Shown in pieces: positions 1 to 64,000 of a stretch of 64,000 nt of DNA. The position numbers and the translations under genes are program-made. The notes below the pieces were generated by a model. That model ran no database searches and had not been told where the DNA came from. It worked only from the letters and a program-made list of their open reading frames with translations. The number at the start of each line of letters is the position of its first letter. The first letter of the stretch is position 1. Source of the stretch: Heteronotia binoei (Eukaryota); the NCBI RefSeq assembly GCF_032191835.1, contig NC_083226.1, positions 21,266,001-21,330,000 of the forward strand, written 5' to 3'.

Positions 1-158
1 AAAATTATAGGCCCAAAGAAAATATATGGCAAGGCCCCTTGACGTAAGGTAGGTGAGGCGCTGTGTGTGTGTCTGAGTGAGGGAGACTGGCCCAAGGTCA
101 CCCAGTGAGTTTCCATGGCAGAGTGAGGCTTCTAACTGGGGTCTTCAACCCTCTAACC

Positions 159-647
159 CGGGGTATCAAACTCATTCGTTACGAGGGCCAGATCTGATAT
201 AAACGAGACCTTGTTGGGCCAGGCCATGTCAGGTCAGGCCATGTGTGTACCAATTTAAGATTAGGTAGCAGAGATATAAACCTTTTAAAGGGCACAGACA
301 AACATGACTAAAAAACCCACTTAAAATAAAACATGTTAAAACATTAGCACTTGTTGGTCTTTAAAGGTGCTTTCTTTGTATTTCTCTCATGGGATCCATG
401 GAACTGGGCAAAGGAAGCTCTGGCTCTTTCCTTTCCCAGGAGACCAGGATGGGGAGGAGCCTCAACCGATGGAGAAAACTGAGGTTTTGCTCTGTAGCTC
501 CTGTGCGATTGAGCAAGCCTTGCAAAGTAAGCTGAGATGCAGAAGGAAGAGAGAGGAAGAAGGAAGCAGACAAGAGCCAATTGCTTGGGGGGAGGGGCCC
601 TGATAGGAGCCTGATTTGGCCCCCAGGCTGTATGTTTGACACCTCTG
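159..647. mobile_element. hAT-type non-autonomous transposon (CAGGGGTGTCAAAC-like TIRs)
   Basis: TIRs; 8-bp TSD CTCTAACC at 151-158 and 648-655. Confidence 0.85.
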
Positions 648-1229
648 CTCTAACCACTGCACCACACTGCTCCCTCTTGAGAAGAATGCTAAATTATTGG
701 GGGGGGGGGGAGAAAGAAAAGGAGAGAAGTGAGAAATAGGCAGCGTTAGTCTGAGTGTTCTGCTCCTGTTTGCCAAGATATGAAGCAAGACAAGGCAGGC
801 GGTAAGATCTGTGTCTTGGAATAGCAACTGCAAAAGCATAAAGAGAAAAACAGTGCCGTAAGCAGAGCTTTCTCTTGTAGCAGGAACTAGTTCGCGTATT
901 AGGCCACACGCCCCTTAATGTAGCCAATCCAAGAGCTTAGAGGGCTCTTCGTACAGGGCCTACTGTAAGCTCTAGCAGGATTGGCTACATCAAGGATGTG
1001 TGGCCTAATATGCAAAGGAATTCCTGCTACAAAAAAACCCCCCTGGGTGCAAGCAATACGATGCATATGGGGAGAAGGAAGGAGGGGAGTACATTCTATT
1101 TTAAGACTAATTGGGGCAGAGAGGAGATTCAGAAGCAAATTCTCACGTATGCCCAAAATCTCAGGGCAAACGAGCTGAGCGACGGAGACAAGACAGATAT
1201 TTCATGAGACCTTCATCTGAGCCCAGTAC

Positions 1230-4200
1230 CTCTCCATCCAGGTGATGCAGTAAGACGCTCATGTTGGCGAGTACAATGGCTGGTGCTTGCTCTGCCAGCT
1301 CGGTGAGGAAGGTGGCATAGCCTTTTGCTCCGGAAGCGTCCCGGGCCAGCTCCTGAGGGCACTTTTGCCCAATCTCCCTGAGGGACGAACAGAGAAGAGT
1401 CACTGGCCGAAACTGTGGAAGAACAGCTGGGGAAGGGCTCCAGGAGAAGCGTATCCTGGAGGTTTTCTCCCTTTCTCACAATACAAGAATTCATTGGCAC
1501 TCAATGAAATTGCTGAACAATTGGGTTAGAACAGATAAAAGGAAATACTTCACCCGAAGGGTGATTAATATGTGGAATTCACTGCCACAGGAGGTGGTGG
1601 CGGCTGCAAGCATAGCCAGCTTCAAGAGAGGATTGAATAAGCATTTGGAGCAGAGGTCCATCAGTGGCTATTAGCCACAGAGTATTGTTGGAACTCTCTG
1701 TCTGGGGCAGTGATGCTCTGTATTCTTGGTGCTTGGGAGGTACAATAGTGGGAGGGCTTCTAATGTCCTGGCCCCACTGATGGACCTCCTGATGACACCT
1801 GGTTATTTTGGCCACTGTGTGGCACAGAGTGTTGGACTGGATGGGGCATCGGCCTGCTCCAACATGGCTTCTCTTATGTTCTTGTGTCTCACCTCAGTAG
1901 CTCCCCCACAATGCTCTTCATGCCGTACTCCTTGACCCACACGCTCACGGCCTCCACAAACACTGGCACCACATGTTCAAAGTGCTGGAGCATCCGGGTG
2001 ACCTTCAGAGTGGCATCTGCCAAAAGGGGAAGGTCAGAGAGAGAGAGATGCTGAGCAAGGGCCTGCTTTCACAGAGAGAGGGGGGAGGTAGGCGGGAGAG
2101 AGAGGGGGGAGGGAGAGAGATCAGGAGCAGCAGGCCAGGGCTTGTATGCAGCAGTAGCCTGGCCTGGGTGGGGCATTCTGAGAGGACGTACTGAGCATGT
2201 GGTCGTATTGCCGGAGGGCCACCCCGAGCAAGTGAACCGCTGTCTCTCGGGTGGGCCGATGCTTCTGGTTGCCGATGCTAGGGTTTTCCAGGATGCGGTA
2301 ACAGCAGCCGGTCATTAAACTGGAAAAAGGGAAGCAGGAATCCATAAGAGAAGCGGCTCGCCCCTAGCAGCGCAGCGCAAGGGCTCTGCTTTGAAGCCTG
2401 GCAGCGGAAGGGGTTGTCATGAGTTGCAATCAATATGGCAGCCCTGCAGGGTTTTCAAGGCACGAGAGGAACAGAGGCGTTTTGCCATCGCCCGCCTCTG
2501 CGCAGCACCCTTGGACTTCCTGGGAGGTCTCCCATCCAAATACTACCCAGGCCAAACCCTGCTTAGCTTTCAAGACCTGTTGAGATCAGGCCAGCCTGGG
2601 CCATCCAAGTCAGGGCACTACAATGCCTACAGGAGCCCCGAGCGCGTTTCTTATTTGCTGCTAGTTAGCGCATTCAATCAATTCCCTGTTCCAGCTCAAG
2701 TCCCTCTGGCTTGATCTGGCCATTCCCCTTCTCCTTACAAAACAGCAAGATTTACAGCGATTTCCTCCAAATGCACAAAAGGCCGCTTTCAAGGGTCTCT
2801 GGCCTGAACGCAGCTCCTAATTCAAAGGCTCACCTGACGAACTCTTCCTCCACCACCGAGCCGGTCCATAGACGGTGGAGGTCCAGCTGCAGCAACTGGA
2901 CAAACAGCTGTAGGACGGGCTGCCTCTTCTCCTCCCAGAGGAAGCTGGCGCTCTGCTTCTTCTTGTTCTGGAAGGCAAAGCTTCAGGTCGGGATGTATGT
3001 AGGGGAAGGAGTGGAGGGTGTGCCCACGGTCCTCTCAGACGACAGCATTGTGGCTCCAGAGGGCCCCCTCCCCCAACGTTTGGAGGCTGAGAGCACTATT
3101 GGAATTCCAGCACAGGAGTGAGTGGAGCCACAAAATAGCTGCTGGAGGCAGAGCCAACTGCTCTCATTCCCTTACACATAGAGAAAGCCTGGTTCCAGGG
3201 GAAAAGAAGAAGTTATTGGATTTATATCCCGCCCTCCACTCCGAATCTCAGAGCGGCTTACAATCTCCTTTACCTTCCTCCCCCACGACAGACACCCTGT
3301 GAGGCGGGTGGGGCTGAGAGGGCTCTCACAGCAGCTGCCCTTTCAAGGACAACCTTATACAGACCCAAAGATTGACAATACCTTGATCTTGGGGTACCCA
3401 AGGCAAACTTTTTTTGTGGAGGGGAGAAAGGCCATTTCAAATTCAGTTATGGATTTCAATTTTCTACCTTCTTCTTGGAATCCAGCCCCAGCAGGCCACT
3501 CCTGCTGGGCTCCGCTTCAAAAGCCTCCGCGAGCTGCACAAGCACATAGCAGTTCATCTTGAGAGCGTTGCAGTGAAGAGCACGGAGTGAAGGTGCCACG
3601 TCAGCATTGTCCAAGATGGCTGTTAGGGCGCTGGAGTGACTGGACACCACTGGAGAAAGGGACAACATACCATTACCTAGCATATTACCGCACCCTTTAT
3701 GGGGTTCTTCAAAAGCAAACTCTGCGCTGCTTTCAGATTACCAAAGACTTGTGCTCATGATGCCCCACCAGCCTCAATTCTGGCTGCGCACAGCAAACTG
3801 TTACCTGGGCTCCCTAGGCTTGCCCTGTACCCGAATCCCTGGTCTGCCAGATGGCCGGCTTTGCTAAGAAGCAGACAGTCTCTATGGGGCAGAGACTGCA
3901 AGGAACGGGAGGTCATGTCGGTCTGCCCTTACAGCGAACATGCATTGCTCTGCATTGCCCACCAAGATTACAGACCCGTATAAAGGAAACAGGTTGCTGG
4001 AGCAGGCCGCCGGTGGGGGTCACATTTGCCTTTACATCATCATGAAGCTGTTAAGTAACGAAAGGAGAAACGATAATTCTCAAGGGGGGATTAACTCACC
4101 TTTCTGCATCAGTTCCAGGGCATCCTCCTTAACAGCAGCTTCCACGCTGCTGAAGTGGCTGTAGGGAAGATAAAGATGTACAGAACAGGTGAGATTCAGC

Positions 4201-7127
4201 CCAGCGGTTAGAATGACCCGATCTTTAAAGACTGCATGTATGTGTGCGGAGAACGGTTTTTGGTTTTAAGCATCCATCTGCGGTCTGAAGGTGCAGTTCA
4301 AAAAAAATGAGTAAATTAATATGGGGAATTTTAGAAGATTTCAACCACACCTGGAAGGAGTGCCTGTTTAGCTGGTATTGAAAGGTCAAAGCAACAGAGT
4401 TGTCATAGAAAACGACGGATCATGTGGCACCGCATTTGAGGAAAAGGATGACTGTTCCAAAAGGTGCATAGATTTATATACTTGGGAAATGTTATGCCAG
4501 GGAACCTGCCCAAGGTGGCTTACCAAGCACAATAAAAGTATAAAACATTAAAACTATGAAGTTAGATTCAATTCTTTTATTAAAAAAACATTTCTTTAAA
4601 AATAAACACAAGAAAAAAACTCAAATCCAGCAACTATTTTTTTTAAAAAGACAAAAGGGTGGAATATGAAGTAGAAACAAATATATAACAAGAGTGGTGG
4701 CAGACCTCCATGCAAGTTCTTTAAAAGGTTTCAAAATATCTAAACAATAAGTTCATATGCAGTTGTCATTCATACGCTATGTGCTCAAATGCTAATAAAG
4801 TTCTAAGGTCCTCAAACCCATGATTTACAGTGCTGTAATACAAGTCTTTTAGCTGTAGTCAGGGCACAGAGGGTCCATTTGTTGCTGACTGTTGCCTAAG
4901 AGATGTGCAGTTAATTTAAAAGTACATAACTAGGGATGGGCACGAACTACATTTCTGCAGGTCAGTTCACAGCTGAACCACAAACCCATATGAACCTGGA
5001 GGCTGGTTTGCAAAGCAACCTGCTGAGCCATTTAAATTTTAAACCCCTGCTTTCTGCTCCTCAAAAATTGCATCAAAAGTCATGCAATTTCATGGCAGTT
5101 TTTCAATTTGCAAACATGGCTTTATGAACCACAAACTGCCCAAAATTTGCGATGAACTTCATTTCATCAGCCGGTTCATGTTCATCCCTGTAACATGACA
5201 AACTTTGTTGGTCTTAAAGGTGCACCTTAACTTTGTTTTGCTGCTTTAGACCAACACGGCTACTCACCTGAATCTATACGCAAGCCAGTTTCTATTTAAT
5301 TTATACTGCAGGAGGGGTTGTTTGATTTTCTGGTGAGCCACCCTGAATTCTCTCTTCAGGAGAAAATACAGGACACAAACTTTCAAATGAATTAAATATC
5401 TGCATTTGAAAGACCCTGAAGGGGGAGGCTTATAGTGGCTACCTACAAAGACCAAGCCCTCTTATTTCTACAAAGAGGAAGCAGCTCTGTAGCAGAGCTT
5501 GATCTCAGCATCCAGTCATTTCAAATGCCCCACTGAGATTTCCTACCTATCCATGTCCTCGGCAAGGCTTCTATACTTCCACCAATATCAGATAAAAAGA
5601 GGCTTTTTGCCCAGCTAACTCTCACCCCTCACATCTGAAACCTCTCATCATTAGTCATTCAGCTTGAGTGTGTAAACTCACTGCAGGATGCTGTACAGGG
5701 TATCAAAGTGCTGTAGGATGGCAAGAGGTCCTCGGGTACGGAGTCCAGCCTGGAATCCTGTCAGGGGAAACAAGAGAGATCGCTTGTGACACTACTCACC
5801 TTACAAAAGGTGTCCACAGATAAAGTTATTGTATTAATTATTGTATTAATGCAAAACTGATCTACTGGAAACTTAAGATAGGACACAAGGCAGCAGTGTC
5901 ACATTGACTAATGATGGACTAACGTCTACTTTTCTGGATATCTAATATCTGATAAATTGCTAAGCAGCAGGCTTTACTGCGTGGGACTTTTGCAGATTAT
6001 GCAGAGACAAGCTCAAGTTCACCATCTCAGCTCATCCTATTTCCCCCCTTCTAGGCTTCATGTCGAGGGTTCCTAAACAAAGGTTTTGTGTTGCATTATT
6101 AACCAGGCAACATTATTTACTTCCATACTAGGAAAAGCTTTGCTGTCCAACTGCATACATTATCGGTCTATTCAAGGGACAGAACATTTCCTTCATCAGG
6201 TTGTGTGCAATTCTACCTTCAACTCACACTCTAAGAACCAGAATCTTACAGGCCAATCACAAGATCATGCACTGCTCTGAACACAGCAGTAGCACTATGA
6301 AAACATTAAAATGTCGTATTATTACGGCTAAACAGAACCATTTTGTTCAGAGATAACTTGCTACAAGAACTAGGCACCTTAGAGAGAGGATGGGAATCCC
6401 TTTCAAGACCTCATGAGGGTATATCCAAAGGCTACAAGCTGACAGCTGGAGAAAAGAAAATTAGATGTCTAGTCTAAGATACTACGAGGCATACTTTTTT
6501 ACCCAAAGGGTGATTAACACATGGCATTCACTACCACAGGAGGTGGTGGCGGCTGCAAGCTTTGAGACGGGATTGGATAAGTGTATGAAGCAGAGGTCCA
6601 TCAGTGGCTCTTAGCCACAGCTTATTGCTGGAACTCTCTGGGACAGAGATGCTCTGTATTCTTGGTGCTGGGGGGGCACAGTGGGAGGTCTTCTAGTGTC
6701 CTGGCCCCACTGATGGACCTCTCGATGGCACCTATTTCTTTTGGCCACTGGGTGGCACAGAGTGCTGGACTGGATGGGCCACTGGCCTGACCCAACATGG
6801 CTTCTCTTATGTTCTTATGCTCCTGAATTTGCCTGTACCCATTATTGCATAAGCGGTTTTTCCCCCAGTCACCTTCTCTGAGAATTTTTTGTTTGCTCCA
6901 ACAACAGCCTTTTTGACTTCATGAGAAGTCCCTCCTCCCGCTTAGGCCCACATCTTTTTGCATCCTCCCCTTTCCAACCGACCTGCCAGCTGTTCCCGGA
7001 GCTCTCTGACAGGCAACACCTCCTGCACGGCGTACTGCGAGGGTCCATCACTGCAAAGCAAATCGGCAGCAGAAAGAGGCAAGTGGAACTCCCAAGCGGG
7101 AGCAGCCTCCGAGGACAGTTCATCCAT
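1230..7127 (-). CDS. NCAPD2: Condensin complex subunit 1 (CAP-D2), 5' portion; coding exons (minus) 7127-6983, 5757-5682, 4158-4100, 3649-3468, 2967-2834, 2319-2192, 2016-1893, 1377-1230; gene continues left of the window
   Basis: Exons splice GT-AG in one open frame: MDELSSEAAPAWEFHLPLSAADLL..., GPLAILQHFDTLYSILH, HCNALKMNCY, LWEEKRQPVLQLFVQLLQLD..VEEEFVSLMTGCCYRILENP, MLQHFEH, REIGQKCPQELARD. These match vertebrate CAP-D2. Exon sizes 76/59/182/128/124/148 match the human sizes as I recall them. Confidence 0.96.
1528..1882 (+). mobile_element. CR1 3' fragment
   Basis: RTDKRKYFTRRVINMWNSLPQEVV remnant plus 3' UTR ending CTTCTCTTATGTTCTT. Confidence 0.85.
3729..4048 (-). ncRNA. SCARNA10: scaRNA U85 (composite box C/D-H/ACA guide for U5 snRNA Cm45 and Psi46) in an NCAPD2 intron
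   Basis: Minus strand: box C ATGATGA (4043-4037), box D CTGA (3736-3733), terminal stem GCTT/AAGC, H box ACATGA after a GGTCTG/CAGACC stem, ACA just before the D guide. Guide AGTCTTTGGTAA and pocket AATCTT/GTAAGGG are complementary to U5 loop 1. Same host intron as human SCARNA10. Confidence 0.95.
6485..6818 (+). mobile_element. CR1 3' fragment
   Basis: Same 3' UTR and tail as the 1528-1882 copy. Confidence 0.85.
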
Positions 7128-7841
7128 GCCCACCTCGGCGACCGGAAACAGACTGAAGCTCAAAAGTCCCGCGCCACAGACCCCTTAATACGCGCCAGCC
7201 TATCACAGCTTTTAGAACACGAAGCGGGCCAATCACCTCCAGACCTCCCTGTTCTTGATTGGTCGTTCAGAAAAAGGGGCAAGGCGGGCGGAAGAGTCGA
7301 AACGAGCTACAACAGCCCGTTTGTCTCTTTCTTTGGCGCGCGCCGGCCGCGAGGAAGAAGGCGGGGTGATCATTTCGAATTCTTGCCCGCTGAGCCAATC
7401 GGACTCCTAATGCAGAATTTAACAGCCAATGACGGTTCAGGAGACAATATTCTTCAATGGTTCGAGTTTGATTTTCCAGAACAAACGGCGAGGCTGAAAA
7501 AGAGATATCAATAGCGGCTGAAAAATTCCAGTGTGTTGATGATGCGAGTCGAAGTCTGCCGACGCCACTATCAGCCACACAGATAAGAAAAAAAAAGTCA
7601 TTATCGACACTTCCGGTGTAGTTTCGAACTGGTTTCCGTTCATTTTTCCTCTCAACGCGATGTTCTGAAAGCGTTCAACCATAGAGAAACCACAGCCCAG
7701 AGCGACACTATGCTTTCAAAAGAACGAACCACAAAGGCGGAAACTCTTAAATAGTGTGGTGCATTCTGGGAAGAATTCAAAATGGCGGAACCCGTTTAGT
7801 CGTGGTGCGGTTTCTTGCGGGCGACGAATATTGCGGGCTCG
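7128..7841. promoter_or_regulatory. CpG-rich bidirectional promoter shared by NCAPD2 and MRPL51
   Basis: Head-to-head ATGs at 7127(-) and 7842(+). CCAAT/ATTGG at 7229, 7258, 7395, 7426; E2F-like TTTGGCGC 7332-7339; CHR-like TTCGAA 7374-7379 and TTCAAA 7776-7781; ETS CACTTCCGG 7608-7616; YY1 AAAATGGCGG 7779-7788. Confidence 0.85.
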
Positions 7842-10800
7842 ATGGCGGCGGCGTGGCTGTCCCTGACGGCCATACGGGGCTTGTTTAGCCGCAGCTTCTT
7901 CTCTCCCCAGGTTTACAGGTTATCTAGTACTGGTGAGTCAAGATGCGGCATCCAGAGCTGTCTCATGGAGATGGCGTCACGGCCGTCGCCTGACCTTGTT
8001 TCGTTTTCGGTCAACTGGTTTGGTTCCGTGGAGGGGAGAGGAAAGCATAGTTTTGATGTAAATTCCCAGATCTCTCTACGTTTGATGAAAGGAAGTCGTT
8101 AATTAAAACTAGCACGACGTTATGGTTGGAGCGTCGAACTAGGATTTAGGAGACCCAGGTCGAATGTTCACTCCGCACTGGAATCTTGCTGGGTGACCTT
8201 GGGTCAGTTACTGCAACCGCCTAACCTCCTCCTCAGGGTTGTTGTTAGGGTAAAATGGGAAGACAGAGGATGCACCTGAAGTGGCTTCCGACTTTGGGGG
8301 CCCTAGGAGACTATGTCCTCCAAAGCATCCTGTTGTTAACAGCCTTGCTCCAGTCTTGCGAACTGAAAGCCATGGCTTATTTTATGGAGTTAATCCATCT
8401 CATGTTGGGCCTTCCTCTTTTCCTGCCGCCTTCAACTTTCCCTACCATTATTTGCTAGTGAGTCTTGCCTTTTCATAATATGACCAAAACGTGATAGCCA
8501 CGATTTTGGTGATATAGCTTCTAGAGAAAGGTCAGGCCTGATTGGATTGAGAAGCCACTTATTTTAATTTTTTGGTAGTCCATGGTATCTGTAAAACTCT
8601 CCTCCAACACCACATTTCAAATCAATTTCCTGTCGGCTTTCTTCATTGTCCACCATTCACATCCATACATAATAAAGGCAAATACTGTGTCATGAATTAA
8701 TTTGACCTTGGTTGCAAGTTACACATTTTTACACTTTAAGAATGTTTTTTATCTTCTTCATGACTGCCTTTCCCAGTCTCAATCTTCTGATTTCTTGATC
8801 GCAGTCTCCCTTTTGGTTTATGATGGAGCCAAGGAATGAAAAATTTCATCTTCATCAGTTTTAAAGTTGTGTAATATCCCCAGTAGTCATTACTTGTGTC
8901 TTCTTGATGTAATCCTGCTTTGGCACTTTCTGCTTTAACCTTCATCAGCAGTCATTTAAAGTCTTTGCTAATTTTTTGCCAGTAACGTGGCTAGCCTGAT
9001 CTCATCACATCTCAGAAGCTAAATAGGGTCAGCCCTGGCTAGTATTTGGATGGGAGACCTCCAAGGAATACCAGGATTGTAACGTGGAGGCAGGCAGTGG
9101 CAAACTACCTTTGAATGCCTTTTGCCTTGAAAACCCTACTGGGTCACCGTAAGTCAGCTGTGACTCCACAGCACTTTCCATGTGGTGTCATACGTACACC
9201 TGAAATTGTTAGTGTTTCCTTCACTTTTCACTCCACCTTTATCTAAATCTAATCCATCTTTCCTTATGATATGCTCTGCGTATGGCTTGGAGAGATAGGA
9301 AGACAAAAGAGATCCTTGTCTGAAACCTAAGCTAATAGGAAACCATTCTGTTTCTCCGTATTCTGCCCTAACAGTAGCCTCTTGTCTGGAGTACAGGTTG
9401 CACATCAAATCAAGTAGATGTTGTGGCACACCCATTTCTTTTTATACAACCATAGCTTTTCATGATCTACCCAATCAAAAGCTTTGCTGTATGAAACACA
9501 AGTGTATTTTCATTTTAAATGCTCTAATATGTTTCAGTAACCACCATAAAATTGCAATATGATCTTTAGTGCCTCTTTCTTTCTGAATCCAGCTTGAACA
9601 TCTGGCATTTTTCATTCCATATATAGAATGATTTGCAAGATTCTGAATATCACTTTACTTGTGTGAGAAACTAAGGCAATGATTGTCACTGCAATCTTTG
9701 GTGTCTCCTTTTTTCAGAACTGGAATGTAAATTGACTGTTTCCAGTATGTGGGCCATGGTTTTGCTTTTCATATTTATTGGCATAATCAGTATGTAAATT
9801 CTTTAAAGAGATAACTCTGCTATGTGAAGGAGATGCTTCCTGTTGTATTAGGAACTGTGTTCAAATTCTCTGTCATGAAGCTCTTTGGATGACCTTAGGT
9901 GCTCTTCAATACGGGGAAAGCCATATGTGCTATCCTGAGCTTCTTGGAGGAAGGATGGGATAAAATTATTCAGATAATTTTTACTGGAATTTTGTTTCCA
10001 AGTAGGCATAGGTCCCCACATCTCTTTGGAGAGAGTCAGTTTGGTAAAGTGTGTGGACTCTTATCTGGGAGAACCGGGTTTGATTCCTCACTCCTCCACT
10101 TGCACCTGCTGGAATGGCCTTGGGTTAGCCATAGCTCTCGCAGAGCTGTTCTTGAAAGGGCAGCTGCTGTGAGAGCCCTCTCAGCCCCACCCACCTCACA
10201 GGGTGTCTGTTATGGGCGGAGAAGACATAGGAGATTGTAAGCCACTCTGAGTCTCTGATTCAGGGAGAAGGATGGGATATAAATCTGCAATTCTTCTTCT
10301 TCTCTTGTTGACGCGGTATCAGTTCTTAGATGAGGGCTTTTGCTGTGAATTTCCTTCGCTCTGGAGCTGTTCCTGTTGGCAGCAGAGGACAGGACTTGCA
10401 ATAATGGTTTTAAATGAAGGGCAGGAAGGTACTGGATGGATATTGGGAAGAGCTTTTTTACAGTAAGTGTTGTTCAACAGTGGAATCAGCTCCCTAGGGA
10501 GTTGGTGAACTCCCCCACACTGGCAGTTTTTAAGTAGCAGCTGGACAAATACTTGTCAGAGATGTTCTAGGCAGATCTTGCATTGGGCAGGGGGTTTATT
10601 TATTTTCGTTTTATTCAATAGATTTATATTCTTCCTTACTCCACGAACAGGCTCAGGGCAGATTACAACATAATCAACAAACAATTAAAATGGATACATT
10701 AAAACCAATAAACAGTATTGTAAAATAATTAAAATCTCATGGTTAGGCTAGATGGCCTGTATGGCCCCTTCTGTGATTCTGTGAATGCAAGAAGAAAGAC

Positions 10801-13800
10801 CCTCAGACGTGGAGTTTTAAAATGAAACATTTTCTAATTCTCACTTTTTTTTCTCCAGGTAATCCATACCCATTCCGCGTGAGGGAACCTAACCGGCCCA
10901 AACCAGTTGATCGATGGACAGAAAAACGAGCACTGTTTGGGATCTATGACAACATTGGGATTTTGGGTAAGTATGAGAAAGACAAAGAATTTCAGTGGAT
11001 GAACGAAATTATACTTTTAGTGGTAAATGGGATGAGCAAGTTAAAGCTCTTGTGCAGTAAACCGGAACCGTTTTTACTGGTTCTATTAAAATAGTGCTGC
11101 AGTGAGGTGTTATTCTGAAGGCTGGGCATTCAGGTTGTGGGTGATGATAGGGACATTTTAATTTGGTTGAGCTAGATTTTATTTATTACATTTTTATCAT
11201 GTCCTTTCCCCACAGAGCTCAGGGTAATATACTCCATTTTATTCTCACAACATCCCTGTGAGATCGTTCAAACTGCCAGAGAGGGATTACTTCATAGTTA
11301 CCCAGTATGGATTTTTCCCCGGGGTGGGTGGTTGAGTAAGCAGGATTTGAACTTGTGTCTTTTCATCAGATCTCGGAAGCTAAGCATGGTCAGCCCTGGT
11401 TAGTTCTTGGGTGGGAGACCACCAAGGGAAGCCAGGATTACTGCACAGAGGCAGGCAATGGCCAGCCATTTCTGATTTGTCTCTTGCCTCAAAAACCCTA
11501 TGAGGCTGCTATCAGTCAGCTCTGGCTTGATGGTCCTTTGTGCCACTGCTTTTCGTTGCTTCCACAGTACTGGCTGTCTTTGGTAGGATTAAACGAATTC
11601 AAAAGCAGCAGGGTACCCGAAGACTTCAGTGTTGTCTCCTCTGCCGCTTTACTGTTTTTGCTTGCAACAACCAATAAGTGCGGCGCAATGGCATTGGCAT
11701 TTCAAAAGCAGCAGCCAGCCTTTCCTACTTCCCTGCCTACTTGTCAACCCAGGACAGTAGATCTGGTCTCTTGCTGGATTGGATCCCAGCCATCTCACCA
11801 TGTGATGTAGAGAAGCGGGTGAAGGCAATCACTGCTGTTTCTCTCCCCCCCCCCCCCCCATGCACACTCTTCTTAAGTTTTGTATTAGCTGCTTGCATCT
11901 CTGTTTTCATCTTTCTTCTTCTAACTTTCCGTTCCCTGTTTTAATGTTTCACTGTTCCCACGTATCAGTTTCTTCTCCCCATTTCTTGCTTGGTTAACAT
12001 TATGCTTCTGGTGATCTTTTTTTCCCCTTTTCCCTTCATTTCTTGATCTGAGGTCTCAAATTATTGTTGATGAAACAGCATTCCTTTTTTTCCCGCACCA
12101 AAATAACCTCTACAAGTCTATACATGCTTGCAGTCATTTTGCTGTAATGATGAAATACTGAAGGAAAATCATCCTGCCTTTGTTAAGGTGGAAGTTGCCA
12201 TCAGTTTTCTTCATATCCTCATATCTCTGTTCTCTCCACCCATAAAAGAGATCTTTAAGTGTCTTTCCTTCTCTCCAGTCTGGCCTTCAGTCCTCCTTTC
12301 AAGTGAAGCTAGCATATGCTTTGAAGAAATTGGAGAGGGGACTTCTTCATTTCCCCATGGAAAAAGTGATGTAAAAGATCAATTTTTTTTAATCTGGGTA
12401 GGGGGAGTGATAAAGAAAATGCGACCTATATTTGTTTAGACAGATATACCCCACTTTCTCCCCAGTGGGGACCCAGAGTGCCTTGTAACCATGTCACCCC
12501 ATCCTCCATTTTATACTCACAACAGCAGAATGACTGGCTTTAAGTCACCGTGCTACCATGACAGAGCGGGGATTCAGACATGGGTCTTCCAGATTCTAGC
12601 CTGACACTTTAAACCAGGGGTGGCCAAACTTGCTTAATGTAAGAGCAACATAAAATAAGCATCAGATGTTTGAGAGCTGGAAGACAGGAGCAAATATTAC
12701 GCACACATCTTTATGAAAACTCTTAATACTTTCTTTGCACAGAAAGACAAAATACATATATGCGCAGTTAGCAACATGATCATGCATGGTAGAAGGAAAC
12801 CTTTTTGAAAAACAAAAGCTGGGAATAACAGTCCCCATAAGACTAGTATAGGGAAAGGTTTTTTGGCACCTGTGGGAGTAGGAAACACACACATGTACCA
12901 TATAAATCACTGACCACCGTTTGCATCATTATGCATCTCTTTGCCTTGACACCAAGGTTAGTAAATAGAGCTCCTACAAGAGCTATGAAACTAAGGGGGA
13001 ATCCTGCATCATCCAATTTAATTCCATCCCTTCTTCCAGTGGCTTGGTTCTTGCCCTCTCTTTCCCCACTCTAGGTCTCAGTGTGACCTCTGTGGTTGTG
13101 GAGAAGAGCTTGCAAACCTACCTATTCCCCACCTCGCCCAGCTTTGAGAGTAAGCCTGCATTAAGTCCCTCCTCGACCTCTGGGAGCCGCACAATTTGTG
13201 TGAAAGAGCCACATGTGGCTCCTGAGTCACAGTTTGGCCACTCCTGCTCTAAACACTGTACTAGGTGTGGTGCTCCCGAGAGATGGGAAGGATGGCCTCA
13301 AGGGAACATTCTGTGTCAGTTGCCATAGTATTTATTCATTTGATTTCTGCCTTGCCTTTCTCATCTCAATGTAGACCCAAAGCAGCTCATGTCATGTTCC
13401 CGTCTTCCATTTTATCCTCACAGCAACCACTCTGTGAAGTTAGGTTAGGTTGAGATTGTGTGACTGGCCCAAGGTCACCCAGTAAGCTGCTGCGGCAGAG
13501 TGAGGCTCTGGACCTGGATCTCCCAGATTCTAATCCAGCACTCTAACATGGCCCCACACTGGGTGAAGAAAGAAAGAAGAGGTGAATCAAGACTACATTT
13601 GTTCACCACTTGTAGACCCTAGTGAAAATAATGGACTCCAAAACTAGCTCCCCCCCTTGCCTGATGACATCTCCCGCCTCTTCCTTTCAGGAGACTTCCA
13701 CGCCCACCCCAAGGACCTGATCAGTGGCCCCATATGGCTACGCGGCTGGCGGGGCAATGAACTGCAGAGGTTGATCCGTAAGAAGAAAATGGTGGGTGAC

Positions 13801-13887
13801 CGGATGTTCGATGAGGATTACAAGAACTTGAACAAGCGGATAAGATTTTTGTACAGACGCTTCAACCGCACTGGGAAGCACCGCTAA
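7842..13887 (+). CDS. MRPL51: Mitochondrial ribosomal protein L51 (mL51), 131 aa; join(7842-7932,10859-10966,13691-13887)
   Basis: GT-AG exons in frame: [15 protein letters not shown]...; [21 protein letters not shown]; [35 protein letters not shown]...[18 protein letters not shown]. Matches mL51 motifs and is syntenic with NCAPD2. Confidence 0.97.
8300..9690 (-). mobile_element. Old degenerate RTE/BovB-like LINE, interrupted by a 5S-derived SINE
   Basis: [35 protein letters not shown] remnant (9154-9435); further RTE-like remnants to ~8300; boundaries approximate. Confidence 0.7.
10030..10303 (+). mobile_element. tRNA-derived SINE, Squam3-like
   Basis: GAGAGCCAGTTTGGTGTAGTGG A-box head, GGTTTGATTCC B-box, (TCT)n tail. 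Further copies at ~3203-3345(-), 22382-22660, 26505-26738(-), 27066-27348, 33305-33555(-), 42675-42948, 48152-48375(-), 50228-50475, 53010-53240(-), 53713-53998, 54000-54418(-), 57530-57930. Confidence 0.85.
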
Positions 13888-14300
13888 GAATTCCCCGTGA
13901 GGAGTGACAGATCTGTGAAAGATATCCCAACTGTTTTATCCTGTTAGTTTCCTGATGTTCCCCATCGTTCATCATTTCTTCTGCCATTGTATCCCTTTGC
14001 AGCCTACATACTGCCCTAAAATGCCATTTGTGATTTTTTTTTCAATATGAAATCTGGTGGTTAAATGTACAAATATAGTTTTCAGACTAGCTTGGCTTCT
14101 TCTGCAGAATGGGGAGGGTCTCATGTCCCATGTGAATTAGGCAGATCATGAGACGGAGGGCAGGCAGGGTTGCATCAGTGCTTAGTTCTTGCGGCCCTTT
14201 CTTTCACACCCAGGGAGATGCTGGTTGCCACTTTGGGGTCAGTCAGCAGTTTTTCTCCAGGCCAGTGATCCTGGAGGTTTTCTGCAATCTTCTGAGCACG

Positions 14301-14829
14301 GTGGGATAACGACACTCTCACTCCGTATAGAAAAAATGCAGTTGTATTCAATATATATTCAGTCTATTTCAAAATATATCCTCTTATGAGTATCTGAGTG
14401 GTACAGACAAAAAAAACCATCTTGGCCTTCCAAATTAATATTTTGTATAGAATTGCTTATTGAAACACCACTGCCAGTCTATCCTGCAGCATTTGATAGT
14501 GCTATCAATAAGAGGTTCTATACAAAATATTAATTTGGAAGGCCAAGATATGAAATACAGCACCACAACACTACTTGAACCCATAAATATAAAAGACGGT
14601 CCCCTGAAGAAGGGTGCTTCCTGAAACGAAATGGACGGGTTCTTTTATGATTCGTTGGACTTTAATCAATTTTGATTATTTTTTTCGACAGTAGGAGTGT
14701 TTTGCACAAGATGGTTTTTTGTCTGTACCATTGAGATACTCCCAAGAGGGTATATTTTGAAATAGACTGAATATAAATTGAATACAACTGCATTTTTTTC
14801 TACACGGAGTGAGAGTGTCGTTATTCCAC
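14301..14829. mobile_element. Fold-back element with ~120-bp terminal inverted repeats and a central hammerhead-like motif (Penelope-like pLTR relic)
   Basis: 14301-14422 is the reverse complement of 14708-14829; CTGAAGA-hairpin-GAAAC at 14604-14627. Confidence 0.65.
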
Positions 14830-16133
14830 AGTTCTCCTTACCTTCATGGTCCCATTCTCCGTTGACATTTTCTGGGCGTGGAGCAGGGGTCACTGGGGAT
14901 GTATGTGTGTGGGGGGGTATTTGTGAATTTCCTGCATTGTGCAGGTGGTTGGACTAGGTCCCTTATAACTCTGTAATCCTTTACTGCCATCTTTATCATG
15001 CAGAGAGTGCTTCTCTTCCTATTGCACTGCACATTATGTTCCCAGGGCAGAAGCTACCAATTGAATGAAATCATGCCCCGGATCCTTGTTTTCATTCAGT
15101 GTCCCTGGGTGTTTATGCTGCTATGGCATCAAAAAATTTTAACTTTGCACTACAAATGACTGCAATGGGTTATGGGAGAATATGTTTTGTAGGAAACATG
15201 GCCATTATCCTGTGTCCTACCGTAGTACCTGGGTACTATCATGAAACACACTGGGTTGCCTTGGGTCAGTCTCAGCTGAATCTTCCTACCTTGCAGGGTT
15301 GGTGTGTGGGTCAGAAGTTTCTTCATTCAGGTGAGGAATAACTGTCTTGACTCAAGCTTTTTCTGTGCACGCTAGCTTTAAGGCTATGCTTTCTGTGTAG
15401 CTCCTTAGCTTAAGGGTGGGACAGAAGAGTCTTAGGTAACTAACAGAAAGCCATAAACTTCATTGAATTGGTTCAGTGTTGCTCTGGGAAACAAATGTTA
15501 AACATTGAGTAAATTAAAACCTACACCAGCTGTGGACACACACGTGCCACTTTAAGTCATATGTTCAAAGTTAAAAACTACCCTACATCCAGTGCTTTCT
15601 TTCATGGCGGAACAGAGTTTTAGAACCTCTTAATGGAAAGAATCCTCAAAAAATGTTTTAAAAGTTCACGAGGGGCACACGTGCGTTTCTCCTTCATTTC
15701 CCTCTGGAGAGTTCCGTCACCTCTTTTTTCCTGAAAAAAAAGCCCTGCCTGCTTCTAATGGTGCTTGAAGCAGCTTCTGAGAGCAGTATGCAGGCCAGCC
15801 ACAGACCCCATCCCCAGAACTTTAGCCCAACAGCTGCAGTTTGAATTTGGTAGCTGAAAAACAAGCACAGAAAAGGGCCACAGCTTGCCAGAATGAGTGG
15901 CACTTACCAAATTCTTGTCAAAAGCAACTGCCAAATGGCCATAAAGCCAAATCTGTTTTGTGTATCTCCCATAGACCAGTTCGTAGGATGGAGGCTACCC
16001 ATGAGAAAGTTGGTGCACTTGCTGAAGCCAAGTGACCAGTTCTGTATAGCTGTCAGTGGAAGTACTGAGCGGGGTGGTGGTGGTCATTTAAGTATGAGGG
16101 TCTTGGGTCCTGAAGAACGTTAAAGGTCAAGAG

Positions 16134-16407
16134 CAGGGGTGGCCAAACTGTGGCTCGGAAGCCACATGTGGCTCTTTCACACATATTGTGTGGCTCTTGA
16201 GGCCCCCACCACATCGTTCTCTCTTTAAATTATTTCTCCAAGCCAGCTGGTGGCTTGGAGAATACATTTCAAGTTAAAGTTGCTTTCTTTCCAGCTCTCC
16301 CATCTATTTGTCTGCCTGCCAGGCTCTCAGACATCTGACATTCATGCCTTGTGGCTCAGATGTTTATTCTATGTAGCTCTTATGCTAGGCAAGTTTGGCC
16401 ATCCCTG
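16134..16407. mobile_element. hAT-type MITE (CAGGGGTGGCCAAAC TIRs)
   Basis: TIRs with near-perfect 8-bp TSD GTCAAGAG/ATCAAGAG. Confidence 0.75.
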
Positions 16408-16426
16408 ATCAAGAGCAACAACTTGA

Positions 16427-16504
16427 ACATAAGAGAAGCCATGTTGGATCAGGCCAATGGCCCATCCATTCCAACACTCTGTGTCACACAGTGGCCAAAA
16501 AAAT

Positions 16505-16535
<31 letters not shown>

Positions 16536-19035
16536 TGTGGCTAATAGTCACTGATGGACCTCTGCTCCATATTTTTATCTAACCCCCTCTTGAAGCTGGC
16601 TATGGTTGTGGCTGCCACCACCTTCTGTGGCAGTGAATTCCACGTTAATAACCCTTTTGGTGAAGTACTTCCTTTTATCCGTTTTAACCCGACTGCTCAG
16701 CAATTTCATTGAATGCCCACTAGTTGTATTGTGAGAAAGGGAGAAAAGTACTTCTTTCTGTACTTTCTCCATCCCATGCATTATCTTGTAAACCTCTATC
16801 ATGTCACCCCGCAGTCGACGTTTCTCCAAGCTAAAGAGCCCCAAGCGTTTTAACCTTTCTTCATAGGGAAAGTGTTCCAACCCTTTAATCATTCTAGTTG
16901 CTCTTTTCTGGACTTTTTCCAATGCTATAATATCCTTTTTGAGGTGCGGTGACCAGAATTTCACACAGTATTCCAAATGAGACTGCACCATCGATTTATA
17001 CAGGGGCATTAAGATACTGGCTGATTTGTTTTCAATTCCCTTCCTAATAATTCCCAGCATGGTGTTGGCCTTTTTTATTGCAATTGCACACTGTCTTGAC
17101 ATTTTCAGTGAGTTATCTACCACAACCCCAAGATCTCTCTCTTGGTCAGTCTCTGCCAGTTCACACCCCATCAACTTGTATTTGTAGCAGGGATTCTTGG
17201 CCCCAATGTGCATTACTTTGCCACATTGAACCTCATCTGCCACGTTGATGCCCACTCACCCAGCCTCAAGAGATCCCTTTGGAGTGCCTCACAATCCTCT
17301 CTGGTTCTCACCACCCTGAACAATTTAGTGTCATCTGCAAACTTGGCCATTTCACTGCTCACTCCCAACTCCAAATCATTTATGAACAAGTTAAAGAACA
17401 TGGGACCCAGTACCAAGCCCTGCGGCACCCCACTGCTTACTGTCCTCCACTGCGAAGACTGCCCATTTATACTCACTCTCTGCTTCCTATTAATTAGCCA
17501 GTTTTTGATCCACAAGAGGACCTGTCCTTTTACTCCATGCCTCTCGAGCTTTCTAAGGAGCCTTTGATGAGGAACTTTATCAAAAGCTTTCTGGAAGTCA
17601 AGGTAAACAACATCTATTGGGTCTCCTTTGTCCACATGTTTGTTCACCCCCTCAAAAAATGTAACAGGTTAGTGAGGCAAGATCTTCCCTTACAGAACCC
17701 ATGCTGAGTCTTCCTCAATAACCCATGTTCATCAATGTGCCTACTAATTCTGTCCTTGATAATGGTTTCTACCAACTTTCCCGGTATTGAAGTCAGACTG
17801 ACTGGATCTCTGGATTTCCTGGATCTCCTCTGGAACCCTTTTTAAAGATGGGGGTGACATTTGCTACCTTCCAGTCCTCAGGAACTGAGGCAGATAACAA
17901 TGAATACATATTTTTGTCAGAAGATCCACAAGTTCAACTTTGAGTTCTTTCAGAACTCTTGGATGTATGCCATCCAGACCTGGTGACTTATTAGTTTTTA
18001 ATTTGTGTATCAGTTGTAGGACTTCCTCTCTTGTCACCTCAATCTGACTCAGGTCTTTCAACACCCCTTCCAAAAGTAGTGGTTCTGGAGCGGGCAAACA
18101 CTTCTTGTCTTCCACAGTGAAGATGGAGGAAAAAAATGCATTCAGCTTCTCAGCCATTTCCCTATCCTCCTTCAGTAATCCTTTTACCCCTTGGTCATCC
18201 AAGGGCCCCACTGCCTCCCTGGCTGGTTTCCTGCTTCTAATATATTTGAAGAAATGTTTATTGTTGGTCTTTATGTTTTTTGCAGTATGCTCCTCATAGT
18301 CCCTTTTTGCCTGCCTATTTTATCTGAGCTTCTAGGATTGTAGTTTTAAATAGCCTCCAAGCTTCCCCAAGGGTTTGGACTGTATTTACCTTTCCTTTCA
18401 GTTTCCTCTTCACATGCCTCCTCATCTCAGAGAATTTACCCTTTTAAAAGTTAAACGTGGTTGTGCCGGTTTTTTGGGGCAACTCTCTATTTATACAAAT
18501 GGTGAAATCAATAACATTATGGTCACTGCTCCCAAGCGGTGCGATCACTTTTACATCCCTCACCAAGTCTTGGGCATTACTTAGGACCAAATCCAGGATC
18601 GCCCCACCCCTGGTAGGTTCTGAGACCATCTGCTCCATAGCACAGTCATTGAGAGCATCAAGAAACTCAATCTCTTTCTCTCGACCAGAACACATATTGA
18701 CCCAATCAATCTGCGGGTAGTTAAAATCACCTATTACGACACAGTTTTTACATTTAGCCGCTATCTTTAATCCTTCCATCATATTATAATCGTCCTCTAT
18801 CTTTTGATTTGGTGGCCGATAACAAACTCCCATAGTTAAATTTCCTTTTGGGCCCTCTATTTCAACCGAAAGCATTTCTAGAAGGGAATCTAATTCTCTG
18901 ACCTCAGTCTTACTGGACCGTATACCCTCTCTGACATACAGAGCCACCCCACCTCCAAACCTTCCCTCCCTATCCTTCCGATATAAACGAGCCTGGGAAA
19001 AACTGGGATTGAAACGAGCCTGGGAAAAACTGAGT
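16427..19035 (-). mobile_element. CR1 LINE, 5'-truncated ORF2 (AP endonuclease plus RT) with frameshifts and deletions
   Basis: EN motifs GGGVALYV, GVCYRPP, GDFNYP, LGSSDH (18444-19046); RT YLDFQKAFDKVPH, GVPQG, KFADDTKL; HLEYCV..W, LGLFSLEKRRLRGD; 3' UTR with (TG)n and TTCTCTTATG tail. Confidence 0.95.
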
Positions 19036-19429
19036 GGCCACTGCAACTGTTGTAAAATTGGAAACTGTTGAATTAGACACCTAATATCTGTCAGAAAGCG
19101 TGTTGCTGTATTACATGCAAGTTAGTTTCTGAATTTCCTTCAAGAAGAGCTCCACACAGAGTGCGTTAACAGTAGTTCCAAGTCTGCGGTAGAACAGTTT
19201 GATTCAAGTTCAGTAGCACTTTAGAGACCAACAAAATTTCCCATTACGTAATGGTTTCAAGAGTCAAAGGTATCTGACCTAGAGAACTTTGCTTCTTTAA
19301 AGTATATGCCATGAAAATCTTGGTCTCTAAGGAGCCACTGGACTCCAGTCTTTCGGGTTAGGAGTCTTCACAAGAGGTATGGGCTGGCCGGCACTACCCC
19401 GAAGGCCTGGTCCTTTGGCTATGTTGGGT

Positions 19430-19755
19430 GTGATAATAAAGCTGAACTGAAAGAGCTGGCCAGTTGATAGCTAGGCGCAGCAGAAAGGGGGAAGACGAAA
19501 GGGAGGCTTCGGCCAGATTTCTGTCGTCTTTGCTGAGGAGTGACTCTCACTTGGCATGGGTCCAGGGGAGAGGCGGCTGGAAGGGCTTGGGCCGACGTCA
19601 TCCCTGGCTTGAGTGGGTGTGATGAGAGCGCACACTGGCTCGGTCTGGACTACCTTCTGGGAGGTGTAAGTCTGCAGCAATTTCTAGGAGCCTGCAGAAG
19701 GAAAGCTTTGGTGGGAAGCGGAGCCGTCTCCAAGGACAGAGGCGAAGGCAGCCAT
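19430..19755 (+). promoter_or_regulatory. Putative promoter and first exon of the VAMP1-like paralog
   Basis: gccAT|GTGAGT split start codon as in VAMP1 exon 1; near-consensus CRE CGACGTCA at 19593-19600; much less CpG-dense than the canonical VAMP1 promoter. Confidence 0.55.
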
Positions 19756-22700
19756 GTGAGTATTGAGGGTGGGTGGATATCTGACTCCCCTCTGCAGACT
19801 GGTGCCCCTTGAGCCGTGCTGTTGCAACAGTGTCTTCTCTGTCCGGTCCACCCATTTGGTATTTCCCACCCAGCTTTGGCATTTGCCCGATGCTCCGAGA
19901 CCTAAGAGCTTCCTTGACACCTTTGCACCTGTTGCATCAGAACATGGCAACAGTTGCCAAAGTGACTGAGAAGGTGGTGGTGGTGAGATAAATTGTTGCT
20001 GGGGAGGGGGAATGCTTATTCACTCCACACGCCCCTGGAATGCGGAGGAGAAACGCTCTGAGCCGTGTTCGGTGTCCTTCGTAGCCCCCCTGGGACCTTG
20101 GGCTGGTAGTCCTCCTAACTTACCTCACAGGGTTGTTGGGAGATAAAGCAGAGAGAGCTTGGGAGGGAGGAGACAGGGTGGATGCAGTGTGATGCGGGAG
20201 GACTGAGGAGAAACAATTTTTCTTCAGGCCAGTTTGGCTAGGGATCCTGGGTTTTTTTTGTGGGTTTTTTGGCCATCTGGGCTCAGAGCAGGGATCACTG
20301 ATGGTGTCTGTGGGGAGGAGGTGTTTGTGAATTTCCTGCACCGTGTAGGAGGCTGTACTAGATTACCCTGGAGGTCCCATCCGAACCTATGATTCTACGG
20401 CCCCCGGTTCAGATCTCTCCTCGCCACGGAATTCATTGGGGTGGCTTTGGGCCAGTCATAGTCTATCCACCCGACCTACCTCCCAGGGTTGGCGTGACAA
20501 AGAAGGGGTATGGAAGAATTTGCCTTGAGCGGGAGGAAAAACTGGATAAATCGGCTTGTTTGGAGTCCAGGTTCCGAGGAGTGCTCTTTGGGGGCGGCGG
20601 CTTTCCCAAAAAAGAGAGCTAGACGCTTTGGGGGAAAGTTGCTTAAAGGTTTCTTGGCTCTGCGGCAGCGCTTGCAAGGCGGAAAAAAATGCGCCTAGTC
20701 ATGAAAGAAGCCCTGAGCCTTGCGACGCCGCCCTTTCCAGCCTCGCTCTCCCCTCCCTCCCCGTAGGCGAGAGACTGCCCTGCAAGAGGGGGCGCTGGAG
20801 ACGGTGGGCTGAGCAGGATCCAGCCGGGCGCGAAGAGGAGGCGGCCGCTTCTCCGAGGGCGGGGGAGGGGCCGGTCCAAAGCAGGTCTCGGAAGTAAGGG
20901 GGCCCTTCGGACCGGAGCTTGCTAGCGAGGAGGATGGCGGTCGGCCACGGTTGCCAGCCTCCAGATGGGACCTGGGGATCTCCCGAAATTACACTGGTCT
21001 CCTCCAGGCGACAGCGAACGCCCCCCCCCCCCTCCCTGGAGAAAAATGGCTGTTTGGAAGGGTGGACTCTGGACTCGCATCCTTGCGGAGCGCCCTCCCG
21101 TCCCTAAACCCCTCTCTCCCCAAGGCTGCACCCCACATTTCCATAGATAGGTTCAGCCACCATCCGGTGGCACAGTGGGGCGGCCAGATCTACTTCATCA
21201 GGGGGCGGGCTGGCCCCCAGCAGCAGGGGAAGTGGTGCAGATCCAAGCTAGAGGGACAGTGTGTTGCTAGGATCTAGCCAGCTTCTTTACTTGGGATCAG
21301 GGCTTTTTTGGGAGAAAAAGCCCAGCAGGAACTCATTTGCATATCAGGCTACGCCCCCTGACATCGCCATTATTTCACATCGCCAGTCAGGGCTTATTTA
21401 CATATTAGGCCACACCGCCTGGTGCCAAGCCAGCCGGAACTGCGTTCTTGTGCATTCCTGCTAACCCCGCCCACCATCCTGCTTGGGATCAATACTCCCT
21501 CTAAGCTGTGGAGTCTTTTGAGCAAAAATTCTACTTCGTTGAGCTACTGGCATTAAAATCGTGAGCTCTACTGCATAAATGAGTTTGCTTCGGGTCCATT
21601 TTTCCTGAGCTGAGACAAAAATGAGTGAGCCAGAGGCTAAATAACTGTGAGGTAGCTCCCACTAACTCAGCTTAGAGGGAACACTGCTTGGGATGCCAGA
21701 AATTGCTTTGAATTTTTTTTTTTTTTGCAAGCAGGGACTCCAGAATTGCTTGATCAGGGGAGGAAACATCTGTGTGAGGCAGGACTTTCATTTCCCCCCC
21801 TCCCCTGCCCTTTTATCACTGGAAAGGAGCTCCCCCCATTAACTCTTGGGGGGCAATAATACGTACATACAGTTTTTGGAACTTTTGAAATGTATGCATG
21901 CAGCCCCTTGAGGCTTAGAAGTGGTGTGTAATTGACGGCAGGGGTAGTTTCCACGGTTTTAATGCAGGATAGAAAGTGAGGGGGGGATTTAAGCAAAATC
22001 TCTGGGTCAGAAGTCATAGAATCACAGAATTGGAAGGGACCTCTAGGCTCACCTGGTCCACCCCACCTGCACAATGCAGGGAATTCATAACCACCCCACC
22101 TGCACAATGCAGGGAATTCATAACTACCCCACACCCCCAGTGACTCCCTGCTCCATGTCCAGAAGATGGCAAAAAATCCCCCAGTCATCCTGGTGGCATA
22201 TTTGGGGCAGAACCCGTAGAGAACCAGAGTCAACAACTTGGCCCTTTTAGAACATTTGCCACTTGCAGATCAATAAACAGGAGCCCCGAAGTGAAGCCAG
22301 TAGGTTATTTCCCCTCTCTGTAGACAAAAAAGCAGCCCCAGGGTAGAAAACAACCTGAGATTTCCTTCCTCCCTTCCCCTTCCAGTTTGGTGTAGTGGTT
22401 AAGTGTGCGGACTCTTATCTGGGAGAACCAGGTTTGATTCCCCACTCCTCCACTTGCACCTGCTGGCCTTGGGTCAGCCATAGCTCTCGCAGGGGTTGTC
22501 CTTGAAAGGGCAGCTGCTGTGAGAGCTCTCTCAGCCCCACCCACCTCACAGGTTGTCTGTTGTGGTGGAGGAAGATAAAGGAGATTGTGAGCCGCTCTGA
22601 GACTCTTTGGAGTGGAGGGCGGGATATAAATCCAATTTCTTCTTCTTCCCCTTCCCTTTCCCTTCTCTTCCCTTCCCACTGTCAAGTCCCAGCTGATTTA

Positions 22701-25700
22701 TTGCAACCCTGTGGGGTTTTCAAGGCAAGAGCTGTTCAGAGGTGGTCTGCCATTGCCTGCTTCTGCCTAGCAACCTTCCATTTCTTTGGAGGTCCCCCAC
22801 CCAAGTACTGACTAGGACTGACCTTCCTTAGCTTCTGAGATCAGGCTAGCCTGGGCTTTCAAGGTCATGGCTTTCTGCAACTGTGATGGTTTTTAGAATC
22901 TCAGACCCTGGGATGAGAAGGGTCCCATTTGTTTTTGCTGAGGGAAACTGATCCAAGGCAGTACTTCAGTGAAATGGCTTTGTCATAAAAAGCGTTGATG
23001 GACTCCACTTCTCTCATCCCAGAGAGATAATGCCAACAATGCTATAAAATAATCATGATTAGCAATGACAGATGTTTGAAACAAACTCTGAGGGGCAGGG
23101 GGGAATGTTTGTAGGGGAAAAGCCCAGCAGGAACTCATTTGCATATTAGACCACACCCACTGACACCACCATTGTTTCGCACAGGGTTTTTTTGCAGAAA
23201 AAGCCCAGCAGGAACTCATTTGCATATTAGGCCACGCCCCTGACACCAAGCCAGCTGGAACTGTGTTCTTGTGCATTCCTGCTTTAAAAAAAACAAAAAG
23301 CCCTGCTGAGGGGGTTGTGAAACAAAATGACTCCTGCCACTACACAGATTTTGCTTTCTTGCATTTTATGTGTGTGTGTGTGTGTGGGGGGGGAACTTTC
23401 ATTTTTTTCCTCCCCTGCCCTTTTTTCACTGGAAAGGAGCTTCCCCCCCAATATATGTATTACTCCACTGTGGGAGGGGTCATAGTAATTAATTGATTGA
23501 TTGATTGATTGATTGATTTGTTGGAATTTTAAAAAAGTATGCATGCAGCCCTTTGAGGCTTAGGAGTTACATTTGATTCCTGCAGGATACCATTTTATTT
23601 ACTTGGTGCATAGTCCGCCTTTCTCCCTGCGACACAAGGTAAGATACTCTGGAGTTCACTGATTTATTTATAACATTTATTAGGCACTTTATGAAACGCA
23701 AAGTGGATGGCTTACAATGCAGATAATATACATAAAAAACAAAAATACATAAAATACATAAAAACCAAAAATTTAAAATCACTAATTAGGAGCAGTGTGC
23801 TCCTTCTTTGTCTGTGTGTGTGTGAGAGAGAACAGACGGAAGTGAGAAGTCTATACATCAAAGAGGTAGAGGCAGAAGGGTAAACAGGAATGAACCCACA
23901 GTTTGCCTGTCTACCCAACTTACTCTCTTGTAAGCCCCCCCTCTCTGGAGTCTGAGGCTAAGAGACAGCACCAAGGCCTTCTCTTCCAATGGTAAGTTCA
24001 CAAGAAAGCCACGAGGAATGACTGAAACCAGGGGTGGAGTTCTAGCAGGAGCTCCTTTGCATATTAGGCCACACACCCCTGATGTAGCCAATTCTCCAAG
24101 AGCTTACAGGGCTCTTTTTTGTAAGCTCTTGGAGGATTGGCTACATCGAGGCCAATGTTCCCTCTAAGCTGCAGAGTCTTGTGAGCAAAAATTCTACTTT
24201 GTGAGCTACTGGTATTAAAGTTGTGAGCTGCTGGCATTAAAGTTGTGAGCTACTGCATAAATTAATGTGCTCTGGGGTCATTCTTCCTGAGCTAAGACAA
24301 AAATGTGTGAGCTGAAAGCTAAAAATCTGTGAGCTCGCTCACGCTAACTCAGCTTAGAGGGACACACTGATCGGGGTGTGTGGCCTAATATGCAAAGGAG
24401 CTCCTGCTAGAATTCCACCCCTGACTGAACCACCCTGAAACATTTGTTATGAATGAGGACTGCTTGGTTGCTCACACCTGTGTGACTTGCAGGGGTGAAT
24501 ATTGGTAGCAGATAGTACCCCAAATCTTTTTTTTGTACTTGACCTGTTATCTATGACTGACTGACCTGTTATCTTTGCAGGTCTGATCCAGCACAGCCAC
24601 CTCATCTTGAGGCAGAGCCAGAAGGGGGAGAATCTTCTGGCGGTCCCCCCCCACCGCCCCCAAATTTGACCAGCAATCGCCGGCTGCAGCAGACTCAAGC
24701 CGAAGTGAATCAAGTGAGTCCGTAATATCCCGGCTTCCTCAGACTGGCCTCACGCCTGTTTTTCTGCCCATTTGTGAGGGGGGCCTCCTTTCTTTCCTCT
24801 TTCCCCCCTCTCAGGTGGTGGACATCTTGCATGACAACATGACCAGAGTCATACAGCGCGACGAAGCGCTCAGCAGCTTGGATGACAAAGCGGACTCTCT
24901 CCACGAGAGCGCCAAAATTTTTGAAAACAGCACGACCGCTCTTGCGAGGAAGTACTGGTGCCAAAACATGAAGGTGAGCTTGCAACGGACGATTCCCTAG
25001 AACGGTACGAGACACGTCGCTTTTTGCGGAAGGCCTGGAATAGTAGACATCACATGACCAGGGCTTTTTTTTTTGTAGCAGAGACTCCTTTGCATATTAG
25101 GTCACACACCCCTGAGGTAGCCAATCCTCCTGGAGCTTACAGTAGGCCCTGTACGAAGAGCCCTGTAAACTCCAGGAGGATTGGCTACATCAGTGGGTGT
25201 GGCCTAATAGGTCAAGAGCTTGGGAGTTCTACTGGAGCCTTCATTATCAATGGAGGCCCAGATAGCAGCCACTGCCAAGTCAGCGTTTTTTCACCTGAAG
25301 TGGGCAAGGCAGTTGGCTCCCTTCCTGGAGCGCCGGGACCTAGCAACAGTGATCCATGCAACGGTCACCTTAAGATTGGATTACTGTAATGCCCTCTACA
25401 TGGGGCTGCCTCTGTGCCGAACCCGGAGGTTGCAGCTGGTGCAGAACGCAGTGGCTAGGCTGCTATTGGGGCTCCCGAAGTGGGAGCACATACAGTCGGG
25501 GCTACGCGGACTGCACTGGTTGCCAGTAACTTACCGGGTTCGTTACAAAGTGCTGGTTATTACCTTTAAAGCCCTATATGGCTGAGGACCTGCCTACCTG
25601 AGGGACTGTCTTTCCCCATACGAACCCTAGAGAGCACTGAGGTCAGTAGGGAAGAACCAGCTGGCTATCCCCGGACCAAAGGAGGCAAAACTATAAAACA

Positions 25701-27422
25701 CTCGCACACGGGCCTTCTCTATCGCAGCTCCACACCTATGGAACCAGCTCCCGGAAGAAGCGCAAGCCCTGCGGAGCCTTGACCAGTTCCGCAGGGCCTG
25801 CAAGACCACCCTTTTCAGGATGGCCTTTGCCGGCTGAGCGACTGATGTTAGGTGACTTCTATCACCATTATTTTTATGAACAGAATTAGCACCTAAAATC
25901 TATTTGTATTTGTTTTAAATTGGAATGTTTTTAAGACTAATGTGATTTTAAACCCTTGTATAATTATATGAATATGTTGTTAGCTGCCCTGAGCCCGCTT
26001 TGGCAGGGAGGGCGGGATATAAATAAAATATTATTATTATTAATATGCAAAGGCATTCCTGCTACAAAAAAAGCCCTGGTCACTGGGGGATTGGTTGATG
26101 AGGTAGGTCATTGCTGTCGATGCCTCTTGTGATGGAACTGGAAGATTTCACTGTTGTGGAAGGCTTCCATCTGTGGCGTAGCTGAAGTAGCGGATGGGGT
26201 CAAGAGGGAAAGTGCGTCTTGACAGTGCCCCCCCTGCCAAAGGAGCGCGAGACTATGGCATATGTAAAGGAGTTCCTGCTTTTAAAAAAAGCCCTGGACA
26301 TGATGCTCTCACTCATCATATTTCCTCTCCCTCTTTCTTTCCAGATGATGATTATTTTGGGACTGATCTGTGGTATTGCGGCCATAGCAATTATAGGTAA
26401 GTATCATGAGGAATTAGGATCATGAGGCCCTAAGGCCTGGAGAAAGGGTACCACCTATCTGTGAGTTATGGAAGCAGGGGTGGGCAATCCTTGGGGCCCG
26501 GATTTATATCCTGCCCTCCACTCTGAATCTCAGAGTGGCTCACAATCTCCTTTACCTTCCTCCCCCACAACAGACACCCTGTGAGGTGGGTGGGGCTGGA
26601 GAGGGCTCTCCCAGCAGCTGCCCTTTCAAGGACAACCTCTGCCAGGCCATTCCAGTAGGTGCAAGTGGAGGAGTGGGGAATCAAACCTGGTTCTCCCAGA
26701 TAAGAGTCCGCACACTTAACCACTACACCAAACTGGCTCTCAGCTTCTCAGCAGTGGTCTCTCTTCCCAAGACAGGGATACTTGCCCTGCCCTGGATAGC
26801 CCAGGCAAGCCCGATCTCATCAGATCTTGGAAACGCAGCAGGGTCGGTTCTGGCAAGTACTTGGATGGGAGAATTCCTTTGGAATACCAGCAGTCGGGAG
26901 GGCAGGGGCAGGCTTTATTCAGCCACTTCCATGAATATCCTCCAGGTCCCCAGTAGGGGTCAGTCTCAGTCACCAGAGGTTGCCATGACTTCCAGGTGTG
27001 TGTGAACATGCACAAGATAATTTTAAAAGATAGGGAGACCATTTTTAAAACTTTAAAAGATAGAGAGAGCCAGTTTGGTGTAGTGGTGAAGTGTGCGGAC
27101 TCTTATCTGGGAGAACCGGGTTTGATTCCCCACTCCTCCACTTGCAGCTGCTGGCATGGCCTTGGGTCAGCCATAGCTCTCACAGAGGTTGTCCTTGAAA
27201 GGGCAGCTGCTGTGAGAGCCCTCTCAGCCCCACCCACCTCATAGGGTGTCTGTTGTGGGGGAGGAAGATATAGGCGATTGTAAGCCGCTGTAAGTCTCTG
27301 ATTTAGAGAGAAGGGCGGGGTATAAATCTGCAGTCTTCATCTTCTTCTTATGCAGCATAACCTCTCGTTTTCTCTTTTTCTTCCCTTCATTGCTTCTGCC
27401 CACAGTCTACTTTTTCACCTGA
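19754..27422 (+). CDS. Divergent tandem paralog of VAMP1 (synaptobrevin-1-like R-SNARE), 120 aa; join(19754-19755,24581-24713,24815-24973,26345-26396,27406-27422)
   Basis: Open frame [120 protein letters not shown]. Exon sizes and phases mirror VAMP1 (2/133/159/52/17). Exon 1 (gcagccAT|gtgagt) is the least certain part. Confidence 0.9.
24029..24423. mobile_element. Family A MITE with a nested family B MITE (~24151-24368)
   Basis: Outer TIRs CAGGGGTGG with TSD ACTGAAAC/ACTGAACC; inner CA(A/G)TGTTCCCTCTAAG element. Confidence 0.85.
25212..26042 (+). mobile_element. L2-type LINE 3' fragment in intron 3 of the VAMP1-like gene, inserted into a MITE
   Basis: GVLLEPSLSMEAQI..TAKSAFFHL, RLDYCNALYMGLP, LQLVQNAVARLL, LHWLPV..RVRYKVL, AFSIAAP.LWN.LP; (TTA)n tail. 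Confidence 0.88.
26077..26210 (+). repeat. 134-bp direct repeat, copy A (copy B at 27661-27794)
   Basis: Ungapped alignment, 19 mismatches counted by hand (~86% identity). Confidence 0.9.
26785..27005 (+). mobile_element. 5S rRNA-derived SINE
   Basis: CCCGATCTCATCAGATCTTGGAA..GCAGGGTCGG..AGTACTTGGATGGGAGA..GGAATACC resembles the 5S internal control region, followed by a GAGGCAGG tail. Copies at ~2410-2615(-), 8995-9178, 11365-11545, 22680-22862(-), 41475-41625(-). Confidence 0.8.
27066..27348 (+). mobile_element. Squam3-like SINE in the last intron of the VAMP1-like gene
   Basis: Full-length copy ending ~50 bp before the exon-5 acceptor. Confidence 0.88.
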
Positions 27423-28259
27423 GACACTGCCTCTCTTCTTCCATCTGCAGCTTCCCTTCCTCCCTCCGCACATCCCCACACACATACCTCTCATTCTGGC
27501 TTGATCGTCTGGTTTTCTTTCTGCAGGTGTCTTTACACATTCTTCCTCCCCCCCCCCCCACAACCCTTTCACTGCAGCCCCTAACAAGGTCTGTTCAGCT
27601 GGGAGGATGGCTTTGGGTGTAGTGGAGGCAATGCTGAGAGTGTGTCCCTGCCTTTAAGGATGGTCACTGAGGGATTGGTTGGTGACATAGGCTATTGCTA
27701 TCTATGCCTCTTGGGATGGAACTGGAAGATTTCACCGGTGTGGAGGCCTTCCCTCAGTGGTGTAGCGGAAGGAGCAGATGGGGTCAAGAGGGAAGGTCAT
27801 GATAGCGACCCTCCCAAAGAGGAATTATACTATTAATATAATGAAAGAGGAATCCAGTACTCTGTTCCCTAAACTAATTTATAGGATTTGTTGACATATC
27901 GTACTTCAAGACAGTTGACAATGACGACACCTACAATAAGGTGCACACCACACAAAAGGAAAAGGGGACAGAAAGGGAAGAGAAAAACAAAGCAAATTCA
28001 GATATGAACACTTAAATAGCTCATCTATGTGTTCCGTTATGACCAGGCAGATCATCTTCTGTAGGAGACGGTTATGGGAGGGTGCTGAGCCCAGCGGTAG
28101 TTGGTCTAACACACACGGATGGTGGAGGCCTTGCTTTCTGCACTTCTCCCAGATGTGACTAGTGAAAAGGATGCTGAGTTGCCGGATTGGAGAGGTTCCC
28201 CCCATAAACACATGGCCTGGCCCCCAGCCTTTCCTCGCTGTTTATGTGGCAACATCTGG

Positions 28260-28477
28260 CAGTGCCGGATTAAACCCTGTGGAGGCCCCTAGGCAGTCGA
28301 AAACTCGGGGCCCCTCTCACAAATTATCTCCTAATATCTCCTGCAGGCACCTTCTCAAAAGCCCCTCTGACAAAGCTGTGGGGGAGAGGCAGAGAAAGGC
28401 AAACTGGCCCAGGGCCCCTAGAAGCGTGGGGGCCCATAGGCCGGGGCCTACTCAGCCTATTTGTTAATCCGGCCCTG
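28260..28477. mobile_element. hAT MITE (CAG(T/G)GCCGGATTAA TIRs) in the paralog 3' region
   Basis: Perfect 8-bp TSD ACATCTGG at 28252-28259 and 28478-28485. Confidence 0.88.
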
Positions 28478-29254
28478 ACATCTGGTGCTACAAACACCAG
28501 GAGATGGTTGTTCTTGTCAGCTCTTAAAGCACAGGGGCGCTGAGCGGTGGGGAAAGGGAGCACCGGGTCTCAGTGATGTAGCCAGCGAAGGTGTCAGCTG
28601 GCTGTACAAACCTCTGTCTCGCTATGATGCCAAGAAGGGTCTGAAAGGAGAGAGAGAAACCCACCAGGCCTGTGAGGGAGAGAGGATACCGTTGGCGGCT
28701 GTGCTGGGAATGGTCTCTGCTTTCCCTGCAGCATAAAGAGCCATGCACATCTCATTTGCTCAGAGTCCACCTCCATGCAGTTTCCGGTCTCTCCCCACCT
28801 CAAGGGACGACAGAGAGAGCCCAAAACGAAGCGACTGTCTTCTCTTTGAGACTGCCATTTTCTCATGGCTCACTTGGAGGGCCAGAAGTACTACTTAGAT
28901 CCAAAGCCAGATGATGATGGGAATGACAGTTTAGTAAACACACGGACCCCTCAATTTCTCCTGGACACACATCGTATCTTCTGCTGCCTCGGTTGAGATA
29001 GGACTGCCTTGACTGCATTTCTTGCTCCTTCTCCTGGGTGTGTTCTTTGCCTTTCTCTGTGGCTGCCTCTGTCGATCGTACAGGCCAAAATATGCCCCAC
29101 CCGCAGGCCCTCCACATCCAAAGCAAACATATGCTCAGAAGCTCAGCTGTTCTCTTGTCCCCATGGGTGATTTCTGCCCTTGCACACAACTGTAGCTGTA
29201 CTCTTTCCTGGTCCTGTGTCACAACTCGCCTGGGTCCTCTGAATGAAGTCTTCT

Positions 29255-29260
29255 AATAAA
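29255..29260 (+). terminator. Candidate polyadenylation signal of the VAMP1-like paralog
   Basis: AATAAA ~1.8 kb downstream of the stop at 27422, at the end of mostly non-repetitive UTR-like sequence. Confidence 0.35.
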
Positions 29261-29834
29261 CACTTCTCTAGCCCCTGAGTTTGCCTCCACTTTCTGAGCA
29301 CCTGATGGAAGAGTGGTCTTTCTTGAGGTTTGTAAGGCCGAAAGAACATGAAAGGCATGATCAGGAATGGGTGCATGTGATAGGTTACCATGTAATGTGT
29401 TCTAACCCAGCCCCTTTTGTACACAGTGAGAGCCAATGCTCCCTTTTCTGCATTGCCCAAGGACTTCTACAGATGTCACCAGCTTGAAGAGCCAATATGG
29501 CATCGTGGTTAGAGTGATCCGCTGTGCTATTCTCTGCTACTAGCAGCCGAGAGTATGAGGTGGGGATGGGGCTATCTGTTGTGCTAGGCTAGGAGGCTGC
29601 GTCATGCATGGTGTCCAGTGACTTCTGGATGGGTGGGTGTCTGTTTAAAGTTTGGGTGGCACCATCAAGACTCACAAATGCATTGCAGCATCAACTTTAG
29701 CGGACAAGAAGGAATGAATTCTCGGTTGGAAAGATTTTTGTGTGGAGAGAAGAATGAAATAAGTCTCCAAACCAAGCCTGGCTCGTGATATTTCTGTGTA
29801 AAAGTGAAAAACAGGCTGGGAAGCGCTGTGAAGC

Positions 29835-30131
29835 AGCCCCATGGCGCAGAGTGGTAAAGCTGCAGCACTGCAGTCCAAGCTCTTTGCTCATGACCTGTGT
29901 TCGATCCCAGTGAAAGCTGGGTTCAGGTCGCCGGCTCAAGGTTAACTCAGCCTTCCATCTTTCCAAGGTCGGTCAAATGAGTACCCAGCTTGCTGGGGGG
30001 AAAGTGTAGATGACTGGGGAAGATGATGGCAAACCACCCCGTAAAAAGTCTGCCATGAAAACATTGTGATGCAACATCACCCCAGAGTCGGAAACGACTG
30101 GTGCTTGCACAGGGGACTACCTTTACCTTTT
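29835..30131 (+). mobile_element. Sauria-type SINE (BovB-related tail)
   Basis: CCCCATGGCGCAGAGTGGTAAAGCTGCAG head; GGCAATGGCAAACCAC and (ACCTTT)n tail. Copies at ~30635-30922, 34025-34150, 48850-49235, 56905-57190(-), 63832-64000(-). Confidence 0.85.
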
Positions 30132-32596
30132 TAAGCATTGTGATCTTTTTCAAGAGCTGTGATAGAGAACATAGATTCCATAGTTATGTTGAACAATCTA
30201 ACAACTGTAGAACTTGAGAAATTTGTCAGGCTGGTCAAGGTGATGTTCCAAGGAATGGTGTCAGCTTTGCATTTTTCCTGCCGTCCAACTTGGAGAGTAC
30301 AAAGCCACAGAAATGGGATCTGTATTAATACAGTTCGATGGATCAAAGATTCAGGACCTTGGACAGCAACCCCCCTCCAGTGATTTCTCTGTGTGTGTGT
30401 CTCTCTGCCTCTTTGTTCTATTGCTTCAGAGTAACATAGTAACCCAACAGGATCTGTCACAAACACGTGCACACAAACTATTAATGACACCTGTTGGTTT
30501 CATTCAAATTGTTATGGCCAGAGCTTTTTTTGTACCAGGAACTCCTTTGCATATTAGGCTGCACCCCCCCTAATGTAGCCAACCCTCCAAGAGCTTACAC
30601 TAGCCCTTGTACTAAGACCCCTGTAAGCTCTGTAAGCCCCATGGTGCAGAGTGGTAAAGCTACAGTACTGCAGTTTGAGTTCTCTGCTCATGACCTGAGT
30701 TCAATCCCGCCAGAAGCTGGGTTCAGGTAGCCAGCTCAAGGTTAACAGCCTTCCATGCTTCCGAGGTCGGTAAGATGAGTACCCAGCTTGCTGGGGGGGA
30801 AAGTGTAGATGACTGGGGAAGGCAATGGCAAACCACTCTGTAAAAAGTCTGCCTTCTCCTGCTGTGAAACACCCCCCCCCCCCCGAGTCAGAAACGACTA
30901 GTGCTTTAACAGGGGACTACCTTGTGATTCCCCACTCCTCCACTTGCACCTGCTGGAATGGCCTTGGGTCAGCCATAGCTCTGACAGGAGTTGTGACAGG
31001 GCAGCTGTTGTGAGAGCCCTCTTAGCCCCACCCACTGCACAGGGTGTCTGTTGTGGTGGGAGAAGATATAGGAGATTGTAAGCCTCTGATTCAGAGAGAA
31101 GGGCAGAGTAGAAATCTGCAGTCTTCTTCAGTCTTCTTTATTCCAAACTAAGCTTTTGAGGGGTGCTCTCTGACTCACAAAAGAGTACAACAGAATAAAT
31201 AAATCTTGTTAAGTTTGGATAGGTAAGGATGCCTGGTTACCACAAAGAGGCATAGGTGGAACTCATATGAATTATATGAACTTCACAGTATTATAATACA
31301 ATGGTCGACCTTAACATCCAAACTTTTATCTATGCTCAGTGAGTCAATGTTTCATGCTGGTTTTAACCAGAACTCTGTATTATTCATCATGATAAACTCA
31401 TAAACACTTATGATAAACTCATACCTATTCAAGGGTTTTTTGAGAATAACAGAAAAGAACACAAAGTCAGGAATATAAGGGGAGAAACAACACAAAATAC
31501 TTGCAGTATACAGGCTCAGCTTGTATTTGTAGTTTCCTGGTCCATTGGAATGAACTTCAGGCAGGTTTTGGGCAGTACTCCCTCTAAGCTGTGGAATCTT
31601 GTGAGCCAAAATTCTACTTTGTGAGCTACCGGCATTAAAGTTGTGAGCCACTGCATCAATTAGTTTGCTCTGGGGCTCATTTTTCCTGAGCTAAGACAAA
31701 AGTATGAGAGCTGGAGGCTAAAAAACTGTGAGCTAGCTCACACTAACTCAGCTTAGCAGGAACACTGGTCTTGGATTAGGGCTCTGCGTTAGGATCTTGG
31801 GTTAGCCTCAACAGTTAAGATAGGAGCAAGTGCTTCCCTAGAGATGAATCCATGTGAGCATAAAACTGCCTCCAACAGACTCAGACCCTGGGTCTACCAA
31901 GGTCAGTCTTGGTTGCTCTTGACTGGCAGCAGATTTCCAAGGTCTTAGACAGAGTCAGGGATGGAATTCTAGCAGGAGCTCCTTTGCATATCAGGCCACA
32001 CCCCCTGATGTAGCCAATCCTCCAAGAACTTCCAAGGCTCTTTTTTGTAAGCTCTTGGAGGATTGGCTACATCAGGGGTGTGTGGCCTAATATGCAAAGG
32101 AGCTCTTGCTAGAATTCTACCCCTGGACCAAGGTTTTTCACGTCACCTGAACCTTTTGCCTAGTGATTCTGGGGACCGAACCTGGGGTCCTCTGCATGCT
32201 TTGAGCCAAGGCACCTCCTTCCGTGGAGCTGCTTTTTGCTGAGACTGACTCCATCAAAGTCACCTGCTCTGAAGCTTTCTGGGGTCTCAAATGGACGTCT
32301 TTCTTATCACTTTGACCTGGTCTTTTCAATTGAAGAATTAACCTGAATCTTCTGCATGCCAAGCAGAGGCTCTGCCCTTGTGCCACAGGCAAGGGTTTTG
32401 TCAGGGGGCTGGCCGTGTGTGAGCGAGAGAGCAGGTCAGCTTGCCATTTGGAGCACCAGGAGCTGTCTGGTGCTTCAGCGAGAAAGATGATCACAATGGC
32501 AAACAGGAGCTGGGTGGATAGGTGGGAAATGTATGATGAAGGTTTGCCCGGAGTAGGGCGTAAGCACTGGAATGGCATTCTCAAGCCAAAGGAACT

Positions 32597-32878
32597 CAGT
32601 CCCGTAGCTAGGGGCCACAGGGGGAGGGGGCCTCAGGGGGGCCACTGGGGAGGGGCCCATGGGGTGAGTGCATAAAACTGGAGTGGCTGGGGGCCATCCC
32701 TCTCCCTCCTGTGTGATTTAAAGAGCCTGTTGATCAGCCGATTGGTGGGCCCTTTAAATGGCATGGGAGGGGAAGTGCTGCAATTTAAATCAGGAGGGGG
32801 TGGCCAAGGGAAGGGTGCGAGGGGCCCCCAAAACCTGTTGGGCCAGGCCCCATGGGCCCCTGGTTAGCTACGAGCCTG
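32597..32878. mobile_element. MITE with CAG(T/G)C(C/T)CGTAGCTA TIRs
   Basis: 14-bp imperfect TIRs, GC-rich interior, degenerate TSD. Confidence 0.6.
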
Positions 32879-34424
32879 GGGGAGCTGCACCACAACCCAA
32901 AATTATTGATTGAATTCATATATATCCCTCCTTTCTCGCCAATAGGGACCCGAAACAGCTTTATGTCATTTTCTTCTCCTGTGTTTTATCCTCACAACCA
33001 CCCTGCGAGGTAGGTTAGGCTGAGAGCATGCGATCGGCCCGAGGTCACCCAGTGAGCTTCCATTGCACGAGTGGGGATTCAATGCTGGGTCTTCCAGAGA
33101 CTCACCCGACACTCTTAACCACTACACCAAACTTCCCATGCTAAAAAGCAAAATCTCTATTCATGGTAGCACTGGAAGAAATTGGCAAAAGCCACATGAT
33201 GCAGTGTTGAAGGAGGAGGGGGATCTCAGCCTTTGACTTGCTCATGTTCCCTTTTCACAGCCCCATGTGCATCCAGCCGCAGAGACCCAAACTGGGGGAG
33301 TTGCCATGAAGAAGAGTTGGATTTATACCCTGCCATTCACTTGGAGTCTCAGAGCAACTTACAATCTCTGCTCCCTTTTCCTCCCCACAACAGATACCCT
33401 GTGAGATAGATGGGGCTGAGAGAGCTCCGAGAGAATTGCTCTTGAGAGAACAGATCTGAAAGAACTGTGGCTTGTCCAAGGTCACCCTGTTGCCTGAATG
33501 TGGAGGAGTGGGGGAATCAAACCCGGTCCTCCAGTTTAGAGTCTGCCACTCTTAATTACAAAAGCTCGCAATGCCCAGCCATTTCATATTTTCTTCTGGG
33601 TCTTAGGCTCAAAGCAATGACCATGAGAAGTCAATAAATCAAAAGTAGCTTTGCAACTTACAGACATACGCCTGAGCAACACCTGGACTGGACATCATTC
33701 TCAAGATTGCTACAGCACAGATATTGTCCCCAGATTTTGATGCAATAGTTCAGAGTAAGGGGTGTCAGTCATCAGAAACTATTAACTGAACAAAATATTG
33801 CAAGTATGCCAATATTTTAAGCATTTTTTAAGTTTTTTTTAAAAAACCTTTAATTGTGTTTGTCTATGTTCTTTATAAAGTTTATATCTCCGCTACCTGG
33901 CATTACATTTTATGACACACACGGCCCGGCCCGACAAGGTCTCATTTATGTCAGATCCGGCCCTCATAACAAATGTGTTCGACACCCGTGGAGTAGAAAA
34001 TATTGATCTTTGGTGGACCAAGTGTAGATGGCTGGCGGAGGCAATGGCAAATCACCCCGTAAAAAGTCTGCCGTGAAAATGTTGTGATGAGACGTCACCC
34101 CAGAGTCGGAAACGACTGGTGCTTGCACAGGGGACTACCTTTACCTTTTTAAAAGGACAGGGCATTTCCCCCCTCTAGGCTAGTTGGTAGCACAATGCAT
34201 TTTTACATTAACAGGTTGCTCTGTAGGCCCCGGCGGTCCCCAGCGCTTTCCATGTTGCAGATGCTGCCTTGGGAAAGCATGCTTAGCGTCGCACCCGAAT
34301 GGCTGAATCCTAAAGGGCTGCTTTCACTGCAGTGTGTAAAAAAGGATGCTGCATGTAGAGGACGGATGGGTGAAAGGGGAAGGCAGATGAGGCCAGAGAA
34401 CTAAAACTTTTAGCATAGCTGAAT

Positions 34425-34678
34425 TTCCAATGAGCTGTGCCTCTCATGGCCTTGGCCAGTTCTGCAGGGCCTGTAAGACAGCCCTCTTCCGGCTGGCTTA
34501 TAACTAACTGGCATTGGAAACTGAGTGTAGTTTTAAATAGACCGCTGTTATATGTTTTATTTTACTGTTTTAACTGTGTAAGATGTCTTAAATTCAATAA
34601 TTTTATGTTAGATTTTATGTGCTGTGAGCCGCCCTGAGCCACTTCGGTGGGAAGGGCGGGATATAAATCGAAATAAAC
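34425..34678 (+). mobile_element. L2-type 3' end fragment
   Basis: FCRACKT.LF remnant and GAGCCGCCCTGAG..GGGCGGGATATAAAT tail like the 25.2-26.0 kb element. Confidence 0.6.
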
Positions 34679-34869
34679 TTGAAACTCTCATGTTCCTTTG
34701 CTGGGCTTTCTTTGGTAGCAGGAACTTCTTTGCATATTAGGCCACACTTCCCTGATGTAGCCAATCCTCTGTTGGGGGATTTATTCTGTAAATAAATCCA
34801 CCAACATCCTCCAAGGGCTTACAGTAGGCCCTGTACTAAGAGCCTGCTGTAATCTCTTGGAGGATTACT

Positions 34870-35230
34870 GTAAGTTCTTGGATGGTGATATGATCACCAT
34901 CTTCAAATACTTGAAGGGCTGTCGTATAGAGGATGGTGTGGAATTGTTTTCTGTGGCCCCAGAAGGTAGAACCAGAACCAGTGGGTTGAAATTAAATCAA
35001 AGGAGTTTCTGGCTCAATATTAGGAAGAACTTCCCGACTGTTAGAGCGGTTCCTCAGTAGAACAGGCTTCCTCAGGAGGTGGTGGACTCTCCTTCCTTGG
35101 AGGTTTTCAAACAGAGGCTAGATGGCCATCTGACAGCAATGAAGATCCTGTGAATTTAGGGGGAGGTATTTGTGAGCTTCCTGCGTTGTGCAGGGGGTCG
35201 GACCCTGGAGGTCCCTTACAACTCTATGAT
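34870..35230 (+). mobile_element. CR1 3' fragment inserted in a palindromic hAT MITE
   Basis: DMITIFKYLKGC..ELFSVAPEGRTR..GLKL..NIRKNF..LPQEVV..SLEVFKQRLDGHL; MITE halves at 34705-34870 and 35230-35288. Confidence 0.85.
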
Positions 35231-35605
35231 TGGCTTCATCAGGGTGTGTGGCCTAATATGCAAAGGAGTTCCTGCTACAAAAAAAGCCCAGTTCCTTTGT
35301 AAGACATTCCAGCACTTCATCATGGGGCAAATTCTTCTGAGCTACCAGTCTGGCTAGGAGAAATTGGATTCCGGTGATACACAAGAACTGCTCGATCCTG
35401 TTTCTGTCCTCTGCTGGAAGGCTTTGGAAGCATGTGTAGGTACTAGGGTTGTCAGCTCCAGTCTGGGAAATCCCTGGAGATTTGGGGTTGGAACCTGGGG
35501 AGGTGCAGGACCTTGACAGAGTATAATGTCATACAATCCACCCTCCAAGGCTGCCAACTTCTCTGGGGGAACTGATCTCTTTAGTCTGGAGTCTTCAGTA
35601 CCAGT

Positions 35606-35959
35606 TGTTAGATGTATTATGCATTGCCTGCTGCTTTGCTCTTTTTTCTTTGTAACAAGTAGCAAGATTCCTTGTCTCTGGCCGGAGACAGAACCTCAAG
35701 GCCAGGCTACGGATAGCGCAGCGCTTGTGTTGGGAAAGGGACTGAACAATTGGGGAGGGGTTATGCTTGCCCACGCTTTTGCTTCCTGCCTTGCTTTGAA
35801 AGTGTAACCGTTATATTCAAGTATATATAAGGGGGCCATTGCTCTGGCTTGCCAGTCTTAGCAAAACCCGTTTTGCATCCAGTAGCATCAGTGACCGAAT
35901 AAACCTGCCATTCAACAAAGTGGACTGTTTATGTTGTTTGATTTACTGGGGTCTCAACA
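35606..35959 (+). mobile_element. Solo-LTR-like element
   Basis: TGTT...AACA ends, TATATATAA 35822-35830, AATAAA 35898-35903; interrupts a TAGGGTTGCCA-type MITE with TGGAG duplicated at 35587-35591 and 35960-35964. Confidence 0.55.
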
Positions 35960-36663
35960 TGGAGAGCAGTTGTAATTCTGGGAGATCTCCAGTACCCACC
36001 TGGAGTTTGGCAACCCTAGAATGGTCTGCTAAAGAACTGCATGAAGTTTGGGTGGAGGTACCCCAAACCACATGGGTTCAAGGAAGCCATTAGTGGTCTT
36101 TGCTGGCTCCAAAAGGCAATGTTAGGATGCAATCCTAAGAATATTTTCCTGGGAGTAAACCCCATTGAATAACATGGGGCTTACTTCTGAGTAGACCTGC
36201 TCAGGGTTGCTCCCAAGGTCTCGGAAAGTGCAATTCATCTGGCCAGTAAGATCTTGGGAGGAGCAAGGAGAGAGAAAGGGTAACTTGGGCTGATAAAATG
36301 AAGAGAACTCCAGAGGCACCTTCAAAATGGACAGGAAGAGTCCACCACCTCCCGAGGAAGCCTGTTCTACTGAGGAACCGCTCTCACAGTCAGGAAGTTC
36401 TTCCTAATATTGATATTAATTAGGTCCTAGACAGGCTTGTCCAAGGTTACCAGAGACAGGCAAACTTACTTGACATAAGAGCCACACAGAATAAACGTCA
36501 GATGCTTGAGAGCTGTAAGACACAAACACCAGATGTTCGAGAGCAGGAAGGAAGGAAAGAACGATTTAAACCCCATCCCCCACATTTATGCAAGCATCAA
36601 CCCTTTTTTTAAAATAGCACATTTTATTTAATTTTCTTGTCCCCCTCCCCAAATGCACATAAC

Positions 36664-37660
36664 ATGTTGTTGTTGTTGTTGTTCAGTCGCACAGTCGAGT
36701 TCAACTCTTTGTGACTCCATGGACAAATTCACACCAGGCCCTCCTGTCTTCAACCATCCTCCGAAGTCTGCTCAAATTCGTGTTTGTTACATCAGTAACG
36801 CTGTTCAGCCATCTCATCTTTTGCCATCCCCTTCTTCTTTTGCCTTCTGTCTTTCCCAGCATCAGGATCTTCTCCAGGGATTGCTCCCTTCTCATTTTGT
36901 GGCCAAAATATTTGAGCTTCAGCACCTGACCTTCCCTGACCAGTCTGGGTTGATTTCCCTTAGGACTGACTGATTAGATCTTACAGTCCAAGGAACTCTC
37001 AAGATTCTTCTCCAGCACCACAGCTCAAAAGCATCTATTCTTCTGCACCCGGCCTTCCTTATGGTCCAGCTCTCACAGCCATACATTACTACTGGGAATA
37101 CCATTGCTTTGACTATATGGACTTTTGTTGTCAGGGTGATGTCTCTACTTTTTATTATACTGCCCAGGTTCACCATAGCTGTCCTCCCAAGGAGCAAACA
37201 TATTTTAATTTCATGGCTACAGTCACCATGTGCAGTGATCCTGGAACCCAGAAATGTGAAGTCTGTCACTACTTCCATGTCTTCCCCTTCTATTTGCCAA
37301 GGTGTGATGGGGCCAGATGCCATGATCTTAGTTTTTTTGATGTTGAGTTTCAAGCCTACTTTTGCACTCTCCTCTTTCACCCTCAGCAAGAGGTTCCTTA
37401 GGTCCTCTTCACGTTCTGCTATTAGAGTGGTATCATCTGCATATCTGAGGTTGTTGCTGTTTTTCCCGGCAATCTTAATTTCGGCTTCTGCTTCATCCAG
37501 GCCGGCATTCCGCATGATGTACTCTGCATATAAATTAAATATGCAGGGTGACAATATACATCCTTGTCGAACTCCTTTTCCTATTCTAAACCAATCAGTT
37601 GTTCCATATCCCGTTCTGACAGTTGCTTCTTGACCCTTATACAAGTTTCTCAGGAGACAT
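36664..37660 (-). mobile_element. RTE-BovB LINE, 5'-truncated
   Basis: QEATVRTGYG.TDWF.IGKGVRQGCILSP, NNLRYADDTTLIAE, MVFPVVMYGCESWT, RIDAFELWCWRR, LKYFGH; (CAA)n tail read on the minus strand at 36664-36680. Confidence 0.93.
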
Positions 37661-37799
37661 GTGCGGTAATATTACAAAGTGATTACACGAAATAAAAATC
37701 AAATAAAATTACATATCTCTATAAAAAACATAGTGTGAGCTATTATACCACACACACCATTTCACTATCATTTCTTTCTTTTTTTTACTTCTTACTCCC

Positions 37800-38230
37800 C
37801 TCTTTAAAATTTAAATTTTATTGAAACATTTAAATAAATTTGAATAAATAACATTCCCCAACAAGGGGAACCAATACATAACCTTGCAAATACCGTCACA
37901 TCAGATTTTACTAGTTAGAGTTTACAGAAAAACTCATCAAATTGTATAAATAAGTCAGAGTCAGAGATTACTGGGTTACATCCATTCAAATATTAGTAGA
38001 TCATAAAATTCATATATTTTGCCGGCAGTTTCCCAAATATAGTGTCAGATCCATTCACGTGCTCAAGGAAGCTAAACCACTTTTGCAAAAACCAGTCTCC
38101 CGCCTTAACAGTGTCTAGCAAAGTAATAGTAGTAGTCAGTTTATCCTGAAGCAAGTCAGTTTATCCTGAAGCATTCATTATCATTTCTAAATCGTTAACT
38201 TTTGGTGTATCCTTCTTTCAGAATTCAAAG
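37800..38230 (-). mobile_element. Possible L1-like 3' fragment
   Basis: Remnant ..FLQKWFSFLEHV.. followed by an A-rich tail on the minus strand. Confidence 0.4.
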
Positions 38231-38419
38231 TAGCCAGCTGGTTCTTGGAAAACAAGAAAACTGTGAGCCTGAAAGCTGTGTGCAAACAGAAGGAGCACGC
38301 GTGTTCCCAATAACGTGTGCACAGGACTCCAGTACCGCGTCCAACTGAGGAGGCATCCCGATTCAGCACTTTCACTCCGGACTGGAATCTCCCTTGGAAG
38401 GTCTGTTGCAAGAGAAAGA

Positions 38420-38782
38420 AGGCGGAGCTACCCCGTCCGCCGCGGCCCGGGATTGGAGAAAACTCTCGCCCCCTGTCCCAAGATGAAAGCCGTTCGGGGC
38501 AGGGGACGGACGCTCATTGGCCCCCCGCCTTTTGCCGGCAAGGCTCGGGGGGCGCGGCGAGGAGGCGCCCTGCTCCGATTGGCTCTCCTCCCCAGGGGCG
38601 TGGCCTCCCGCTCCCCTCCCCTCTTATAAAAGGGAGGGGGGTGGCGGCTGGGCTCCTGCTGCAGCAGTTTCCGTCGCCCGCGGGGGAGGCTCTTTGCTTT
38701 GGCGCGGACTCCCGGAGCCCCCCGGCCCGCTCCAGCCCCTGCTCTGCCGCCCAGGAGGTGCCTGCGAGGGAAGACCGGCCAT
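38420..38782 (+). promoter_or_regulatory. VAMP1: VAMP1 CpG-island promoter and first exon
   Basis: TATAAAA 38625-38631; three ATTGG boxes (~38450, ~38515, ~38578); GC box GGGGCGTGGC ~38595; ggccAT|GTGAGT at 38781-38782. Confidence 0.85.
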
Positions 38783-41700
38783 GTGAGTTTCAAAGCAACC
38801 CGTGGAGGCATCGCCGCCGCTTTGCTCGGCCACCGTTGCGGCACCAGCCGAGTGGCGCATTGCACCACCGCCCCCCCTTCCCTCCCTCCCTCCCTCCCCG
38901 CCATCCTCCTCCCCTGTCCGGTCCGGATGGGGACGGGTCACGCGTCGCCTTGGCCGAGCCCCTCGTCGCCACCCACCCAACCCCCGGCCGGGCTTTCTCC
39001 CCTTCGGGCTGGGATGCACTTTTCTCCCGGACTTTGCAAGCTTTGGGCTGCCCTGCCATTAGGCAAACTAGGCGATTGCCTAGGGCGCTGGTCTTGGGGG
39101 GGTTCTGAATTGGGTGCCTCCCGTGTGACTTGGTGATGTTATTAGTGCGGGGTGGGGAGGGAGAGACGCCAGAAGTTAGCTTTGCCTAGGGTGCCTAGGG
39201 CTGGCCCTGCCCGTAGAGATAGGGGGGGGGGTTGCTAAAAAAAACACAAATGGGACGGAGTTGAGAAGGGGGGCGGGCAGGATTGGGTTCACACCTGACG
39301 GGCAAACATGCTTTCTGTGCGGATGGCCCTGAGGGAGCGGGTAGGGGGAAGCTCTGGCCGAGCATGGTGGGGGGTGTCACAGGAGATCAGCTGGGAGGAT
39401 GGTGTGAGTTCCCGCGGAGTGCAGAGCAGGCAGGCGCTGCCCCGGAGAAAGCCTACCTTGCAGGGGTGGTGGCAGCCAGTGTTCCCTTTAAGCTGAGTTA
39501 GTGTGAGCTAGCTCACAGTTTTTTAGCCTCTGGCACACACGTTTTTGTCTTAAGTCCGGGAAGGATGACCCCAGAGCAAACTCATTTATGCCGCAGCTCG
39601 CAACTTTAATGCTACTAGCTCACAGCTTTAATGCTAGTAGTAGCTCACAAAGTAGAATTTCTGCTCACAAGACTCCACAGTTTAGAGGGAACATTGGTGG
39701 CAACGTGTGTGTGTGTGTGTGTGTGTGTGTGAGTGAAGGTGATGGGGCCGGGAAGGTCGACCCCTACTGGAAGGGTGGTGCATGACCAGTGCCCCTAGAG
39801 GAAGAGGGGAATGGGCGTTTGGGCACTGCTTTGATTAGGGGAGTCCAAGGGGACTTGCTTCCCTTTGCTTTAAAGAGATCAGTGGGCTGAACCCGGATAC
39901 AGCCGTTGCTTCCCTGGCTAGAGATGCCAGCCTCCAGGCGGGACCTGGGACTCCCTTGGAATCACAGCTCATCTTCAGGCTACAGAGATCAGTATCCTTG
40001 GATAAAATGGATGCCTTGGAGGGGTTGAATCTGTCTGGAATTGCGCTCTGTTGTGGGTCCTTGGGCTCCATCTCTAAGACTTACCCAACTTGGATCTAGC
40101 AACCCTATCTCCCCACCAGCAGGGGGAACCTGAGAGCCCTACACCCCACTCATCTTGCAGAATCTTGCACCAGATGGCCCATATTGGTGGGACCCCCCCC
40201 CCCCTTTCCCCTCTTTGTCGCCCAGCTAGCAATACGGCTCTGTTCTCAGAACTAGCACTTTGCTGCTGCCTTTTTGGACTTCTTGCGGGTAGGAATAGGG
40301 AAGCAGGAAAGCCAATGGATTTTGCTGCCTGCTCTCTGCTGGTGCTACCGATTCCCTTCTTGTGTGACACAGCAATTCCTTTGTGTGGCTGTCTAAACCT
40401 GAGCAGCCCTGAGCTCTTGCCCGGCTTCCTGGGATGATGCTAAAAAGGAGGGATCCTCTTCTCTCTCTCTCTCTCTCTCTGACCTTGTTTGCAGCAACGA
40501 TAACTCCGACCCAACAAGCCTGTGGCTAACAATTCCGGAAAGACAGACAGGGTGCATTTTCAAGGATCGGACTGCTTCCTGTACATCCACTTGGTGATTT
40601 TCACCATGGACCCGTTTGCTGGGCCGGCTGTTGTTTCCACAATGCAGAAGGGATTGGGGAGTCTGAGAGTGGCAGGCTTGTTGCCCCCCTCCCAAATTCA
40701 TAGCTCGTATGCAGTTTGAAGGATGGTGGCTTCCTGGCCTATGCTTCTATGATGTCTCTGGGTGCAACTGTCTTACTCTACCTGTGTTCCCCATGTTAAG
40801 GAGAAACCTGCACCTGACAAAGTTCTTTGTGAGATGGTCACAACATTCTCACTTTGCTTCCCCTTGGTTTCTTTTGGTTCCTCTCGATAACCACGCTTGG
40901 CTGGCTTTTGTACTCTTGTGGTCTCCGCTGCCTTTCTTCTTGGGTTTGAAAAGCCCCAGCTGACTTGGACCAATGGGATATCAGGCCCTGCATCCTGTTG
41001 CTGAGGCCGGCCGGCCAGGAAACAGTCAAAGATGACAGATCTTCAACATCTGGTGGCCAAAAAGAGTTTATTCCTTCGAGAAGGGACATTCTGTTCAGAC
41101 TTATGGTTGCCACTGCCCTTAGTCTTTTCTTGTATCCCTGTATTTCATGAGTTAATGATGCATGGTCTGAAGGAATGCATATTGGATCTGCTATCACTCT
41201 GTTTCATTGCGTGGCCCTGAATTCATATGAACATATGAAGCTGCCTTCTCCTGAATCAGACCCTGGGTCCATCGAAGTCAGTATTGTGTGCTCAGACTGG
41301 CAGCGGCTCTCCAAGGTCTCAAGCTGAGGTTTTTCACACTTATTTGCCTGGACCCTTTTTAGTTGGAGATGCCGGGGATTGAACCTGGGGCCTTCTGCTT
41401 ATCAAGCAGATGCTCTACCACTGAGCCACCATCCCTGAATTCTCCACTTGTTAGTGGAAGCACTGTCAAGTTACAGCTGACTTGCTCGATAGGATTTTCA
41501 GGGCAAGAGATGTTCATAGGTGGTTTGCCCTCTATGCAGCAACCTTTGAATTCCTCGGTGGTCTCTCATCCAAGAACAAGGGCCAACTCTGTTTAGCTTA
41601 TGATGGCATCAGGTTAGCCAGGGCCTCCAGGTCAAGGAAAACCCAATGTGTGCAGTCTTCTAGTAAAGTTCCTATCATACTGCCCTTTGGTTGTCTTTTC

Positions 41701-43502
41701 CTCCTTGGAGGAATTACTCCTTGGTCATCTTGGTGGCCTTCTATACCTCTTCTGGTTCTGAGATCCTTGGCCTGCCTCATGTTGCCTGCTGTGTAACATA
41801 TGGGTCCGCCTCTTCTTGTAGTGGTTTGGCTGCTTATTTCAGTCTGCAAATATTGAGGATTGACAGCCGCGACCTTTCTTTTTTCTTTTTGTCTCCCCAG
41901 GTCTGATCCAGCTCAGCAACCTGCCCCTGCGGCAGGAGAAGGTGGCGAAGGGGCAGGAGGCGCCCCAGGGCAGCCTCCAAACTTGACCAGCAATCGCCGT
42001 CTGCAACAGACCCAAGCCCAAGTAGAAGAAGTAAGTGGGTAGAGGGGAGGGGAGGAGCCGTGGCTCAGCGGTGGTGCATCTGCTTGGCATGCAGGAGGTC
42101 CCAGGTTCAATCCTTGCCATCTCCAGTTAAAGAACAGGCAGTGGGTGATGGGAAAGACCTTTGCCTGAGACCCTGGAGAACGGCTGCCAGTTTGAGTAGA
42201 CAGTACTGACCTTGATGGACCAACTGTCTGACTTGATATAAAACAACCTCACGTGAGGATGTATTCGGCTGCTCTGCAGTGGATGTGTGCCTTGATCCTT
42301 CCTAGGGGGGAGAGAGAGAACAGTCCTTTTTCATTCTCCAGGTGGTGGATATCATGCGTGTGAATGTGGACAAAGTCTTGGAGCGAGATCAGAAGCTATC
42401 GGAACTCGACGAGCGAGCGGATGCCCTCCAAGCTGGGGCCCAAGTCTTTGAAAGTAGCGCAGCAGCTCTCAAGAGGAAGTACTGGTGGAAGAACTGTAAG
42501 GTGAGCATTCAAGAAGCAGGGTCTAGCAAAAATTCTGAGATGGCTCTGGCATTCTGGCGCCTTGCCTGAGTTGGACAAGGCTGAGAAATAGGATGTCTTG
42601 GAGACCTGCTGTTGGGCAACAGTGAAGAATGGGATAGACCAGTGATCTAATTTGGGATAAGGTGATGTGTTGAGAGCCAGTTTGGCGTAGTGGTTAAGTG
42701 CGCGGACTCTTATCTGGGAGAACCGGCTTTGATTCCCCACTCCTCCACTTGCACCTGCTGGAATGGCCTTGGGGCAGCCATAGCTCTCATAGGTGTTGTC
42801 CTTGAAAGGGCAGCTGCTGTAAGAGCTCTCTCAGCTCCACCTACCTCACAGGGTGTCTGTTGTGGTGGTGGGGATGGTAGAGGTGATTGTGACTGCTCTG
42901 AGATTTAGAGTATAGGGTGGGATATAAATCCAATATCATCATCATCTTATGGGAGAGTCTCCTCTTGCGAGACTTCAGCAGGCATCCGTCTGCCCATGGT
43001 GTAAGTTTGTGGGTGGGTGCTTTGGAGTTAAGGATGAATGACCCCTAAGCATAGAGAGATGCATTGTCAGTGAATGGTTGTGTCTAATTTTGGCGACTCT
43101 TCTCTCTAGATGATGATCATGCTGGGAGTGATCTGTGCTATTGTGGTGATTGCAATTGCACGTAAGTACTACGGGGAACCAGGCCACTGAGCCGCAAACA
43201 TTGGATAGCGGGAGCCATCTGCCCTGCCCGTCATGGGTGCAGGGGAACCAATATCTGCTGCCTTTCTACTCTGGGTGGTAGCCAAGATCAGGAAATCTGG
43301 GAAGTGTAATGTTTCCCTTTAGGGCAATGGGGCGTGTTTTCTCTGCTGAAGGAAAGGCAGGAGTCTGGCAGGGGAAGGGAGGGAAGAGCCTTCCTTTCCT
43401 GGATGTTCAACTGCCTGAAGTGTGGGGACGCTCGGTGTAATGTACCCTCTTGTTCTCTCCTTTCTTTTCCATCTTCTGCCCCCAGTTTACTTTTTTACCT
43501 GA
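38781..43502 (+). CDS. VAMP1: Vesicle-associated membrane protein 1 (synaptobrevin-1), 119 aa; join(38781-38782,41901-42030,42342-42500,43110-43161,43486-43502)
   Basis: [123 protein letters not shown] and YFFT ends are VAMP1-type; synteny with MRPL51. Confidence 0.96.
42675..42948 (+). mobile_element. Squam3-like SINE in VAMP1 intron 3
   Basis: Full-length copy with tRNA-like head. Confidence 0.88.
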
Positions 43503-43974
43503 TAACGTGGTTCCCCCTTCCCTCCCATCTGCAGCCTCCTCCCCTAGCCCCCTTTCCCCTTCCTCTTCCTTTCTCCCCGTCATTCCGGCTTTTTATCATC
43601 GGTACCCTGTTACTTTTGCTTGCCTTATGTAGAGACACCAATTGCACTCTTCCTGGATTTCAGTTGAACCTCTTCATAGCTGTCGCAGCCCCCACAAGAA
43701 GACCAACTTCTGTTTATTTTTGGGAAGCGGCAATGGGGCCCGGTAGATAGGGCTAGGGGGTGAGTGGGCAGGCTGGTAACACGTTGCTGATGGCACGCAG
43801 GTTTCAGTTTCCATACAGGCATGCAAGTTTCTGCTCTCCGCTTCTTCCTGTCGTGGTGCTTCAGGGCGTTTTGTTCAGTCTGAGCTTGACCTTGCTGCTG
43901 TTGCTCACAAGAACAAGGTAGGAACTGAGGATGAAAGAAGAGGCCTGGCGATTCTCCCCATGGTGGAGAAGATC

Positions 43975-44480
43975 CTAATTTTGTGACCGAATTATACTAC
44001 CCCATGATATTTTACTCCCCCCTCCCTCCAATGTTGACTTCCCCGAAGTTATAGATTTCAGTTCAATACTAAAGGTACTACTAACCGATCAAAGTTCAAT
44101 ATATATATTTTTCTCAATACTAAAAGATTGTCCAATGTCTTTTTACGTTCCACTCTTTCTCCATATATCCTTTAAATTTCTTCCACTCCTTTTTGAATAT
44201 ATCTAAATCATAGTCTCTTAGAGTTCTAGTTAGTTTGTCCATCTCACTCCACGATAACACTTTCATAATCCAGTCCCATTTCTCTGGTATTTTTTCTTGT
44301 TTCCACAGCTGCGCATACAATGTCCCAGCAGCTGAGAGCAAGTACCAGATTAAAGTCCTGTCTTCCTTTGGAAATTTTTCTAATTGTAATCCAAGCAAAA
44401 AAGTCTCTGCAGTTTTCTTGAAGTCGTAGCCCAAAATTTTGGAGATTTCTTGTTGTATCATCTTCCAGTTTCTGGTTGAC
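43975..44480 (-). mobile_element. L1/Tx1-like LINE ORF2 C-terminal fragment antisense in the VAMP1 3' region
   Basis: 120-aa ORF (W..IQQEISKILG..., AA..LYAQLWK....P....W, F...W..F..Y) typical of L1/Tx1 C-termini. Confidence 0.7.
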
Positions 44481-45475
44481 AATGCAAGATCTGGTTTAGT
44501 GAGAATCCTCTCTTACTCTTATCAGGACCAGAGCAGAGAAGATATTTGATGCCAGGGCAATGTAGGAGTATGTTAATGCCACTGGGCTAGCCCCAGATGG
44601 CCTGTGGGTCTGCTCCGCTAGCTGGGGCCGCCCCCCCACCTTCAAGTGAAGGTAGGGTTGCCAAGCTCCAGGTGGTGGCTGGGGATCTCCTGGGACTCCC
44701 AACTGATCTCCAGGCAACAGATCACCTGGAGAAAATGGCTGCTTTGGAAGGTAGACTCTAGGGCATTACGCCCCTCTGAAGTCCCTCTCCTCAAACCCTG
44801 CCTTCCTCAGACTCCCCCCCCCCCCCAAATTCTCCAGGTATTTCCCATCCTGGAGCTGGCAAGTTGAGGGTTGTCCCTTAATGCATGGAGCGGCGGTGAT
44901 TGGCTGCTGCCCACTGGTGCCCCCTGCCTCACCCCACATGGCAAAAAAAGTAACCGTGCAAGCTGTATTGCAGTATGGGGCTGGCCAGACAGGCTCTTTT
45001 TATCCCTCTGTCCTTGGAAGGGCAGAGGGGGCTTTCCCACAGCTGCTGTTTTTTTCAGTGTGCCCTGGCATCCATGGTTGGGGGTAACTGAACCAAGCTT
45101 GTAGGTGGAATAAAGTTATGTACCTCTCTGGCTGTGTGTTCCTTGCGTTTGCCTCCTCTGGTAAGTGGAGCTGCCAGTCCATCAGCATGACTCTCTACGT
45201 ATGTCACTGGAGAGCGAGCGGAAGGGCTCAGCTGAAGCTGAGCAGCTCCTCTGCAGGCAAAGAGGAAAAAAAAGCAGGAACATTCATAAGCTTTGCTTTT
45301 GGAAGGCTTCTGCAGCAGGATTAGACTTCTAAACTCCTAAAATATATATAGGTCTCAAGTTAGAGGCAGAATTCCCGGGCCCACATACATGCCTGTGTCC
45401 TGTTTTAGGGGGTTAGCAGTTCCCCGCACAGGTCATCGCTTCGAAGGTACTGTTGGTGATGGACATGGTTGTGTG

Positions 45476-45647
45476 CAGGGGTGGAATTCTAGCAGGAGCT
45501 CCTTTGCATATTAGACCACACCCTCCTGGTGTAGCCAATCCTCCAAGAGCTTACAAAAAAAGAGCCTTGTAAGCTCTTGAAGGGTTGGCTACATCAGGGG
45601 TGTGTGGCCTAATAGGCAAAAGAGCTGCTGCTAGAATTCTACCCCTG
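45476..45647. mobile_element. Palindromic hAT MITE family A (CAGGGGTGGAATTCTAGCAGG)
   Basis: Near-perfect 172-bp palindrome; TSD GTTGTGTG. Other copies at ~868-1042, 24029-24423, 31958-32125, 47733-47902 (TSD GTGGGTAC), 58918-59095, 60234-60400, 62152-62248, 63035-63217. Confidence 0.9.
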
Positions 45648-45952
45648 GTTGTGTGAGTACCTGCTTGGTTGTCCACCGTGTTGCAGAGAAGGCGCGTTAC
45701 TCAGTGCTCCGAGAAAAGCCAATCTAGAAGAGGGGCCATCTTAGCAGACAATTACGAAGCCTGGTTTGAGAGGGCCATTCAGTGCATTGGTAATTGCTGA
45801 GTAAGAACCATGCCAAAGATAAAATTCTACACAGGCAGTGAGGTAGAGAATCCTGTTGGAGAAAATGGAGGAGGGGGTCGTCTTCTGGGGAAAGAGATGG
45901 GCAAACCTCCCTTCGAAACAGGTTTAATCTGGCCCCCTAGGTGCCTCACCGG

Positions 45953-46164
45953 CAATGTTCCCTCTAAGGTGTGGAGTCTTGTGAGCAAAAATTCTACTTT
46001 GTGAGCCACTGACATTAAAGTTGTGAGCTACTGGCATTAAAATTGTGAGCAACTGCATAAATTAGTTTGCTCTAGGGCCATTTTTCTTGAGCTGAGACAA
46101 AAATATGTGAGCTGGAGGCTAAAAAATTGTGAGCTCACACTAACTCAGCTTAAAGGGAACACTG
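45953..46164. mobile_element. hAT MITE family B (CAGTGTTCCCTCTAAG TIRs)
   Basis: TSD CTCACCGG. Other copies at ~21492-21686, 31573-31767, 39477-39696, 54188-54381, 58092-58289 (TSD GTTACAGA). Confidence 0.9.
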
Positions 46165-47540
46165 CTCACCGGATCTCTAAAAGGAGGTGTTCTTGGACCA
46201 GCCTCTCCTCGCATGCTGCACAGGTGCTGATTTATTTTTTGCATGCTCGCTGTCACGCGCGTGCATTTCACTCGCCCAGGCCATCGCCCTGCATTTCGCC
46301 ATCTCTTTCTCCACCTTGGGGGAGGCGGAGGAGGATGGAGAAGAGCAGGAACGAAGCTGTCAACGCCTTTGGACAAAAAAATCTCAGTGGAGCTGTGCTG
46401 CCAGGCCTTCGACGACCGTCGGGAAACCGGGTTTGGATTGCGAGGAAGCACAGTAAAGTATAACAGGTCCTTCTCGGTCTCTCTTGGACGAGATTTTTTT
46501 TTTTTTTGGTCCGTTCTACTGCCGCTGCTGTCTCTCTTTTCGCCAAAGAGAATCTCCCTTGTTCTGTTTTCTTCTTCTTTGTTCTCATAGCTGTGTATGT
46601 AGCCTCTTCTCCCCCTCCCCTTCATCTACCTCTTCCATCTCTTTATGCATGGGCAAAAAAAAAAAAAAAAAGAGGAATTAATAAATAAATAACACACCTG
46701 CCTGGGCCCTTCTGCGCCTACAAGCAAGGGACTGGTTTTTTCTCTATGCACAAGGACTTCAGCCGCTTTCTCACGCGCGCGTGTGTGGATTTATGTCTTT
46801 TTTTGGTGAGGAATGCAGCTGTTAACTCTTCCTCCGGCATGTATAACAACCCACCTCATGGACGTCCACTAACAAACACTCCTGTGTGTCACCTTAAAAA
46901 AAAAACGAGTCTGGCTCGTCTGTCTTGAGTGTTGGAGCGGGGAAAGGGTGATTCTCCCGGCAGATGGGCAGAGCAGAAAGGAAGCGGGACGGAGACCATC
47001 GTTGCGAGCGAGAGGGTCGCTGTAAAAAGCGTGACGCTGTCTGTTTAACGTGTGCGCTGCTTCTTGCAGAGGTGCTTCTGCCATAGCTGGAGAAGAGCAA
47101 AAGAACCTTCCGGGCCTGGCGTTTAGGCCCACGTTCTTGTCTGCATCACCGAAGCTGCTCGACAGACTTTAAGCAAACTTGCCCGGTTGGCTGCACTTGA
47201 GCGCTTCAACCTAGTGTTGTTCTGTTATAGTTTGGATTTAATGTGTCAAAGGCAGGCAGGGGCTGGCGTGGACCCTTCTCCGTAAAATGAGGGGGGTGCA
47301 GGGATGCTTTTGCACAGCCAGGATTGGCTAACAGCGGATTTGGGCTTCGTTGGCCTACGTTGGGTTGGGTCCAGGTCAGCTCCTGTCCTTCCGTCTCATG
47401 CTTAGCTCCCATGTGTCTAGTTTCCTGCCTTTACTTACCTTACTGGTACAGCGCGACTTTCTATTTGTTTGTTTTTTCCCTCATCTTTCTTTTTTTTCCC
47501 CCCCCACCACCTGAATTCTCTGGATTCTGATTGTGAGCAA

Positions 47541-47546
47541 AATAAA
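47541..47546 (+). terminator. Candidate distal polyadenylation signal of VAMP1
   Basis: AATAAA after a U-rich UTR-like stretch; other candidates at 45109-45114 and ~46680. Confidence 0.4.
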
Positions 47547-47732
47547 ACTTATGTCCAATAACCAACTACATGGTGATGGAGATTTCCTATCCTGGCTTGG
47601 GTAATGAAGCTTTGGACGGGGTTGCTATAAATGCTGCTACCTAAGAAATAACTATTGATCGAAGTACCTAGAAAATTCATCTTCTGTTTTTCCAGTAAAA
47701 TGGCATGTTAACAGGCTGGGGATAGTGGGTAC

Positions 47733-47902
47733 CAGGGGTGGAATTCTAGCAGGAGCTCTTTTGCATGCTAGGCCACACCCCATGATGTAGCCAATCCTGC
47801 CAGAGCTTACAAGGCTCTTTTTTGTAAACTCTCGAGAGGACTGACTACTTCAGGGGCTGTGGCCTAATATGCAAAGGAGCTCCTGCTAGAATTCCACTCC
47901 TG
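47733..47902. mobile_element. Palindromic hAT MITE family A
   Basis: TSD GTGGGTAC at 47725-47732 and 47903-47910. Confidence 0.9.
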
Positions 47903-49349
47903 GTGGGTACTGCCTTATATAAAATACTGGCACTCATTCTGGGGCAGGAATTTATGTTATTTATGGTCTTCCTGGCCCATAAGGCAGATTACACAGCGAT
48001 GAGTCAGTGCAATCAGCAGGATGGGACATTCAATAAATGATGCAATAGGATTAGGGTTGTAGAACCAAGCTGAAATCTGAAGATGGAAGTGGAACAAAGC
48101 ATAAGTACTAACAAAACACAGTAAGCAGTGCAAAAATTACATAGAAGAGGTGATTGGATTTATGCCTTGCCTGTCACTCGGAGCCTCAGAGTGGCTTACA
48201 GTCTCGCTGCTTTTTTCTTCCAAGAACACACCCTGTGGTAGGTGGGGCTGGGAGAGCTCTGAGAACTGTAACTGACCCAAGACCATTCCAGCAGCTGCAA
48301 GTGGAGGAGTGGGGAATCAAGCCCTGGTGCTCCCAGATTAGAGTCTGTGCACTTAACCACTACCCCAGACTGGCTCTCCCTTACATAATAGGGTCCTATT
48401 TTATGGTAAGCTATACCTAGTAGTATAGCTCAGTCCCTAATCATTTATCCAGATAACTTTGTGGATAATTTTGTACTCTGTGGCCTGTACAGAGAAGCAC
48501 TCTTGAATAATTTGGTTTTGCGTAGTTTGTGGAAAACCAGGAGAGTGGAGACTACCACCTTGACCTCCTCCGGCAGCCTGTCACGTAAGGTGGGTGCCCC
48601 ATTGTAGAAGGCAATATCCACTCAGCAGCGATTCTCCTAAAACAAGCTGTGCCTTTGAACTTAATATACATGACAATCTAAAGAGGGTGGCAACTGTAAA
48701 GCCCCCACCTCGCCACTTGCAGTTGACTGACTACACCACCGCTGGAGTGTAGTCTGCTCTCAGATGGTCACTTTCCAAGACTCCCATGGACAGAAGAAGC
48801 CAACCGAGAGCTTTTTTCCATTTAGAAAGATCAATTCAAGGTGCTTGAGCAGCCCTGTGGCGCAGTGTGGTAAAGCTGCAGTACTGCAGTCGGAGCCCTC
48901 TGCTCATGGCCCGAGTTCGATCCCAGCAGAAGCTGGTTTCAGATATCCAGCTCCAGGTTGACTCAACCTTCCAAGGTCGGTAAAATGAGTAGGTGACTGG
49001 GGAAGGAATGCTAGGCCACACCACATGATGTGGGAGAACCACATGCAGCTGGGTGATCCTGGGTCAGCCACAGTTCTCATAGAGCTGTTCTCTCCAGAGT
49101 AGTTCTTTTGGAGTAGGGAAAACGTAGATGACTGGGGAAGGCAATGGCAAACCACCCTGTTAAAAAGTCTACTGTGAAAACGTGAAAGCAATGTCACCCC
49201 AGAGTCGGAAGCAACATGCTTGCACAGGGGACTTATTTTTTTTTTACTACCATTATGTTCTCTCTAGCTTGCAAATGCATATGAGAAAAGCAATTCAGGG
49301 TGCATAGGGGCTGAGAATACCATCACGTGATGGTGATGAGGCAGAAGCA

Positions 49350-49780
49350 GGCGTCATTTTGAGCAGGAGCCCACAGGAGTGGAGCGCTGAAACCTCTAAA
49401 TTTTATTGTGCTCTTTCTTTTTTAAACCCCACCCCCCATACTTGCTTCTGGACTCCATTGTTCAAGCCCCCGGTGAGAATTTTGCTGAACTCTAAGATTT
49501 AAATATTTTCTCCCCACAAAAAGGGGAAATAATCAAAACCTATAAAGCAGACAGATGGAAGCCTTCATTGTGCCACTGTGACCACCTAGGATAACGTAAT
49601 TTAAAAAGGATGATGGGAGTAAGATTTTATTATGACAATTATAGTTCAAGAAGCATTGCAAGGTAGATGCTGAGCTGATATAATTTAGTACACCTTCCGG
49701 TGATGTCAGGGGTGTGTGGCATATGCAAATGCATTGTGCTAATGAGCTCCAGTACCTCTTTTTCTACGAAATGACCCCTG
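49350..49780. mobile_element. Non-autonomous DNA transposon (CAGG(G/C)GTCATTT TIRs)
   Basis: CAGGCGTCATTTT ... AAATGACCCCTG termini. Confidence 0.55.
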
Positions 49781-50509
49781 GGCACTCAGATGGTATACAG
49801 AGCTGACATAGACCCGGCAAGGGCACCATGCCAATCCAGAGCAGTGCCCACCCCTGCCTGTAAATTTATGCTGGTGGAAAGGCAGGAGTGTAATTTTAGC
49901 TATACCACTGTAGACTCAAACTCACCCTTTTTCTGTTCCAGCAGAACCCTTTGACCTCTGCCACCTTTTGGGGGAGCTGTCTGGATTTTGGCACGTTAGG
50001 TGCCGATGTCTGTTCTAAGAGACTGTGAGTCCCATGTCCCAATACCCACAGACAGAAAGGAAGGAGATGGTGTGTATGCAGGGTATCTTTGCCCTCCTAC
50101 CTACCATGAGCCACTGTGCTGGGCATATGTGAAGGCACAACCTTCCTTGATGTATGGTGGTCCTTCTTTCTGCCATAACTTGCCTTTCAATGGCTTTAAA
50201 AGGAAACATGAATTTTCGGTATGGCTACACAGCAAAAGAGCCAATTAGGGGTTAAGTGTGCAGACTTTAATCTGGGAGAACCAGATTTAATTCCCCACTT
50301 CTCCACATGCAGCTGGGTGATCCTGGGTCAGCCACAGTTCTCACAGAGCTGTTCTCTCCAGAGTAGTTCTCTCAGCCCCACCTACCTCACAGACATTGTG
50401 TGGAGAGGAAGGGAAAGTGATTGGTAAGCTACTCTGAGTAAAGGGTGGGGTATAAATCCAAGCTCCTCCTCCTCTTTCTGCCAAATGAAAAAAAAAAAAA
50501 GTCCTGATC

Positions 50510-50840
50510 CTTTGCTACATAAGAGGAGCCATGTTGGATCAGACCAATGGCTCATCCAGTCCAACACTATCACACAGTGGCCAAAAAACCTAGGTGCCAT
50601 CAGGAGATCCACCAGTGGGCCAAGACATCACTCCCACTGCTGCCCCCCCAAGCATGAGAATACAAAGCATCACTGCCCCAGAAAGAGTGTTCCATCTATT
50701 CCTTGTGGCTAATAGCCACTCGTGGACCTCTGCTCCCTTGGTTTATCCAATTCTCTCTTGAAGCCATCGATGCATGTAGCCACCGCCACATCCTGTGGCA
50801 GTGAATCCCATGTGTTAATCACCCTTTGGGTGCAAGAATC
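50510..50840 (-). mobile_element. CR1 3' fragment
   Basis: TQRVINTWDSLPQDV remnant; reverse-complement tail. Confidence 0.85.
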
Positions 50841-51314
50841 CCCCAGTTCTTTCCATAATCCATGAGGCACTAGCAGTTTCTGCGGGGCTGTGGGGAACCT
50901 TATGCAGTGTTTGAAAGGATAGCTATGTCTTCGCATGAGACTACTTGTTCTTCTGTCTTTCATCCCTGTCTCAACCCCAGCAAATTTAGGGATCTGAGTG
51001 TAGGGGGCTAGAGCTAGAATAACATCAGCTCTTGCTAACCAGGGATTTTTGGCAGGTCTGCATACAGTGGGTTAGATTCAGGTTCCATTTGAGTGGTGTA
51101 TTTGGACTTTCCTGCCTTCCCATTCCCAATGTATCCTGTTCATCATGATATAATAGCGTACCTGGAAGCTAGGGGATCCTGAGGAATCATGTGGGTGAGT
51201 GGTCTGTAGTAGGTACGGGGAACTGGTAGAAATTGCCAAAATCACTCTATGGCTTTTATTATAGTTGTGACAGAGTGGATGGAGAACTTTTTTCTCCCTT
51301 TCCCTGAATAGCAG

Positions 51315-51665
51315 AGATCAAGGGCACCCAGTGAAGTTGATGAGCAATAGATTCAGGATGTAATTCTGCAAAGAAGCGATTAAAACATGGAATTCACTGC
51401 CAGAGGATGTAGTGATGGTGACAGGCACAGACAACTTTAAAAGGGGGTTAGAAAATCCAGGGAGGTTCAGTGGTGGTTTCCAGCCATGGGGGTCTCCATG
51501 ATCAAAGGTGATGAGCCTTTGAGTACCAGTGCTAGGAGGCAACATTGGGGGAAGGCCTTGGCCTACGCTGTTCATTGTCCTCCAGACTAACTGCTTAGGC
51601 ACAGTGTAAGACAGGATGCTGGATGAGGTAAACCACTGGTCTGATCTAGCAAGACTCATACATTC
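51315..51665 (+). mobile_element. CR1 3' fragment (different subfamily)
   Basis: GHPVKLMSNRFR and WNSLPEDVV remnants followed by a CR1-like 3' UTR. Confidence 0.75.
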
Positions 51666-51718
51666 TTCTCAGATGACACATACTTTGTGGAGAACGTGCT
51701 TTTTTGGTTTTCAGCTGG

Positions 51719-51827
51719 TAGGCCTTAATGCTAGAAACGTGAGGTAAAAAACAAGGGAATGAAAGTTTTTTTACCTCACATTTCTAGCATTAAGGCCTAG
51801 TGCTAGAAATGTGAGGTAAAAAAACAG
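51719..51827. repeat. ~33-bp inverted repeat plus a third direct copy
   Basis: 51721-51752 pairs with 51765-51797; 51801-51827 repeats arm 1. Confidence 0.85.
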
Positions 51828-53712
51828 GACCCTGGTTGATGGGAGGGGTACAAAGCTTGGCTTCATTGTGTTTCTAGGAAGCAGCAAAAGGGGGGAAAAA
51901 CTCAACCTAAGAAGCAAGTCAAGAACCTAGAAGGTTGAACAACTAAACAGAAGAATAAGATACACCTGTATGTTACATTACATCCACATAGTGTACGTGT
52001 TGCTGTATGCCATGCTGATGTAATGTGGTACCCGCTATCTTATGGTTTTATCTATATTTTTATTATCTAATCTTTGTAAAGAAAAAAGATGCATCTTATT
52101 CTTTTGTTTAGCTGCTCAATCTTCTAGGGTCCTTTATTGTGTTTCCTTCAGAGTTCATTAGAAACTCACCTTGTTCGCCTCTCCCTTCTGGCTCCCTTAA
52201 AGGAACTGTGGAAGGGCATCCCCGTTGCAGGCTGGGATGTGTTTGCGGGATGCTGCATCAGCATAACCGGGAACAGAAAAAGCTGAGGTCGTATGCGCTC
52301 ACAAACACAGGAGGGAGCTCTTGGAAGGTTGCTATGCAAGAATGCACACAGCTCCTGGCCCATTTGTGAATTCAGCCTTGGCCACTTTCTTAACCCCTGG
52401 GGCAGTGCCGGTTTTGAGGGCGGGGTGGGGGGTGGGGGGGGTGGGGTGGGGGAGAAGACAAGGGACTAAGCTAACTTGCGATGCCAGAAGATTGTTTCCT
52501 TCATTTCCTTGCTCTGCCAAACCTCAGTGGGGGCTGGAGATCTTCTGCCACTACGGTTGACCCCCACAAAACAGAGATCAGTTCCTCTGGTGAAAATGGC
52601 TGCAAAGACTTGAGGGAAAGAGGAACACAACCATTCAGAGGTTCAGTCTCCCCCACAGTGTGTGTTTTGGGGTATACTTAAAAAAATAATGGAAGGGGGA
52701 AGTGCAATCTACGGAGCCTGGTAAAAATGCTAGCACTGTTTAAAGGAAGTGTGAGGCTCATGTGTAGGCACTGCATGCCTTCCTGGAAAAAGCTGTATAT
52801 TGTTGTTTACTTAGTTTGCTGTTCCTCAAAAGGGGGCCCAATCACTGACATCTTTCTCTTCTTTATTGTATTCTCACAGCAACCCTGTGAGTGTATGACT
52901 GGCCCAGGGGTGGTAAAACCTTACCCACAAAGAAAATGCGAGGCAGGGATTGTGAACATGAAGTACAAATCTGAGGAAAACCTCTCCCCTGCCTGTGCGG
53001 GAAGAAGTTTTTATACCCCACCTTTCTCTACCTTAAGGAGTTTCAAAGTGGCTTCCAATCACCTTCCCTCCCTCTCGCCACAACAGGCACCTTGTGAGGT
53101 CAATAGGGCTGAGAGAGTTCGGAGAGAACTGTGACTGGTCCAAGGTCACCCAGCTGGCTTCATGGGGAGGAAGGAAGCAAACCCAGTTCTCCAGATTACA
53201 GCCCACTGTTCCTAACCATGACACCACACTTACTCTCAGTAGCCAAAGAAGGAAATCTTGCCTGGTGTTCCCGAAGCCGGAGTTCCCTGAATTTTTCACA
53301 GCTTAGGTCCCTTAAATAAAAGTTGAGGGCCTTCTTTCATTGTTACATCCAGGTGTTGTCTTGATTTTTCCCAGAGCACAGCATAGACTTTCCCCATGCA
53401 GAGGTGTCTTGCCTTTGTTCCTATTGCTTCCAACTGCCCCTGCTAGTGAAAGTTAAGGGGGTTGGGGTTGGGGATGGATATTGAGTTCTGTGTCTGAAGC
53501 CATGGTGGTGCTTCCAGGGTTCCCCTGCTGCTACAACATGGACAACATCAGGGGAGGCCGGTGTATTCATATTGCTTCCCTTGAACAGATGATGCTGGCC
53601 CTGTGTGGCTGCAGATATCTCTTGCAAGGGAGTGTTTACATACAGAAGAAGAAGCCTACCACTGCTGATTTACACCTTGCCCTTCTCTCTGAATCAGAGA
53701 CTCAGAGCGGAG

Positions 53713-53998
53713 AGCCAGTTTGGTGTAGTGGTTAAGTGTGTGGACTCTTATCTGGGAGAACCGGGTTTGATTCCCCACTCCTCCACTTGCACCTGCTAGC
53801 ATGGCCTTGGGTCAGCCATAGCTCTGGCAGAGGTTGTCCTTGAAAGGGCAGCTGCTGTGAGAGCCCTCTCCAGCCCCACCCACCTCACAGGGTGTCTGTT
53901 GTGGGGGAGGAAGGGAAAGGAGATTGTGAGCCGCTCTGAGACTCTTCGGAGTGGAGGGCGGGATATAAATCCAATATCTTCACCTTCTTCTTCTTCTT
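53713..53998 (+). mobile_element. Squam3-like SINE, tail-to-tail with a second copy (54000-54418, minus)
   Basis: Near-consensus copy. Confidence 0.88.
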
Positions 53999-55014
53999 AC
54001 AATCTCCTAATATCTTCTCCCCCCACAATAGACACCCTGTGAGGTGGGTGGAGCTGAGAGAGCTCTCACGGCCGCTGTCCTTTCAAGGACAACTCCTGCG
54101 ATGGCTATGCTAACCCAAGGCTATTCCAGCAGCTGTAAGTGGAGAAGTGGGGAATCAAACCCAGTTCTCCCAGATAAGAGTTTGCACCAAAGTTCCCTCT
54201 AAACTTTGGAGTCTTGTGAGCAAAAATTCTACTTTGTGAGCTATTGGCATTAAAGTTGTGAGCTACTGCATAAATTAGTTTGCTCTAGGGCCATTTTTCC
54301 TGAGCTGAGACAAAAATGTGTGAACTGGAGGCTAAAAAACTGTGAGCTAGCTTACAGTAACTCAGCTTAGAGGAAACATTGGTTTACACACTTAACCACT
54401 ACACCAAACTGGCTCTCTCCGAGCAGCTTACAGTTCCTCACAGCAGATCTCTGCTCCTTTCATTCATCGCACGATTTGGGGAGGGACAGTGGCTCAGTGG
54501 TAGCAGAAGGTCCTGGGTCCAATCCCCAGCATGTCCTACTAAAAAGGGTTCAGGCAAGTAGGCGTGAAAAACCTCAGCTTGAGACCCTGGAGAACCACTG
54601 GCAGTCTGAGTAGACAATACTGACTTTGATGGATTGAGGGTCTGATTCAGTATAAGGCAGCTTCATATGGTCATATATGTTCATAATTTGGGATCTGGTG
54701 TTTGTGGGACACTATCAGAGTCCTCGTTGCAGATAGTAGTCCAGTAGCACTGAGGCTGCTTTGGCAGGGAGGGTGAGCGGGATATAACATAAACATAAAC
54801 CTTTTGAGACTAAAATTTTATTGTAGCATAAGCTTTTGAGAAACACAGCTCTCTTTGTCAGATGCATGGCTGCATTTAGAAAAAAGGAGATGTCTGCCAA
54901 TTTCTTCGTTAGGTTGATGGATTTCCTCTTCTTTTGGCTGAATGCGGTGCTTTCTATGGTCATGGATCCAGAGGAGTTAGCCATGTTAGTCTGTTGCTGC
55001 AAAATAGTAAAGAG

Positions 55015-56380
55015 AACATAAGAACGTAAGAGAAGCCATGTTGGATCAGGCCAATGGCCCATCCAGTCCAACACTCTGTGTCACACAGTGGCAAAAAATT
55101 TTATACATACACACACACTGTGGCTAATAGCCACTGATGGACCTGTGCTCCATATTTTTATCTAAACCCCTCTTGAAGGTGGCTATGCTTGTGGCCGCCA
55201 CCACCTCCTGTGGCAGTGAATTCCACATGTTAATTACCCTTTGGATGAAGAAGTACTTCCTTTTATCCGTTTTAACCTGTCTGCTCAGCAATTTCATCGA
55301 ATGCCCATGAGTTCTTGTATTGTGAGAAAGGGAGAAAAGTACTTCTTTCTCTACTTTCTCCATCCCATGCATTATCTTGTAAACCTCTATCATGTCACCC
55401 CGCAGTCGACGTTTCTCCAAGCTAAAGAGTCCCAAGCGTTTCAACCTTTCTTCATAGGGAAAGTGTTCCAGCCCTTTAAGCATTCTAGTTGCCCTTTTCT
55501 GGACTTTCTCCAATGATATAATATTCTTTTTGAGGTGCGGTGACCAGAATTTCACACAGTATTCCAAATGAGACTGCACCATCGATTTATACAGGGGCAT
55601 TATGATACTGGCTGATTTGTTTTCAATTCCCTTCCTAATAATTCCCAGCATGGCGTTGGCCTTTTTTATTGCAAATGCACACTGTCTTGACATTTTCAGT
55701 GAGTTATCTACCACGACCCCAAGATCTCTCTCTTGGTCAGTCTCTGCCAGTTCACACCCCATCAACTTGTATTTGTAGCTGGGATTCTTGGCCCCAATGT
55801 GCATTACTTTGCACTTGGCCACATTGAACCGCATCTGCCGCGTTGACGCCCACTCACCCAGCCTCAACAGATCCCTTTGGAGTTCCTCACAATCCTCTCT
55901 GATTCTCACCACCCTGAACAATTTAGTGTCATCCGCAAACTTGGCCACTTCACTGCTCACTCCCAACTCTAAATCATTTATGAACAAGTTAAAGAGCATG
56001 GGACCCAGTACTGAGCCCTGCGGCACCCCACTGCTTACCGTCCTCCACTGCAAAGACTGCCCATTTATACTCACTCTCTGCTTCCTATTACTCAGCCAGT
56101 TTTTGATCCACAAGAGGACCTGTCCTTTTACTCCATGACTCTCAAGCTTTCTAAGGAGTCTTTGATGAGGAACTTTATCAAAAGCTTTCTGGAAGTCAAG
56201 GTAAACAACATCTATCGGGTCTCCTTTGTCCACATGTTTGTTCACCCCCTCAAAGAAATGTAACAGGTTAGTGAGGCAAGATCTTCCCTTGCAGAACCCA
56301 TGCTGAGTCTTCCTCAATAACCCGTGTTCATTAATGTGCCTACTCATTCTAAAGTCATTCTACTCATTCTAAAGACATTC
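55015..56380 (-). mobile_element. Young 5'-truncated CR1 LINE with uninterrupted 407-codon RT/C-terminal ORF
   Basis: ORF 55124-56347 (QHGFCKGRSCLTNL...FADDTKLF...WNSLPQEVV); TSD TAAAGAG at 55008-55014 and 56381-56387; highly similar to the 16.4-17.8 kb copy. Confidence 0.96.
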
Positions 56381-58510
56381 TAAAGAGTCCAGTTGCACCT
56401 TTAAGACTAACACATTTTATTGAAGCATGAGCTTTTGAGAAACACAGCACTCTTTGTCAGATGCGCTGCAGATGGTTCCAATAGTCTGTCCTCTGTCTGC
56501 TTGTTTTTTGGGGGGGCTGAACTGTGGAAAAGATCTCCAAACAGCAAGTGAAGCAAAAGAAGACTCTGCCAACAAGGTGGGTGGAGTTTTTCCCTGCCTG
56601 AAGGGTTTCCCACAGGGGGACAGACTTGGGTATTTTTCCTGTTGCCACTGTGGCTCAGGACATAATGGCTGCAGGGCCCCCAGCCACTGTGGTGTAGCGG
56701 TTAAGAGCAATGGACTCGAAGCTGGAGAACTGGGTTTGATTCCCCATTCCTCCTCCACATGCAGCCTGCTGGGTGACCTTGGGCCAGTCACAGCTCTCTC
56801 AGAACTCCCCTCTCAGCCCCACCTACCTCGCAAGGGGCCTGTTGTGGGGAGAGGAAGGGAAGGAGATTGTAAGCTGCTTTGAGGCTCTTTAGGGTAGACA
56901 AAATGTAAAGGTAGTCCCCTGTGCAAGCATCGAGTTGTTACCGACCAGGTGACGTCACACCACAATGTTTTCTTGGCAGATTTTTTGTCATGGGGTGGTT
57001 TGCCATTGCCTTCCCCAGTCATCTACCAGTCTTTGCCTCCCTCCCAGCAAGCTGGGTACTCATTTTACCAGCCTCGGAAGGAAGGAAAGCTGAGTCCACC
57101 TTGAGCTGACTACCTGTGTCCAGCTTCCCATATTGAGCAGAGCTTGGACTACAGTGCTGCAGCTTACCACTCTGTGCCATGGGGCTTCCTGGGGTAGACA
57201 AAAGTGGGGTATAATACCAACTCCTCTTCTTCCCCACATTTTCCCAGTGTTTGCCTTGAAGTAGAAGAAAGCACCACAATGCTCTGGGGATGTGGGGAAA
57301 AGAACCTGGTTGGCCCCCATAACATCCAAGACAGGTCAAACAACCCATGTTACAGTACCAAGTCCTATTTCCTGTCTTTGTGTAAACTTAGGTGACCTCT
57401 ACTAAAGCAGTGTCCCGAAAGGCTGCGCATTCAGAGAGATTCTGGCCTTAGGACACAACATCCGCTGCAGTGAGCATGGCGTGAAAAATGAAAAGCTGAG
57501 AACCAAATAAAGTTGGAAAGGCATGCAGAGAGCCAGTTTGGTGTAGCGGTTAAGTGCACGGACTCTATCTGGGAGAACCGGGTTTGGTTCTCCACTCCTC
57601 CACATGCACCCGCTGAGCTTCTCTCAAAGCTGTTCTGCTCAAGAGCAGTTCTGGAAGAGCTCTCTCAGCTCCCCCCACCTCACAGGATGTCTGTTGTGGG
57701 GAGGAGAAGGCAGGGCCAGCCCTAGACTGTCTGGCACCCTAGGCAAAGCTAACTTCTTGCACCCTTCCCCCTGGCATCGATAACATCACAGATTCACAAT
57801 TTGGCGCTCTAGGCAGTCACCTAGTTTGCCTAGTGGTAGGACTGGCCCTGGGGGAAGGGAAAGGAGATTTGTAAGCTGCTCTGAGACTTCTTTGGGTAGT
57901 GAAGGGTGGGATATAAATCCAATCTCTTTTCAGATATTAGGGCTACGCTCTCCTGTTAGGTTTCCCATTCATTTGAAGGTCTGTTTCTCTCTCTCTCACG
58001 TCATGCATCAGATAGGATAAAAACAAAGCCCCTTTTGGATAGATCCAACCCATCTCTTTAATGTGGTTCTTATTTTTTAGATAGTTACAGATAATGTTCC
58101 CTCTAAGCTGCAGAGTCTTATGGGCAAAAATTCGACTTTGTGAGCTACTGGCATTAAAGTTGTGAGCTCCTGCATAGATTAGTGTGCTCTGGGGCCATTT
58201 TTTCCTGAGCGAAGACAAAAATGTGTGAGCTGGAGACTAAAAAACATCTGTGAGCTAGCTCATGCGAACTCAGCTTAGACGGAACACTGGTTACAGACTA
58301 CCTAAAGTGAGCACAGCCAAAGAAAGTCATGCAAAAGGCAGGCTCCAATTTGATTGGCCCTGTGTCGGTGCATTCTTGCCACTTTCGAGGAGGTATTTCC
58401 AGCTCTCCCTGCCCTGTGGAGATATCAAGGCTTATAGTTTGGTGGTGGGTTGCAGAAGCTGAGTCCCCTTTCCAGCAGTAATCCACAGCAGGTCCAAGTG
58501 GGGCTAGGGC

Positions 58511-61500
58511 TCACTCTTTTCCCCTGCAAGGAAAGCTGTGCATGGCTAGCGATTCCAAGCTGTTGTAGGAAGGCAGCGTGGCCACCTCGGACACGACAGG
58601 CAGATGCGGTGGGGCGCCAGGCATAGAAGGCGCACTGGAGAAGGCGGCGTTGTCGTGGCTGCTGGTGGCGGGGAGGTCAGAGGATCGATGCAGGTAGGTC
58701 CACTGGAAGGCCAGGATGCAGGTGACGGCGAGGAAGTCGAAAATCAGCTCGGCCATCTCGATGACGGAGAGGACGGAGGAGCCAAACCAGAGGCTCCACT
58801 GGTTGCCCAGCTGGGACAGCAACGTCACCACCTGCCAAGCGGAGAGCGCAAGGTGAGGAGCGTGGAAGAACCACAGTGCTCCAGGGAAGATCCCCAAATT
58901 GTTCTTTGGTCCCCAGAGCTTTTTCTGTAGCAGGATCTCATTTGGATATTAGGCTTACCACCCCCCCCCCCCCGATGTAGCCAATCCTCCAAGAGCTTAC
59001 AGAAGAGCCCTGTAAGCTCTTGGAGGATTGGCGACATCGGGGTGTGTGTGTGTGGCCTAATATGCAAAGGAGATCCTGCTACAGGAAAAGCCCTGTCCAA
59101 CGGTAAAAATAAATGCTTGGGAACTCTGACTTTGGAGATCCCAGCATCAAAGGTTTTGCCCTCTACAACTGCCTGTGTGCTCTTGTAAAGGGGTGGGTAG
59201 GACAAATTCTGAAATTTAATTACATCAGAATTTGATTCTTAGATGTCAGAATCAAAAATCAGCAGATCAGCTGCTCTCACTTGCTGAAGGGTTAGGAGAA
59301 CATGGTCTACGTAATGCAAATCATCCGAACTCTCTGTCTGGGGCAGTGATGCTCTGTATTCTTGGTGCTTGGGGGGGCAACAGTGGGAGGGGCTTCTAGT
59401 GTCCTGACCTCACTGATGGACCTCCTGATGGTGCCTGGTTTTTTTGGCCACTGTATGACACAGATCGTTGGACTGGATGGGCCATTATCCTGATCCAAAA
59501 TGGCTTCTCTTATGTTCTTAGTTGGCATGAAATGTTTCATACTGCAACACATACTGTTGATGTGGATGGCTATCGCAAGTTTTTTTTTTTTTTGTATGCC
59601 AAGTGCTGACAATATAAAACTTTTGCAAAGTGACAGAAAATCCTTTCTGTTCCATTGCAAAATGGTCAGATGGGCAAGAATATGAACATATGAAGCTGCC
59701 TTATACTGAATCAGACCCTTGGTCCATCAAAGTCAATATTGTCTTCTCAGACTGGCAGTGGCTCTCCAGGGTCTCAAGCTGAGGTTTTTCACACCTATTT
59801 GCCTGGACCCTTTTTTGGAGATGCCAGGGATTGAACCTGGGACCTTCTGCTTCCCAAGCAGATGCTCTACCACTGAGCCACCATCCCTCCCAGAATGAAA
59901 TAGAATAAAAATTCAAACTTGTTTGCCTCAAAATAACCTGCTCTGCAGGATCAGGAGATGCTGTTTTTGGAAGCCTACCAACATGCTTTGCTCCGTTGTT
60001 TATCAGATGTTGGGTTTTTGGGGTTTTGTTTTGCTTTTATTGCATTTTGAGGTTTTACCTATTTGATAAGACCTCCGATGTGAGTGTTGCATTCTGAAAG
60101 GGTGGTAGGCAAATGCCATAAAACGAGGCAGCAGTGTATTGCCAAGAGGCAAAGAGGTTCTTTTCCGCTAAGCGATTCGAGGGCAACAAACACCAGTGGT
60201 GAAAGACAAGAGTTTTATTGAAATCTCTGTGATCAGGGGTGGAATTCTAGCAGGAGCTCCTTTCCATATTAGGCCACAAACCCCTGATGTAGCCAATCCT
60301 CCAAGAGCTTACAAAAAAGAGCCTTGTAAGCTCATAGAGGATTGGCTACATCAGGGGTGTGTGGCCTAATATGGAAAGGAGCTCCTGCTAGAATTCCATC
60401 CTAATATATAATAATGAGGCACGAACAAGGCACAAGAATAAACAGAGAATATACCCATGCTTCTTCTATTACAGCAGGGGTGTCAAATATGTGGCCCGGG
60501 GAACCTAATCAGGACCCTGGAGGGCTTCTATCAGGCCCCAAGCAACTGGCTGTCATCTGCTTCCTTCTCCCTCCTTCTTGCTTCCTTCTGCATCACAGCT
60601 TGCTTTCCCAAGCTTGCTCAATTGCACAGGAGCTACAGAGCAAAGCCTCTATTTTCTCCATTGGCTGAAACTCCACCCTTGGGGAAGGAGGAAGGGTAGC
60701 TTGCTTCCAAGGAAGCTCTGGCTCTTTCCTTTCTTCCCCAGAGGGCCAGGAGGGGGAGGAGCCTCAGCCAATAGAAGGAAGAGAGGCTTGTCTCAGTAGC
60801 TCTGCTGTGCAACTGAGAGAGCTTGGATTGCATGGGAGTAATGCAAAGAAAACACCCTTAAGACCAACAAATGCTAACGTTTTAAGCATGTTTTATTTCA
60901 AGTTTTTTAAAAAATCTTTGTGTTTGTCTGCGTCCTTTATGAAGTTTATATATTTGCTACCTGGCATTACATTTTATGAATAGCTCTTGGCACATAAGCT
61001 CTGACCTTACACCTATCTTGATCAATTCTGGACCATGTGGTGAAGCATACAATATGAACATATATGAACACATGAAGCTGCCTTATACTGAATCAGACCC
61101 TCGGCCCATCAAAGTCAGTATTGTCTACTCAGACTGGCAGTGGCTCTCCAGGGTCTCAAGCTGAGGTTTTTCACACATACTTGCCTGGACCCTTTTTTAG
61201 TTGGAGATGCCAGGGATTGAACCTGGGACCTTCTGCTTACCAAGCAGATGCTCTACCACTGAGCCACCGTCCCTCCCCTAAATATACAATAATATAATAT
61301 ATTATAATAATATAATTATAATATAATATATTATATAATAATATAATAATACAATATGCATGCCCTTGATTAGGACAGAAGGCTGTAGAATAAGAGGCCT
61401 CAAGGATATCTTTAAGCCTTTGCCACTTCATTAAATTTCCTTGCGGTCCAGCATTGTTCTATTGCATTCTGTATTATGAGTCAATAGGTGTACTTTCATT

Positions 61501-63592
61501 TCTGACCTCTGAAGAAGACCAGTCTAGGTCAAAATGCATCAGGTCAAGTTAAGGGGGTTCCCATTGTGATTTTATGTTTGTACAAAGAATAGAGGCTAAT
61601 GGTGGACCCCTAAATGGTTTTAGCTTTCTTTAATAAATATAGGTATGTTTGCTTATGATATATTATACAGTTCGCTTTTAGCGTTTGGCCCTTTAATTGC
61701 ATATTAACCTTTTAGGTTTCTTATTACATTTTATGACACACATGGCATGGCCCAAAGAGTTCGACACCCCGGTGTTACAGGAATCCCAAAGAATGATAGT
61801 TGGACAGACTCTGAGTGTTGGCTGGCGTACTCAGTGTGGCTCCCCCGTCCAACCTGAGCCAAGATTCAGCACCAGGAGTCCACTTGCTGTCATTCTGCAG
61901 GGTTCGTGTAGCAGAAGGGATGTGGGGATACTCTCTGTTTTATTATCTGTTTGTTTTTGTGACTTGTTGATGTCTTGTTCTTATAGACATCTTGATAAAA
62001 CTGTTGCCCTCCACCACTGGTGTATTTATTGCCCTTGAATCCTTTTAGTGGAAAAAGAACTTCTTTGCCTTTAGGCAATACAAGGAATAAGGGGGAGAGT
62101 TGCTTAGCTGTTAAGTGATGTTACAGACACTGTCCAATAGATACGGATGACCAGGGGTGGCTCTTTTTTGTAAGCTCTTGGAGGATTGGCTACGTCATGG
62201 GGGTGTGGCCTAATGTGCAAAGGAGCTCCTGCTAGAATGCCACCCCTGTGGATGACGCTGTAAACACTGCATTGGCAACAGCGTTTCAGACTGCTGTTTG
62301 AACAATGGAATTTTGTGGTTTATGTGCTGGGAAAACACACTATTTGGAACACAAAAACATTTGTTTGAAGGAAGACCTCTAGATTCCCATTCAGTGCCAT
62401 TGTAGTCTGCAAAAAGGAAAGTTAAAAGACCAGCAGTGCACGGCGTAGGGTTGCCAATCCCCGGTTGGAACTGCATGCCTTTTAAATGCCTTCCCTCCAT
62501 TTGGAAATAATGAAGGATAGGGGCACCTTCTTTTGGGGCTCATAGAATTGGACCCCCTGGGACAATCTTTTTGAAACTTGGGGGGTGTTTTGAGGAGAGG
62601 CACCGGATGCTATGCTGCAAATTTGGTGTCTCTGCCTCAAAAAACAGCTCCCCCAGGGAGCCCCAGATACAGATCAATTTATCATTATGCCATATGGGAC
62701 TCGGTCTCCATAGAGTATAATGGAGTGCCCAGCAGACATGTCCTTACCCCCCCCTTCTGATAACCCTGAAGCAGGGGGAGGGCCTCCAATCTGGGGGATC
62801 CCCCGCCCCCAACTGGGGATTGGCAACCTTATAAAATATGATGTTATTATTGTATTTGATGTAGCTTCACACTTGTAAGCGTAACCGTCACCACTGGTGT
62901 GTTTATTGTCTTCAAATCTGTAGAGCGGAACCCCCCCCCCCTCTTTGCCTCTAGGCAATACAAGGAATAAGGGGGAAAGTTGCTTTGCTGTTAAGTGATG
63001 TTACAGACACTGTCCAATGCATGCTGATGACACTCAGGGCTTTTTTTTTGTAGCTGGAACTCCTTTGCATATTAGGCCACACTCCCCGATGTAGCCAATC
63101 CTCCAAGAGCTTACAAGACTCTCAGTACAGGGCCTACTATAAGCTCCAGGAGGATTGGCTACATTGGGGAGAGTGGCCTAATATGCAAAGGAGTTCCTGC
63201 TGCAAAAAAAATCCCTGGTGACACTGTTAACACTGCACTGGCAACAGCCTGGAAAGAACAAAGCTTTCAAATCCCCTAGCATCCAACCTGGCTTTACTGC
63301 ATCCTTCCCCAAAACACCACAGTGAAGCAGATTCAGGAAAGCCAAAAGATGTGCTTAGGGATGCCAGTTCTGCAGGAAAGCAGGGAAGAAACCGAGCGTC
63401 ACATGACCACTGGAGCCAGACTGAAACGGTAGGGTGAGAAATGACCTCAGCCATCTTTCTAGGGTGAGCAGCGCAAGAGCCAGCAGGCGCTGAGCGACGC
63501 TGAGCAGAATACATACTGTGAAAGCAGGAGACTCCCCGTTGCTTTTATAATTCCACTCCTGGAAAAATATATTCACTTTGGCAATTCCATTC
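58511..63592 (-). CDS. SCNN1A: Epithelial sodium channel alpha subunit, last two coding exons: 63592-63517 (76 nt) and 58831-58511; rest lies right of the window
   Basis: [26 protein letters not shown]|[32 protein letters not shown]...LPSYNSLE. The TM2 selectivity filter GSS and the C-terminus resemble sauropsid alpha-ENaC; GT-AG sites; 76-nt penultimate exon as in mammals. Confidence 0.93.
59325..59522 (+). mobile_element. CR1 3' UTR fragment
   Basis: Matches the 3' UTR of the 1528-1882 copy. Confidence 0.8.
61055..61278 (-). mobile_element. tRNA-derived SINE (second family, possibly Squam2)
   Basis: GGTGGCTCAGTGGTAGAGCATCTGCTT..GGTTCAATCCC head and (CATATGTT)n tail. Copies at ~41222-41433(-), 42050-42250, 54476-54682, 59683-59890(-). 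Confidence 0.8.
61283..61355. repeat. AT-rich (ATA)n low-complexity tract
   Basis: Direct reading. Confidence 0.9.
62012..63250. repeat. Local duplication in the last SCNN1A intron (units ~62012-62290 and ~62889-63250)
   Basis: Shared CACCACTGGTGT...TAGGCAATACAAGGAATAAGGGGG...GTTAAGTGATGTTACAGACACTGTCCAAT...AACACTGCA.TGGCAACAGC. Confidence 0.9.
62448..62832. mobile_element. TAGGGTTGCCA-TIR non-autonomous DNA transposon
   Basis: TIRs TAGGGTTGCCAAT / ATTGGCAACCTTA; related shorter elements at ~20950-21150, 35445-36018, 44652-44865. Confidence 0.7.
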
Positions 63593-64000
63593 CTAGTAAT
63601 GAGAGAGGGATTGAGTGAACCTAGCGTCACAAGAATGGGCACCTTCAACACAGTCTGATGTGCCTCCCCCCCCCCCCCCCCACCATGCACTTCTTCCGTT
63701 CTTTCCAGATTTCCAGTGTGCAGCCCTTTCCTAAACCTGTCACGAATGTGTCCAGCTTGAGGCTGCCCAAACCACACCGTAGTGCATCAAAACTCTGGAA
63801 GCAATAGGAGTATTGGCCTGGATGAAAAAGGAAAAGTACCCTGTGCAAGCACCAGTCGTATACGACTCTGGGGTGACGTCGCGTTCATGTTTTCACGGCA
63901 GACTTTTTATGGGGTGGTTTGCCATTGCCTTCCTCAGTCATCTACACTTCCCCCCCAGCAAGCTGGGGACTCATTTTACCGACCTCGGAAGGCTGAGTGA

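What the first reader, a model, noticed from the sequence alone, without database searches (positions are those of the whole stretch)
19754..27422. Intact, fast-diverged tandem duplicate of VAMP1 (a second synaptobrevin-1-like R-SNARE)
Seen: a five-exon gene upstream of VAMP1, same strand, with the same split ATG (AT|G), 159-nt SNARE exon, 52-nt TM exon and 17-nt YFFT exon. All sites are GT-AG and there are no stops. The exon-3 peptide is only 27/53 (51%) identical to the neighbouring VAMP1. Known: VAMP1/2/3 SNARE cores are almost invariant across vertebrates. Using VAMP2 numbering, the inward layer positions stay compatible (L32, Q36, V39, V43, M46L, V50M, R56 zero layer, L60, L63, A67, L70, A74, F77, A81T, L84) and acidic D57/D64/D65/D68 are kept, while outward-facing positions change. 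Both copies share MSDPAQ, an Ala at K83 and a hydrophobic residue at Q76, pointing to a lineage-specific duplication from VAMP1. Inference: a neofunctionalised v-SNARE under purifying selection for bundle formation but with new surface partners. I do not recall such a gene being characterised, although automated 'VAMP1-like' annotations may exist.
Basis: partly seen in the sequence, partly recalled or inferred. Interest (0 to 1): 0.85.

Follow-up and report, generated by a model that had tools for sequence, protein, structure and literature searches.

The report
Fast-evolving second VAMP1 gene of lizards
Next to the gecko's normal VAMP1 gene lies an intact, selectively maintained but unusually fast-evolving copy of it, shared by geckos, a skink and a cordylid lizard; databases label it only "VAMP1-like" or "VAMP2-like" and nobody has studied it.

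Summary
A five-exon, 363-nt ORF (120 aa) lies between MRPL51 and VAMP1 on the + strand. It has the split start codon, the 159/52/17-nt exons, GT-AG sites throughout and no stops. Its SNARE exon is 27/53 identical to the neighbouring VAMP1.

It is a real gene. Orthologues with the same structure and intact ORFs lie at the same place in five other geckos, a skink (Tiliqua) and a cordylid (Hemicordylus). NCBI calls them "VAMP1-like", "VAMP2-like" or "VAMP1".

A tree joins them into one clade (100/99). That clade groups with squamate VAMP1 and excludes archosaur and mammal VAMP1 and VAMP2/3 (AU p = 0.008). So VAMP1 was duplicated before geckos and skinks split.

Selection is purifying but relaxed. 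Omega is 0.40 against 0.06 for VAMP1, and omega = 1 is rejected. The zero-layer Arg and 14 of 16 core layers match VAMP1, while 24 of 39 other SNARE positions differ.

RNA support in this species is thin. A few reads cover exons 2-4 in one of two libraries, none cover the last exon, and no splice junction was seen.

I found no paper on it. New binding partners are untested. It is a new, uncharacterised member of a known family.

The parts
19593..19600 (+). CRE-like motif cGACGTCA in the putative promoter, about 155 nt upstream of the start codon
   Evidence: Conserved in all seven species in the alignment of the exon-1 region. Its function is inferred.
19754..19755 (+). Coding end of exon 1: AT of the split start codon, followed by the donor GTGAGT
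   Evidence: The string AGCCAT|GTGAGTA is conserved in five geckos, Hemicordylus and Tiliqua.
19890..19982 (+). Alternative 5' coding exon used by NCBI's model XP_060092474.1 (31 codons, not conserved)
   Evidence: The N-terminus of P0151 matches the window sequence.
23586..23638 (+). Cassette exon of the same NCBI model (53 nt, same phase as exon 1)
   Evidence: P0151 residues 32-49 match the window.
24581..24713 (+). Exon 2 (133 nt): G of the ATG, the Pro-rich N-terminus and the start of the SNARE motif
   Evidence: Reads of run X5 lie on it.
24815..24973 (+). Exon 3 (159 nt): SNARE core with the zero-layer Arg, through the juxtamembrane linker
   Evidence: Pfam PF00957, 55 bits for this exon alone. 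It is 27/53 identical to VAMP1.
26345..26396 (+). Exon 4 (52 nt): transmembrane anchor
   Evidence: It aligns to the VAMP2 transmembrane segment in 2KOG.
27406..27422 (+). Exon 5 (17 nt): VYFFT plus the TGA stop
   Evidence: The acceptor, frame and stop are conserved in all seven species. No RNA reads lie here in X5.
28540..29498 (+). Conserved downstream block, probably 3'UTR. It holds an open alternative terminal exon (28804-28911) and an AATAAA at 29255.
   Evidence: 69-83% identical to four other geckos. It is homologous to the annotated C-termini of the Sphaerodactylus X1 and Euleptes proteins.
38781..43502 (+). Neighbouring canonical VAMP1, the parent copy (five exons, 119 aa)
10897..13878 (+). 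MRPL51 exons upstream (synteny anchor)
   Evidence: PF10244 matches at G000:C4:21276897-21276980 and 21279687-21279878.

Best explanation
This is a functional brevin-type R-SNARE gene that arose by tandem duplication of VAMP1 in the squamate stem lineage, before geckos and skinks/cordylids split. After the duplication the upstream copy changed quickly over most of its helix surface and its juxtamembrane linker. It kept the zero-layer Arg, nearly all hydrophobic core layers, the transmembrane anchor and the exon structure. Since then it has evolved under moderate purifying selection.

Inferred: it still zippers into four-helix SNARE bundles and acts as a vesicle SNARE. Regulators that read the VAMP surface, and the membrane-proximal lipid contacts, probably treat it differently from VAMP1/2.
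For: Shown:
- Intact five-exon ORF.
- Orthologues with identical exon structure, intact frames and a conserved stop in Gekko, Sphaerodactylus, Eublepharis, Paroedura, Hemicordylus and Tiliqua. All lie downstream of MRPL51. Sphaerodactylus, Paroedura and Tiliqua also show VAMP1 downstream.
- The paralogue clade has 100/99 support. Paralogues plus squamate VAMP1 separate from all other brevins at 100/99. 'All canonical VAMP1 form one clade' is rejected, AU p = 0.008.
- Omega is 0.40 over seven species, and omega = 1 is rejected (lnL -1762.9 against -1788.0). Omega is 0.32 in the SNARE region, 0.37 in the juxtamembrane/TM region and 0.94 in the N-terminus. VAMP1 has omega 0.063.
- dS between the paralogue and VAMP1 within a species (0.67-1.08) resembles gecko-skink orthologue dS, so there is no sign of recent gene conversion.
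- 14 of 16 layers are identical to VAMP1 against 15 of 39 other SNARE positions (p = 0.001).
- Pfam Synaptobrevin scores 91-93 bits, and the protein aligns full-length to VAMP2 of 2KOG and 1SFC.
- Exon 1 and its upstream motifs are conserved.
- RNA reads in X5 lie on exons 2, 3 and 4 but not on unique intron sequence.
Against: - No splice junction was listed, and depth is only about 1-9x from 6% of one run. A second library has none. No read covers exon 5 or the first 580 nt after it.
- No indexed RNA run holds exons 2-3.
- Omega is six times that of VAMP1. Layer codons are no more constrained than the other SNARE codons within the clade.
- Geckos have lost K85, K91 and W90 of the juxtamembrane linker, which could impair fusion.
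- SNARE assembly was not tested.
Confidence: 0.72

Rival explanations
1. It is a redundant duplicate under relaxed constraint, slowly decaying, with no distinct function. The retained layers are simply what has not yet mutated.
For: Omega is about six times that of VAMP1. Expression in the two transcriptomes laid is very low or absent. No diverged orthologue appeared among annotated proteins of lacertoids, iguanians, anguimorphs or snakes, which would fit loss.
Against: All seven orthologues keep intact ORFs, splice sites and stop codon, although dS reaches about 1 between lineages. Omega = 1 is rejected with 2dlnL = 50. The promoter and exon 1 are conserved.
Confidence: 0.1
2. It is an inhibitory or regulatory R-SNARE. 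It enters SNARE bundles through its conserved core, but the altered juxtamembrane linker (K85A, W90C, K91Q) and surface make the complexes poorly fusogenic or blind to regulators. It would then tune exocytosis rather than drive it.
For: The core layers are kept while the linker lost two basic residues everywhere, and one Trp in geckos. The role of these residues in VAMP2 is from my own knowledge of the literature and was not tested here.
Against: Hemicordylus and Tiliqua keep WW. In the Hemicordylus assembly the canonical VAMP1 SNARE exons are missing, which is hard to square with a purely inhibitory role. There is no functional data.
Confidence: 0.13
3. It is not a separate gene but an upstream set of alternative exons of VAMP1.
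For: In Hemicordylus, NCBI merges both into one 'VAMP1' gene, and three isoforms splice paralogue exon 4 into the canonical exon-4 remnant.
Against: It has its own conserved exon 1 and promoter, its own terminal exon with a stop, and a conserved downstream block. NCBI models it as a separate gene in five species. VAMP1 has its own split-ATG exon 1 at 38781.
Confidence: 0.03

Closest known systems
VAMP1 (synaptobrevin-1), the adjacent parent gene
   Same: Five-exon structure with a split ATG. MSDPAQ N-terminus, YFFT terminal exon, Ala at position 83 (a squamate VAMP1 trait), zero-layer Arg, 14 of 16 layers, and a single transmembrane anchor. The intron-4 read-through gives a VAMP1B-like tail.
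   Different: Only 27/53 identical in the SNARE exon. Omega is 0.40 against 0.06. 24 of 39 non-layer SNARE positions are changed. K85A and K91Q occur in all paralogues, and W90C in geckos. All five clostridial neurotoxin scissile bonds I checked from my own knowledge have at least one residue changed.
VAMP2 / VAMP3 (solved in 1SFC, 2KOG, 1N7S)
   Same: Same Pfam family. Full-length, gap-free alignment with a register offset of +4.
   Different: The tree puts the paralogue with squamate VAMP1, not with VAMP2/3. So NCBI's 'VAMP2-like' label is a misnomer.
Other lineage-specific diverged brevins, such as Arapaima gigas 'VAMP2-like' (KAL4631133.1)
   Same: A brevin whose N-terminal half of the SNARE motif has diverged in a similar way (58% identity to exon 3).
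   Different: The fish protein ends in VYFSS and keeps a canonical C-terminal half, so it looks like an independent VAMP2-type duplicate. Orthology was not tested in a tree (one search left it out).

Membership tests
Synaptobrevin / brevin R-SNARE (Pfam PF00957) | Sequence match above the family's curated cut-off | tested here: met
   91-93 bits for the full orthologues and 55 bits for exon 3 alone, against a cut-off of 26.4. 58 bits in the genome scan.
Synaptobrevin / brevin R-SNARE (Pfam PF00957) | Arginine at the zero layer | tested here: met
   R60 aligns with VAMP2 R56 and is invariant in all seven orthologues.
Synaptobrevin / brevin R-SNARE (Pfam PF00957) | Heptad hydrophobic layers -7 to +8 | tested here: met
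   14 of 16 are identical to VAMP1; the other two are M46L and A81T. Changes in the other orthologues are mostly conservative.
Synaptobrevin / brevin R-SNARE (Pfam PF00957) | Short N-terminus without a longin domain, and a single C-terminal transmembrane anchor | tested here: met
   There are 28 Pro-rich residues before the motif. The hydrophobic exons 4-5 align to the VAMP2 transmembrane segment in 2KOG.
Synaptobrevin / brevin R-SNARE (Pfam PF00957) | Forms a four-helix bundle with Qa, Qb and Qc SNAREs | not testable with these tools
   No usable Q-SNARE sequences were available for complex prediction. It needs a biochemical assay.
VAMP1 one-to-one orthologue | The only VAMP1-type gene at the MRPL51-SCNN1A locus, with a near-invariant SNARE core | tested here: not met
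   A canonical VAMP1 lies downstream in the same window. The core is 51% identical. It is a paralogue derived from VAMP1.
Pseudogene | Disabling mutations, or omega not different from 1 | tested here: not met
   There are no stops, frameshifts or lost splice sites in seven species. Omega is 0.40, and omega = 1 is rejected.

The most novel reading that the evidence does not exclude
In some squamates the fast-evolving copy may have taken over from canonical VAMP1. In the Hemicordylus capensis assembly the canonical VAMP1 has no SNARE-coding exons 2-3. Only its exon 4, exon-5 region and 3'UTR remain, so the diverged gene is the only VAMP1-locus R-SNARE. That would mean a brevin with half of its SNARE surface replaced can do the job of VAMP1, or that VAMP1 is dispensable there. 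Either way it would be a natural experiment on which VAMP surface residues are really needed.
Probability: 0.2. Interest if true: 0.65.

Novelty: new member of a known kind. Interest (0 to 1): 0.45.

Why it matters
Brevin SNARE cores are among the most invariant vertebrate protein segments.

This clade has been kept since before geckos and skinks/cordylids split. It holds the core layers but has replaced about 60% of the other SNARE positions. That makes it a ready-made natural mutagenesis series. It could help separate what bundle formation needs from what complexin, Munc18/Munc13, synaptotagmin, the toxins and the membrane-proximal linker need.

It also corrects database names: "VAMP2-like" in four species, and "VAMP1" in Hemicordylus.

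Tried and rejected
- Ancient pre-amniote paralogue: rejected by the AU test (p = 0.008).
- Orthology with the Arapaima 'VAMP2-like' protein (best single identity, 58%): set aside because its C-terminus and second half are VAMP2-type.
- Metatranscriptome contigs X1 and X2: they cover only the interspersed repeats in the introns, not the exons.
- A second run search with exons 2-3 alone found no RNA holder.
- Presence in other squamates: the 10 kb upstream of VAMP1 in Rhineura and Candoia holds no paralogue exon or 3' block. In geckos and Tiliqua the paralogue ends 11-15 kb upstream of VAMP1, so this is inconclusive.
- Squamate VAMP1 as a clade excluding the paralogues: borderline (AU p = 0.039). 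I do not read anything into it, because the canonical sequences are nearly identical.
- Complex prediction was not run, because no Q-SNARE sequences could be supplied under its rules.
- Three literature searches found nothing on this gene.
- The search of earlier findings returned nothing.
Full report
**What is there**

A two-base coding end of exon 1 (AT, then the donor GTGAGT) is followed by exons of 133, 159, 52 and 17 nt. All have AG acceptors and GT donors. Joined, they give a 363-nt ORF of 120 codons plus TGA with no internal stop. My first pass put the exon-2 donor three bases too far; the correct end is 24713.

The canonical VAMP1 lies downstream on the same strand. Its exons are at 38781-38782, 41901-42030, 42342-42500, 43110-43161 and 43486-43502. 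It has the same split start codon and the same 159/52/17-nt exons.

MRPL51 exons lie upstream at 10897-13878. An SCNN1A-type ASC gene lies just past the window's end on the minus strand.

The two exon-3 peptides are 27/53 identical, exactly as reported.

**Which genome, and is the gene annotated**

A protein search with the open frame around exon 3 found seven database proteins at 76-98% identity, all from geckos:
- Heteronotia binoei XP_060092474.1, 'VAMP2-like'
- Sphaerodactylus townsendi X1 and X2, 'VAMP2-like'
- Gekko japonicus XP_015276224.1, 'VAMP1-like'
- Eublepharis macularius, 'VAMP2-like'
- Paroedura picta, 'VAMP1-like'
- Euleptes europaea, 'VAMP1-like'

The Heteronotia protein is identical to my model from residue 2 onward. 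Its extra 49 N-terminal residues are encoded at window 19890-19982 and 23586-23638. So the window is almost certainly H. binoei or a very close relative. NCBI's model there uses other 5' exons than the conserved split ATG.

The exhaustive HMMER search with exon 3 also gave a Hemicordylus capensis protein named 'VAMP1' (52% identity). A profile search added Tiliqua scincoides 'VAMP2-like'.

**Orthology and synteny**

The fetched loci show NCAPD2(-), MRPL51(+), the paralogue(+) and then VAMP1(+) in Sphaerodactylus and Paroedura. Gekko, Eublepharis, Hemicordylus and Tiliqua show MRPL51 then the paralogue. Tiliqua's canonical VAMP1 lies about 15 kb further on the same strand.

In all seven species exons 2-4 were found by exact match to the annotated proteins. 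The 17-nt terminal exon, with its acceptor, frame and TGA, is present even where NCBI did not annotate it. It reads VHFFT in Eublepharis and LYYLT in Tiliqua.

Exon 1 (AGCCAT|GTGAGTA) and an upstream cGACGTCA motif are conserved in all seven.

**Origin**

I built a maximum-likelihood tree of 32 brevins: the seven paralogues, 15 VAMP1, eight VAMP2 and two further brevins from this genome.
- The paralogues form one clade (100/99).
- That clade joins the squamate VAMP1 sequences, against crocodile, bird and mammal VAMP1 and all VAMP2/3 (100/99).
- Forcing all canonical VAMP1 into one clade costs 16 log-likelihood units and is rejected (AU p = 0.008).

Shared characters agree: Ala at VAMP2 position 83, the IAIA-type transmembrane end, MSDPAQ and the YFFT exon.

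The codon tree of the paralogues recovers geckos against Hemicordylus plus Tiliqua. dS between paralogue and VAMP1 within a species (0.67-1.08) is like dS between gecko and skink orthologues (0.8-1.2).

So VAMP1 was duplicated in tandem on the squamate lineage. This happened after it split from archosaurs and before Gekkota and Scincoidea split. Tuatara was not sampled.

No diverged orthologue appeared among annotated proteins of lacertoids, iguanians, anguimorphs, snakes, birds, crocodilians or turtles. Absence at the DNA level could not be tested properly.

**Selection**

| Measure | Paralogue | VAMP1 |
|---|---|---|
| Pairwise NG86 dN/dS | 0.17-0.68, typically about 0.3 | 0.04-0.06 |
| GY94 one-ratio omega, seven species | 0.40 | not fitted |
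| GY94 omega, matched species trio | 0.37 | 0.063 |

Fixing omega at 1 lowers lnL from -1762.9 to -1788.0.

By region, omega is 0.94 in the Pro-rich N-terminus, 0.32 in the SNARE motif and 0.37 in the linker plus transmembrane segment.

Evolution was strongly asymmetric. With crocodile or chicken VAMP1 as outgroup, the paralogue has 31-38 unique residue changes against 0-6 for VAMP1 (p <= 4e-5).

Relative to VAMP1, 14 of the 16 standard layer positions are unchanged, against 15 of 39 other SNARE positions (Fisher p = 0.001). Within the paralogue clade, however, layer and non-layer codons have the same omega (0.30 and 0.29). The picture is therefore an early remodelling of the surface, followed by moderate constraint on the whole helix.

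**Family membership**

Pfam Synaptobrevin matches at 91-93 bits. The protein aligns without gaps to full-length VAMP2 (2KOG) and to synaptobrevin-2 of the neuronal SNARE complex (1SFC), at an offset of +4. The zero-layer Arg is invariant.

The juxtamembrane linker differs. K85A and K91Q occur in all paralogues and W90C in geckos only. At least one residue of each scissile bond that I know for BoNT/B, TeNT, D, F, G and X is changed. That is description from my own knowledge, not a test.

**Expression**

One read-laying run on 24400-27999 was allowed.
- Contigs of the metatranscriptomes X1 and X2 cover only the interspersed repeats in the introns.
- Run X5 is raw RNA reads with the same species label, and 6% of it was read. 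Reads lie on exon 2 (eight reads from seven start points at 24620, all carrying a synonymous A>G), on exon 3 and on exon 4. Depth is about 1-9x. Nearly nothing lies on unique intron sequence (26080-26319).
- Run X6 has none.
- No read lies on exon 5 or the 580 nt after it, and no exon-exon joint was among those listed.

This fits a weakly and selectively expressed spliced mRNA. It does not prove the 120-aa isoform in this species.

A block at 28540-29498 is 69-83% identical among geckos. It contains an open alternative terminal exon (28804-28911) that matches the annotated C-termini of the Sphaerodactylus X1 and Euleptes proteins. The transcripts in X5 may end there, but I could not check.

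NCBI's multiple isoforms in Sphaerodactylus, Paroedura and Hemicordylus suggest transcript support there. I cannot see that evidence.

**How it most likely works**

Shown: it is a conserved, constrained, membrane-anchored R-SNARE with an intact core.

Inferred: it assembles with Q-SNAREs and marks a vesicle population for fusion, while regulators that read the VAMP surface and the linker's lipid contacts treat it differently from VAMP1/2.

An inhibitory or tuning role, or slow decay, cannot be excluded. Slow decay fits poorly with seven intact orthologues at dS near 1.

**Novelty**

Three literature searches found no paper on it. The gene exists only as automatic annotations with inconsistent names. 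It is a new, uncharacterised member of the brevin family, unusual for its rate.

**Side observations**

In the Hemicordylus assembly the canonical VAMP1 lacks exons 2-3. Only a canonical-type exon 4, the exon-5 region and the 3'UTR remain, about 13 kb downstream of the paralogue. NCBI isoforms X1-X3 splice into that remnant out of frame.

The gecko genome has four canonical brevin SNARE exons. Three of them each lie next to a PER gene, including a fourth brevin on contig 6 that mammals seem to lack.

Noticed in passing
L032:15100-36900 (Hemicordylus capensis, GCA_027244095.1 CM050091.1): Canonical VAMP1 has no exon 2-3 in this assembly. Only a canonical-type exon 4 (28345-28396), the exon-5 region and the 3'UTR remain downstream of the diverged gene. 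NCBI isoforms X1-X3 splice paralogue exon 4 into that remnant out of frame, and the merged gene is named VAMP1.
   Followed up: partly
G000:C6:91921282-91921461 (L002), with PER-type exons at C6:91839701-91842600: A fourth canonical brevin gene lies beside a PER gene, just as VAMP2 does (C15, 5.25 against 5.34 Mb) and the VAMP3-like gene does (C18, 22.84 against 22.88 Mb). It looks like a PER2-linked 2R ohnologue of VAMP1/2/3 that mammals lack.
   Followed up: partly
window:28540-29498: A block downstream of the YFFT exon is 69-83% identical among geckos. It holds an open alternative terminal exon (28804-28911) used in the annotated Sphaerodactylus and Euleptes isoforms, and an AATAAA at 29255.
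   Followed up: partly
window:26397-26423: Reading through the exon-4 donor gives the tail GKYHEELGS-stop. Similar read-through tails exist in other geckos (GKYHGELGS..) and in squamate VAMP1 (RKYYGEPG..). They resemble the intron-retaining VAMP1B isoform of mammals (from my own knowledge).
   Followed up: no
window:24620: All eight RNA reads of run X5 show G instead of A. This is a synonymous Pro codon change, presumably a polymorphism between individuals.
   Followed up: no
window:36671-37659: A 1-kb stretch between the paralogue and VAMP1 is 73% identical to sequence about 8-9 kb upstream of Candoia aspera VAMP1 (L040:1123-2121). It may be a conserved element or a shared repeat.
   Followed up: no
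window:22380-22640, 26500-26760, 27060-27340: tRNA-derived SINE copies in both orientations inside the introns account for nearly all the RNA-seq depth in the region. They made the first run search misleading.
   Followed up: no
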